64,000 bases of DNA. Origin: Eledone cirrhosa. Lineage: Eukaryota. The DNA is taken from NCBI GenBank assembly GCA_964016885.1, contig OZ024741.1, forward strand, positions 285,200,001 to 285,264,000, read 5' to 3'. Of the stretch, positions 1 to 64,000 are shown piece by piece. The notes below the pieces were generated by a model. It ran no database searches. It was not told the DNA's origin and was given only the letters and a program-made list of their open reading frames with translations. Positions within the stretch are counted from its first letter, which is position 1. Every line of letters begins with the position of its first letter. A program made the translations under genes and the position numbers.

Positions 1-138
1 TTATAGTTCAAAGAATCAGCCTTGTCACACACCACACAGTGTGTCATGTTAAGGATACACATATTAATTTCACGACTAAGCTATTCTGTTGTTCAAACAA
101 CTGGAACACTCAATGGCAAAATTGATGGAGGGCTATTC

Positions 139-408
139 CATGTTGTCTCCAGACAACATAGCCAGCTGTGACTGTCCAACACCCACATGTTATCTTCTGT
201 TATTGAAACCAGCTGTGACTGTCCAACAGCCACATGTTAGTCTCCAGACAACATAGTCAGCTACAACTCTCCAACACCCACATGTTGTTTCCTGTTATTG
301 TGACCAGCTGTGACTGTCCAACACCCACATGTTGTCTCCAGACAACATAGCCAGCTGTGACTGTGCAACACTAATATTTTGTCTCCTGTTATTGTGGCCA
401 GCTGTGTG
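139..408. repeat. About 47-bp minisatellite with two alternating unit endings
   Basis: Core ccagctgtgactgtccaacacccacatgttgtctcc followed alternately by agacaacatag or tgttattgtga. Confidence 0.85.
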
Positions 409-569
409 AGACCATGTGATTTGAAAAGAAATGACATGGGACTGGTTGTCTCATTGAGAGTTTCTCATTTGTAAATAGGTATCACAGAGAAGAATAGTTC
501 TACTGTCCATCACCCCAACCCTTCCTTGAAGCTCTAGTACATTAAGTTTTCTCTCTTTCCAACATAAAG

Positions 570-619
570 ATCCAAGAGAAAAAGGCTCAAAAGTTGAAAG
601 AAAAGCAAGCCCAAGAGAA
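570..619 (+). CDS. CSPP1: CSPP1-like gene, first coding exon in window (IQEKKAQKLKEKQAQE)
   Basis: Acceptor aaag|atc, donor aa|gtaagt; 50 nt, phase 2 joins the next exon in frame. Confidence 0.75.
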
Positions 620-839
620 GTAAGTCTTGTTTATTTTAAGTTTCATTAACCATTTTCCTACTGTATATTCATTCTAATGAAAAACATTACCTATTATTTT
701 GAAAATTTTTTTATAAATAATCAAGAACTAGAGGGATTTAGTATTATAACTAACTTTCTCATTATTAAGCTGCTGTTTGGAGTCTAACATAATTCAAATT
801 TATCCATAAATTATAATGGAAGGTTTTTAGATAAATATG

Positions 840-2090
840 TTCAATAAGTAATGAGAAAATTTCAGGTGAGACATTATGTATTTTTAAAAGCTTACAAAAC
901 TTGTGCAGGCACCTTCCCCACTTCTGGAACACCTCCTCCTACTCCTTCTTCTGCAGTCTTATCAGGAAATTTGTCAATGCCCTCATCAACTCCTGTGTTG
1001 ACTCGAATATGATTTCCCTGAGGCTGTATTTCATGTGTGGGAATAGGAAGAAGTCAGAAGGAGCCGGGTTGGGGCTGTGGGGTGGGTGGTGGTGGTGTTA
1101 TTCCACTTTCATTTCTCTATTGTTCATCCAGGTGGCCTGAGGCATTGTCCTGGTGGGACCACCACTGTCCAATGCTGCACTGCTGTGGTCTCTTCCTCAT
1201 CCTCTCCCTGAATCTCGTCAGAACTTCAAAGTAATACTTTTTATTGATGGTTTGGCCCTCAGGAACCCATTTAGTATGAATTAGCCCCTGGGAATCAAAG
1301 AAAGGAATGACCATGGTTTTCTCTTGAGACATGCTCATCTTTGCCTTTTTAGGCCTGGGGGAGGACACGTGTTTCCACTAGGTACTCTGATGTTTGCTCT
1401 CGGGGTCATAGGTGAACATCCAACTGTTGTTGTAAGTCATTACTTTATACAGGAAACCAGAATCAGCCTCTATCATATTGAAAATGTGAGTGCAACATTC
1501 CATATGAAACTGCCTTTAATTGTTGGAGAGGATCTTTGGCATGAACTTGTCACAGACTTTGTGGAGCTCCAGATCTTTAGTCAGAATTGTCTTCACTGTG
1601 CTATTACTAACACCAACAGCTTTAGATATCATCTTCACAGTAGCTTGACAGGTTGCATCATAAACTTTTTTACTTCCTCAATGATTTCCTCCTTTCATGT
1701 GCTGTTCAGAGCTCCTGATTGACATTCATCTTCAACCTGTTCATTTCTTTCACAATATCGTTTAAATCATGTGTAGAAACTTGCTTTGTTCCTCTGTTCA
1801 CCCTCATAAGCCTCCTCTAACATTCCATAGGTGGTTTCTTGTTTGATTTTCTTAAGTTTAACACACAATTTGATGGCGTTCGTTGCTCCATGTTTTCTTA
1901 CATCTTGCCACATGATGACATCAGCAAATAGATCACACTGGTTCAACCAAGTACACTGTTGTGCTCAAACCTAAGCAGATAGAACGTTGCCAGTTAGTCA
2001 CATTATATGTAAGTCTACTTCACCATGAAGTAACATTCTAATTGAGTGATATTTAATGCCTCTCCTGAAATATTCTCATTACTTATTGAA
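840..2090 (-). mobile_element. Decayed mariner DNA transposon
   Basis: 27-bp TIRs (840-866 / 2064-2090, 1 mismatch); broken transposase on - strand (MEQR..AIK start near 1891; KTMVIPFFDSQGLIH, GQTINKKYY, HQDNA). Confidence 0.9.
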
Positions 2091-2257
2091 ATAAATACAT
2101 ATTGAAATAAATAGTCTTCTATCATAGAACCAGGAGAGTTTCATGTAGTTTGGTATCAAATGAATTAATCCAAATAAACAGCTGTAACACTATATCCATC
2201 TTCCTTGATCAGGTTGTCTTCTATTTTGTTTTTTGATTAGACTATTCTATTTGACAG

Positions 2258-2355
2258 CTATGAGAAAAACCTTGAAGAAGAAAGACGAAATTATAATCCA
2301 TTTGGACGTGGAGGTGGTGGTGCTCCCTTGAAAGATTCCAGTGGAAATGTTCTTG
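2258..2355 (+). CDS. CSPP1: CSPP1-like exon ([32 protein letters not shown])
   Basis: ttgacag| ... g|gtatgt; matches the recalled CSPP1 motif YNPWGKGGGGAPLRD..GN. Confidence 0.9.
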
Positions 2356-2911
2356 GTATGTGTTGGAATGAATGGACATGAAACACCTAATGGGATTGTA
2401 GGGGTTCTGTTGTGACACAGGGCATGTCTTGGACATTTTAAACCAGTAAAGGAGGGAGGAAGTAAAGAAGAGATATAGAGAAAGAATTGAACCCAGTACT
2501 GGCTTGGTACTTTTTTTATCAACCTCAAAAGGATGAAAGGCAAAGTTGACCTTGGGGGAACTTGAACTGAAAGTGCAGAGAGCCAGACCAAATACCACAA
2601 AGCATTCTTTCCTATGTTCTAATGACTGCGAATTCACAGCATGTGTTGGATATAACTATATCTATAGCTTAGTTTCAGTTTTGGTAGTTCTATAGAAAGA
2701 CATGCACAAAACTATAATGTATTGTGATAGTGTGAGGGCATGATACTTGCATAAACACACACACATGCACATACACACACACACATGCACATATACACAC
2801 ACACAAACACACCACACAATAGTATGATAGCTAGGTACACATACACATAAATAGTAAAGATTTCTTTGGTAACAATTTCAACTGAAATCATTCTTTTTAC
2901 TTCTCTTCAAG

Positions 2912-3162
2912 CAAATCTTCGTCAGTTTAAAAAGGATTTCATGAATGAAGAGCCTAGCACAAGGATCAACCAACTATTCCAGAGTAATCCAAACCCCCAA
3001 TTTAATCAGACTACTGCTACTACTACAAATACTTTGCAAGACATACCAAATTATGGTTTATCTAATGAAGAAGTTACTGTAAACCCGCAGTCCAACTTCA
3101 ATAATCCTGCCCTGGAAACTTCCCATGCTAGAGGAGGTCATGGTATATTTGGAGAGCCTAAG
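2912..3162 (+). CDS. CSPP1: CSPP1-like exon (ANLRQFKKDF...SHARGGHGIFGEPK)
   Basis: cttcaag| ... aag|gtaagt; 251 nt, phase-compatible; ARG..FGEP motif as in CSPP1. Confidence 0.88.
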
Positions 3163-3625
3163 GTAAGTGGGTTTTTGTCTATATATACTGTATATATCTC
3201 ATCATCGTCATCATCACCATTTTACGTCCATTCTTCCATGCTAGCATGGGTTAGACGGGTTGTCCTATTGTGAGCAGTGTCTGGTCAGCTGACATTGTCT
3301 TGCTCATACGAGAACTGATTCTGGCTTGATTTCTACAGCTGGAAGCCCTTCCTAACACCAACCTCATTTACATTGAGTGCTGGGTGCTTTTTTTCTGTGG
3401 CACCTACACGATCACTTTACAGTGTGGGCTGGGTGCTTTTTTGCCGCAGCACCTCCACGACCATTTTGCAGTGGGAGTGGGTGGGGGCATATTGTCTATA
3501 TGCTTCAACTTCGGCTTGTACCCGTGAGAAGTCGGGTCTTCTGTATAACTGCGTGATGCCAGAGGTCACGGTCCTATGTCATCGCCTTTGAGAGGGTGCA
3601 ATTGGGTAATATAGTAAGTAATATA

Positions 3626-4931
3626 CAGGGTGTTCGGGATAAATTTGACAGTTTCATCAGGAAAAAGAAAAAGTGCTTGGTATCTACAAAATTTATTTGA
3701 TTTAAAAGAAATTCAATGGACAAGGAAATTACACTATTGTCAAAGAGTTTTACTCAAAATAAACGCCATTAGCGTCTATTACAGCCTCAATCCGGGCCCG
3801 GAACCTGGAGCAAGCTGATTTTACACTTTCCCTGGGAAGGCCTTCAAAAACTACTTTAATTCTGTCGATTAACTGGGCTTTTGTAGTACTGGCACTGCGA
3901 TTGGTGTCTTTCTCTACAGCGCCCCATACATAATAGTCCATCGGGTTAAGATCAGGGGAGTTCGGAGGCCAAACATTGGGACTGGTGTAGTCGTAAAAAT
4001 TGGCTGACAACCATTTTTGACTTTTCCCCGAGGTGTGGCAGGGGGCCGAATCCTGCTGCCATACATACGGCCTATTATTGGCTACCCTTGTTATCCAGGG
4101 CTTAACTACAGTAGTTAGCAATTCCACGTAGGCATCTGAATTCAACCTGCGACCCTGTTTGAAAAAATATGGAGGCATCACATCACCCTCGGAGGCCACA
4201 CATCCAAAAACCATGACAGTTTGGGAAAATTTAGTCTGCATGACTCGAGGAGTGTTCTTTGGACTGTATGCAAGTCATCTGTTATTCTGCGTGTTGTGTT
4301 TTTGATCTTGGCAAAAGTTTTTCTCATCGGAAAAGAACCAGATTGTTTGTGCTTCAGCAGGATATTTCACTTTGCTCAGAAGTTTCTTCGCCTTTGTCAG
4401 ACGATTTTCGCGGGTCTTTTCTGTGAGAAGTTGACCTCTGCGACGCTTGTATGAGTAGTAGCGAAGGTCTTCATTGAGTGCAATTTTCATAGTAGAGGCT
4501 GAAACATTCAATTCACGCGACAAAGACCGAATTCCGATGCCAGGGTCCTCCAACACTTTTTTCTGCAGATTTTCGATGAATTCTGCTGTGCGAGAGCAAT
4601 CAGATCTTCTGTTATGTTTCTTTCTTCTAGCCACAGCCTCGTAGTCTCCATTGCAATTCTCCAGTTCATGCCGGATTGTTTTTACAGTGTTCAGGGAGCA
4701 TTGAGCAGCGACCATAATCTCCTTATTTTGATGGCCGGCGCGAATCATCATGATACAAGTTATTCTCTTCCATGATTCAGGTGGCTCCCAGTCATCCATT
4801 CTCATTGTCATCACATATATGAATGAAGGAGGGTTTAAACTTTCAAATAAAGCCTAGTGGGCATGAATGAATTTAAAACATCTGAAAAAACAACCAAATA
4901 TTATTCTGTCAAATTTATCCCGAACACCCTG
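3626..4931 (-). mobile_element. Tc1/mariner DD37D (maT) transposon, full length, one nonsense codon
   Basis: Perfect 26-bp TIRs cagggtgttcgggataaatttgacag with TA on both sides. ORFs 4814-4275 and 4241-3750 are in one frame. FSDEK / QQDSAP / SPDLNPMD with 37 residues between the last two catalytic Asp. Confidence 0.95.
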
Positions 4932-5569
4932 TATAAGTAATATATATATATATACTTTGTGTTTGTATTTATTTTGCAAGATTTCTTATCTGAAAACGTG
5001 TGTTGAAACAGATATTGTTATGCTTTGGGCGAGTCATGCTGCCAATAAAAACACACGCACCATTTTGTTGTCAACAGGGGTAGTAGCTCTCTAAACATCT
5101 TCCATCCCATTCTTATTGTAGCTGTTATGCATGCTCTTGGAGCACCACCTCCACTGCTAATTTGGTCACCTAGATAGCACAAGCTATCATCCACTTCTAT
5201 GAATTCTACCTGGGATTGAAAAAGGTGTATATCACTGACACTCTTATTATCAATTTTCCCTGAGCATCTATTACATAAAAAGTCTTCTTTTCTTATTAGT
5301 CTGCCTGCTATCCCATGTGTGTATGTGTGTGCTTGTGTATTAGATACATATTTAAAACAAAGCAGGTCATGAGTGTATGCATAGAAGCAAATTATATTTT
5401 CATACTTATGTTTACTTATGAATTATGACTCCCTACATCATCATCATCCCATAACCCTTTTTGAGGCCAATGGGACACTGCAGTGTTGGATGCTGTACCA
5501 ACTGCCTCCATCTCAAACTGTATAAATTAGGAACAAAGATTCAGTATTGCATGATATACATATTTAATT

Positions 5570-5663
5570 ACATATTACATATGTTTCACTGCTGATTAGC
5601 TCAAAGAACAATTGATTATGTTCATTCCTGACTCTGGAATCGAAAGCTCCTCATCAGATATGT
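5570..5663 (-). ncRNA. Type I hammerhead ribozyme motif
   Basis: acatat-CTGATGA-(63-nt branched stem II region)-GAAAC-atat-GTA-atatgt; 6-bp stem I; base of stem II poorly paired. Confidence 0.6.
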
Positions 5664-5714
5664 GTTCTCACATATAAATTCATGTTGCTGAATTGTTAGA
5701 CACCCAATTATATA

Positions 5715-7495
5715 TCATCATCATCATCATCATTTTATGTCCGCTCTTCCCTGCTTGCAAGGGTGGGACGGGTCTTATTCAGCACAGCATCTCTCCACTT
5801 GTCACAGTCCTTCGTCATCTCCACCGTGAGCTTCAGCGATCTGAGGTCTGGCACTTCTTCACTCATCGGTCATCCTCCATGCGCATCACATGTCCATACC
5901 ACCTCAGTCTCCTCTCCCGTACACTACATTCTATCCCTCTCAGACACAGTTTCTCTCTCAACACATTCATGCTGGGTCGTTCACGCACATTGACACTGCA
6001 CATCCAACGGAGCATGCTTGCCTCATTTCTCTCCAGCTGTTGCATATCCTCTGCAGTTGCTGCCCATGTCTCACTACCATGCAGCATCGCGCTCCTCACA
6101 CAGGCATCATATAACTGGCCTTTTGTATGCAGGGAGAAACCCCTCTTCGTCAGCTGAGGAAGCAGCTCCTTAAACTTCTTCCAACCCATCCTTATTCTAG
6201 ATACTATGGCCTCGGAACACCTCCCTCCCATGCTAATCTGATCTCCTAGGTACCGGAAGCTATCCACCACTTCTATAGCACCCGCCTGCATTTGAAAAAT
6301 GTGTCTATCAATGCGACTTCTACTTTCTAATTTCCCTGTACATCTACTGCATACATATTTCTCCCTACCTGTTAGTTTGCCTGCTATCCCGCTACATCTC
6401 TTGTGTACCCAGGATCTGCATTGTGTCCATTTTATAGAATTTATGCCAGTTCCTTTTCTGCATATCGAACATGGCCATTTCTCTGACAGAATCAGAGTTT
6501 TGTCCTCTTTTCTACTCATCAACACTTTTGTCTTAGCTAGGTTCACTCTCAGTCCTCTTGCTTCAAACTGCTGTTTCCATAGCCAGAATTTATTCTCTAG
6601 CTCCTCTACTGATTCTGCTATAAGAACCAGATCGTCAGCATTGAGAAGTTTCCCATGGACAGCCAGTCTTAAACTCCTCTGTTATGGCTTGGAGGACTAT
6701 AATGAACAAGAGCGGGCTGAGGACCGAACCTTGATATACTCCAACCTGTATCTGGAATTCCTCACTAAACTCCATTCCTACCCTGACTTTACTGACAGTA
6801 CCTCTGTACAAAGTTTGCACTGTCCTCACAAGCCATTCCTTAACATCTAGTTTCCTTAGGGACCACCAGATGACAGATCGGGGTACCCTATCAAAGGCCT
6901 TCTCTAGGTCAACAAAGGCTAAGTATAGTGGCTTACTTTTCTCTAAGAACCTCTCTTGCAATTGTCTCACCAAGAAGAGGGCATCTGTTGTACTCTTCCC
7001 AGGCACAAAACCAAACTGCATCTCATCTAGTTTAACCCTTTCTCTAATTAGTTGTGCTAATATCCTTTCTGCCACTTTCATAACCTGATCCATCAGTTTT
7101 ATACCCCTATAATTGCTCCTCTCCAGAGCATCCCCTTTACCTTTGTAGCAATTTATGAGAATACTGCTGCACCAGTCTTTGGGTATGACACCACCATATA
7201 TAGCCTGATTGATGATGCATGCAACTAGTTTAGTGCCTACGTCCCCTGATGCCTTCAGCATCTCGGCAACTATTCCCGATGGTCCAGCAGCCTAATCATT
7301 TTTCATTTCCTTAATCGCCTCTTTGACCCTATATTCGTCAATCTCAATAGCTGGTCCCTCTGTCGGATCTACTGAGGGTAATTTCTCTCTCTCCCATTCG
7401 TTCTCCACATTCATCAGTCTCTCATAATGACATTTCCAGGCCTCCTTTTTCTGATCATTCGTGACACTAAGTACACCGGCATCATTCCGGACACA
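5715..7495 (-). mobile_element. 5'-truncated RTE-clade LINE (reverse transcriptase, PHD-like Cys region), frameshifted
   Basis: ORFs with NYRGIKL, QFGF, FVDLEKAFDRVPR, QGSVLSPLLF, ADDL, RRLRWYGHV; (GAT)n tail at 5715-5733. Confidence 0.93.
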
Positions 7496-7953
7496 CACAT
7501 ATATATATATATATATATGTCATCATCATCATCATCATCATCATTTTACGTCCGTTTCCGGACACATCATCATCATCATCAACGTTTAACGTCCGTGTTC
7601 CACGCTTGCATGGGTTTGGACTGGGGTTTTCCCACTTGAGGCAAGAGTGATTGTCTTGCTCGCATAGGACTGTCTGGCAGGTTTTCTACAGTTGGATGCC
7701 CTTCCTAACACCAACCACATTTACAGTGTGGGTCTGGGAGGTTTTTACCGTGTTGCCTACACGGCCACATTACAGCGTGGACTGTGTGTTTTTTTGTCGT
7801 GACACCTACACAATCTCATTTGTTTCGGCCTGGATGGTGTGGCACCAACATAACTTTACATAGAAGGGGGCGGTGTGGATGGGGTGGGGGTGGTTGGACG
7901 GGGGTGTATTTTGTTAGAGATGCCTACTGACTGTAGTAGGTTTTACTATGTAT

Positions 7954-8883
7954 TTAGGTAAGGCGGGTCTTCTCTATTACTGAGTACCGCCAAAGGTCTC
8001 GGTCCAGTGACATTGTCTTGGAGAGGTGTAAGTGTGTGAGGTCGGAGTTTATCAGCTCGTCCCAGGTTTTTCTAGGTCTGCCTATTCCGTGGCTACCGTC
8101 TATCTTTATTGCCCTGCACTTTGTTATACAGCTATCGACTTTCATGCGCATCACGTGTCCATACCAACGTAGCCTTCTCTCGAGTAAACAACATCTGATC
8201 CCTCTTATTTCTAATCTTTTCCTTAGTTCGTTTATGCTTTGCCGTTCACGTATATTACTATTACACATCCAGCGGAGCATGCAAGCTTCGTTCCTCTCTA
8301 GTCTGCGTATATCCTCTGCACACAATGCCCAGGTCTCACTGCCATGCAACATTGCTGTTCGTATGCAGGCATCATACAACCTGCCTTTCATTTTTAGGGA
8401 GAACCCTTTAGCGGCTAATAGTGGTATAAGCTCTCCGAACTTTTTCCATCCAGTTCTGACTCTAGCTACTGTACTTTCAGAGCACCCTCCCCCACTGCTG
8501 ATTTTGTCACCCAGGTAACGGAAGCTGTCCACTATTTCTATAGAGCCCTCTGCGCAGTTGAAAGAGCTAGTATTTTGTGGGCACTTGCTGCTACTTATTG
8601 CACCAGAGCACCGGCCACATGTGAAATCTATGTTCTTAATTAGCTTACCTGTGATCCCACTACATCTTTTATGCACCCATACTTTGCATTTCTGACACAA
8701 AATGGAGTTTCTACCTACGCCTTTCCTACACACTGAGCATGGCCACTTCCCGGAAGGGACCGCCGCCTTATTTTCTTTCCTACAAACTAGAACTTTGGTC
8801 TTAGCCAGATTAATTTTAAGGCCTTTTGATTCTAGGCCGTGCTTCCATGTTTGGAATTTCTTCTCTAGCTCGGCCATTGACAC
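7954..8883 (-). mobile_element. RTE-clade LINE 3' fragment, open for 309 codons
   Basis: GLKINLAKTK, CSVC..CQKC..H..C, FRYLG, GSETW, RRLRWYGHV, GRPRKTW. Confidence 0.92.
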
Positions 8884-9269
8884 ATATATATCATCATCAT
8901 CATCATACGTCCATTTTCCCTGCTTGCAAGGGTGGGACAGGAACTGATTCTGGCTTGATTTCTACAGTTGTGTGCCCTTCCTAACACCAACCTCATTTAC
9001 AGTGAGTGGTGGGGTTTTTTTTTCCGTGGCGCCTACACGTCCACTTGACAGTGTGGGCTGGGTGCTTTTTTGCGATGGCACCTCCACGACCACTTTGCAG
9101 TGGAATGATAGGGACCCCTGTCCCTATCATCTCATTTCTACAGCTGAGTAAACTGGAGCAATGTGAAATAAAGTGTCTTGCTCAAGGAACCAACACATCA
9201 CCCGGTCTGAGAATTGAACTCACAACCTTTTGATTGCATGGCCAATGCTCTAACCTCTAAGCCATGTGC

Positions 9270-9311
<42 letters not shown>

Positions 9312-9703
9312 TGAAAGAATGAAGAGTAACATGGTTGGCTGTACAATAAGGGGCTTTATTTCAAGTACTGACAATTGTTTCATTGATCTTTCACTATTAT
9401 TACTCCAAGTAATAGGAATTACCGCAAACTCACTGTGAAACTATGGGAACATCTTGTTGAGTCAAACAAAGCCATACGTTAAAACTATCCACGACACAGA
9501 TTACTCACAACCTCTAACTGGATTACCTATAATGATAACTTGTTATCCCATATATATAATATCATCTCTGATCTATTGTACAAATCTCTGATTTTCCTCA
9601 CAAACTTTCTATTTTTATCAAGTCAACACTTTCTTTAATACTATATTTTTAGTTTTGGTCTCAGTAATTATTCCTGATTGCAACTTTCTTTCAATATTTT
9701 TAG

Positions 9704-9757
9704 ACTGAGGCCCAAAAGTCTGCTATGGACCAGTATCGTGATGAACTACAAAAACAG
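9704..9757 (+). CDS. CSPP1: CSPP1-like exon (TEAQKSAMDQYRDELQKQ)
   Basis: ttttag| ... cag|gtattt; 54 nt, phase 0/0. Confidence 0.85.
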
Positions 9758-11029
9758 GTATTTATAAAATTTCCACTCTGTGTATTTTTGTACAATATTT
9801 CATGTTTGTCTATTTTTATATGCATTATTTAGACAACAAATTAGCAGAATCAATAGAACGTCAGATAGAATTCTTTACATTATTCATTCTGTCTCACCAA
9901 GATCAACTTTGTCTTTCATCCATTTGAGGTTGATAAAAAAAAAGTACCAGTCCAGTATTGGGGTTGATTCTATCTCTCTCTTTCTCTCTCTCACACATAG
10001 AATTTGACTATGTTTAGACCTGGAGATGAATGAGACAAATCTATCCATTATGTAAATGGATCAAGAGTAGGGGAATATCTACCAAAACCACCTGGAATAT
10101 AGACTTTTAGTTTGAACCCTTTTCATATTTTGGTTCTGTACAGACACTTTAGAATGTGTACTCTGTTAAGTAATGTTCCAAACACCATCTTAATTAAAAA
10201 AAAGAAATTAGTTATCTTGCTAAGCTCCTCTTTTTACACTTTTCAAAATTACTTGAAACGCATTGGCAGTGCATTTCATTAGAAATATAATAATAAAAAG
10301 GTTAATGAAGGAAAAATAAAATATGAAAGAATTAAGTTTTTTTATCTTGAAGATTCATATCAATGAGTCAACCAAAGAAATGTTTATAAGTGGTTTTGGT
10401 GAAGTATGTGTTTTGTGATTAGCTAACAGAAATGTGAGGCGATCTGACTCAAATCAACTAGTGTGGTCTCATCTTCATGTGGTTTATTTTTAATTTATAT
10501 TTTGTTTTACTTAGTGTGTTTTATAATATATTTATATTTATTTTCTTGTTTTATCCAATTTCAATTGACCTTCAGTATAAAACCTTTGCCACTACCCTCA
10601 TTTTTATGTAACATTTTTATCTTGTCCCCCATGTAACCCTAATGTTTATGATGTTTAATTTATTATACATGCATGCCCCTGTGATTAATAAGTGAAATGA
10701 TTACTATTATAATTGTACCAAGGTCAACTTTATTTTCATCCCCTTGAGGTCAATGAAATAAAATACCAACCATATACTGGGGTCAGTATAATCGACTTTC
10801 CCCGTCTAACTAAATTGCTGCCTTTGTGCCAAAATTAGAAACCATTATTATCATAAATATCTTAATAATTGTAATAACTGTTTCATTTATTAGTCACAGA
10901 GTTATGCATACAAAAAAAACACTTTATTCTTTTGTATATTTTTCCATCATTAACCATTTTATTACCATATTTCTAATGGTAAAAATGTTTCAAGTGATTT
11001 TGAAAATAATAAAATTATTATAACTGTAG

Positions 11030-11179
11030 ATTGTTGAGAAAAGAAACCGAAAACTGGCTGAGTTGGCACTTGAGAAACAGGAAGAAGACAAGTTTAACAA
11101 ACGCTTGGAAGATGATCGTAAAAAGATGCAGGATGAATTTGAAATGGAAGCGAAGAAGAAAAAATTAAAAGCAGAAGAA
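11030..11179 (+). CDS. CSPP1: CSPP1-like coiled-coil exon (IVEKRNRKLAEL...KKKKLKAEE)
   Basis: ctgtag| ... gaa|gttagt; 150 nt, open, E/K/R-rich. Confidence 0.85.
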
Positions 11180-11822
11180 GTTAGTATTTACTGATGAATA
11201 TATTTATTGGTGTCCTGTGGCAACTAAATTTCTTTATATTGGACATCATAATATACTAACATTTAACATTGTTCTCTAAATTAAAAGTGACATGTAAATA
11301 AACATATACTGTAAATAAAAATACTAAGGTTAAGAAAGGAAAGGAAAGAAGGCAATCCGCAGATTGTCATCATCATCATCATCATTTTTAAGTCCATTTT
11401 TGCATACATTGTTTAGACAAGTCCTTCTTAGCACATTATCTCTCCACTCACCACATTCCTTTGTCATCTCCTTTGTGAGTCTCAGCAATTTGAGGTCAGC
11501 TCTCCCCACCTCTGCCCAGGTCTATCTCGGTCTACCTCTACATCATCATTTTGCATCCACTTTTCCAGGCCTGCATAAGTAGGGTTGGTATCAGAAATGA
11601 TATCTGGCTGTAAACAATAGCCTCAAAAAGTCCCTTCCAATTCAGGGCTGCATAGAAAAGTGGACATAAAAATGATGATGATGATTTGTCTACTCTCCAA
11701 ACATAACAATTTATTCTAATCTATGCAAGCATGGAAAATAGACGTTAAACAGAATGATGATAATGATTATAATGATATATGTTTTTGTTGTTGTTTTAGT
11801 TGTTCTTACTGTGTTGTTTTAG

Positions 11823-11993
11823 GAGAGAAAACGTGAGGAAGAGCGAAAACTACAGCTATTGAACAAGAAGGCAGAAGCAGAAAAACAGTTGAAGGACACT
11901 AGGGAGAAGGAAGAGAGGGAAAGGTTAGAGGTGGAGCAGAAGAAAATACAGGAAGAACAGCAACTACAACGAGAAAAACAACAACTGCTGCAA
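11823..11993 (+). CDS. CSPP1: CSPP1-like coiled-coil exon (ERKREEERKLQ...EKQQLLQ)
   Basis: ttttag| ... caa|gtgagt; 171 nt, open. Confidence 0.85.
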
Positions 11994-12594
11994 GTGAGTA
12001 TATTTTAGCTAGATAGTCTGTTCTCTTTCTCTATGTAGTCTAGTCAGTAGGGTTCTGTTGTAGGGAATAGTCTCAATGTTAGGAGAAGTAGGGGATTGGG
12101 GTAATTTGATAGAGTACTATTACCTTTGACTGGCTATCCTGTTCTATTTCTAGTTTGTAGGGTAGTTATGGGTTGGGGTGGGGTAAATTGATAGAGTATT
12201 TGATCAGCTGGTGGAGCAAAGAACCAAGGCAAATGTATATTAGAGCTGTTAGTTGGTTTAAAGTACCTAAGACGCACTGTATGTCACTACAGCACCTCTA
12301 TGGAGAAAAGCCATGGTCACTTTGTCCACTAAGGCAAATGCCCCCACCAAGTGGTTCTCCTTCAAGCTACAGGCAGATACTTTGAGCAGGCTCATTGGCT
12401 TGAACCATGCTCGCCACTCTCAGTCATTTTTCAACAAACTGTTTGGAAGGTAGCACTTCCCTCTTCACCTTGATTTTTCTCTTCAGATGAAACCTGAAAA
12501 AATTAATTAGGCCTTCATCAAAGAGGAAAGTGCTTGTCTTCAACCTGTGGTGATGATGATAATAATAATAATAATATAGACTCTCTATAAAGGA

Positions 12595-13010
12595 TGGATG
12601 CATGATATCATAGGAAAAGTGATTCACTGGCATTTATGTAAGCTGAACAAGTTACCACATTCTGAGAAATGGTATGAGAATATGCCAGAGTCAGTGATAG
12701 AAAATGACTGGGTGAACGTGTTGCGGGATTTCAGGATACAAACAAAGAATTAGAACACAATAGGCCTGACCTAGTGGTTTTTGACAAGGAAAAAAGATCT
12801 TGCTTGATTATAGATGTAGCCAGCCCCTCTGAGATAAAAGTGCTAGAAAAGGAGGATAAAATTAACTGGTACCAGTATCTAAAATGGTCAAGGTTTTCTG
12901 CATATGTTCTGAATATTAGAGGCTGCAGGTAGCGGCTTGATGTTCCTTAGGGCAAATTTTCGAGTTAAATAACAACAATGACTGAGATACCAAGGTAATG
13001 ATAATAATAA
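12595..13010 (+). mobile_element. R4/Dong-like non-LTR fragment (restriction-like endonuclease)
   Basis: Similar to 33180-33760; KVIHW.LC, EKWYE, NRPDLVVFDK...IIDVA; (TAA)n tail. Confidence 0.75.
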
Positions 13011-13390
13011 TTTTCTACTTTAGGCACAAGGCCAGCAATTTTGGGGGAGGGGAAAGTCAATTGATTCAACCCCAGTACGTGACTGATACTTTATTTCATC
13101 GATCCTGTTTGGATGAAAGGCAAAGCTAACCTCAAAGAGATTGAGTTCTTCGGACCTCAGTGTATCTAGTTTAGAATACGTATAACCATATGTCATGAGA
13201 GGTAACTAAAAGGATTGACACTAGGAAGAGCATCTGTCTGTAAAACATTGCCTTAAAAAGGACCTCATGATGTATACAAAGCATATCCTGAGATCCGTTA
13301 GGCTAACCTCTGCTTTACCTATATAAATGGCTACAAAACACTTGTTATTGATGATGATTGTTATAATTTGCCATTCCAACTTCTTTACAG

Positions 13391-13468
13391 TCACAACGTG
13401 CGAAATCCCCACCAGTACCTGCATTGCATCGTAAGATCAAGTCAAATTCCTCAAAACAGAACTCTCCT
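13391..13468 (+). CDS. CSPP1: CSPP1-like exon (SQRAKSPPVPALHRKIKSNSSKQNSP)
   Basis: ctttacag| ... cct|gtgcgt; 78 nt; SPPVPA motif typical of CSPP1. Confidence 0.8.
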
Positions 13469-13792
13469 GTGCGTAATGATCTTTCTCACTTTCTCTCTTA
13501 TCAAGATTTTTTTATATATATATCCTGTTGCTTAAACAATCTCTCTCTGTTTTATCTTCTATATATTCTACTATAGTACACACACACACACACACACGCA
13601 TGTATATATATATATATATATATATAGTTAGAAGTGCACTAGCAGCTGAAGTGTATGATAAAGTTATTTCTATATAAATACAGAGTGTGAAACTGAGACT
13701 GCACTAATGTGCATAAATATATACACATATCAAATATGTAGGCATCTTATACCAGAAAATACAAATTTCCTGTAAATTGAAAAAAATGATAA

Positions 13793-13837
13793 ATCTTTAA
13801 TTGATTTTCTGATCTTATTGGATTTTCATCAGAAGAT
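13793..13837 (-). ncRNA. Type I hammerhead ribozyme motif
   Basis: atctt-CTGATGA-aaatccaataagatca-GAAA-a-tcaa-t-TA-aagat; 5-bp stem I extended by atgata/tatcat; weak stem II. Confidence 0.55.
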
Positions 13838-14618
13838 ATTAATATCATCCAATCAACCACAAAGAAATATATGTTTGATTGGTATATATACCCATTCACT
13901 TTTAGTAATATTCTGAAATGAATGTACTAATTTGCATATAATCAACATTCATATTGATAGTTTGACAATTATGAAATATATAACGAAGTGCGCTAACAGT
14001 GTAAAATAAAGTTATATCTGTATAAATACAGAGTGTGTAACTGAGACTGCTCCACCGTGAATAATTTCTATTTTCCATGCTTGCATGTGTTAGATGGTTT
14101 GTCTCATAATGTATCTAGATTGATCAAGTGACAATGTCTTGTTTGTATGCTCTGTTTTGGCTTGGTTTCTATGACTAGATGCCCTTTCTATTGCAAACTA
14201 CTTTACAGTATGTACTTTTATTGTGACTACAGCACTACCACCTTACAGTGTGGACTATGTGCTTTTTTGTCATGGCACCACACTACCACTTTCCTGGGTG
14301 GACTAACTGCTTTTTTGTTATGGCATCCTCACTACCACCTTCCAGGGTAGACTGGGGGATTTTTGTTGTGGCACCAGCACTACCACCATGCTATATGATA
14401 GTGTTTTCTAATTAAAGCATAAAACCAGCAATTCAGTGGGAGGGGTAAGTTGATTATATAAGCGCCAGTATCTGACTGGCACTTCATTTTATTGACCTCT
14501 GAAGGTTGAACATTTTAATAAAATAAAATAACGAAATATTATACATAAAGTCTACATTATTGATCATGTCATCTTTCTGGTTGTTCTGACTAAATACAAT
14601 AAATCTATTTGTTAACAG

Positions 14619-14735
14619 AGAGAATCTATAAACTCCAGCTTTGCTAGGCCAGATTCTGGCCGGCCACTCTCTGCAAGTGCCAGTACTGTCAGACCAGACT
14701 CAGCTAATCAACCTTCTAAAACACGAGGTTCATCT
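14619..14735 (+). CDS. CSPP1: CSPP1-like exon (RESINSSFARPDSGRPLSA...TRGSS)
   Basis: ttaacag| ... tct|gtgagt; 117 nt, phase 0/0. Confidence 0.75.
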
Positions 14736-14929
14736 GTGAGTATATCAAATGAAATTATATAATGTTTGCAATAAAATGTGAAAAGAAAATTAAATAATGA
14801 ATGTAAGGGGAAAAGAAGAGGGAGTGGTTGACAGTACACCACAGTCTAGTACAGAGGTTCTCAAAATGGGCACTACCGCCCACCAGGAGGCGTTGAGAAG
14901 GTCCAGTCGCTGGGGGAGCGGTAGATATA

Positions 14930-15120
14930 ATATAATTGTTTCTACTTTTGGCACAAGGCCAGCAATTACCCAGTGCATTACTGGTACTTTATTTTATTGA
15001 CTCCGTAAGAATGAAAGGCAAAGTTAACCTCAGTGGGATTTGAACTCAGAATGGCCAGGGCCGTAACTCTATGCGTCAAAGCATGACGTCCGACCCTCTA
15101 CTGATACTGCCAATCCACCA
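14930..15120 (-). mobile_element. tRNA-derived SINE
   Basis: Reverse complement of the family ggattggcagtatcggtagagggtcggacg...gagttcaaatcccgccgaggtt...gtagaaacaatt. Confidence 0.85.
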
Positions 15121-15268
15121 ATATAATATTATATTAAATATCAAATGATACATTTATATAAACATATTAAAATTAAAAAAATATATAATATTTATCTATA
15201 CATAGTACATATATTATTTATTATGTATAAATTGACGATTTTATTTATTATTATATTATTTACAATTT

Positions 15269-15452
15269 TGGATTGGCAGTATCGGTAGAGGGTTGGACGC
15301 CATGCTTTCCAGCATAGTTACGTCCCTTTACGATCTGAGTTCAAATCCCGCCGAGGTTGACTTTGCCTTTCATCCCTACGGGGTCGATAAAATAAAGTAC
15401 CAGTAATGCACTGAGTAATTGCTGGCCTTGTGCCTAAAGTAGAAACAATTAT
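15269..15452 (+). mobile_element. tRNA-derived SINE (same family, opposite orientation)
   Basis: A-box-like tggcagtatcggtag and B-box gagttcaaatcc; shared body gactttgcctttcatcc...aagtaccagt. Confidence 0.85.
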
Positions 15453-15979
15453 ATTATTTACAATTTGCATGTAGACAAGTATCTCTGGAAATAGGGGTGG
15501 GTGGGTGGTTGGTGGGGCACATAATATTACGTGGCTGTGAAGGGGGTAGGGATCCAGTGTGAGAACCTCTGGTCTAGTAGATGTATATCAGCTGCCTCCT
15601 ATGGACAACAAATGGTGAAAGTGTTGTTACAGAGAACATCCAATGACACCCACTGCATCAACCACTCCACTTCATGGCACTTCTCCCAATTTTGCTGAGG
15701 AAAATGGCAATTTGGGTAGTGAGGACACCATAGACCTGTATGGGGAATGGCATATAAAAAGAAGGGGTCTGCTGTGTCCCAGTATTTGGAATATCTTATT
15801 TTAATATGGCTCAAACTAATCTTTTTTTTTTTCAGAAGGTTTGTAGATTATAGTGCTGTTGTTGATGTTGTTGTTGTCTTTGTGGCTTTCTTCATCTTCT
15901 TCCAATTTGTCTTCATTAACCATTTTGATGCCAATCCACATGAAATCACATCTGTTCAATGATACATAGCTGTTGCTTC

Positions 15980-16890
15980 TTTTTCCTCCTCCTCCTCCTC
16001 CTTCTTCTTCGTCTTCTTCTCCTATCCTCCTCCTCCCCTCTTCTTCGTCTTCTTCTCCTCCTCTTCTCCTCCTCTTCTCCCCCTCCTCCTCTTCGCCTCC
16101 CCCTCTCCGCCCTCCCTCCCCCTCTCCGCCTTTTCCACCCTCTTCTCCTCCCTCTTCTTATCCTCCACCTCCTTTCCCTTCTCCTTCTCTCCCACCTTTC
16201 CCTTCTTCCCCTCTCCTCTTCTCCTCTTCCTTCTTTATCACCCACTTATTCCTGAGAGGGTCATGTCAGAAGCAACTGTCTTTAATTAATCCAGCTAGAG
16301 CCCCAAGCAAGATCAATTCTTAGACTGCACCCTTCTCTGTCTCCTCAGAAGACATATTCTACCACTACCACTACTACCACTACTACTACTACTACTACTA
16401 CCCTCACCACCACCACTATTTGTATTTATAATTTTACAGACTTCAAGAAACCAGAAAGATGACAAAGAAACCCCACGTGCCCACAGTAGGTGTTGTTTTT
16501 GTTTGTTTGATTATTGTCATTGTCACCACCACCACCACCTTCAGCCACCACCACTACCTTCGACCACCACCATCACCATCCTCACCATTACCACCACCAC
16601 CATCATCGCCATCACCACCACCTTCGACTACTACCACTATCACCATCACCTTCGACCACCACCACTATCACCACCACCTTCGACCACCACCACTATCACC
16701 ACCACCTTCGACCACCACCACTATCACCACCTTCAACCACCACCACTGATCCTCAACATCACCAACACCACCACTTCAATTACTAGCTTCACCAACTACC
16801 ACCACTATTCTCATCATCAATACCACCATCACTATCATCATCATCATTACCACCGTCATCATTACCACCGTCATTACCACCACCACAGCC
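15980..16890. repeat. (CCT/CTT)n and (CAC/CAT)n simple repeats flanking the 16440 exon
   Basis: Visible low-complexity triplet tracts. Confidence 0.9.
16440..16485 (+). CDS. CSPP1: CSPP1-like exon (TSRNQKDDKETPRAH)
   Basis: ttttacag| ... a|gtaggt; 46 nt, supplies the phase 1 needed by the next exon. Confidence 0.7.
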
Positions 16891-17344
16891 AGTTCACACA
16901 AAGATGTTTGACATTAAGAAGGGCACCTAGCTGTAGAAACTGTCAAAGTAAAATGTGAACAAGACATAGTTATATGACCTGCCTGTCTAACTTCAGATTA
17001 TAACAACCTGTCTAACATAGTTGTAATTGTGAGTGATTGTATTGTGCATAGGTCAGTGAAGGTACATGGCATGGGGTTAGAGTGTTGGGCTTGCAATCAG
17101 GAGGTTGTGAGTTGGATTCTCGGACTGGGTGATAGTTTGTATTCTTGAGCAAAATACTTTATTTCTTGCTGCTGCAGTTTACTCGGCTGTAGAATTGAGT
17201 TGTGGTGTCACTGTATTGGCCATTGCTTTCCCTTGGAAAACATCGATTGCATGGATGTTTATGCAGGTGTGGCAAACCATATATTTTCTAGCCATTAGAA
17301 AAACCAAAATGAATGCTTCACCTTCGAAGAGCATTTTTTAAAAA

Positions 17345-17700
17345 ATTCCATGTGTCTAACACCCATGGACTTGCTTACAAAGTCAGAAAACAGCACAGCT
17401 CCCATGACTTTCAGAAACATTTTTTCATGCTCAGAGTTGCTGAAGCATGGAACAAACTACCTGCATCAATTGTTAGCTGTCAGGACACTGCATCCTTCAA
17501 AACTTCCATAATTCCCGAAATTCGCCAACACTACCCCTGATATTCCCCCTCCATACACACGCATGCATTTATCTGTGTGTATATCATGACTCTGTTCGCT
17601 TTCCTGACATTTGTACATTATTCTATGTACTATACATGCTCCTTTGATGAGTTGTAGTGCACCTGAGCACTGTACACTATCATTTTCATTCTTATTATTA
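17345..17700 (+). mobile_element. CR1/L2-like LINE 3' end
   Basis: THGLAYKVRK...KHFFMLRVAEAWNKLP...SFK matches the typical CR1-group ORF2 C-terminus. Confidence 0.75.
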
Positions 17701-18061
17701 TCTTGGAGAGTGTCTGTACTGGGAATTAATAGATGTTATTTGAGATTTGATGATGATGATGACAATGATGGTGATGATGACGATATTGACGATGGCAATT
17801 ATAGTGAGGTTGATGATGGTGGTGTTGGTGATGTTCATGACAACAATTATGGCACTGGTAATGGTGATAAAGAGGATGGTAATGATGACTGACAATGGTA
17901 GTGATGATGATGTTGACAATGTAGGTGATGATGATGATGTTGACAATGTAGGTGATGATAATATTGACGATGAGGATGACTATGATGATAATTGTGATGA
18001 TGACGGCAACAACATAATTCCTTTAATGTCCTTTCATTGGTCATTATGTTCCCAATTTCAG

Positions 18062-18138
18062 GTGCTGATGTCCTCAACCAACTGAAGGTCCTAAAGAAAG
18101 GCTTACATCAGAAATTACTTGAAAATGATATGAGGGAT
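18062..18138 (+). CDS. CSPP1: CSPP1-like exon (SADVLNQLKVLKKGLHQKLLENDMRD)
   Basis: tttcag| ... gat|gtaagt; 77 nt. Confidence 0.8.
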
Positions 18139-18338
18139 GTAAGTTGGATTTTATATATATTTTTCTTTACTTTTGTAATCTTTTACTCATTTCATTCATT
18201 AGACTGTGGCCATGCTGGGGCACTGCATTAAAGGGATTTAGTCAGTCATAATGATGCCAGTATTTATGAACTCTGCTACTTATTTCATTAATACTTTTTT
18301 GTTGAATCTCTATGTTATGGAACTTAAGCTCATACAAA

Positions 18339-18376
<38 letters not shown>

Positions 18377-19249
18377 ACATACACACACACCACATACACA
18401 CACATATATACACACAACAGGTTTCTTAATTTTGTCTATGAAAGTTATTTTGTCACAGCCTGTGACCTTATTGATGACTATGTGCCCTTGTCTACTTCTA
18501 ACAAAGAAGGGGTGTAAAGGGCACAATCATCGCATGGTCACATACTGTGACAAAATAAATTTGAAGGCTCAATTAATTAATAAGTTAATTATTCAACTGA
18601 ATTATAATCTAATTATCTAATTGATTAATAAAACTGAAGTGGAATAACAACCTTGGTAGAACTGCCAGGTAAGAGACTTTTGGAAATTGTCCATAGATGT
18701 CCTTGGTTCAAACTTTCTCTGAAACAGACCAGGCATGTCACTTCTGTCAAGGCCTAGAGTTTCCCCAAGAACATTGTTGTACTTTCCTACCACCAGTCCT
18801 CTATAAACTATTAGTGTGGAACTTCCACCAATTACATTGCCCAATGAGTAGAGGTCAATGAGTGCCTATGACATTCCAGATGCCAGTCACTTTGTGAGTC
18901 ATACAAACATAGACTATTCATGTTGACCATCAAGGAATCTTTGCAAGTGCCTCAGCCTCAGTGCATGGCTGCATATCAGTATCCATGGCATGCCCAGTTC
19001 CCCATTTAGTGGGTGTTGGCAGCAGATAGTCTTTCTAACCAATAGAACTTGTCCCTTCCACAAGACACAGAGGAGTAGATGCTCTAATCTTGTCAAATGA
19101 GGATTAGGTCAGTGATTAGACAATGACATATGTAATGTAGGCATTGCTACCTCTGCTTGACCTTTTAAGGACACCTTCCTCTTAGTCCATTTTTGGGTGA
19201 GAGTTGCCATTCTAGTCATAACTTCATCTTAATTCCTGTTTAGTTTTTG

Positions 19250-19590
19250 AAAATGCAAGGCCAGACATAACTTTGGTGGAGAATGGTAATGAAAGGAGAT
19301 TTTTGTTAATTGATATAGCTTATCCAGGAGACCATTCCATCAATGGCAAAGAAAATGAGAAAATTGTAAAATATGCAAACTTGAGAATAGATGATGAGAG
19401 AATGTTGAATATAAAAGTGAGAGTGGTACCAATTTTGATTGTAGCACTTGGGTCGGTGACAGAAAATCCCCAGAAAAACCTTAATAGAATTAGAATCAGC
19501 CTCAGCATTATGACATTGCAAAAAAACACTTTTGGGAACAGCAAATATCCTGCAGAAAGTTTGGTGTATCTTAGGTTACATAATTTAAGG
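19250..19590 (+). mobile_element. R4/Dong-like endonuclease fragment
   Basis: RPDITLVE...LLIDIAYPGD...KENEKIVKY..L...VRVVPILIVALG. Confidence 0.75.
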
Positions 19591-19746
19591 GGAAGTCAAT
19601 TAAATGTTTGTGTAAATAAGATCATCACAATGCTAATTAATAGTAATAATAATAAATACATAAATTCTGAATCCTGTTTGTAGTGAATTTTGCCTGTTTT
19701 CTGGTAATCTAATGGCTTTGTTTTCTTTGATTTTCTCTCATTTTAG

Positions 19747-19769
19747 GGATATGATGCTTCATTAGGAAT
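19747..19769 (+). CDS. CSPP1: CSPP1-like 23-nt microexon (GYDASLG + 2 nt of an Ile codon)
   Basis: Long pyrimidine tract, ttttag| ... at|gtaagt; converts phase 0 to the phase 2 needed by the next exon. Confidence 0.75.
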
Positions 19770-19906
19770 GTAAGTTGATTTCTCAATTTTTCAAAAATTT
19801 CTTAGGTCGGTGGTTAAGGGTTCTGGCTAGAGGTGATACCTTTGGTGTCTGATAGCCACACTCCTTGGAAGTTGACAGGCTCACTAGTGCTCATCCACCC
19901 CTTAAA

Positions 19907-20140
19907 GCTCTCACATCTGGCCTCTAATGCTAGACTCTGGCAGACAACATCACATCTGGCCTCTAATACAACAATCTGGCAGACAACTTTACATTTGGCC
20001 TCTAATACCATAATCTGGCAGACAACTTCACATCTGGCATCTAATGCCACACATTGGCAGACAACTTCACATCTAGCCTCTAATGCCATAATCTGGCAGA
20101 CAGCTTCACATCTGGCCTCTAATGCCACACACTGACAGAT
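19907..20140. repeat. 39-bp minisatellite, about 6 copies
   Basis: Unit ctggcagacaacttcacatctggcctctaatgccacaat; 13-aa periodicity in the ORF track. Confidence 0.9.
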
Positions 20141-20520
20141 TGTGTCAGTTGGCAAGCTAAATGATGTGACAGGTTGATGTTCTCACAACAACATAAGGCA
20201 GATGAATTTCTGTATTTGGATTTCTGTATTTAGATGCCATGTATCCATGACCAGAGTGAACTAACTAGTTGGAGGATATCGGTTGTGGTCAAACTTGGAG
20301 TGGGATCTGTACTGCCGGGCTGTATTTACCCAAGACATGCTGTATAATGCAGCTCTCTGATGACCCTGAAAGACATGGGAAAAGTGAAATGATGAAGTGA
20401 TCTTAGGTCTTATCAGACATATTGTTCTAAATTATGCATCACAACATTGTTTGACTGCAGCAGCAAATGGCCACAATTTCCTCCACACATTGTTGCTTTT
20501 ATAATCAGTTGTGGACCTCT

Positions 20521-20860
20521 TGAAGGTGTGTGGCTTAGTGGTTAGAGCATTGAGTTGAGTTCACAATCGTAAGGTTTTGGGTTTGAATCCCAGACCGGGC
20601 TATGCATTGTGTCCTTGAGCAAGGCACTTTAGTTTACGTTGCTCCAGTTTACTTAGCTGTAGAAATGTGTTGCAATGTCACTGGTCCCAAGCTGTATTGC
20701 CTATTGCCTTTCCCTAGGACAACATCGCTTGAGTGGAGAGGGGCGACTGGCATGCAAGGGTGACTGACTGCTGGTCTTCCACAAACAACCTTGCACAGGC
20801 TTGTGCCTAGGAGGAGAACTTTCTAGGTGCAAAACCATAGTCATTTGTGACTGAAGTGGG
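20521..20860 (+). mobile_element. Second tRNA-derived SINE family
   Basis: tggcttagtggttagagc ... gggtttgaatccc ... ccttgagcaaggcacttt; related copies near 17060, 48210 and on - strand near 9130-9270, 25560 and 39020. Confidence 0.75.
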
Positions 20861-21273
20861 TGGTCTTCTGGTCAGGTGATTAGCTTTGGTCATTGGTAGG
20901 ATTTGAATCTCAAAGTTGAATTTGATCTGGTCTTATGACAAATAAACACCCAGTCCACCATATAAGGTGAGCATGCTGGTGCCATGACAAAAAGCACCTT
21001 CACCTCCTTATAAAGAGGTAGTGCCATGATAAATCTCACAGTACATGCTGTAAAGTGGTTGGCATGAAGAAGGGCAACCAGCTGTAGAAAGCAAGCTAAA
21101 ATGAAGTGTTCAAGCAAGATATCATCACTTGATTGATCTAGTCAGGACCCATCTAACCTGTGCAAGCATGGAAAATAGCCATAAATAATGATGACAATAA
21201 TATCTTTGTGTCCTACTTATTTCTGAATATTATTCCTTCCTTTTTACCTTTTTCTCTCTCTGTTTTCCTTCAG

Positions 21274-21404
21274 CCTGGGGAAGGATTCAGCCCCAATCAA
21301 CCAGAAAGCTGTGTTACTGCGGAGAGGTTCCCATCATGTTGGTGACTCCCCAGGAATGGCTAATGATGATGTTCTAAAGGATTTCAACCAGCTGAAGTAC
21401 CGAG
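21274..21404 (+). CDS. CSPP1: CSPP1-like exon (LGKDSAPINQK...NDDVLKDFNQLKYR)
   Basis: ccttcag| ... g|gtagga; DFNxLK.R motif as in CSPP1. Confidence 0.82.
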
Positions 21405-21539
21405 GTAGGAATTTTAATTCTTCTGCATATATTGTTAGGTGCCTGAGCATAGTATTGCTGAGAGAGAAAAGATAAACAGTTTGGAGTTAGTCCATGCATG
21501 CATACATTGTTCATAGTGGTATGGAAAAAAAGAACAACA

Positions 21540-23690
21540 TTATTACAACTACTACCACTAACACCACCACCATCACTACCACTAACACCACCACTACCAC
21601 TAACACTACACCATTACTACCACTAACACTACCACCATTACTACCACTAACACCACCATCATCACTACCACTAACAACACCACCATCACTACCACTAACA
21701 CTACCACCATCACTAACACTACCACCATCACTACCACTAACACTATCACTACCATCACTACCACCACCATTACCACCACCATTACCACCACCACCACCAC
21801 CACCATCACCACCACCACCACCAATATCACCACCATCACCAACATCACCACCATCACCAACATCACCACCATCACTAACACCAACACTACTGCCATCACA
21901 ATTACTGTCATCTTCACCATCACCAACACCACTACTGCCATCACAACAACTATCATCATCACATCTGCTACCACCACCACCACCACCGCTACTGTCATTA
22001 AAATGACTATCACCATCGCCAACACTACTGCCATCACAACAACTATCATCATCACATCTGCTACCACCTTCACCATCACCAACACCACTGCTGTCAACAC
22101 AACTTCTATCACCATCACAAACACCAGCTCCACCATCACCATTGCTACTGTCATCACAACTACTACCACCCCTACCATTATCACCACCTTTCAGCCATAT
22201 GTTGGCATGCCATAATAGAAATAGCAAGTAAATCCCTGTATTAACGAACACTATGTTGAATAATCTGGTATTAGAGAGATGACAGCTGATAAAAAATGAC
22301 TGCATGGAAAGCTTTGTTGACGGGTGTACTCAGTGAGGATAGACCTAGGGCTATATAGAGTCTCCTCAGCAATACCTCTGTAAGCTTAAATGCTATAAAT
22401 ATCACCACCAACATCACCATCAATACAATTACTGCCACCACCACCTCTACTATTACGATCACAACCACAACCACTACCATTACCACCACAACCACTACCA
22501 TTACCACCACAACCACTACCATTACCACCACAACCACTACCATTACCACCACAACCACTACCATTACCACCACAACCACTATCATTACCACCATCAATGA
22601 CAATAGAACTGCCATCAATACCAACACTACCACTATTATTACCACCACAACCACTTCCACTACCACCATCAATACCACCACCCTCATTACTATTACCACC
22701 ACAGCTGCTACCATCACAACGCTTACCATCACAACCACTACCGCTACCACCATTACTATTATCACCACTACCACCTCCACCACCAATATCCTCACTACTA
22801 CTATTACAACTAAAAATACTACTACTACAAATACTACTAACTACTACTAATACTACTGCTGCTGCTGCTACAACTACTACTAATACTACTGCTGCTGCTG
22901 TTGCTACTACTGCTACTACTACTACCACCACCTTCTTCATATCTACTTGCAGGTGGCTCAGCATCCCACAGTGCATTCCGAAGTAGGTTTCCTGATCCTC
23001 CCAATGATATTTCTAGCTTGGAATTACAACAGAGGGAAATGATAAAACACCAGGAGGAAACCTTACAAAAGATTAGAGCCAATGGTTAGTTATTTGCCTG
23101 TCGTGGTTGTTGGGAATGACCTAGGGCTATAGAACGCTCACCACTATCACTATTACCACTAACATTACTGCTAACAGAGGGCTATACAGTTCCCACCATC
23201 AAAAGCACTACTATCATCACAAATAACTCCACCACTATCACCACTGCAATCACTGCTACCATCAGCAACACAACTATCACCATAGATACCCTTGCCATCT
23301 CCACTCTACAATGAACAACCTAACTACCACCACCCTACCACTATCAATGTCATCACCACTACTACCATAACAACCATTACTATTACTACCACCACGACCA
23401 CCACCACCCACTGTTACTACAAATATTATTTTGGTGACCAAACACCATCACACAGTTATCAAAAATACCACCACCACGACTACTACCACAATGACATCCA
23501 CTACCTTTACCACCACCATAACCATCAACAACACTACCACTACACCACCATAAATACCACCACTATCTTCATAAATACTGTCACCACCACTGCTATCACC
23601 ACTTGCACCATGACAACCACTGCCATTACCACCACCACTACCACCACATATGCTACCACTACCATCACCATTACAACCACTATCATTACC
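21540..23690. repeat. (ACC/ACT/ATC)n simple-repeat fields surrounding the 22953 exon
   Basis: Degenerate triplet tracts, including a 21-bp sub-repeat accattaccaccacaaccact at about 22465-22580. Confidence 0.9.
22953..23084 (+). CDS. CSPP1: CSPP1-like exon (GGSASHSAFRSRFPDPPNDISSLELQQREMIKHQEETLQKIRAN)
   Basis: cttgcag| ... g|gttagt; DPP.D...LE.QQ motif of the CSPP1 C-terminal region. Confidence 0.88.
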
Positions 23691-24513
23691 CTCAGGTCAT
23701 CTCTGCTAAAACAGGGTTTAGTATTGCAGGACCGTGACAGACTTCATAATCACCATAGAGGCCCTTTTTGAGGCAATGTTTTACAGCCTGATGCCCTTAG
23801 TCAACTATTATGATACATAGGGACAGTGTGTATCTATTCTAAATCTGATGCCTGCATGGTTCTGTAACACTTGAAGGAGTCATGGAGGTGCCGTATCGAT
23901 ATACAGCATTTCTAGGGCATTTTTTAAGCCTTGCAGGACCCATCCTTCTCCAGGTCTGAATACAGCAGATTTCTTCCAGAGAAGGAGAGAGAGAGAGAAT
24001 GGAAGTAAGAAAAAAAAATGAGGAAGAATCAACTCCAGTATTTGACCAGTGATTTTTTTTTATCAACCTGGAATGATACATACATTTAAAAGCAAAACAA
24101 ACAACAAAAAGCATTTTAAAGATGCTTTCGCTACTAAAGCATGATAGAGTTAATCATACTGGTCACAGGGTCATTTTTAAGCCATTATTTTACAGCTGGA
24201 TGCCTTTCCTGGTACCAACACTTTTATTCACATCTTATGATGCATGGGAATACATCATCACTGTTTAACAATATATTCCATATTTGCATGGGTTAGATGG
24301 ATTGTCAAATGCTGAGGCGAAACTCCTCAGGTGAGCACTTCCTGTAAAATGGTTGGCTTTAGGAAGGGTATCCAGCCATAGAAACCAAACCACAAACAGA
24401 GCATATGAGCAAGATGCAGTCACCTGACCAATATAACCTCTGTACATGACAACTTGTCTAACCCATCCATGCAAACGTGGAATTAGATGCTGAACAGTGA
24501 TTATTATTTTTAA

Positions 24514-24930
24514 GGGCGGTGGATGGCAGTATCGGTAGAGGGTCGGACGCCATGCTTTCCAGCATAGTTACATCCCTTTACGGTCTGAGTTCAAATCCTG
24601 CCGAGGTTGACTTTGCCTTTCATCCTTACAGGGTCGATAGAATAAAGTACCAGTAATACACTGGGTAATTGCTGGCCTTGTGCCAAAAGTAGAAACAATT
24701 ATTATAAGGGCGGTGGATTGGTAGTATCGGTAGAGCATTGGACGACATGCTTTGCAGCATAGAGTTACCACCCTATACATTCTGATTTCAAATCCCGCCG
24801 AGGTTAACTTTGCCTTTTATCCTTACGGGGTCGATAAAATAAAGCAACAGTAATGTAATGGGGTCGATTTAATTGACTTTCCTCTCCTCCCAAATTACTG
24901 GCCTTGTGCCTATACTAGAAATCATTATTA
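24514..24930 (+). mobile_element. Head-to-tail pair of tRNA-derived SINEs
   Basis: Two copies starting gggcggtgga(t)tgg at about 24514 and 24708. Confidence 0.85.
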
Positions 24931-25022
24931 GTAGTAGTATTACTATTCAGTGTTTGTTGTTACTGCGATGTTATTCCTTGTTATTGTACAACTGTCACCA
25001 TCATAGTTTGTTGTATTTGAAG

Positions 25023-25121
25023 GGGGCTACAAGTACAACTATGAGAATGGTCATCCACCCCTACTAAGACAAAAGACGGTCAGCCCATACCCAATGCTGG
25101 ACTCCAAATCAGCGTTTTATG
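25023..25121 (+). CDS. CSPP1: CSPP1-like exon (GGYKYNYENG...PMLDSKSAFY)
   Basis: ttgaag| ... g|gtaagt; L.S.SAF motif. Confidence 0.78.
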
Positions 25122-26708
25122 GTAAGTCTTCTGTCACATGTTGTTGTAGCTACCATGTCTTCATTATCTTGTCATTGTACTGCATTAATAGTTAAATAGA
25201 TGGACAGACTGATAGAGAGACATGCTGGTAAAGAGAGAGAGAAAGGGTGAGTGAGTGAGAGAGAGATAGTCTGACTGGTACAGAGACACACATGCATGCA
25301 CATATTGGCAGACTGTTAGATAGACATAATGTTACATAGATTGGCTGACACACACACTAAGAGATGTTGTTTATGTTGGACAGCCATTGGTTCTGGTGAT
25401 GGGTGTTCCAGTTGTTTGATCAATGGAACAGCTTACATTTGAAATTGACATGCAACTGTCTAAGTATTCCACAGATAATGCAATTTTGAGGGAGATTCAG
25501 CATGACACTGTGTCACAAGGCTGGGCCATTGAATGACAGATATAACTAATTTTTTGCCAACTGATTAGATTGAAGTTACATGGAATAAAGTGTCTTTGTC
25601 AAGGATGCAATACACTGCTGGGGACCAAACTCATGACTTTAACCACTAAGCCATTTACTTTCATATAAACCTGTAGATAAAGAGACAAACATACAGTGGC
25701 AGATAGACACAAATGTGATTTCTCTCTTTCCCTTCCACAAACTGAATGTAAGCTATTGGTCTACATTCATTTTTTTCTCAATACAAATATCAAGTATTAC
25801 TGAGAAGAAAATGTACATCCCTTAAACTTGATATTTCACAATATGAACCCTAAATTTTACTGAAAGACTTATAAAAAAAACATTAGACTTGATACTTCAT
25901 AGTACAAATTGAAAATTTTACTAAGAAATTTTTATCAAGAACCTTTAACTTTTTAGTAGTATTATATTTCCATGGTAAAGTCGTTACTTCACATACTATC
26001 TTACATAATATGGAATCCATAAGATTTTCATATTATCTATTTTGAGAACAATACCTTAACATAAGTATGAGTGGCTGGTTACAGCCGGTTTGAACAGAAA
26101 AAGGTGAGAGAATATTCTGGCCAGATACAGCCAATTTAAATGCTAAAGGGTTGAATGTGATATTTCATTATATGAACCTTAACTATTACTAAGAGACTAA
26201 GAAAGATGCCTTAAACTTGATATTTTCTGATATGAATGCCAAATATGTCTGAGGGACTTATACATATCCTTTAAACTTCATATTTCATGATACAAACACC
26301 AGATATTACTAAGAAACTTCTAAAGAATCCTTAAACTTTTCTACTTGAAAATAAATTTCTGCACCCTACCTGCTAGTATTGAGTGCTCATTCAATTAAAG
26401 TGTGAAGGTTTTAAATTCTATGGGATTTTAAACACATATTCTATTAATAAAAATAATAATATTCTATTTTTGTAAAAGAAAAAACCCCAGAAACTATAAC
26501 ATTTCATAAAAAAATAATGTTTTAAAGTAGAAGCTTAAGAAAAGGAAGAATATCATGAAGATTTGTTAAACTTTTTTTGACAAACACCTTAAATACAGTG
26601 TATGCTATATCTCTTCAGAAGCTAACCATAAATCACTGCTTATGTTGCATCTGCTCTCACAATGACCTCTGGTCACAAAAAAGTACTATATTTAACATTT
26701 CTCTTCAG

Positions 26709-26815
26709 ACGCTGACCATATGGCTCCTCTTAATTATATATTCCCTGAAGATGATCTGAACAAGAATGAGTTGGCAAGATCTCGACGCCGTAATCGCCTC
26801 CATTCTCCACAATTG
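26709..26815 (+). CDS. CSPP1: CSPP1-like exon (DADHMAPL...ARSRRRNRLHSPQL)
   Basis: cttcag| ... ttg|gtgagt; AR.RRRN motif. Confidence 0.8.
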
Positions 26816-27137
26816 GTGAGTTTATTTTTTAACTAGTATTTTTATAATCCTGCAGAATTTTCTAGAGATAGTGGCTTCATCTGATGTAATTCTGAAGAGT
26901 CTTCTAGACAGTGGCTCCATCTTCTGGAATTCTGAAAACTCTGCGATTCAATGGCTTCATTTATTGTAATTCTGAAGACTCTACTAGACAGAAGGTTCTG
27001 CTGGGATTCTGCAGACTCTTCTAGATAGTGGTTCCTCCAACTGGTGTAATTCCAATGTTTGTATCTTTCCTTGTTGGACTCTTCTAGATAATGACTTCAT
27101 CCAATGTAACTCTAGTCTTTGTCTATTCTCTCATTAG

Positions 27138-27255
27138 ACTCCTCTGCACTTTGATTCCGTTCGATCTAATTCTGCGACATCCTTTGCGAGTTTGAATCCT
27201 GAAGCATTAGCAGCGAGAAATGAAGAAAGGTTAAAAAAGCTTAAAAATATGACAG
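27138..27255 (+). CDS. CSPP1: CSPP1-like exon (TPLHFDSV...LNPEALAARNEERLKKLKNMT)
   Basis: cattag| ... g|gtaagt; RNEER..L motif. Confidence 0.85.
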
Positions 27256-27291
27256 GTAAGTAGATACGTCATTATCATCATCATCATCATA

Positions 27292-29191
27292 GTGTGGGGT
27301 GGGTGTATTTTATTGTGGCACCAACATTACCACTTTACATTGTGGGTTAAGTGTATTTTATTGTGGCACCAACACTACCACTTTACATTGTGGGTTAACT
27401 GTATTTTATTGTGACACCAACACTACCACTTTATATTGTGGGTTAAGTGTATTTTATTGTGACACTAACACTACCACTTTACATTGTGGGTTAAGTGTAT
27501 TTTAATGTGGCACTACCATTTTACACTGTGGGTTAAGTGTATTTTAATGTGACACCAACACTACCATTTTACATTGTGGGTTAAGTATATTTTATTGTGG
27601 CACCAACACTACCATTTTATATTGTGGGTTAAGTGTATTTTAATGTGGCACCAACGCTACCACTTTACATTGTGGGTTAAGTGCATTTTAATTTGACACC
27701 AACACTACCACTTTACATTGTGGGTTAAGTGTATTTTATTGTGGCACCAACACTACCACTTTACATTGTGGGTTAAGTATATTTTAATGTGGAACCAACA
27801 TTAGCACTTTATATTGTGGGTTAAGTGTATTTTATTGTGACACCAACACTACCACTTTACATTGTGGGTTAAGTGTATTTTAATGTGACACCAACACTAC
27901 CACTTTACAGTGTGGGTTAAGTGTATTTTATTGTGGCACCAACACTACCACTTTACATTGTGGGTTAAGTATATTTTATTGTGGCACCAACACTACCACT
28001 TTACATTGTGGGTTAAGTGTATTTTAATGTGGCACCAACACTACCACTTTGTATTGTGGGTTAAGTATATTTTAATGTGACACCAACACTACCACTTTAC
28101 ATTGTGGGTTAAGTGTATTTTAATGTGGCACCAACACTACCACTTTACATTGTGGGCTGGATGTATTTTAATGTGGCACCAACACTACCACTTTACATTG
28201 TGGGTTAAGTGTATTTTAATGTGGCACCAACACTACCACTTTACATTGTGGGCTGGGTGTATTTTATTGTGGCACCAACACTACCACTTTACATTGTGGG
28301 TTAAGTGTATTTTATTGTGGCACCAACACTACCACTTTACATTGTGGGTTAAGTGTATTTTAATGTGGCACCAACATTGCCACTTTACATTGTGGGTTAA
28401 GTGTATTTTATTGTGGCACCAACACTACCACTTTACATTGTGGGCTGGGTGTATTTTAATGTGGCACTACCATTTTACACTGTGGGTTAAGTGTATTTTA
28501 TTGTGGCACCAACATTACCACTTTACATTGTGGGTTAAGTGTATTTTAATGTGGCACCAACACTACCACTTTACATTGTGGGTTAAGTATATTTTATTGT
28601 GGCACCAACACTACCACTTTACATTGTGGGTTAAGTGTATTTTAATGTGGAACCAACACTACCATTTTATATTGTGGGTTAAGTATATTTTAATGTGGCA
28701 CCAACACTACCACTTTATATTGTGGGTTAAGTATATTTTAATGTGGCACCAACACTACCACTTTATATTGTGGGTTAAGTATATTTTAATGTGGCACCAA
28801 CACTACCACTTTATATTGTGGGTTAAGTATATTTTAATGTGGCACCAACACTACCACTTTACATTGTGGGCTGGATGTATTTTAATGTGGCACCAACACT
28901 ACCACTTTATATTGTGGGTTAAGTATATTTTAATGTGGCACCAACACTACCACTTTATATTGTGGGTTAAGTATATTTTAATGTGGCACCAACACTACCA
29001 CTTTATATTGTGGGTTAAGTATATTTTAATGTGGCACCAACACTACCACTTTACATTGTGGGCTGGATGTATTTTAATGTGGCACCAACACTACCACTTT
29101 ACATTGTGGGCTGGATGTATTTTAATGTGGCACCAACATTACCACTTTACATTGTGGGCTGGGTGTATTTTATTGTGGCACCAACATTACC
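27292..29191. repeat. 48-bp minisatellite, about 40 copies
   Basis: Unit attgtgggttaagtgtattttaatgtggcaccaacactaccactttac; 16-aa periodicity in the ORF track. Confidence 0.97.
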
Positions 29192-29800
29192 AGGGTTACA
29201 TGTTACTTGCTGAGGAAGCGAAAAAGAAAATGTTTGATGATACGTTGTTGGGTGTACCCATCTTTCCATTCTGGCATGGCTGGATAAGGAACGGGGAATT
29301 TAAGGATGTGAGAATGTGTGTGTATGGGGGAGGTGCATCTGTCTTATCATGCTGGTATGGGTTGGACCAGGAAGGAGGGGGAGGGCTAAGATAACAGGGG
29401 AATAGGGTGGAGGGGCAGATAAAATGTATGGGAAAGACCACTTAGTGAAGAAGGAGGTTAGATAATGAGGTAGAGAGATTGAAAGGAGCATGTTTGATAG
29501 GGTGTGGCAGGATCAAAACATCCTTTTACATGTTTTCCCTGGGTCGGGTGCTTTGTCACGTTTACAAGACTCTCATTTCAAAGAATCTCATCTTGCTTGT
29601 ATGTTTTATTTTTGGCATGTTTTCTACAGCTGGATGCCTTTTTTAATCCCAGTAACTTTACAGACAATACTGGGTTATTTTGTTGACCTCATCAGGATTT
29701 ATATTCAGATCATAAAGGTACATGACTAAATACCACAAAGCATTTTGTCTTGTCTTCTAACAATACTGCCAATTCACTGCTGTATAAATACAGAATAATA

Positions 29801-30075
29801 ATCTATATATAAATTTAAGAGACTTCCATCCATCCGTCCATCTATCACACACAAGAGATGACTGAGGAAGGAAGAAGTGATGACGTCATACACTAGGGAT
29901 AATTGAGGAGGAACGGGTGATGATGTCATACACTAGAAATAACTGAGGAAAGAAGGGATGATGACGTCACACACTACAGATGACTGAGGAAGGAAGGGGT
30001 GATGAAAACTACAGAAAACAGTGTTTAACATTCACTACACTTGTGTGTACAATCTATATATAAATTTGAGTGACT
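29801..30075 (+). mobile_element. Helitron-like 5' ends enclosing an about 41-bp tandem repeat
   Basis: atctatatataaattt at 29801 and 30052; (ccat)n tract; repeat unit gatgactgaggaaggaaggggtgatgacgtcatacactag. No 3' hairpin/CTRR identified. Confidence 0.45.
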
Positions 30076-30334
30076 TATTTTTGTAAGTGTGTCTGTGTTA
30101 GCACATATATTCATACACGTGTCAGTGTGTTGAAAAACATTCTAATGCATAAAAAATAGTGCATGGATGAAGAAGCATTAAAACATTTTAAATGTGTGCA
30201 TCCCAAAATTTACTGTGATTGTCAATCGTTATGGTTATCTTTGATATTTTCAGAATTATATGCAGTCTCCTTCATTAGAAATGTAATGGAAGTTTAACAT
30301 TCATGACATCTGTTTTTCTCGTCTTTTTCACCAG

Positions 30335-30398
30335 ATGCCATATCCTTAACAGAGCCTGAAGAAATTCTAGATAAATTTATGTTGAAACAAAGAATCCT
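30335..30398 (+). CDS. CSPP1: CSPP1-like exon (DAISLTEPEEILDKFMLKQRI)
   Basis: tcaccag| ... ct|gtaagt; phase 1 entry is compatible. Confidence 0.8.
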
Positions 30399-30947
30399 GT
30401 AAGTCGATTACACTTTAGATTATAATAGGCCAAGTGGTTAACACTCTTGATTCTAAACTACCTGAAACCATCCTTGTTTGCACAATACGAAGCTCTTTAT
30501 TTTAAAGTGTTTATCGTCATTGTTTTTATGCTTGCTTTTCCATGCAGGCATGGGTTAGAGATGTTGTTTTGCAGTAGGATGCCCACCCTGGCTCTTACAA
30601 CATTTAGGAATATGGTGTACCTATTCTAATAACAAGAATACACATTGCATATCATCATCATCATTACTGTTTAACGTCCATTTTTCCACACTGGCATGGG
30701 TTAGATGAGTTATCCTGTTGTGAGCAATGCCAGGGCAGTTGGCCATGTCTTGCTTATACAGAACAGATTTTGGCTTGGTTTCTACAGCTGGATGCCCTTC
30801 CTAGCGCCAACCTCATTTACAGTGAGTACTGGGTGCTTTTTGTCGTGATGTCTACATGACCACTTTAGAGTGTGAGTTGGAGGCTTCACTGGATGTATAC
30901 TTCAGCTTGTCCTCATGAGAGATGTATGGGTGCGGTGGGGTGGTGCA

Positions 30948-30978
<31 letters not shown>

Positions 30979-30979
30979 C

Positions 30980-31560
30980 TTTGACTTTTGCCTGCAGGAA
31001 GTTGGATTTTTTGCATAATTGCGTAACGCCAGAGATCTCTGTCCTGTGTCATTGCATTTGAGAGGTGCAATTGGGCAGCTTTTATCACCTCATCCTAGGT
31101 CTTCCCGGGTCTCCCTACTCCTTGGCTTCTATCAACTTTGAGCGCTCTGCACCTTTTTATACAGCTGCTATCCTTCATACACATTACATGTCCATACCAA
31201 TGCAATCTCCTTGCCTGCACACTGCATCTGATTTATCTTATGTCTAGTTTCTTTCTCAGTTCATTTATGCTTTGCTGTTCACGTATATTACTATTACACA
31301 TCCAGCGGAGCATGCAAGCTCCATTTCTTTCCAATCTACGCAAGTCTTCTGCAGACTGCATCCAGGTCTCACTACCATACAACATTGCTGTTTGAATGCA
31401 CACATAATACAGTCTGCCTTTCATTTAGAGGGAAAAGCCTTTTGTAGCTAGCAGTGGTTGTAGCTCCCTGAACTTCTTCCATCTCATTCTTACTCTGGCT
31501 ACTGTACTTTCAGAACACCCACCTTCACTGCTACTTTGGTCACCCAGGTAGCTGAAGCTG
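30980..31560 (-). mobile_element. RTE-clade LINE 3' fragment, decayed
   Basis: KGRLY..CIQTAMLYGSETW, MLRWMC, DRDLWRY; same family as 7954-8883. Confidence 0.88.
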
Positions 31561-32919
31561 CATACATTTATCTAAAAACCCTTTATCATAATTTTAGATA
31601 AGAATCTCTATTAAATTATACTCCAAACACCAACTAAACAAAGAGAAAGTCAATCATATTTCTAATCTTCCCCCACCACCCTTTCCAGTTTTTTATTATT
31701 TTTACAATGATTTGAAAATCATAGGCTGTGTATATCATTAGAAATACAGTAATGAAAGGGTTAATAAAATTATTTCACAATCATGAGGTTTTAGGTTCGA
31801 TCCCACTTGAGCAAATGTCTTTTACCATAACCTCAGGTCAATCCAATCCTGTGGATGAAATTGGGTTGAGAAAACCTGTGTGTAGATAACCATTGGATGG
31901 ATTGTACCAGCTTTGTGTGACACTGATTTAGCCTGATAATTGCATTAATTTAGGGAGCAGGAAATGCTCTGTTGATCAAATAATTGATGGCAGATCCATA
32001 TCATCAAATTATAATGACCAGTATCATTTTCCATAATCCTTGTGCTTCACTGCTTTGTCTTTCATCCTTTCGATATTGATAAAATAAAGTAGTAGTAAAG
32101 TACTGCAGTTGATTTAATCAACTTTGCCCTTCCTCCCAAAATTTGATGACCTTGTTCCTAAATTAGGAATCAATATTATGCTTATAGTTTTATAGTTTCT
32201 ACCTCAACTAACATCAAAAATGCCCTCGTGTTTATAAAGATGTAGAAATAAGTTATTTTCTTGTTTTGCTGTTTGACAAGAGTATAGGGTGTTATTTCAC
32301 ACATCAGCTAGAACTGCTTGCAATTGCTCTTTCATGGGCATGGGAAATACCCATAGGTTTATGAAGATGGACAAGTAACTTTTCTGCATATCTTGCTCTT
32401 TAATAAGAACCTCAAGTATTGATGCACTTCCCTTATCTCAGGTTTTTAGGCAGATTTTTTTTTCTCCATCTAATAATCCAGAGGGCTGGAAAGAGTTTTC
32501 CAGTTTCTCGATTTGAACTTTCCATTCATTTCTTCACTTGGCTAAATGTACAGGCACTTAAGTATTATTGCTGCTATTGTTATTGCTATTTGCTATTTAT
32601 TAAACTTTAGTTATTTTCTGTCAGAAAAATTGTGATTTGTTTCTTGTCTAGAAATAAATATATTCTGTTTTCTTTTCTATTTTTACTGTTTAGTGTTTTT
32701 AAACATGTTTGTTTTTGTTTAAATATTTTAAGTGGATTTACGTGTGGTAAAAAATAAAAAAAAATTATTTGCAAATTAGTCTCTTACTGGAAATGAGGAA
32801 AAATGACTGCCAAAAAATTAGCTTCTTCCCTACTCTATATATAAGCTCTACATTAAAAGATTTTCCACATTTGCATTTAATCTAGAATATGTACACTGCA
32901 TGTTGTAAGAAGCAACTGA

Positions 32920-33760
32920 ATGAAAATGCCCTTCATATCACCTTTTTGAAGAAAGCAGAATTCAGATATCCACAGACATGGGACTACTTAAAGAAAAGGG
33001 ATCTTAAGAAAGCTGCAGAAGGAATTCTACTGGCAGCCCTTAGAATAATGTGGATGAAACATCCTATTGACAAGGAGGAATATAACCTGCATTGTAGAAT
33101 CTGTGGGGAGAGTGAGGAAACTATGGCTCACATTGTATCCGAGAGTAGACAACTCGCCCAGACTCATTATACAAATGGAGGCGTGATATCATAGGAAAAG
33201 TAGTTCACTGGTATTTATGCAAACTGAACAAGTTACCTCGTTCTGAGAAATGGTATGAGCACAAGCCAGAGTCAGTGATAGAAAACGACTGGGTGAAGGT
33301 AGTGTGGGATTTCTGGATACAAACGAATAAAGAATTAAAACACAATAGGTTTGACATGGTAGTTTTTGACAAGGAAAAGAGATCTTGCTTGATTATAGAT
33401 GTAGCTTGCCCCTTTAACATACGAGTACAGGAAAAGAAGAAAGAGAAAATTAGCTGGTACCAGGATCTAAAGTGGGAACTGAAAAGGATTTGGGACTGTC
33501 ATGAGCTGAAGGTCGTCCTCATCGTCATAGGAGCACTAAGTAGTATCTTCAAAAGTTTCCAAGGTTGGCTAAAGAACATTAGCCTTCTCTCTTTTGTGGA
33601 ACACTTCAAAAGGCATGACTACTGGGAACAACAAGGACCCTCTGATACGTTTTGAATATCTGAGTTTGCAGGTAGAGGCTTAATTTTCAATTGGTCAAAT
33701 TTTCTGGTTAAATAACATCAATGACAGACATCAAATTCATGATAATAATAATAATAATTC
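32920..33760 (+). mobile_element. R4/Dong-like non-LTR 3' fragment
   Basis: CRICG...ETMAHIVS zinc knuckle, WYEHKPE, WDF.IQT, NR.D, IIDVACP; (TAA)n tail at about 33742-33757. Confidence 0.85.
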
Positions 33761-33804
33761 TAACATATTTAAAATGTTTGATTTTTGTTTTGATTCTTCT
33801 GCAG

Positions 33805-33829
33805 ATCAACTCCAGGTTCAATATATTGA
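33805..33829 (+). CDS. CSPP1: Candidate terminal coding exon of CSPP1-like gene (L-STPGSIY*)
   Basis: Strong acceptor ttttgattcttctgcag|; phase-2 join gives ...KQRILSTPGSIY-stop. No homology confirmation. Confidence 0.35.
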
Positions 33830-34379
33830 GGAAGTTGTTTTACCAAAGATTTTCCACCCCTGTATATATTTTATACACCACTGTCCTGCTCCTATATTTG
33901 GATACACTACCTTCCGCTTATTTTTGGATATACAGTGTTGCCCATACATACCTGTACCCACACACTTGAATACGTGTCTGTCTTATATTTGGATACAGTA
34001 TTCTCTCATATGTATATGATACATTACTGTCTCCCTCTATTTTTAAACACCCCTGTTGTCATACCTGACTATCCCTTTATAATGGATACCACACTGTTCC
34101 ACTTTATTTGTGCACAACACTGACCCCTTATATTTTGTGATATTAACTTTATTAAAATGCATATGTACATATTAACGCACACACACACTCCATTCTCCAC
34201 CACACACACTTTCTCTCTTTTTCCATATTTATTTATCACATATGTATTTATCACATCATTCACTCTTTCTCTCACTATTCTCTCTCTCTCTCTCTCTCTC
34301 TCTTTCACTTTCTCTTTCTCACACTACATTATCTTTAACTTTCACTACTAATCTCCTCTCTTTCACACCCTCATTCAGA

Positions 34380-35372
34380 CTTGGAAGACATAATGTCCTG
34401 AAACACTCCCTCCAGCGGGTCCTGTCAAAAGCAACCATCTCCAACTGATCTGGCTGGATCTCCAAGTGGGACCAGCCAAACTCATGGATGTTATCCAGCT
34501 ATCTTGCTTGGGAGTCTACCCCTGGTTCTCTTGCAAGTTGATTTTGCCCGTAAAATCTGTCCAGCCATTCTTTCCTGAGACATTCTATCCACATGCCCTT
34601 AGTATCGGAGCTGTGATCTCTCAATTTGGAGAAGTAGGGGCTCTACCTGGAGTGACTCTCTGATCTCTGAGCTACACACTCTATCAAGTAATGTTACTCC
34701 AAAGATACTTGTATTCGCGATCATATTCTTTCGGTCATTACCCAAGATACATGACCATAGGTAAGGGTTGGTGTGAATACTGAATTGAAGACAGCGAGTT
34801 TGGCTTTTCTGCCTCACTCCCTTCCTCAGATTACTGAATGCTGAAACTTGTGCATTGCTGTACAAACTCCTGCAATTATTGCACTTAATTCAGCCTCCTG
34901 CCTTCCATCACTCATAAACATGGCTCCAAGATACTTGAACTTCTCTACCTGCAATAATGGAACTCTATTTACATGTAGAGTGAACTGCACAGGCTTCCTT
35001 AAGAGGATGAGTGTCTTAGTTTTCCTAGCACTGATTTTCATTCCTCGGGACCTACTTTTGAGGGTTGTGCAAGAGTATGGGATCGATAGTCAGCTTCTTG
35101 CTGCCCTGATGTCTATACGAATGCCTGAATATTTGTGTTCGGATAAATGGTGCTAAACAAAACACATTAGATGTGTGAGCTGAACTCTGCCAAGGGTGCG
35201 GACTGTCACCTCTCCTGTTCATTATTTCCATGAACAGGATTGACATGTGCAGCTAGGCTGGATGTGGTATCCTTACTGGTGGGTGTAAAATCAGTCAGCT
35301 GGTATTTGCAGACGACATGGTGTTACTTAACTCAACAGAAGGTGATCTCTGACTTGCGCCTGATATGTTTGA
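34380..35372 (-). mobile_element. RTE-clade LINE with inverted 5' segment
   Basis: - strand: GMKIS..KT, QVEKFKYLG, IERSQLRY, WMDNI. + strand 35040-35372: PRDLL, QGCGLSPLLFI, FADDMVLL. Confidence 0.85.
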
Positions 35373-35994
35373 TACTGAGTCTAATTACTCAAATATCTAA
35401 ATATTCAGCTATATAACTGTAATATATACTCTTGGGTGTTGAAACAAATCTGAAAAATTAATAAGTCGGGGAGGGATAGGGACGATTTGTAGAGACCCCA
35501 GGGTACACCTTTTACTGTAATATATTAATTTTCAAGAATATGGATTAGAATAGGTACACTGTATCCCTCCATGTGGGATTTACCCATAAAACCTGTGAAA
35601 CTACCATTATTGAGTGGATAAAAGCATCATATGAGAATGATTCTTTTATCCACTCAATAATGGTAGTTTCACAAATACCTCTGAATATGACATCTATTTG
35701 ACTGAACTGATTCGAGTATATTACTGTTAGTTATTTTATAGAACAAATTCTATCAGTCTGCACACAGCAAGATATCCACTTTTATATGTTAAGATAAATG
35801 GAATATTCTTGCAAATAATGTCCTATCTCCATCTCTTACTCCCTCTCTTTTACTTACATACCCACATACACATACATGTGCCTTCTGAAGACGTTTTTCA
35901 TCCTAGGAAGTGATCAGTGGAAAATTATTTATATATTTGAATTATACAGATTATATATTATTTATGATATAAGTTATCTAATTGAGTATGTATG

Positions 35995-35995
<1 letters not shown>

Positions 35996-36034
<39 letters not shown>

Positions 36035-36094
36035 TGTAGTCATATATTTGTTTGAATGTGTGTGTACATATATATATTTATATATATATATATT

Positions 36095-36125
<31 letters not shown>

Positions 36126-36327
36126 ATTTAGATATGTAGGAGGTGAGTTTTATTGTAGTACAATAAAGCAATGCAGATATCGGATAAGAAGCACTCTACA
36201 GTTATATATTATATATTTAGATATATAGATATAGATATATTTAGATATATAGATATATTTAGATATATAGATATAGATATATTTATATATAGATATAGAT
36301 ATATTTTTATATATATATATATATATA

Positions 36328-36393
<66 letters not shown>

Positions 36394-36441
36394 TATATAT
36401 ATATATATATATATTTTTATATATATATATATATATATTTT

Positions 36442-36473
<32 letters not shown>

Positions 36474-36872
36474 GATATAGATATATATATTTATATATAT
36501 AGATAGATAGATATTTATATATATATATATATATATTTAGATATTTATATATATATATATATATATTTAGATATAGATATATTTATAGATATAGATATAT
36601 TTATAGCCCATATGAGTCTGTGAGTATTGATTTATTATTTTTTAGATCGTACAGGCAAACTTTATGTTGTTGAATTAAGATATTTCATTCTAGCGATTTT
36701 ATTAGTCAATTGCAACTAAAACATGTAAATGTTCATCAAATATTAATTTATTCTGCTCAGAAGCGATTCTTAGAGCTGAAATGATTGTAAATGACCCCAT
36801 TGAGTCTAAACTCTAAGCTATTTATATATATAGATATATTTATAGATATAGATATATTTATATATATAGATA

Positions 36873-36928
<56 letters not shown>

Positions 36929-37334
36929 TATATTTATAGATATAGATATATATTTATAGATATAGATATATTTATATATATATATTTAGATATAGATATA
37001 TTTATAGATATAGATATATTTATTGATATAGATATATTTATATATATATTTAGATATATATTTATTGATATAGATATATTTATATATATATTTAGATATA
37101 TATTTATAGATATAGATATATTTATATATATATATATAGATATATTTATAGATATATTTATATATATAGATATATTTATTGATATAGATATATTTATATA
37201 TATATTTAGATATATTTATAGATATCTTTATAGATATAGATATATATATATGTATAGATATAGATAGATATATTTATAGATGTAGATATATTTATATATA
37301 TATATAGATATATTTATAGATATAGATGTAGATA

Positions 37335-37378
<44 letters not shown>

Positions 37379-37720
37379 TATATTTATATATATATAGATG
37401 TAGATATATTCAGATATATATACATAGATATATTTATAGATATATTTATAGGTGTAGATATATTTATATATATATAGATGTAGATATATTTATATATATA
37501 GATGTAGCTATATTTATATAGATATAGATATAGATATATTTATAGGTGTAGATATATTTATATATATATAGATGTAGATATATTTATATATATAGATGTA
37601 GCTATATTTATATATATAGATGTAGCTATATTTATATATATAGATGTAGATATATTTATATATATATAGATATATTTATATATTTATAGATATAGATATA
37701 TTTTTATATATATATAGATA

Positions 37721-37794
<74 letters not shown>
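35996..37794. repeat. (TA)n / (TAGATATATT)n compound microsatellite field
   Basis: Directly visible. Confidence 0.95.
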
Positions 37795-37796
<2 letters not shown>

Positions 37797-37799
37797 CGC

Positions 37800-38016
37800 C
37801 AGACAGTCCACGCTGTAATGTGGCCGTGTAGGCAACACGGTAAAAACCTCCCAGCCCCACACTGTAAATGTGGTTGGTGTTAGGAAGGGCATCCAACTGT
37901 AGAAAACCCGCCAGACAGTCCTATGCGAGCAAGACAACCACTCTTGCCTCAAGTGGGAAAACTCCCGTCCAAACCCATGCAAGCATGGAACACGGACGTT
38001 AAACGATGATGATGAT
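37800..38016 (+). mobile_element. RTE-tailed short element, near-identical to 7566-7785 in opposite orientation
   Basis: Ends catgcaagcatggaacacggacgttaaacgatgatgatgat. Confidence 0.8.
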
Positions 38017-38251
38017 ATACATTGTGCGAAACATCACGTGGTATTGTGATTTTGTCAACTAATATATATATATATTCAAAATATTCTCATAACCAAAATA
38101 TATATTTTATTATACATATTTCAAAGGTACAATGGTGTCTCAGTAGGTTTTGAGTAAGGTTTTGATTAATCAATTCCGGTAGTGGTAGTCACTACCACTA
38201 CAGGAATTGAATAATCAAAATTTTAGTGGTATGTCGCATATCCAATCTCTT

Positions 38252-38320
38252 ATATATTTTATCTGATGAAAACCTACTTAAACACCATTGTACCTTTGAA
38301 ATATGTATAATAAAATATAT
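38252..38320 (+). ncRNA. Type I hammerhead ribozyme motif
   Basis: atatattttat-CTGATGA-aaa..tac...gta..ttt-GAAA-t-atgt-a-TA-ataaaatatat; perfect 11-bp stem I. Confidence 0.65.
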
Positions 38321-38454
38321 TTGGTTATGAGAATATTTTTCAGTTATTAATATTTTGAATAATATTAAATACTCCAGATAAATCTGTCGAGTGCTTCTAA
38401 TCTATTGTTAAATTGAATTCGTTGAATAATCAACGAACCATATAAACTTTTGGT

Positions 38455-38527
<73 letters not shown>

Positions 38528-41500
38528 GCATTGTGTGAAGCATCACGTGGTATTGTGATTTTGTCAACTAATTTATATATACATCACAGTTTATTACATA
38601 TTTTCTACACAAATGCTTCAAGTGTGAGTAAAATATTTTGTTGTTTGCTGTTGTAAATATTTAAAAAAGTTTTTTCTGTCTCTTGAGTTTCATTTTATTG
38701 GACTCTTTTTGCTCTCATTTATTTCATACATATGTATATATATGCACATGCATAAATTTAATAAATGCAGGATTACCTTAATACATGTCTGCATACATAC
38801 ATGGTTACATTAATACATATGTCTACATTCATACATACATACTTACATACATATGTATATGTGTACACAAACACACACACGTATGTGTGTGAGTAATGCA
38901 TGCGTTGGACCTCCATCAGTTTTTAAACATTTGACAAACACATGTACCTTTAACATAGTTCTCAGGAAGATTCAGTTTGGCACAGTGTGTGACAAGGCTG
39001 ATCCATTGTATTAACACAATTTTGCCAGCTGAGTGGACTGAAGCAACATGAAATAAAGAAGTTTGCTCAAGGGCACAATGTGCCACTGGGAGGTGAACTT
39101 ATGACCTTACAATCATGAACTGAACGACACAACCACCAAGTCTCTCTTTCTCTCTCTCTCTCACACACGTGCACGACAGCTGTTAAGATGCTATCGAGTA
39201 TAACCACTTTTTGCATTCCTTCATCCTTCTAATGATGCACAATCAGGTGAGGAATATATACACTGGCTCCACCTATCATACACTAATACCTAGTCAACAT
39301 AGAATAGAATAGCACAGGTAACTGGAAAATAACAGCTGCTACAACTTATACTATCTGACGAAAGTACACAAGTCGTAGTATTTTATTGTCAAAGATGGAC
39401 GTGTTACTCTGATTGCAGCAACTTGAAGCTTTATTGTTTATATGTGGCTGCAAAAAGCCTGGCTTTTATTTCTTGCAGAGAGCTAGAGGTGCGGCAGACT
39501 GAGATACAAAATAAAGAAAAGTCTACACCAGTACTAAACTGGGAATTTATTTATTGTTCCACAACCAAGGAAGGAAAATCGAAGTTGACCTCGAAGGGAT
39601 TTAAATTGAGAGTATACATCTGACACGAACAGCGCAAAAAGCATTCTACTGGATGCTCTAACAATTCAGCCAATTCGATATTGTCCTATTGCAATATGTG
39701 TGTATGGGCCTGCAGCTTGTAAGGCCGGCGTCGTGACATACAAGTCATGGTTACTTTAAACCTCGTAGAGCCTATTCGTTTTCGATGTCTGAATACAGCC
39801 GAGTTCTTTCAGCAAAGGGGAGAGTGTGAGAGGAAGTAAGAAAGACATAGAGGAAAAATCGAACTTAGTACTGACTGGTACTTATTTTTTTTATCGAGTT
39901 CAAAACTATGAAAAGCAAATTTGGCCTCAGCGTGATTTGAATTCAGAGAATGCTGTACGTTAGAACGAATACTGCAAAGCATTCTATCTGATGATCTAAT
40001 GACTCTGCCAATGTCATACTGTTCTACGTCGAATAGCTTTATTGGTGCCAAAAGTTGAATCCCTGAATTGCAAGCCGTAGTATCACTGCATACATCCCAC
40101 AGCTTGGTATTCTGTGTTACGACTTATACTTTGTTCCTATATACAGCTTCATGACACAGTGCAGTAAAAAGTGAAAGGTTGCGAACTTGCTTTTACATTG
40201 TTTGTATACTTTACTGTCAGTTCCTAAATAATCGCAGGATATTGCTGAGTTACCTCCCATGGATCTGTTTGATGTTCTGTTAATTATCTCCCATTGAAAT
40301 GTTCGGCAAGGGAGTTAACTCTTCATCGGCTGTTTATATCAAGCCTGTTATTTGAGTTGAAGCTGATTATTATATAAGGTTGAAGTTTCTTTTATTTATT
40401 ATTGCGTTAAGAACATGATCTTTTAACACCAGTGTCCACATGGAGAGGCACGACAGACTGTATTGATATATTTATATACTTTGTATTTCAGTTTTATTTG
40501 ATTCAGCATATAGAAAAATGAAAATTTATTGAGGTTTTATTTCGAAGTTCAAAAGATTATGTGGTTTAATTTTTCATAGCTACAGTCCTGTTCTGTAGTA
40601 GAAATAAAGATGTGTCAACACAGTCCCTCATCTTTTCAGTAGGCAATGCCAGCGAAACAGTCACATAGAGTGCCTGAACCTTAAAATACCACAATGTTAT
40701 GCAAATTTAAACAATAAAATATATAATTTTCTGCGATTGATAAATAAATTACAAAATATCTTTACTACGTAACAAAGATCCAAAATTATATTTTACGACG
40801 TCTAACATGATTCGCGTAGCTGAATCTGGACTGTGTAGCATAAAATGCAAGTATAGTAACTTTTTCAATATGGTTCGAAAAAGAAATGTCGGAAGCTAGG
40901 TTTGTCAGTTTGCCAAACTATAAGTTGAAACATTTTTATTTAACGAAAGATGTACACATTGTAGGGCGCTAAATACCCGGACTTAGGTCTCATGAGGTGA
41001 CATATTTAGATTTATTTTCATCTTTAATATGCTCACGCTTAAAAGACTGGCTGATTGGTTGATCATCGCATAAAATGTTGATAGTTGCGTTCTTTTGTGT
41101 CTCAAATTTCAGAATTCAAATTTCGCTAAGACTAGGTTTTCCTGTTACCCTTACAGTGTAAAAAAATAAAATAAAGTGCCAGTTAAGTTCTGATGTCGAT
41201 ATAATCGATTATATTCCTCTCTCGATTTCTGCTACTTGTGTTAAAAAAAAATCAATATATTGAAACTTAAATGTCTCTTGGTTTCTATTTATATTCTCCA
41301 GTAGAAATCAAGGTGTATAAGATGTCGTTAAGCTCAACTTTGCCATTGATCCTTCTGGGAGTCGATAAAATATAGTATTAGGAAATTACTGAGGTCGATT
41401 TAATCGACAAATCCCCGCCTCCAAAAATGTTGGCTTTGAGCCTAAATTAGGAACAAATATTTTAAAATATGTTGGGTATTTTTTTTATTGTTGGTGGTTT

Positions 41501-41896
41501 TGCTATTTTAGCTTTAAATCCCAAACCCCAGTTTAATATTTTTATAAATTCAGTTTGGACAGCTGAAGCGGAGGTGATGATGGTGGTTTGGGGCAAAATG
41601 CTGTTTTTATTTTATTTTATATATATTTTTTTCTCTTTTCCTCACTCAGTGTCTTAAACAAACTCTGCTGAAATAAATATAAAACATTAGTCTCCCATCA
41701 TTTGGGATATTTTGTCTATTTGGAAATTTCTCTTGAAACAATCTAAATGAATATCAATAAAAATTGTTATTGTTCCTCAAATAATTCCTTATTTTTGTTT
41801 TATATATAATTTTTTTTCCTGTCTGTCTCACCGAGATCAATTTTGCCTTCCACCCTTTTGAAGCTGATAAAGTACCAGTTTAGTACTGGGGTTAAT

Positions 41897-41980
<84 letters not shown>

Positions 41981-44900
41981 CTATGTTCAAACCTGGAGAG
42001 GGATGGGCTTCACCTTACACATCCTATCTCACTCTAGAGCTCCAATGACCCAATCAGGTGTTAAGTGTCCATAGCTTACACTGATATATTTGAACTAATC
42101 TTCTCACCAAGATTGTTATAGTTTCAGTGGGGATGGGCATGTTATTCGATTAAATCGATCTCAATATACGAATAGTTTTTATTTTATCAACTCTAATAGG
42201 AATCACCGTATACAATCGGCCAAAATAGAGTGTTCTCGAAGAGTCTTTGGAGTAACATTTCGCAATAAAGTGCATAGCTCAGAGATAAGAGTGTTGCCCG
42301 AGGTAAAGCCGCTTCTTTTCCGAATCGAGGGATCACAGCTGTGATACTACTTTCAGCGATTCTTTCTCGGCAAATAATCGCAGAATAGATCTTGCGAGCA
42401 AAGCTAACCGGCAGGAGACCTGGAGGTACACCACAAGCAAGATGGGTGGATAACATCAATGAGCTTGGTAGGTATTGGTTGGGGATCTAGCTAGATCAAT
42501 TGGAGATGGTTGTTTCTAATAGGACCCTCTAGAATGTTATTCACACAAAGCAACAATGAGAAGGTTCACTCTTTGTGTAGCTGAAACTTCAGTTTGACAG
42601 GAATATCAATCCTAAGATGTGTAATTAAACATTTTGTGTAATATATATAAACAATAAAATATACTATTTCATTTGTGTTAGTTTCTTATTTCAGTTTTGT
42701 ACCTAATGGCAAAATTGACATTTTTGGTTAAAAAAATGATTTCCTGTTTAACAAAAAGAAAGAAAAAAACCTTGACGTGATAGAACATTTCTGGTGCCAT
42801 TTCTAAACTCTGCACCAACAAAGCAGGAACAATTGTAATGAGCAATACAACTTAAGGTGTTTTCGAAAATGTTCCTCGGTGTTATAGCTGTGGAATGTCT
42901 AGAAGCAGTCTCATCTTTTATTATCAGTAGCACTAATAGAGGTGTATATGATGGCACAGGTAATAAGTGTTTCTACTTTTGGTACAAGGCCAGCAATTTC
43001 TCCAGTGCATTACTGGTGCTTTATATTATCGACCTCGTGAAGATGAAAGACATATATAAATTTCGCCATCACTGTTTTAAACTCTGATAATATCTCAGTT
43101 TCTAATCCTTCATTGGTGATAGTTATTCACTTGGTACTTAGACTACAATATGCTATAGCTTATATACTTTATGTGTATAAAATATCTGCTAGAGATACTC
43201 ATTTGCGTATAGTGCAACTTAAACGTTACTGGGGTTAATTGGCAGTAACAATAACACAAAATTATTCATAACGGGTGTATATGTATGTATATTTGATATA
43301 TTTATGTATAATAAATATGTCACGCTGTGATTGCTGTACGCTCTGACCATTTCATCTCCTTCTCACTAGTCGTGTGAGAACGCCAGACACTATTGTATTA
43401 AGAAATTATGTCCAGAAAAACCAACCTGTAGTTCATATCCAGAACGATTATTTTCAAATTAACAACAATTTCATTCACCTCAATTTTGTATAGCAAAAAG
43501 AAACACCGTGATCATAGTTGAATAGAGGCAGAACTTAGGCGTGGAAGTTAAAGTCGCAAGTGACGGAGACCCCATCTAAATTTATAGCTCTCAGATATTT
43601 CAACCATAACTTTACGAGTGGACCAAGCATTAGGTTCCATATTTTAATTCATTCAATTATCAGAATACTTCTAGTTGAATAATTTATTCCGACTTACCAA
43701 TCTTCCAATGAGAGGCAGCGCATTGTTAGAGTCATTACAACGTCGGATAGAATGATTTGTGCTATTCGTTACGAATTTCTGAGTTCAAAAACCCACCAAG
43801 GTCAACTTTACTTTTCATTCTTTCGAGGTCTGTAACGAAAGTACCAATTCAGTACTTCTTTCTCTATACCTTTTTCTCCATCAGGTTTAAAATGCCCAAG
43901 AGATACTCTTACGGCACCATCAGGATTTACAGATCCATACATACACAGAATCTCACATCGCAGCCTGTATATTTTGGAGTCGCACAGAAGGCTTTTCGAT
44001 CTACTTACTTGGCATCAGCGCAAAACTGAGATCGAGGAGCTATTGGACCTAACAGTCTGATACACACTTTATGTCTCCAACATTTGTAATCGAACGTTGC
44101 ATCAAAATTCGCTCCACTGAGTTTGCTGGTTGCAATCGTACTCGGAAATAGTTCTTTTGATATGATGGAGGCCTTATTCCGTAACTAGCAGGGATATTAA
44201 AAAGAACTGCTTGCCACTTGAAATGCTATTACGTGTGAAATATCTCGAGCATAAACTTATTTCTACTATCCAGTCATCCAAGCAGATTAAAGAATTGATG
44301 TACTTTAATATCATTTGTTCCTCTTGTGGGTTATTGTTTTAGATGCTAATTTTATACTGTATTTAGCTGTTGAAATTGATGTTTTTTACTATTATTTGTT
44401 GTTTAGGTCAAGGTTGATACATAATAATTGTTTCTATTTTTGATACAAGGCCAGCAATTATCCCAGTGCATCACTGGTGCTTTATTTTATCGACGCCATA
44501 AGGATGAAAGGCAAAGTTAACCACGGTAGGATTTGAACTTGGACCATAAAGGGACGTAACTATATGATGCAAAGCATGGTATCCGACCCTCTACTGAATC
44601 TGCCAATTCACCACCTTTGATACTTAATAATGCATTCCAGTCATGATCATCCCATCTTATTGGTGTAGTGCTTCTATAACTACATCAACCAATCTATTCT
44701 TCACGTGTTCACGAAGATTTTCTCTGATTAGATGGAGATTTAGTTGCAATTTCTAACATGTTGAGCAATCAAATAGTGAACCTTTTGTGATTACAGCCTT
44801 TAGGCAGTTGCGGTTGCCGAAGATGTAGAATGTTGGGTACTTCTGCTTTTTTCCTCTAGCCTGAAGCTTATCTTTTGTAGTCTACCTATTGGAATGATAT

Positions 44901-46354
44901 CTGATATAGATTTGTAGTTCTTAAGAATCGTTAATGCCGAAAACTTTATTTATACTTTAGTCACTAGAAAAAATATAGAGTATCTGAATACTTCAACATC
45001 TTTGTAAACACCGCAACTACACAGGAAAAGTAAATTGCATGGATTTTTCAAAATGTTTACAAATAAGAATTGCATTAAATGTTATTAACTTGTTTTAGTT
45101 GCACTCGCATTTTCAAAAGGAACATTGTCAGGACCGTCGTAAGGCATGGACATACTCGCAAGTAGCCCGGGGGCTCATCATGTCTAGAGATCCAATGATA
45201 ATCTATGTATGTTGTGTTTGTGTATGTTGGGCACTTAATGCATTGGTTTATTCGGGAGCCCACCGAGTGTAGGGATCTGTATATGCTGAGTTTGTGTATT
45301 TAGGGGATCCATTGGATCTAGGAGATCAATGCCTACCTTTGTATGCTGTAGTTATGCATGTAGTGTATTGGTTGCCTCGATACCTTTAATGCTGTTCTGA
45401 CGACTATGAAGGTAGTATTTAAAAAAAACAACAACTTACTTCATAGGAATTAAAAGTTTTTTTATAAGATTTTAAGAATGCAAAGAGAATTTACTGTTAT
45501 TTCCTGCTTCCGCCATTCATCATATTTTCCAAGACTTTAAGTTCATATTCTAATCGTTGCAGAGCACAAGCCTATAAAGATGTAGAAACTGTTTTTTCTC
45601 TTGTTGCGGTTACAGTTGCTGCTACTTACGACTATATTGCTTTCGTCGTTTGTGCACTTTTGGCTGCAAACTCTGTTTTAGATGTTTTTCTTTCTATTCG
45701 TCTATTGTTTCTATATGTGTAAGTCTCTGTCATTTTTATTATTGTAGTTATCGTTTCTGTTATTATTGCTATTTTTGCTAATGCACCCTTTGTTGTTGTA
45801 AGTAATTTTCAAATGAACCTCATAAGCATTCAGTTTCTTTGTACACACATGTTTTCACCTTATAACACCGTTGATATTGAAATTCTTGCTATCATGGAAG
45901 TTTTCTTTCTTATTCACCGTCATACGCCATTAAGCAAATAACACTCATATCACAGTAATGGCTGAGACGGAATTCTACATTTCTTTGATTGACTTGTCAA
46001 AGAAAGCTACAAATAAAACTTTCAATTCCCCAGTACGTGTTTTATTTAAATAACTCAATAAAAAACAGTAAACAAAACAAATATGCCCCTTGCAACTATG
46101 AAAACCATGAAGAAACCGAAAACACACGACAAACACCATCGCCACCCAACAATATTAATCTTTTACACTGCTACAAGATGAAAATCAATATAGTAATAGT
46201 AAAATAATTGAATGATTGGGGACTAGTTGATTAAAATGACCTCTGACTGGCATTTATTCTATCGCTCCAGGAGAGATGAAAATTAGATTGTAGAGAGAAG
46301 AAATTGACCAATGCTTGGTAATACATTTGTTATATACAATATATAATATATTTG

Positions 46355-47780
46355 TTAACCCATTAGTTTCTAACTATGACACAAAGCCAGAAAGTTTGGA
46401 GGGGAGGGGGTCTGGACTGGTACTTTACTTTATCGACCCCGGAAAGAAGAAAGGCAAACTTGATCTCGGTGGTATTTGAACACAGAACGTAAACAGTTGT
46501 AATGAATATCGCAAAGCATTCTATCCAGCGTTCTAACAATTCTGCTAATTTGCCACGTAAGAAATACCATTTGAGCCGGAAGAAATACTACAAAACACTT
46601 CGTCCAACGCCATAATAACTCTGCCAACTCATCACCGTCTTAAGTTCAATAACAACAAGACCTAACCCAAGTACTTAACTAGTATTTTATTTTATTGACC
46701 CTAGAATGATGAAATCCAAAGCTGACCTCGGTGGAATTTGAACTCAGAACGTAGAAAATTGAAATTGAATACTACAAAAGAATTTTGCCCGATACTCTAT
46801 CGATACAGCCAACCCAGAATCTACACTAATTATTTATAACATAGGCACAAACCAGCAATTTGAAGAAAGGGGGAAACAGCTTAACAAGTAGTTTACTTTT
46901 AGGATGCAAAGCTAAGATGACCTCGGCGAAATTTGAACTCAGACCGCAGACAGTCAGAACAAATAATGTAAAGCTTTCTATCGGGTGCTCAAAATCCAGC
47001 GCCTTTATGATTCTCGTAATAATTCGTTCTGCATTTGGCATAAGGCCAGCAATTTGAACGGAAAAGGGGAAAGACGATTACATCGACTCTATTATTTGAT
47101 TGGTACTTTATTTTATCGACACCGAAAGGATAAAAGGCAAAGCTGTCTTCGACGAGATTTGAACTCAGAAAGTAAGGAAATGGAAGAAACACCTACTTCA
47201 AAATATTTTGTTAGATGCGTTACCGATTCTGCCAATTCATTGCCTTTAAGAGTCTAGTAATAATTGTTTCTACTTTTGGCACAAGGCCAGCAATTATCCA
47301 GTACATTACTGGTACTTTATTTTATCGACCCCGTAAGGATGAATGGCAAAGTTTACTTCGACCGGATTTGAAGTAGGAACAGAAAGTGCTGCAACTTAAT
47401 GCCGCAAAGTATTTCGCCCAATACTCGAACAATTATGGCAATCCACTGCTGTTGTTGCTGCTACTGCTGCTGTTGCTTGCTGCTGCTGCTGCTGCTACTG
47501 CTACTGCTGCTACTGCTACTGCTACTATTACTACTACTACTACTACATTTGAAATAATTCCATTTAACCGTTTTTTTTCATTCACTGCTGACGAAAGCCT
47601 TAACAAGCTCTTGGGGCTATGTTAAGGCAGCGAACTGGCAGAATCGTTAGAACGTCGAGTAGATAGATTTGCGGTATTTGTTTCGGCTCTCAGCGATCTC
47701 TGAGTGTAAATTCTGCCGAGGTCAACTTTGCCTTTTTATCATCAAGGTCGATAAAATAAGTACCAGTCCCGTAGTGGTGC
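46355..47780. mobile_element. Dense cluster of tRNA-derived SINE copies
   Basis: Repeated tactttattttatcgacc...aaaggcaaa...gaactcagaa motif, mostly - strand, one + strand copy at about 47625. Confidence 0.8.
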
Positions 47781-49216
47781 CCATATCATTTCCTCTTTCT
47801 CACTCGCTCTCTTATTCTCTGGAAGAAATCGGCTGCGATCAGTCCTGAAGAGGGGATGGACTGTCCCGGCTTTAAAGTGTCCATGACCTGCCGTATTAAG
47901 TATGGTGATCCTACGACTCTAGAAGGAGTTACGGGTTCAAACACACATACATACAATTTGTTATACATAATCAGGATTTATACATGAATGGTAAATTGGG
48001 AAGATACATCGTTCTCGCTCTTCTCAGTGCTATTAATTACATAAGGAAGACGATAATTGCAGAGAAAGTTGTAAAATTATTTGTAAAAACGTTGTTTGTT
48101 TCTGTTCTGAATACAAATCTCATTGAAGTCAACTTTGCATTTCATTATTCCAGAATCGAACTTAAAAGTAAATAAAGTCCCAGATTATAATGTATCACGT
48201 ACCATCTTGGAGGCGCGTTGCTTAGTAGTAAGGGTGCTGGACTTACGATCATAATGTCGTGGGTTCGATTCCTGGGCTGGGTTGCATGTTATGATCTTGA
48301 ACAAAACACTTCATTTCACGTTGCTCCTGCATACGCATCTGTAAATGAATAGCAGCACTGGCTGGGGGTTTAACCCTGCGATGGACTGGCGTCCTGTCCA
48401 GAGGGGAGTCTTGTATTCTTAATCGCTTCCAGAAATGAAACCGCGATAAGCGCCGGTCTAACGAGCCTTCTGGCTTAAGATAGAATTTTAGACGTACTGT
48501 GTTTGGTATTTGCTGATACCATATTTTTTCAGTGATTCAAAGTTTCAGCATATTCTCCAGTGTTTATAATTGTCGACCCAATCGTGTTCTTGGTTGTACT
48601 CTGAATTTGTCAAAACTTGGTAGCCATTAAAGATGTTTTTGAATGCCTAACAGAACTTACTAATTGCATAATGTCTACACACATACATGCATGATGGCAG
48701 CTTCCCACATACATAAATTTATATATGGCGGCTGTCAACTTGCTAGTGAGTATGATTACATTTTCTCATTCCCTCACCCTTCCCATGATGTGTATTCAAG
48801 ATTCCACTTTCCAGACAATGACGAGCACTTCAACGTAGAGCTGTCGGGGAATCGAACACAGCCTAGTTACTAGGCTGTGTTCGATTAATGTACTAGGCCC
48901 TAGTACATTAATCCTTATATCATGCGACTTCACGTGAACATATAAATATTAAATAATAAATGCAATAATGATAAGAACACTGATGATGATGAGTTTATTT
49001 TTGTTCGTAGTAATAATATTTCGTTAGGTTTAGTTTATTTCCGATTCAACAGACAACCATGAAAAGGGTTAAGTGTAGGAACAGAGAACAATTTTTCTTG
49101 GTAGTTCTCAATGATTTAAACGTTGTCACCTCCTCACAAGGTACACTATACAGTGCTGATTTCATATAACTACAGGGTATGTGCTGGCAACTCTTTTGAT
49201 TATTGTAGATAGATAG

Positions 49217-49264
<48 letters not shown>

Positions 49265-49607
49265 TTATTTCTTTCATATATATATATATATTTGTTTATA
49301 TATATATGTGTATGTATATACATATGTATGAATATACATACATACACACACACACACATATATATGTATATATGTATGTATGTATATTTATATACAAACA
49401 TACAGTAAAAAAAGGAAGAAATAGAGGAATAAATATACAGTTGGGTAGAAAGTAATTACAAAAACATTATATATAGGGTGCGAGACGTTGTACCAGTATA
49501 TACATTGCTAAACATACATATATACATATATAGACAGAGAATTACAAAGACGAAGAATGTAGGTACATACATGCATACAGGAAAACGTATAAATTGACTC
49601 ATACAGA

Positions 49608-49668
<61 letters not shown>

Positions 49669-49771
49669 CAGATGGGTGGATATATAAATTGTTAAATTGT
49701 TAGAAACACACGTACACAAACGTCTCTCTCTCTTCCCATATATATGTATTTATGTATATACATATGTGTAT

Positions 49772-49833
<62 letters not shown>

Positions 49834-49869
49834 ATGTTTATATATATATATATATATATATGTGTGTAT

Positions 49870-49947
<78 letters not shown>

Positions 49948-49976
49948 TCTTGAAACTTCTAACAATATCTAAATTC

Positions 49977-50054
49977 CTGAAGATATGTAAAGCAAGAGAC
50001 AGATACGTCGTATGTATCGTGGTATGGCCCGCCGCTCTATATTGAAACATATGT
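49977..50054 (+). ncRNA. Hammerhead motif truncated at its cleavage triplet
   Basis: CTGAAGA-tatgtaaagc...gctctatatt-GAAAC-atat-GT then (GT)n; no stem I 3' strand. Confidence 0.45.
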
Positions 50055-50311
50055 GTGTGTGTATGTTTTGTTTCCCCGTCCAATGATTCGAAATCCCGAT
50101 CTATACTGTTATTTTCTTGTCCAGTATCTATTGTATTTTCATCACAAATAGCTCTCTTACTTTTAGAAACTATTGATGTGCTGGGAAGAAGAGTCCTAAG
50201 GTATCCAAAACTATGGAAACACCGGTTCGACAGCCGATAAGAGGGAGTTATCCGTGAATCTGTCTTTTCCAAGTTTTCTGTGTCTTTCATATGTCCTGCG
50301 TCTTATTGTTA

Positions 50312-50389
<78 letters not shown>

Positions 50390-50554
50390 TTTGTTTTCAA
50401 ACAGCGAGTAAGTTTGAAATAGAAATAGAAGCTTTCGCCGAATTTTTGTCTAAATAGATTTTAGCCTGATAGTAGGATTTAGAACCCTCTCAGAAATGGA
50501 AAAGAATGAGTATTGACGTACACACACACACATATATATATGTATGTATGTCTG

Positions 50555-50618
<64 letters not shown>

Positions 50619-50728
50619 GTATATATATATATATATAAGAAAATGTTAGACCCACTCTACTACCCTAATTATTGAGTACTCTGGTGCGTTATGGTCCATT
50701 TGTTTCCTTACTTACCACACCTCCTTCG

Positions 50729-50780
<52 letters not shown>

Positions 50781-50917
50781 TGTGTATGTGTTGGTTGTTT
50801 ACCGACACCTTACTATGCAGGTTGGAACACTCGACGAAGTACCCAGGTTGGTTTGTTTACTCCTGAGTAATGTAAAATAAGTAAGTCAAACATGTTAAAT
50901 TTGGCTTCGTTTATTAT

Positions 50918-50970
50918 CTGCTATATATATTTCAGTGACAGCTATTGTTGGCTGTGACCTCTTCAGGCAG
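50918..50970 (-). ncRNA. Minimal type I hammerhead ribozyme motif
   Basis: ctgc-CTGAAGA-ggtcacagc-caacaata-gctgtcact-GAAA-t-atat-a-TA-gcag; 4-bp stem I, stem II 8 of 9 paired, palindromic stem III loop. Confidence 0.7.
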
Positions 50971-51114
50971 TACGAATTAATGTAGAAAGAACAGGTAAAC
51001 ATGGTGTTGAAATGTGTTCCTCTCTGTCAATTCATCGATATTTCCAGCTCCTGGGTGTGTTGTTAGTCCTACGAGGAACTGGAATCATATGTTTATATAT
51101 ATATATATATATAT

Positions 51115-51172
<58 letters not shown>

Positions 51173-52209
51173 ATATGATTCCAGTTCCTCGTAGGACTAA
51201 CAACACACACAGGAGCTGGACACACATATATATATATATATATGTAATGTCTCTATGCTGTTTATAAATCTCTATATATGTATATGTCTTCGAATAAAAC
51301 CGCTGAGATATAAAACCTTTTCTAGATGCATGAGAAGCCCGCAATATGTTTATTATATAGAATGAAAAAGAAAACATGATTAAAACGATTATGCACTACT
51401 CTATAAGAATGGTGCTTAATAATTATTGTATTGCTATAATCGACTCCTGTAAAGAACAGCAACATGCATCTAGATTTGAACATTAAATACGGTCAAATTA
51501 AATCCCCTGATCTCCACATGAACTGAATAATTATAAAGAAAATCAGTTTCAGCTAATGAATTTTCATCGAACTTGCGTGTTTTGACAAATGTTGTAGATA
51601 TCAGCTACCTATAGCATTGCTACTACAATAATACGAACCCAAACAGTATGGGGAAATGATTTCTGGTGGGCAGAACCCTAGGCAAAAACCACCTTGCGGC
51701 CCCAGCGGACAAATTAAAAAAACATTACCCCGAAGAATTGCGAGCGAGATACGGGTGGGGATCACTTCTGCCTGTGACCAATTTTGCCCTGATAACAGAG
51801 ATTAAGGAGGTGATACGAGGACCAAGAACGCATGAATTATCTACCGCTACTGATTCATCTCACCGGGAAAACGAACACAAGATGTTGGCTATTGTAATGT
51901 CACTCACGTTCGGATCTTAATTTAGTCATTGTCTCATGATCCCACCCAGTGCTATACCACGACACAAGGAGTTCTGGAGTGTGCAATACTTTTCCAGAAC
52001 AACTGGCATATTATTTAATTATAATTCATGCTCTATATCTCTTTCTTACTTCCTCTCTAACAATCTCACTCCTCCTCTGAAAGAAATTGGCTGTGTTCAA
52101 ACCTGAAGAGGGATGCACTCTGTCAGGTTTTAAAATGTTCAAGAAGCACTATATGTCACTACGACACCCCTACAATTCCACCAGGAGTTACTGGTCAATA
52201 CATAGATAG

Positions 52210-52445
52210 AAACCAAAACTATCATAGTTACTTCATGGATGTTACTTCTGACTTGTGTAATGATCTGTACTACTCTTACCAGAAACCAACTGAGTACCTT
52301 CGTTACATACGTAAGTTACCGAATCACCCTTTATATATTATTATTAAGGACTTCGTTCGTAATATATCGCTTAGATTATTTCAAATATCTGGTAACGAAC
52401 ACATTTTCAAAGACCATATATATTACATTAGAGCTTAAACTATAA
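52210..52445 (+). mobile_element. Penelope-like element reverse transcriptase fragment
   Basis: MDVTSDL...YYSYQKPTEYLRYIRKLPNHPLYIIIKDF.RNISLRL..IS.NE.IF resembles the PLE RT thumb consensus (FLDV.F.L...Y.PYRKP...YI...SNHP..I.K....I..RL..ISS.E..F). Confidence 0.7.
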
Positions 52446-54004
52446 AAGACTACAATGCAAAAAGTGTTTAGATTATAACTAAAAATAAGAGAAATACAAC
52501 GAAAAAAAGACTCATTCTAATATTTGTATTATGCTAGTTTGAATAGATGTCTGTATTGTCTTATTTTTATTTCTCTTTATTTAGATTTGTTTTAATTTAT
52601 AATATATTGTTACCTATTCCAATACTTCATTAATACATTTTATAATTTAATAAATTAAACGGTAAATTTTTTGGTCAGTAATAGGGGATATGTGTTTTTG
52701 AATGGTTGTGAAGGGATGGAAATAAGGGATGGAAAAAGCGAAGAAAAATGAAGTAAAGAAAGAACTAAGAGAACTAAGGAAGGTATGGACATTGTATAGG
52801 CGATGATGATGATGATGATGATTATGTTGATGATGATTAAATTAATAATAGGAATTAGTATACTCACACCTACCCACCCAAGTTATTTTTCATTCATCTC
52901 ATTTTCCCATTCATCATCATTATCATCATCCGAAACTCCGCTCCTTATTTGCCAATCTTACTAATTCGTATTATAACATCTATCATCATCATCGCACATA
53001 GCACGTCCATACCTTCCTTATTTCTCTTAGTTCATTTTCATTGATTGTTAAAAGTATAATGATAAAAGAATAACATTCCTACATCTTTGTTATCATTATA
53101 TTTCAACAATAATATATATATACATACGTACACACACATATATATATAAACATTGAGTGTCTCGAAAATTATCGAATCGAAGCGTGAGTGCATTTGAAAT
53201 TTATAGAAATATGTTGGAAACTCGAACAAAAGGAACACCTGTTAAAACGGCCGAGTGCCGTCAATCATAACAGCATGTAAGTCGGACAAGAGAACCCTTA
53301 AGTTAAAAAAAAGAGTCCTAAGTTCAGAAATCAGTGGTCAGTGATTGCTATAGAGAGATAGAAATTGGTGAGGTTGGTCAGATGTATATACGATTGGAGA
53401 GGAATGTGTTGGCACGTATGAATGATAAGCAAAGAAGAACGAAAAAAAAGTGGAGATTAAGGTTACAATAAGAGTCGGGATTAAGGTTACAAATCATACG
53501 AGACGATACAAAACCGCAGATGCAATTGGCCTCAACACCTCTCAATCTGGATTGCAGTTTCGCACGAGCAAATGAGAGGACCGTAATTGTTTAATGGCAA
53601 CTCGTGCAGCAGAAAATGAATAAACAGAACAGACAGACGAATCAGAAAACGAAAGGAAATGTGCCCAGCCAGTGATGTGTTACTAGCTGTTTCTGTTCCT
53701 ATGGATATTTTTGTCTGACTTACATGCTATTGTGATTGACGGCAATCAGTTGTTTTAATAGCTGTTCCTTGTGTTCGAGATTCCAAATTATTCCTATAAA
53801 TTTCATATATATATACTATAAAGATCCCGACGGCTGAGCTCTTACCCTTTCAACAGCCAGTTCCTGACTGGAACTGGCTGTTGAAACGACAAGAGCTCAT
53901 ACGTTGGGGCCCCGACTCTTTATAATATAACCATTCTTTACTACCCCAAATATAGAGTACTCTGTTGAGAAATGGTCTAACCAGTTTCAAACTGATTCCA
54001 TCCT

Positions 54005-54075
<71 letters not shown>

Positions 54076-54245
54076 TGTGTGTGTGTGTGTGTGTGTATAG
54101 CGTATTTTCCACGCACCTATCTAAGCTTTAGTTGAGCAGTTTATAAACAGCATGATCGGGAATTTGCGTTGGCTTTTGTACTTCTGTTATTAAATCGATC
54201 TAAATTCCCCACTATACATACTTACATACATACTTACATACATAC

Positions 54246-54328
<83 letters not shown>

Positions 54329-54660
54329 ATACGTAGCCGAGAAACCGAACGCCGAGGATATAAAATTAATGCAAAGTATATCTGGGAGATATGTGGTTCA
54401 ATTCTTATATTGGCCGATGGCAACTTCTTTTTCCGTTATCGCACTATTTTATAGCATGAGCACACCAACCTTTACATTAATTTTATATTCTAAGCACCTC
54501 AAAGTTCGATCTCTCGGCTACCTATATTGCTTGTTTACATAAGCATGTCTGTCTGTCTATCTGTCTGTCAGTCTGTCTGACTGCGAGTCTGTTTGTCTGC
54601 CGAGATCTGAAAAGCTGGTGTTGAGCTATATAGTTAAAATGTGGGTTGAGACCTGTCACG

Positions 54661-54734
54661 TTCCCTTAGCTTAAGGGTTTACAGCGCCTAGCCGGTATTT
54701 GGGAGATATGGGGGTTCAATTCCCCATAGTGGCC
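54661..54734 (+). pseudogene. tRNA-like sequence (degenerate; pseudogene or SINE head)
   Basis: D-arm-like tagcttaagggtttacagc, anticodon arm cctag-ccggtat-ttggg, T-arm gggg-ttcaatt-cccc; poor acceptor stem; partial second copy at 54376-54480. Confidence 0.5.
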
Positions 54735-54817
54735 GATGGCAATTTCTTTTCCCGTTTTTTAAGGCGCTTCACCCTATTTTATAGCATCTCTGTGCATGAG
54801 CACATCATCTTCTACAT

Positions 54818-54851
<34 letters not shown>

Positions 54852-55187
54852 AACAATGCGTTTTATGGTTTGTTGATTATTCAACAAAGTTAATTTTACA
54901 ACAGATTAGAAGCACTCAACATATTTTTCTGGAGTATCATTAATATTAATAATATTAATAAATGGAAAATATCTTTATAAAATCATATTTATTTTATTAT
55001 ACGTATTTCAAGGGTACTAATATGTATAATAAAATAAATATGATTTTATAAAGATATTTTCCATTTATTAATATTATTAATATTATATATTTATATATAT
55101 AGATCAGGAATTTTACCCGCCCTAGATATATATATATATATATATATAAGTATTTATATATGTGTATGTATGCATATATAGATATGT

Positions 55188-55264
<77 letters not shown>

Positions 55265-55645
55265 CATGCCAGTTATGTGGAATACGATAAAAAGTATTCA
55301 ATGCAAGTAGGGACTATATTTACAATCATTTTGCATTTATTCGACGGGTGCCGTATAACTAGTTAACTAGTTTGTCATGCGATCTTGCATAAGCAACAAA
55401 CAAAATAAATATCTCTCTCGTTCATTTAAAGTTGATACTCTCTTCCATCACAAATCTGTGATTATATATTTATTGATTTTCATTTTCCCCAGAAACAAAA
55501 GCGCAGAAGTAAAAACGAGGACGAATGAAAGATCACACGCGCCTTATATTCCATGTAGTAGCCGAGTGAATCATAGACTTTTCTTCATATATAGTCCGTT
55601 CATGATAAATGTTACAGCATGTGTTGCACAATCTATCTACCTATT

Positions 55646-55684
<39 letters not shown>

Positions 55685-55962
55685 AACGAGTAGGACCCCG
55701 ACGGCTGAGCTCAAGTCGTTTCGACGGCTAATTCTGGACTAATCCAGAATTAGCCGTCGAAACGGCTTGAGCTCAGCCGTCGGGGTCCTACTCGTTCCTA
55801 TTACCCACTCTACTACCCTAAGTATTGAGTACTTTGGTGCGTTATGGGCCACCTGGTTCCTTACCACATTTCCTTCGTTATATATATATATATATATAAA
55901 TACTATATATATGTGTGTATATATATATATATATCATTTATATATATTTATATATATATGCT

Positions 55963-56034
<72 letters not shown>

Positions 56035-56074
56035 TGTGTGTGTGTGTGTGTATACATATGATATATGCATGTAG

Positions 56075-56126
<52 letters not shown>

Positions 56127-56942
56127 TTTGTAATATCTTTATATACTGGAAACAACTTGTTCTACTGAAAGTAAAACGGTGCTCTGTTTTTATCAATATA
56201 TTCTTTCATATTTTGATACACATTCCTTGCCGTTTGTTTCGAACAAATACACTGATTACAAATAAAAATGAAGCTTCGACTGATGCCGGATAAATCTATC
56301 AAAAATTCAAAACTTCAACGGTAAGGCCTACACCAATCCCCTTATATTTGCCTATTATAAAGAAGTAGTAACTCACGCCAACATTATCGAGAATTTCACA
56401 CGTGGATCAACTAACTCCGGAAACCACTTTTTCAATTTGCAAGGATTTACGGGTATAATTGTCATACTTACATATCTATAGATTAAAAATACGTAAATTT
56501 GTGATCGCATTTACGCACGTTCAATAGCCTTAAACAGTATATATATACAGATATCACTTCAAATTACGAACGAGAAGCTTATAATATGAAATGTCTTATA
56601 ACGTTGGTGATGTATTTGTATTTGTGAAATTTACTGTTTCAAAGAAAGAGCAAGAAATTCATATTAAAATACGAATAACATTGATAAAAGAAATAAATCT
56701 GGAACACAGCCGTATTTTCACGTCAACACACACACAGAAACACATACACAAAAAACATACACATACACGCACATGAATACATACACTTTCAAGAGCACAT
56801 ATATTTAATTAAGAATCGTTTTCCGAAGAGGAACGGAGAAATCCTACATTGAAATAAGGTAATGAATACATTAGTACAGAAGAAACATATGTATTTCATA
56901 TAAAAATGACTTTTACTGTTGCATTCCTTTGAAACAATCAGG

Positions 56943-57006
56943 AATTTCCTGATGATTTCATGATTTCAAACGAACGAAACATCTCTAGTCTTATCGATGT
57001 CAAATT
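56943..57006 (+). ncRNA. Type I hammerhead ribozyme motif
   Basis: aattt(c)-CTGATGA-tttc...gaac-GAAACATC-12-nt loop-GATGTC-aaatt; 5-bp stem III, GUC triplet; abuts (TA)n. Confidence 0.6.
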
Positions 57007-57061
57007 TATATATATATATATATGTGTGTGTGTATATATATGTATGTATATATATATATAC

Positions 57062-57108
<47 letters not shown>

Positions 57109-57153
57109 TACACACACACACATATATACATATATAAATATATGTTTATATGT

Positions 57154-57197
<44 letters not shown>

Positions 57198-57382
57198 GTA
57201 TACAATACATACAGGACACACACGCACACACACCAGCACACATACACACATGCACATATATATATATATATTTATACATACATATACATAGTAACAGATA
57301 GAGAAACACAGATGTAATGTAAGAGTTGGATGGATAGTCAGCTTGAGATAGATTGAAACGTTAAATTGACAGAAGTGTTTGA

Positions 57383-57798
57383 TATACAATATAACTGTTT
57401 CTACGTTAGGCACAAGGCCAGCAATTACCCAGTGCATTACTGGTACTTTATTTTATCGACCCCGTAAGGATGAAAGGCAAAGTTAACCATGGCGGGATTT
57501 GAACTCAGAATGGCAAGGGCCGTAACTCTATACGTCAAAGCATGGCGTCCGACCCTCTACCATTACTGCCAATTCACCGACCTTTATACAATATAATTGT
57601 TTCTACGTTAGGCACAAGGCCAGCAATTACCCAGTGCATTACTGGTACTTTATTTTATCGATCCCGTAAGGATGAAAGGCAAAGTTAACCATGGCGGGAT
57701 TTGAACTCAGAATGGCAAGGGCCGTAACTCTATACGTCAAAGCATGGCGTCCGACCCTCCACCGATACTGTCAATTCACCGACCTTTATACAATATAA
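57383..57798 (-). mobile_element. Tandem duplication (202-bp period) of a tRNA-derived SINE
   Basis: Two almost identical consecutive copies starting at 57383 and 57585. Confidence 0.9.
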
Positions 57799-57957
57799 CA
57801 ATAGGGAAAAAGTAGACAGGAAATTGTAAAAGAAAATTACTACAAGTGTGTTTAATGAGTGTATAATTAGGAGTTCACACCAAACACACATTTATGGTGA
57901 CACAGAGGATGCTAAAAATATTTAAGCTATATATGTATACATAAACTGTCTGGTCTG

Positions 57958-60270
<2,313 letters not shown>

Positions 60271-60851
60271 TATAAACACGTTGTTTACAATGAACAAAAG
60301 GTAAAGTACTTAATACATGGTGTTGTGTATACGTCTATGTATTCACCTGATGTCTTTTGTCGATAATTGAACTTTTACTAATGTTCGATCAATCAAACGG
60401 CCATATCGGTCTAAAAACTTCAAGTGGCAGCAACAGGCATATATATATATGCCGACACAAAACACAACAGACAACACACACAAATATACACACGCATACA
60501 TGTATATATATATATACATATTCAAATTGATTATATGATTTTCTTGTATATATTCCAGCCTGCAGTCTCAGGTTTTTCTTTCGAAATTCGTTTCATTGAC
60601 TCTCTTACACTCACTATTGCGCATTCTCTTTGTCACGTTCTCTCTTTAATTGTTTATTTGATTTTTGTCTTTCTTTCTTCCTTTCTTTCTTTCTTTCTTT
60701 CTTCCTCTTGCACACAAATCCACACTACTCTCTCTATTATTATACCGGTAAAAGTCTTGAAAACGTTTCTTTCTATCTATTGTTCCGTTCGACACAGTAT
60801 CTACAAAAAGAATTGCAAGTTCTTTCCTTCCACCACAAGTCACCAACCCGT

Positions 60852-61298
60852 CTAAGCAAAGACGTGTGGCGCGGACGTAAGTATTATAATGGTGGACAGC
60901 ATGGTGAAAAGACCACAGATGATAAAGCACAGGCGATCAATAACCATGGCTGCAAATTTCCAGTCACCTTTAATCTCGTCGTCATCTTCGTCGTCTTTGT
61001 ATTTCTTCGTTATTTTCTGGACTTCTTTGAGTATTGTAATTAACTCTCCGCGCCCGGAAGAGTCAGTGATTAATGGCATTAGTGGTTTCACACCACCGTT
61101 CGGATTGCTCTCATGCTTATAATCATCTTCAATGTCCATGGTGTTAGCTAGCAAGCTTCGTGTTGATTTCTCGATCAATCGTAGTTCTTGAGCACGACAA
61201 TTCTGGACGGTGTGTTTCTTCAAGGGGCGCAGGCGTTCTACTCCAGGTCGGCTCATACGAAGGACACAGGCCAACCACCCACAGATGCCTTTTCTCAC
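60852..61298 (-). CDS. Nicotinic acetylcholine receptor subunit (alpha7-like), last coding exon: M3-M4 loop and M4
   Basis: Minus-strand acceptor ttgtcatttcag|GTG; encodes ...STRSLLANTMDIEDD...WKFAAMVIDRLCFIICGLFTMLSTIIILTSAPHVFA*, signatures of invertebrate alpha7-type subunits. No upstream exons were found in the window. Confidence 0.92.
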   Translation of the reverse strand: MRKGICGWLACVLRMSRPGVERLRPLKKHTVQNCRAQELRLIEKSTRSLLANTMDIEDDYKHESNPNGGVKPLMPLITDSSGRGELITILKEVQKITKKYKDDEDDDEIKGDWKFAAMVIDRLCFIICGLFTMLSTIIILTSAPHVFA

Positions 61299-61411
61299 CT
61301 GAAATGACAAAAAGGGGATAGCATTGATGACAACTAACAAAACAGCGACAATAAACAGTTTGCAGAGCTTTACTCGTGAAACAACAACAGCAACAACAAC
61401 AACAAAAACAA

Positions 61412-61454
<43 letters not shown>

Positions 61455-62654
61455 AACAACAACATCGCTGTCGGTCTTATTGTCATTAAGAAGAATCATA
61501 ATGATCAAGTGGGTAATTTGTTTCTCTCATCGATAGTGAATAGTTGAGATTTTGTGAGCTATACTTAGTGATACTCTGGAATGTACGTTGGAAAGTTCGC
61601 TGACTATGAAGGATGATGCTAATGCTGTGATATCTTGCATGCATTAATTTCAACTCTTCTTATTAATAACTGCATTGTTTCTTTTCAGGGGCTATGTTGA
61701 AAAATAAACTTTATTTGGTCATTCCATGAGAATATCTTGTTCAGCCTATGGACTTTTTAGCCGACCCTCATTTTTGTGGTGGTTGTAGTATTATGCTGAT
61801 TTTAATAGTGAAGCTGTGTAGCTAATGGCCTTAATTACGGGACTATCCATGCATATATACGTTAACTATGAAGGATAAAGTATGAATATGGAAGAACGGA
61901 AATTTTATGATTATTATAATATTTGCTGACTAAAATATACAAAATATATCTTTTTCTTATTTTTTAGAATCCAGTAATTCCTGCCGGAGTCGTGGAGCAC
62001 CGTATGTTAATATGTCGTCTCTAGGGCACTATTGAAACCTGGCGGAGCCCATCTCTCTAGGTCTAAATACAGTAGATCTCATCCAGAGAAGGATAATGGG
62101 TGTGAGAAAATGGAAGTAAGAAAGAGATATAGAGGAAGAATTGACTCCAGAACTTAACAGGTACTTTTTATCGACCTCGAATGGATGAAAGGCAAAGTTG
62201 ACATCGGCGGGTTTTAATTCAGAGAGCAGAGAGCCGAAACGAATAGCGCAACATATTCTAACAACTCTGCCAATTGGCTGCCTCTCTTTGATCTCTTTGC
62301 AGCATTTGTAAAAAAAAAAAAAAAATAATAAAATAATGAAATGAAACAATGGTGTCAGTGAATGACGATTCTAAGGCTCCCAAATTTCAGTCTAGAAGTA
62401 AAGTCAAAAGAAGGTTTGTAATGGTTTTGCTGTTTACCTCCAAGTCATCACATCTGTGGATATCTCTTTCTGTTCTAATCACAGTGATCCTAGGACCAAA
62501 TAAGCTAATATATGCTTTCATTTTTAAGAAGACTAGCAGAGAAACCGCCCCTCGTGCGGTTTTCTGCCAGCATATGTAGTGTGCATATTGGTATTATACG
62601 CAAATATATATGCATATACATATATTTAAATTGAAAAATAAATTGATAATATCT

Positions 62655-63295
62655 TCTTCTTCACCCACTTATTTCTGAGAGAGTCGTGGGGGCAGAGACC
62701 TTCTCAAACACTCCTTCCAGCGAGTCTGTCAGTAGCAAACATCTCTAACTGATGCAGCTGGATCCCAAAGCGTGACCAGCTAATCTCATGGATGTTATCC
62801 AACTATCTTGCTCAGGGTCTACCTAGGGGTCTTTTGCCGGTTGGTTTTGCCTGTAAAATGTGTCCAGCGATTCATTACTGAGACATTCTAACCACATACT
62901 CATAATATCGGAGTTGTGATCTCTCAATTCGGAGAAGTAGCGGCTCTACCAGGAGTTACTCTCTGGTCTCTGAGCTATGCACTTTATCGAGTAACGTTAC
63001 TCCAAAGACCCTTCGGAGGAATTCCATTTCTGCCACTTTTATTTGCAATTGTAGTCTTTTAGTCATTACTCAAGATTCATGGTCCTCGGTAAGAGTTGGC
63101 AGGAATACCAGGAAGACAGCGAGTTTGGCTTTTACACCTACCCCCGCCCCCCTTCATGTGATTGGTGAGGCTGGCGCTTTACTGCATCAAGCTTTTGCAA
63201 TTCTTGCACTTAATTCAGACTCCTGCATTCTATCACTCATGGTTCCAAGATACTTGAACTTCTCTAACTGCTTCAGTAGAACTCCATTCACATGT
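62655..63295 (-). mobile_element. RTE-clade LINE 3' fragment (same family as 34380-35044)
   Basis: VNGVLLKQLEKFKYLG; nucleotide similarity to 34400-34975. Confidence 0.85.
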
Positions 63296-63534
63296 ATATA
63301 AATTTGAGGGACTTCTGTCCACCCGTCCATCACACAATGTGTATGTGTGTTTGTGTGAATGTATGTGTGTGTAAAAGGAAGGAAAGGGATACACACATAT
63401 ACATGTCTAACTTAAAAACAGTGACATACACACACGGGTCTCTAATTTAAGAATGCCGACAAACTCACGCGCGCGCACACACACACACTGTCCTATTACC
63501 ACTTAAGAGCTTTGGCCCGGACAAACATCCCCTC

Positions 63535-63947
63535 AATTTTGGAACCGTCTGCGTTTCCAGAATTGATGAGAAAAGACTTGACGGTCTTACTCTGTGTTCC
63601 TGGTCAAGAGGCAGGGGCTTTACCTGGGACGTCACAGTTAGTGACTCTTTTGCTTCTTTCCACACTCTGGATGCAGCGGTAAGGGCGAGAGCTACAGCAT
63701 CCGCAGCTGAACGGAACAAAATCCTAAAATATCGTGTTCTCTCACGAACTACGTTATCCAGCCTATGGCGTTCGAGACGTTTGGAGGAGTTGGGCTATTG
63801 ACAGCGAGGTTCTTATCTTCACTGGCGGCTCGCCAAACAGAGGTAACTGGTGATGCTCGTGAGGGCACTTGGTTGTTCCAGCACCTCAGCCTGGCCATCA
63901 CCCCGGGTAACTCTGCGAGCGTGGTGGCTTGCCTAAAAAATTATTAG
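63535..63947 (+). mobile_element. CRE-clade non-LTR retrotransposon 3' fragment (restriction-like endonuclease)
   Basis: KRLDGLTL.SW.RG...WDVTV.D, AAE..K..KY, PMAFETFG, TGDAREG.WLFQ.LSLAI..GN.AS. Confidence 0.8.
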
Positions 63948-64000
63948 AGAGGTTTCCCAGTGCTCCTCGCTATATTGCTATCTTTTGCTCTGGTAGCTAT

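What the first reader, a model, noticed from the sequence alone, without database searches (positions are those of the whole stretch)
38020..38572. Nested architecture: direct repeats, inverted arms, inner hairpin and hammerhead
44-bp direct repeats (38020-38063, 38529-38572) enclose about 72-bp inverted arms (38077-38150 / 38269-38339), which enclose a 30-bp hairpin (38160-38220). The right arm completes a hammerhead with an 11-bp stem I. The left arm is the antisense of only its 3' part and stops at the CUGAUGA box. Inference: the antisense arm could switch the ribozyme off, or it records fold-back during reverse transcription.
Basis: partly seen in the sequence, partly recalled or inferred. 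Interest (0 to 1): 0.7.

Follow-up and report, generated by a model that had tools for sequence, protein, structure and literature searches.

The report
Twin-primed Penelope retrotransposon end-piece
This nested-looking palindrome is a decayed mini-insertion of a known kind of jumping gene (Hydra-clade Penelope-like element); its two arms were likely copied separately from the element's capped RNA, starting at two hairpin-marked sites, rather than forming a ribozyme off-switch.

Summary
All described repeats and the hammerhead motif are present, but they are not four nested layers. The 'arms' and 'inner hairpin' are one head-to-head duplicate (38073-38189 / 38191-38455) of the terminal repeat (pLTR) of a Hydra-clade Penelope-like retrotransposon, a family with at least 641 core matches here. 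The stop at CUGAUGA is a 40-nt deletion in this copy. The direct repeat is unique host DNA, flush in 1 of 184 insertions, likely a long target duplication.

Across copies, arms end at +59 or +150 from the ribozyme cut. 76 of 79 classifiable pairs join one of each, and each end lies about 8 nt before a conserved RCTC/GAGY hairpin. Inner ends pile up at one base with an extra G (40 of 75), a likely cap signature. In 15 of 37 pairs the arms are not nested, so simple fold-back fails. Best model: two target-primed starts on opposite DNA strands copy an uncleaved, capped RNA.

The architecture is known. The mechanism is inferred and differs from the published antisense self-priming idea. The scan reached similar readings on other families of this genome. 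No cleavage or RNA data were obtained.

The parts
38017..38075 (+). Left copy of host direct repeat (core 38020-38063); likely long target-site duplication
   Evidence: 59 nt at 92% to 38526-38584; 23-nt core has 2 exact genomic matches, both here, plus 1 one-mismatch hit elsewhere; flush long repeat in 1 of 106 and 0 of 78 insertions
38073..38189 (-). Short (S) arm: inverted pLTR copy from the +59 end to the 5' start, with a 17-nt and a net 40-nt deletion
38190..38190 (.). One-base apex: complement of a likely cap-derived G of the left arm, or the templated -1 C of the right arm (ambiguous here)
   Evidence: family-wide G excess
38191..38455 (+). Long (L) arm: pLTR from the likely transcription start (-118) to the +150 end
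38252..38320 (+). Type I hammerhead motif: stem I 11 bp, CUGAUGA, stem II 38270-77/38290-97 with C-C mismatch plus a private G>C at 38274, GAAA, self-complementary stem III 38301-08, predicted cut after 38309
   Evidence: cleavage untested
38371..38396 (+). Hairpin motif 1 (ACTC-loop-GAGT-GCTT), 8 nt 3' of the short-arm end; likely marks reverse-transcription start S
38399..38408 (+). 5' strand of a predicted long-range helix; its partner lies after hairpin 2, beyond the +150 end, and is not in this copy
38456..38525 (.). (TA)n run at the long-arm junction
   Evidence: TA run beside 69 of 81 S ends and 34 of 39 L ends
38526..38584 (+). Right copy of host direct repeat

Best explanation
38073-38455 is a two-armed, non-coding insertion of the terminal repeat of a Hydra-clade Penelope-like retrotransposon, likely made by two separate target-primed reverse-transcription starts on opposite DNA strands. 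Shown: family membership, two discrete 3' ends (+59, +150), one-short-one-long pairing, TA targets, a fixed 5' end with an extra G, and twin hairpins behind both ends. Inferred: the endonuclease nicks both strands in TA-rich DNA; one enzyme starts about 8 nt before hairpin 1 and another about 8 nt before hairpin 2 of a capped RNA that the hammerhead has not cut; both copy toward the cap; the two cDNA ends are joined head to head, often by microhomology. Both arms come from the same subfamily, plausibly the same RNA. The hammerhead is a passenger of the pLTR and is weakened here by a stem II mutation.
For: Linkage to a Hydra-type ORF: the pLTR ends ORF-bearing elements, and in tandems it runs on into the ORF start. 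Motifs RWR, DKT, YRDD, CxCx5C, CxxC-E and N-CxH are found and match the clade definition (PMC8557442 section 11; supplement alignment compared by eye). Pairing: of 88 position-ordered loci, 37 S+L, 3 S+S, 0 L+L, 2 unclassified pairs, 37 solo S, 9 solo L (chi2 29.6, p 5e-8). In a second set of 78: 39 S+L, 0 S+S, 0 L+L, 8 unclassified pairs, 31 solo. Not nested: 15 of 37, 5 with no overlap. Cap mark: after TATATAT at the 5' start the extra base is G 40, A 26, C 5, T 4 of 75 (hand count); background G is 3.8%, and among non-A bases p is 2e-8 to 1.5e-5. A 13-position control window gives 8 loci and the hammerhead cut 2 loci. An untemplated G is read as cap copying for L1 (PMC9341517 passages). Same source: 280 of 301 diagnostic sites agree between arms, against 57% in shuffles (max 69% of 2000); 15 of 45 pairs share rare variants, including this copy's G>C at 38274. 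Twin hairpins 93-99 nt apart with a long-range helix of different sequence in a sister family. In vitro, a Poseidon PLE nicks and extends both strands, starts at two internal sites and uses uncleaved RNA (PMC11167929 parts 1-2).
Against: All mechanism is read from genomic fossils; there is no RNA or biochemistry. Arm concordance could also come from gene conversion between arms or from one subfamily being active at a time. L020 has a chimeric arm from a sister family, so one RNA is not the rule in every case. 3 S+S pairs and 1 L+L pair (L006, selected set) break the rule. Read-through past +150 was seen in few copies (4 exact matches; 4 twin-hairpin loci), so hairpin 2 and the helix rest on a small sample, with one sister-family locus. 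Sampling required an exact motif spanning -13..+20, so arms starting at the cut could not be anchors. The long-TSD reading has no second long example and no empty site. Pfam and PDB gave no significant match for the broken ORF pieces.
Confidence: 0.78

Rival explanations
1. Fold-back or self-priming: one cDNA (or an antisense template, as proposed in PMC3846280) snaps back and copies itself, giving the palindrome.
For: 10 of 37 pairs have both arms reaching the start zone, as in this copy. Arms share subfamily alleles and rare variants. Published for head-to-head Penelope palindromes.
Against: 15 of 37 pairs are not nested and 5 do not overlap. The +59 end is equally the end of solo copies and abuts target (TA)n. 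The extra G at the sense 5' end points to a sense, capped template.
Confidence: 0.12
2. A selected antisense switch: the left arm pairs with the hammerhead in a read-through RNA and turns cleavage off.
For: Physically it would: with the left arm present, stem I pairing probability falls from about 0.7 to 0.
Against: The boundary at CUGAUGA is a private deletion; 23 of 37 other short arms keep the box. Arm lengths vary widely. The likely start site excludes the left arm from the RNA. The copy carries decay mutations.
Confidence: 0.03
3. For the direct repeat only: a local tandem duplication of host DNA came first, and the element later inserted in the TA run between the two copies.
For: No other long flush repeat in 183 other insertions; TA runs are the family's target.
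Against: The repeat runs flush to the left junction, and both of its ends lie in short TA tracts. Its divergence (4 of 49) is like that between the arms (6 of about 105).
Confidence: 0.35

Closest known systems
Hydra clade of C-terminal EN+ Penelope-like elements (Craig et al. 2021, PMC8557442; section 11, passages and supplement passages read)
   Same: RW[K/R], DKT, CxCx5C linker, CxxC/CxH around E and N, (TA)n targets, hammerhead in the pLTR, adjacent inverted 5'-truncated copy, optional tail.
   Different: A different family from Hydra-1_Obim (its listed hammerhead differs). Tail about 91 nt rather than 30-40. RWR rather than RWK. About 3.9 kb with a long 3' UTR, against generally under 3 kb.
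Head-to-head Penelope insertions of Adineta vaga (Arkhipova et al. 2013, PMC3846280; passages and Discussion read)
   Same: [quoted passage not shown]
   Different: That paper favours self-priming on an antisense template; the data here favour two target-primed starts on a capped sense RNA. Reported TSDs are 8-10 bp, against a possible 55-59 bp here.
Poseidon PAc internal initiation (Frangieh et al. 2024, PMC11167929; parts 1-2 of 4 read)
   Same: Two internal reverse-transcription starts defining the tail, AT-rich cleavage, both strands extended, predicted dimer, uncleaved RNA as template.
   Different: PAc starts lie inside the ORF in an AC-rich stem-loop; here they lie in the 5' UTR before twin RCTC/GAGY hairpins. 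In the parts read, strand-paired use of the two sites and head-to-head joining are not shown.
Metazoan PLE hammerheads (Cervera and De la Pena 2014, PMC4209133; passages read)
   Same: Type I, long helix II, small palindromic helix III suited to dimers.
   Different: Pair 10.1-11.1 is A-U with no extra base after A9, where that paper reports a highly conserved G-C and an extra base; stem I is 11 bp.
Non-LTR retrozymes (bioRxiv 10.64898/2026.07.22.740005; part 1 of 5 read)
   Same: Non-coding, type I hammerhead, PLE-pLTR related.
   Different: Defined as tandem arrays with at least two hammerhead units; this is a dispersed head-to-head insertion with one intact motif.

Membership tests
Hydra-clade PLE | DKT in place of DKG | tested here: met
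   KSDKTNN in L153, L155, L164, L167 and L032; the other 6 of 10 regex hits are unrelated
Hydra-clade PLE | N-terminal RWK motif | tested here: inconclusive
   RWR variant in 3 of 20 long loci
Hydra-clade PLE | CxCx5C linker before a C-terminal GIY-YIG | tested here: met
   11 of 20 loci; VYKC..YIG in 9 of 20
Hydra-clade PLE | CxxC and CxH beside the conserved E and N; no CCHH | tested here: met
   CxxCNEE in 5 loci, NE..CxH in 4 of 20; CCHH absence judged by eye only
Hydra-clade PLE | (TA)n insertion preference | tested here: met
   69 of 81 and 34 of 39 arm ends
Hydra-clade PLE | RT phylogeny places it in the clade | not tested
   only an eye comparison with the supplement alignment; no tree built
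EN+ PLE insertion | pLTR in partial tandem, adjacent inverted 5'-truncated copy, optional tail | tested here: met
Neptune-clade PLE | DKG and CX2-5CxxC linker with CCHH | tested here: not met
   DKT and CxCx5C found instead
Type I hammerhead ribozyme | Core CUGAnGA / GAAA / UH with three stems | tested here: met
   stem II is weak in this copy (pair probability about 0.1)
Type I hammerhead ribozyme | Compensatory changes in stems | tested here: inconclusive
   A-U/G-C/G-U swaps around a kept C-Y mismatch in sister families; 83% paired against 70% shuffled, 85 of 5000 shuffles reach it, only 6 representatives
Type I hammerhead ribozyme | Conserved G10.1-C11.1 pair | tested here: not met
   A-U in this family
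Type I hammerhead ribozyme | Self-cleavage | not testable with these tools
   needs an in vitro assay
Non-LTR retrozyme | Head-to-tail array of at least two hammerhead-bearing units | tested here: not met
   single intact motif, head-to-head arms

The most novel reading that the evidence does not exclude
Penelope-like elements integrate through an asymmetric pair of enzymes docked on twin RNA hairpins held together by a long-range helix. Each enzyme primes from a nick on the opposite DNA strand and copies the same capped, uncleaved RNA. One rule would then explain the PLE tail, the head-to-head inversion and solo pLTRs, replacing antisense self-priming. This copy would additionally show that the two nicks can lie 55-59 bp apart.
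Probability: 0.5. Interest if true: 0.72.

Novelty: new member of a known kind. Interest (0 to 1): 0.45.

Why it matters
The locus itself is ordinary transposon debris. The family statistics bear on a question that PMC8557442 names as open: how PLEs form their inverted and tailed insertions. They give exact predictions for the in vitro system of PMC11167929: one start per strand, about 8 nt before each hairpin, running to the cap, without ribozyme cleavage. My six paper searches listed no paper reporting strict short/long pairing, a cap-derived G or twin hairpins for PLEs. Subscription literature is largely outside that library, and bioRxiv supplements were not available.

Tried and rejected
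Neptune assignment: my first reading from motifs, dropped after testing the Hydra features. Rfam: no hit at gathering score; only sub-threshold miRNA-type matches to the hairpin and the TA run. Pfam and PDB on broken ORF pieces: nothing significant. Long TSD as a family trait: 1 of 106 (the other hit at score 20 or more, L052, is not flush) and 0 of 78 (L204 is two non-flush SINE copies; L184 has a 12-nt flush repeat). Empty-site search: laying runs X1-X4, X21 and X22 was swamped by repeats and no record spanned the site; inconclusive. No RNA holder listed. Hammerhead cut as a 5'-end hotspot: 2 loci only; tested only for TA-joined arms. The 5'-end peak at -105 in BLAST tables is an artefact of the reference copy, resolved by anchored inspection. 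Hidden tiny partner arms in solo copies: none flagged in the 32 solo copies printed, though L120 shows one. The idea that only short ends carry long upstream cDNA did not hold; L-ended long copies exist. Look-up of earlier findings by sequence gave nothing.

Full report
Observation. The window is AT-microsatellite-rich DNA from a 3.0-Gb genome. The direct repeat, outer arms, inner hairpin and hammerhead motif are present at about the stated places. Aligning the two halves shows one inverted duplicate with apex 38190. The left copy lacks the complement of 38226-38268 (3 nt in its place) and 17 nt between two AAAATATT repeats near its outer end. Rfam does not detect the hammerhead; it was found by motif and stem search.

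Family. 38066-38450 has 3152 first-look candidates in the genome (40 scored), and the 34-nt core has 641 exact matches. Two copies extend into long elements with broken RT and GIY-YIG-like frames. In 20 ORF-anchored loci the repeat sits at the 3' end, and in tandems (L153, L155) it runs on about 65 nt (less in L153) into the ORF start. The motifs match the Hydra definition of PMC8557442. The repeat is thus the pLTR and 5' UTR of a Hydra-clade Penelope-like element. That paper already describes an adjacent inverted 5'-truncated copy, an optional tail and TA targeting.

Samples. Positions are relative to the predicted cut (after 38309). Set 1 has 88 loci from the first 100 of 641 core matches, duplicates of paired arms dropped. 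Set 2 has 78 loci from the first 100 of 212 matches to the 5'-start motif, 12 duplicates of set 1 dropped. Both sets favour well-preserved copies.

Outer ends. Arms end at about +59 (short) or +150 (long), beside a TA run in 69 of 81 and 34 of 39 cases. Head-to-head pairs join one short and one long arm in 37 of 40 classifiable pairs of set 1 (chi2 29.6) and 39 of 39 of set 2; 2 and 8 pairs were unclassifiable. Each end lies about 8 nt before an RCTC-loop-GAGY-GCT hairpin whose closing pair varies A-U, G-C or G-U. Four loci hold both hairpins, 93-99 nt apart, each followed by complementary 8-11-nt strands that differ in sequence between this family and a sister family. Sister-family copies end at the same place before hairpin 1. 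The hairpin lead came from earlier scan notes and was tested here.

Inner ends. Many arms begin exactly at AAATC|ACTRCC, about -118. Where a TA run joins there with one extra base, it is G in 40 of 75, A in 26, templated C in 5 and T in 4 (hand count), far above background. A control window gave 8 loci over 13 positions, and the hammerhead cut gave 2 loci. An untemplated G is the recognised sign of cap copying in L1. I infer a capped sense RNA starting at -118, mostly uncleaved when copied, in line with the in vitro result for Poseidon.

Fold-back versus two starts. A snap-back from the long cDNA needs the short arm to lie within the long arm's range. In 15 of 37 pairs it does not, and 5 pairs do not overlap. 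Yet arms of one insertion agree at 280 of 301 subfamily sites (shuffle mean 57%) and differ by 5.1% against 7.2% to other copies (45 pairs). This fits two enzymes on one RNA or on RNAs of one source; that PLE RTs lack RNase H, which would allow recopying, is recalled and comes from no call. Gene conversion is not excluded. L020 carries an arm that is part sister family. The published antisense self-priming idea explains neither the non-overlapping pairs nor the G.

Switch idea. With the left arm included, stem I pairing drops from about 0.7 to 0, as for any long palindrome. But the CUGAUGA boundary is private (23 of 37 short arms keep the box), and the likely start at the apex leaves the left arm out of the RNA. 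The ribozyme here has an intact core, a self-complementary stem III typical of dimer-dependent PLE hammerheads, an A-U first pair in stem II, and a G>C change at 38274 in both arms that widens the stem II mismatch. Activity is untested and likely low.

Direct repeat. It is single-locus host DNA, flush with the left junction, and the only long flush repeat in 184 insertions. Its divergence resembles that of the arms. A long target duplication from two nicks in separate short TA tracts is likelier (about 0.65) than an earlier tandem duplication. If so, the 70-nt TA run on the right arose at or after insertion. No empty site was found.

Verdict. A new family member of a known kind with known architecture. 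The nested regulatory reading is rejected. The interest lies in the family-wide, testable mechanism, which earlier scan notes reached in part on other families of this genome.

Noticed in passing
window 54818-55130: A second, more diverged head-to-head insertion of a related pLTR, apex just 5' of the GAAA half of the hammerhead, stem III TACGTA, no CUGAUGA.
   Followed up: partly
window 37794-38016: A very high-copy SINE-like repeat ending in (GAT)n directly abuts the left direct repeat (depth; internal 16-nt repeat).
   Followed up: no
L020:1753-1960: Chimeric arm: sister-family 3' part joined to this family's 5' part within the shared TATTTTATCTGATGAAA stretch; template switch or later conversion.
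   Followed up: partly
L081 (minus strand, 2517-2810), L017, L026, L094, L098, L123, L145, L165, L168: Several sister pLTR families share stem I and the core but differ in stem II, keeping a C-Y mismatch at the fourth position.
   Followed up: partly
L184 flanks: 12-nt flush direct repeat around a short+long insertion, an ordinary short TSD.
   Followed up: no
L153, L155, L164, L167 (G000 C5, C2, C2, C4): Longest copies of the parent element seen, reaching the ORF start; all frames broken.
   Followed up: partly
L007 and L011 flanks: Short inverted repeats of other sequences around TA runs next to the insertions.
   Followed up: no

What the first reader, a model, noticed from the sequence alone, without database searches (positions are those of the whole stretch)
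53825..55880. Two paralogous palindromes centred on hammerhead stem II, with mirrored substitutions
55681-55800 is a palindrome with 58-bp arms (1 mismatch) whose right arm reads GAAAC-ggct-tgagctc-agcc-GTC (stem III plus triplet); the CUGANGA half is replaced by the mirror copy. 53825-53909 has the same layout (perfect 17-bp inner stem, GAAACG..gagctc..CGTT). The inner stems differ at five positions, each mirrored on the other arm. Both continue into a shared tail (tactacc..a.tat.gagtact) ending in (TA)n; a third tail is at 50650-50730. The left arm of the 53825 copy resembles the other element more than its own right arm. Inference: recurrent self-priming at stem II, or half-ribozymes completed in trans.
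Basis: partly seen in the sequence, partly recalled or inferred. Interest (0 to 1): 0.75.

Follow-up and report, generated by a model that had tools for sequence, protein, structure and literature searches.

The report
Penelope stubs joined at RNA start
These mirror-image pieces are two short stubs of a very common Penelope-like jumping gene joined head to head, a known footprint; their meeting point clusters at one spot inside the element's predicted hammerhead ribozyme, which likely marks where its RNA begins.

Summary
Both palindromes are two-armed insertions into (TA)n of two sister families of Hydra-clade Penelope-like retrotransposons (PLEs). One 27-mer of the younger family has 8,106 exact genomic matches. 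Full-length parents carry pLTR-ORF-pLTR, with a natural 724-aa RT plus GIY-YIG ORF. One arm ends at +42 (no tail), the other at +124 (82-bp tail), the published PLE layout. The CUGANGA half is absent because both arms are 5'-truncated downstream of it. Complete cores exist in long copies (CTGATGA; U3-A8 TTGAGAA/TTGATAA). Four of the five mirrored differences are family differences. None of 18 ORF-bearing copies that reach that site stops there. Best reading: twin priming from both cut DNA ends, with run-off at a capped RNA 5' end inside the ribozyme, rather than self-priming at stem II. The RNA start is inferred; no RNA data were available.

The parts
55649..55682 (.). (TA)n target, left flank of element B
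55680..55742 (-). Element B inverted, tail-less arm: family B pLTR from +42 back to -20 (or to -18 plus two untemplated A); numbering from the G of GAAAC
55743..55801 (+). Element B direct arm, -16 to +42: 3' strand of stem II, GAAAC, stem III with palindromic GAGCTC loop, GTC, 3' strand of stem I
   Evidence: native upstream half in long copies
55759..55785 (+). 3' half of a predicted type I hammerhead (GAAAC 55759-55763, predicted cleavage triplet GTC 55779-55781)
   Evidence: sequence; complete versions
55802..55883 (+). One-sided PLE tail (+43 to +124); in full-length copies it runs on into the 5' UTR and the ATG
55879..55973 (.). TA-rich right flank of element B
53817..53869 (-). Element A inverted, tail-less arm of the older family A; reaches exactly A(-18) if the 2 nt shared with the direct arm are counted
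53868..53927 (+). Element A direct arm from -15 (GAAAC at 53883; triplet decayed to GTT at 53903-53905)
53928..54006 (+). Family A tail, followed by (TA)n 54007-54059
50650..50731 (+). Element C: tail of a family-B-like subfamily between two (TA)n runs; 50633-50649 may be a very short inverted arm (by eye, weak)

Best explanation
Each palindrome is one insertion into (TA)n of two 5'-truncated copies of the pLTR of a Penelope-like retrotransposon with Hydra-clade protein motifs, joined head to head, and likely made when both ends of one DNA cut each prime reverse transcription and both copies run off the 5' end of an RNA predicted to start inside hammerhead stem-loop II. Shown: the parent element, the two fixed outer ends (+42 and +124), the (TA)n target, the pile-up of inner ends with a sharp edge at -18 to -22, and complete hammerhead cores in long copies. 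Inferred: priming of both DNA ends at two internal RNA sites (by analogy with the in vitro work on the anole element, PMC11167929), a capped transcription start at A(-18) of an Initiator-like YAGTC, and joining of the two cDNA ends by microhomology or short fill-in. The mirror symmetry is then a by-product of copying the same short RNA segment twice; the palindrome itself has no ribozyme role.
For: Identity: 8,106 exact matches of a family B 27-mer and 142 of a family A 30-mer; 83 equal-length tailed B ends differ by 2.7% pairwise. In most of 30 loci fetched for the ORF start the tail lies about 90 bp before the ATG; 12 of 20 fetched long loci show both pLTRs 3.49-3.62 kb apart, and 1 of 20 (L467) has an unbroken 724-aa ORF with the RT and GIY-YIG motifs. 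Layout: of the first 90 tailed B copies on C1, 70 have an inverted partner, whose outer end is +42 in 57; 81 of 90 tails are followed by a TA run. Hot spot: direct-arm ends lie in -23..-11 in 57 of 90, in -34..-24 in 3, further out in 12; family A 44 of 89, 0 and 5, mode -18 (13) (1 of 90 not parsed). 6,308 genomic arms have a non-T base before A(-18); of 69 examined, 63 lack the native upstream sequence and 6 are a long subfamily with C there. RNA end rather than RT stall: 0 of 18 ORF-bearing copies that reach this site in the upstream pLTR stop there (Fisher p = 5e-10 against 54 stop / 15 pass). The site matches the Drosophila Initiator TCAKTY (PMC1538597, Table 1) exactly in family A and with one mismatch in family B, and A/B sequence conservation starts there. 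Cap hint: where the base next to A(-18) is not flush with the partner arm it is G 21, C 9, A 5 (T excluded by the search; p = 0.002 against one third). Two primings: the tail-less arm reaches at least 3 nt further 5' in 23 of 70, by 365 nt or more in 4. Same source RNA or locus: arm pairs mismatch at 10.3% of polymorphic cells against 18.2% shuffled (0 of 2000; 24 pairs); 27 of 27 adjacent opposite-strand pairs in the listing share the core variant (counted by eye; about 38% expected by chance).
Against: No RNA data: no RNA holder was listed, so start site, cap and cleavage are unobserved. If full-length RNA began at -18, some ORF-bearing copies should end there, and 0 of 18 do; an extra assumption is needed (priming only at the first pLTR of capped RNA, with long copies coming from multi-unit or circular RNA or from strand transfer). 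In the strictly unbiased family B set the exact-match modes are -17 (12) and -21 (10), with only 2 at -18; untemplated T runs and slip-back through GAC/GTC microhomology could blur this, but that is an explanation after the fact. The G excess is moderate (G:A 23:5 against 7:9 at other ends, p = 0.017), comes from a set selected for a non-T base, and several inserts are templated duplications. Arm asymmetry could partly come from later deletions at unstable palindrome centres. Shared variants between arms fit snap-back copying as well. The Initiator consensus is from Drosophila and is short.
Confidence: 0.7

Rival explanations
1. Self-priming or snap-back: one strand folds back near stem II and is copied to make the second arm.
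For: Arms usually share subfamily variants; both arms of window element A share a minority G at -7 (4 of 110 family arms); 27 of 70 pairs end within 2 nt of each other; centres do cluster in stem-loop II.
Against: A fold-back copy must lie within its template, yet the tail-less arm reaches further 5' in 23 of 70, by 365 nt or more in 4. It gives no reason for the copy to stop at +42 and join (TA)n in 57 of 70. Junctions carry variable inserts up to tens of nt. 5 of 24 long pairs differ at the common -26 variant and at least one pair joins two subfamilies (L051).
Confidence: 0.12
2. Twin priming is right, but the hot spot is an RT stall or an RNA cut at -18 to -22 (protein-bound stem II, a host nuclease, or a splice acceptor YAG), not a transcription start.
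For: The site lies in an extended stem-loop II; both families have YAG at -19..-17; T runs at junctions suggest RT dwelling there; no ORF-bearing copy ends at -18.
Against: A sequence-encoded stall should also stop RT in internal pLTRs, but 18 of 18 pass. Splicing would leave a constant upstream exon, and the junctions are variable and usually keep the AG. The G excess next to A(-18) fits a cap. The predicted fold of the long pLTR is unremarkable (z = -0.9 and +0.8).
Confidence: 0.13
3. A MITE or fold-back DNA transposon with a TA target duplication.
For: Inverted repeat flanked by TA.
Against: The tail lies outside the palindrome on one side only, arm lengths and centres vary between copies, and the parent encodes RT plus GIY-YIG.
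Confidence: 0.01
4. The short palindromes are functional half-ribozymes completed in trans.
For: Intact GAAAC, stem III and GTC; near-invariant palindromic GAGCTC loop across families.
Against: As RNA the element folds into one perfect hairpin (-122 kcal/mol) that hides the half-site; element A has decayed (GTT, broken stem III); conservation is inherited from the parent.
Confidence: 0.04

Closest known systems
Hydra clade of C-terminal EN+ Penelope-like elements (Craig et al. 2021, PMC8557442; passages and supplementary files S1/S2 seen), including Hydra-1_Obim and Penelope-13_HM
   Same: Single ORF with RT and C-terminal GIY-YIG; RW, DKT, CxCX5C, CxxC and CxH motifs; (TA)n target; hammerhead near the element end; Penelope-13_HM is annotated with a 5'-truncated inverted copy at its 5' end. 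The RT motifs match the listed Hydra-1_Obim protein by eye.
   Different: Not Hydra-1_Obim (its listed hammerhead differs throughout). Unit 3.5-3.6 kb rather than under 3 kb; clear tandem pLTRs; loop II region about 45-50 nt; stem III long with a GAGCTC loop; core shifted from C3-G8 (family A) to U3-A8 (family B), with a C3.A8 mismatch in 37 of the first 100 listed long arms.
Typical EN+ PLE insertion layout (Arkhipova et al. 2013, PMC3846280, passages seen; Craig et al. 2021 Fig. 2 legend)
   Same: Direct pLTR plus adjacent inverted 5'-truncated pLTR, tail on one end only, palindrome at the junction.
   Different: Tail 82 bp instead of 30-40 bp; most copies are minimal stubs with a sharp shared inner end; the 2013 paper explains the palindromes by self-priming on an antisense template, which the arm asymmetry here argues against.
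Poseidon of Anolis carolinensis in vitro (Frangieh et al. 2024, PMC11167929; parts 1-2 of 4 read)
   Same: Two internal RT start sites bounding the tail; both DNA strands cut and extended; AT-rich target; ribozyme catalysis not needed for insertion.
   Different: Different clade; there the ORF starts inside the hammerhead, here 213 nt after GAAAC; inverted joining and run-off at an RNA 5' end were not described in the parts read.
PLE hammerheads (Cervera and De la Pena 2014, PMC4209133; parts 1-2 of 4 read) and the Drosophila virilis Penelope promoter (Schostak et al. 2008, PMC2377424; passages seen)
   Same: Type I hammerhead in the pLTR, palindromic loop III, the U3-A8 covariant; TATA-less internal promoter with Inr in the upstream pLTR.
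   Different: In D. virilis the start lies upstream of the intron whose end maps to helix I, so before the ribozyme; here the inferred start lies inside it.

Membership tests
EN+ Penelope-like elements | Single ORF with RT and GIY-YIG endonuclease | tested here: met
   L467, 724 aa, QFDIE, YRDDG, VIY...YIG. By motif and by eye: Pfam gave 0 families and PDB 0 hits; 1,974 homologues at E <= 1e-20, the top one carrying PF01541.
EN+ Penelope-like elements | Partial-tandem pLTR-ORF-pLTR | tested here: met
   12 of 20 long loci with both pLTRs; tail precedes the ATG.
EN+ Penelope-like elements | Inverted 5'-truncated copy and one-sided tail | tested here: met
   70 of 90 two-armed; outer end +42 in 57; tail on both arms in 1. 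Tail is 82 bp, longer than the published 30-40 bp.
Hydra clade | RWK and DKT motifs | tested here: met
   RLRWRTFF (R in place of K) and SDKTG.
Hydra clade | CxCX5C linker; CxxC and CxH beside the conserved E and N; no CCHH | tested here: met
   CNCPDGSIC 572, CNLC 670, E 675/676, N 689, CKH 698 in L467; only one Cys between VIY and YIG (by eye). Some decayed copies lack the last linker Cys.
Hydra clade | (TA)n insertion preference | tested here: met
   81 of 90 tails followed by a TA run.
Hydra clade | Generally shorter than 3 kb (descriptive, not strict) | tested here: not met
   Unit 3.49-3.62 kb.
Hydra clade | Placement in the RT phylogeny with described Hydra families | not tested
   Published reference sequences were only read, not available as tool input.
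Type I hammerhead ribozyme | CUGANGA (or UUGANAA) core, GAAA, NUH and three stems in long copies | tested here: met
   Family A: CTGATGA in 15 of 30. Family B group: 2,040 exact arms; first 100 listed are 63 U3-A8 and 37 C3.A8 mismatch (counted by eye); 3 genomic CTGAGGAG. Rfam gives no hammerhead hit.
Type I hammerhead ribozyme | Complete core in the window palindromes | tested here: not met
   Both arms end at or 3' of -20; the core lies at -63..-57 in family B.
Type I hammerhead ribozyme | Self-cleavage | not testable with these tools
   Indirect only: 7 of 90 B ends fall at +21..+23 against 11 in -10..+20; 8-11 of 38 very short copies begin at +23 (by eye); an RT pause at the base of stem III would give the same position.
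MITE | Terminal inverted repeats at both ends, fixed length, DNA transposase parent | tested here: not met
   One-sided tail, variable centres, RT parent.
Non-LTR retrozyme (10.64898/2026.07.22.740005, part 1 of 5 read) | Tandem non-coding monomers, each with a complete hammerhead | tested here: not met
   No tandem monomers at these elements; long copies lead into an ORF.

The most novel reading that the evidence does not exclude
The element's capped transcript starts in the middle of its own hammerhead, so the 5' pLTR carries only the substrate half (GAAA, stem III, GUC). This half is completed by the CUGANGA half of the 3' pLTR or of a second RNA paired through the GAGCUC loop. Cleavage then yields the unit-length, possibly circular, template for full-length tandem copies, while uncut capped RNA yields the thousands of paired run-off stubs. 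This would explain why stubs stop at -18 and ORF-bearing copies never do.
Probability: 0.15. Interest if true: 0.75.

Novelty: new member of a known kind. Interest (0 to 1): 0.4.

Why it matters
How PLEs build their tandem and inverted ends is stated as undefined in PMC8557442, and the published guess is self-priming on an antisense template (PMC3846280). Thousands of young copies here record both outer priming sites and the inner stop, and favour two primings on sense RNA with run-off at one position. This gives exact predictions for 5' RACE and for an in vitro assay with a natural unbroken ORF. The C3-G8 to U3-A8 shift and a successful mismatch subfamily also bear on whether PLE hammerheads are needed. 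The palindromes themselves are ordinary retrotransposon debris.

Tried and rejected
Rfam: only microsatellite-driven miRNA matches below gathering scores, no hammerhead. Pfam and PDB did not recognise the ORF. First long copy followed (L015) turned out to be a rearranged junction, so the sequence upstream of its stem is not native. An early reading that family B had lost the core (CTGAGAA-type in nearly all of 50 arms) came from a biased sample; the unbiased listing shows 63 of 100 U3-A8. Splice-acceptor reading of -18 rejected for lack of a constant upstream exon. A possible MTE/DPE match downstream was looked at by eye and not used. MFE folds of long pLTRs do not give the hammerhead fold. 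The Fisher test printed (p = 0.0002) is not used because C was excluded at -18 by the second reference; the fairer tests are. In one search four gap-broken parses were replaced by BLAST values, and two BLAST partner calls were dropped as unrelated before the count of 70. No paper describing cap-derived G at retrotransposon 5' ends was retrieved (PMC2718515 passages cover only untemplated additions on run-off), so that signature is recalled knowledge. Literature searches listed no paper reporting a truncation hot spot or start site inside a PLE hammerhead; most hits were seen only as listings and subscription journals are not covered. The bioRxiv supplement was not seen. Target-site duplications cannot be read inside (TA)n.

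Full report
Observation. Both palindromes, the five mirrored differences and the three tails are in the sequence and far beyond chance (z = -21 and -12). Numbering below is from the G of GAAAC (55759 in element B, 53883 in element A). The claim that A's left arm resembles B more than its own right arm holds only for +4..+24 and reflects decay of the right arm.

They are repeats. The right arm plus tail of B has at least 1,016 candidates in the 3.0-Gb own genome, the best 40 at 99% or more; one 27-mer has 8,106 exact matches. A belongs to an older sister family (best hits 87-90%; 142 exact matches of a 30-mer). Four of the five inner-stem differences are the majority state of family A among 110 arms; the fifth (G at -7) is a minority variant carried by both arms of this insertion. 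So the mirroring means that both arms were copied from the same family source.

The parent. Following long copies gives pLTR - about 90 bp of 5' UTR - ATG - ORF - long 3' UTR - pLTR, with a unit of 3.49-3.62 kb in 12 of 20 fetched loci. One of 20 (L467) has an unbroken 724-aa ORF with RLRWRTFF, SDKTG, QFDIE, YRDDG, CNCPDGSIC, VIY...YIG, CNLC and CKH. These are the diagnostics given for the Hydra clade in PMC8557442, and the protein matches the listed Hydra-1_Obim motifs by eye while its hammerhead differs. Pfam and PDB do not recognise it; 1,974 database proteins do. No tree was built. The host is likely an octopus (inference, not tested).

The ribozyme. Long copies carry the missing half. Family A has stem I, CTGATGA (15 of 30, the rest one change away), a long stem II, GAAAC, stem III and GTC. 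The family B group has 2,040 exact arms with the 5' half; of the first 100 listed, 63 have the U3-A8 covariant described in PMC4209133 and 37 a C3.A8 mismatch (counted by eye). The GAGCTC loop is nearly invariant. Rfam does not detect the motif and activity is untested. The window palindromes lack CUGANGA because both arms stop about 40 nt short of it.

Insertion anatomy. In the first 90 tailed B copies on contig C1 (chosen by position only), 81 tails end in a TA run, 70 have an inverted partner, and the partner's outer end is +42 in 57. This is the layout drawn for PLEs in PMC8557442 and PMC3846280, and the two outer ends correspond to the two internal RT start sites that bound the tail in vitro (PMC11167929).

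The hot spot. Direct-arm 5' ends fall in -23..-11 in 57 of 90 B copies, in -34..-24 in 3, further out in 12, in -10..+20 in 11 and at +21..+23 in 7. Family A shows 44 of 89 in -23..-11, none in -34..-24, and a mode at -18. Genome-wide 6,308 arms have a non-T base before A(-18); 63 of 69 examined lack native sequence upstream of it.

What the hot spot is. It is not obviously an RT stall: of 30 ORF-start loci, 18 run past the site in the upstream pLTR and none stops at it (p = 5e-10). It coincides with TCAGTC in family A and TTAGTC (plus TCATTT at -22) in family B, matching the Drosophila Initiator TCAKTY, and conservation between families begins there. D. virilis Penelope has an internal Inr-DPE promoter in its upstream pLTR. 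Bases next to A(-18) that are not flush with the partner are G 21, C 9, A 5, as expected if RT copies a cap (recalled, not found in the papers searched). Against this: exact-match modes in the unbiased B set are -17 and -21, the G excess is moderate, and the absence of ORF-bearing copies ending at -18 needs its own explanation.

One or two primings. Arms mostly share variants (10.3% against 18.2% mismatch, 24 pairs; 27 of 27 pairs), which fits both fold-back and two copies of one RNA. But the tail-less arm reaches further 5' than the tailed arm in 23 of 70 insertions, the reverse in 20, and by 365 nt or more in 4; it has its own fixed start; and a few pairs differ at common variants. A fold-back copy cannot exceed its template, so two primings are favoured, with later central deletions as a caveat.

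Earlier scan notes were opened with content only, after these analyses; several reach the same reading in this and other genomes. They are AI notes and are not counted as support.

Verdict. A new, recently very active Hydra-type PLE family pair leaving a known insertion footprint. The added value is the sharp shared inner end inside the hammerhead, which makes the open question of how PLEs build inverted ends testable. Interest 0.4.

Noticed in passing
window 52232-52426: Fragment of a diverged relative of the same RT (49% identity over 65 aa to the L467 ORF, E = 5e-12).
   Followed up: partly
window 51043-51220: About 50-bp near-perfect inverted arms flanking a (TA)n run; no similarity to families A or B seen.
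   Followed up: no
window 35593-35674: About 80-bp palindrome with a GAAAC reading toward the centre on each strand.
   Followed up: no
window 52740-53040 and 54925-55085: Two further imperfect inverted repeats; the second resembles an AT-rich sequence that flanks several family B copies (L002, L013, L028, L432).
   Followed up: no
window 27303-29192: 48-bp minisatellite, about 40 copies, with dispersed relatives at 3367-3473, 14233-14387 and in other loci.
   Followed up: no
window 57383-57799: Tandem pair of a 202-bp repeat, 96% identical, with many dispersed relatives in the window and loci; a 46-bp piece of it sits inside the family B 3' UTR.
   Followed up: no
G000, first 100 places: 37 of 100 long family B arms carry a C3.A8 core mismatch yet amplified widely, suggesting that catalysis is dispensable for copying.
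   Followed up: partly
L053, L054, L076, L247: Recurrent 23-nt deletion between two AGCCGTC direct repeats that removes GAAAC and stem III, likely an RT template jump.
   Followed up: partly
L070:3028-3990 (-): 321-aa frame of another GIY-YIG element (PF01541, E = 1e-4) next to a family B copy, likely a different PLE clade.
   Followed up: no
L309: A further subfamily with a different loop II and a TTGGACAA-like core, adjacent to a family A copy; different families often lie side by side in the same (TA)n run.
   Followed up: no
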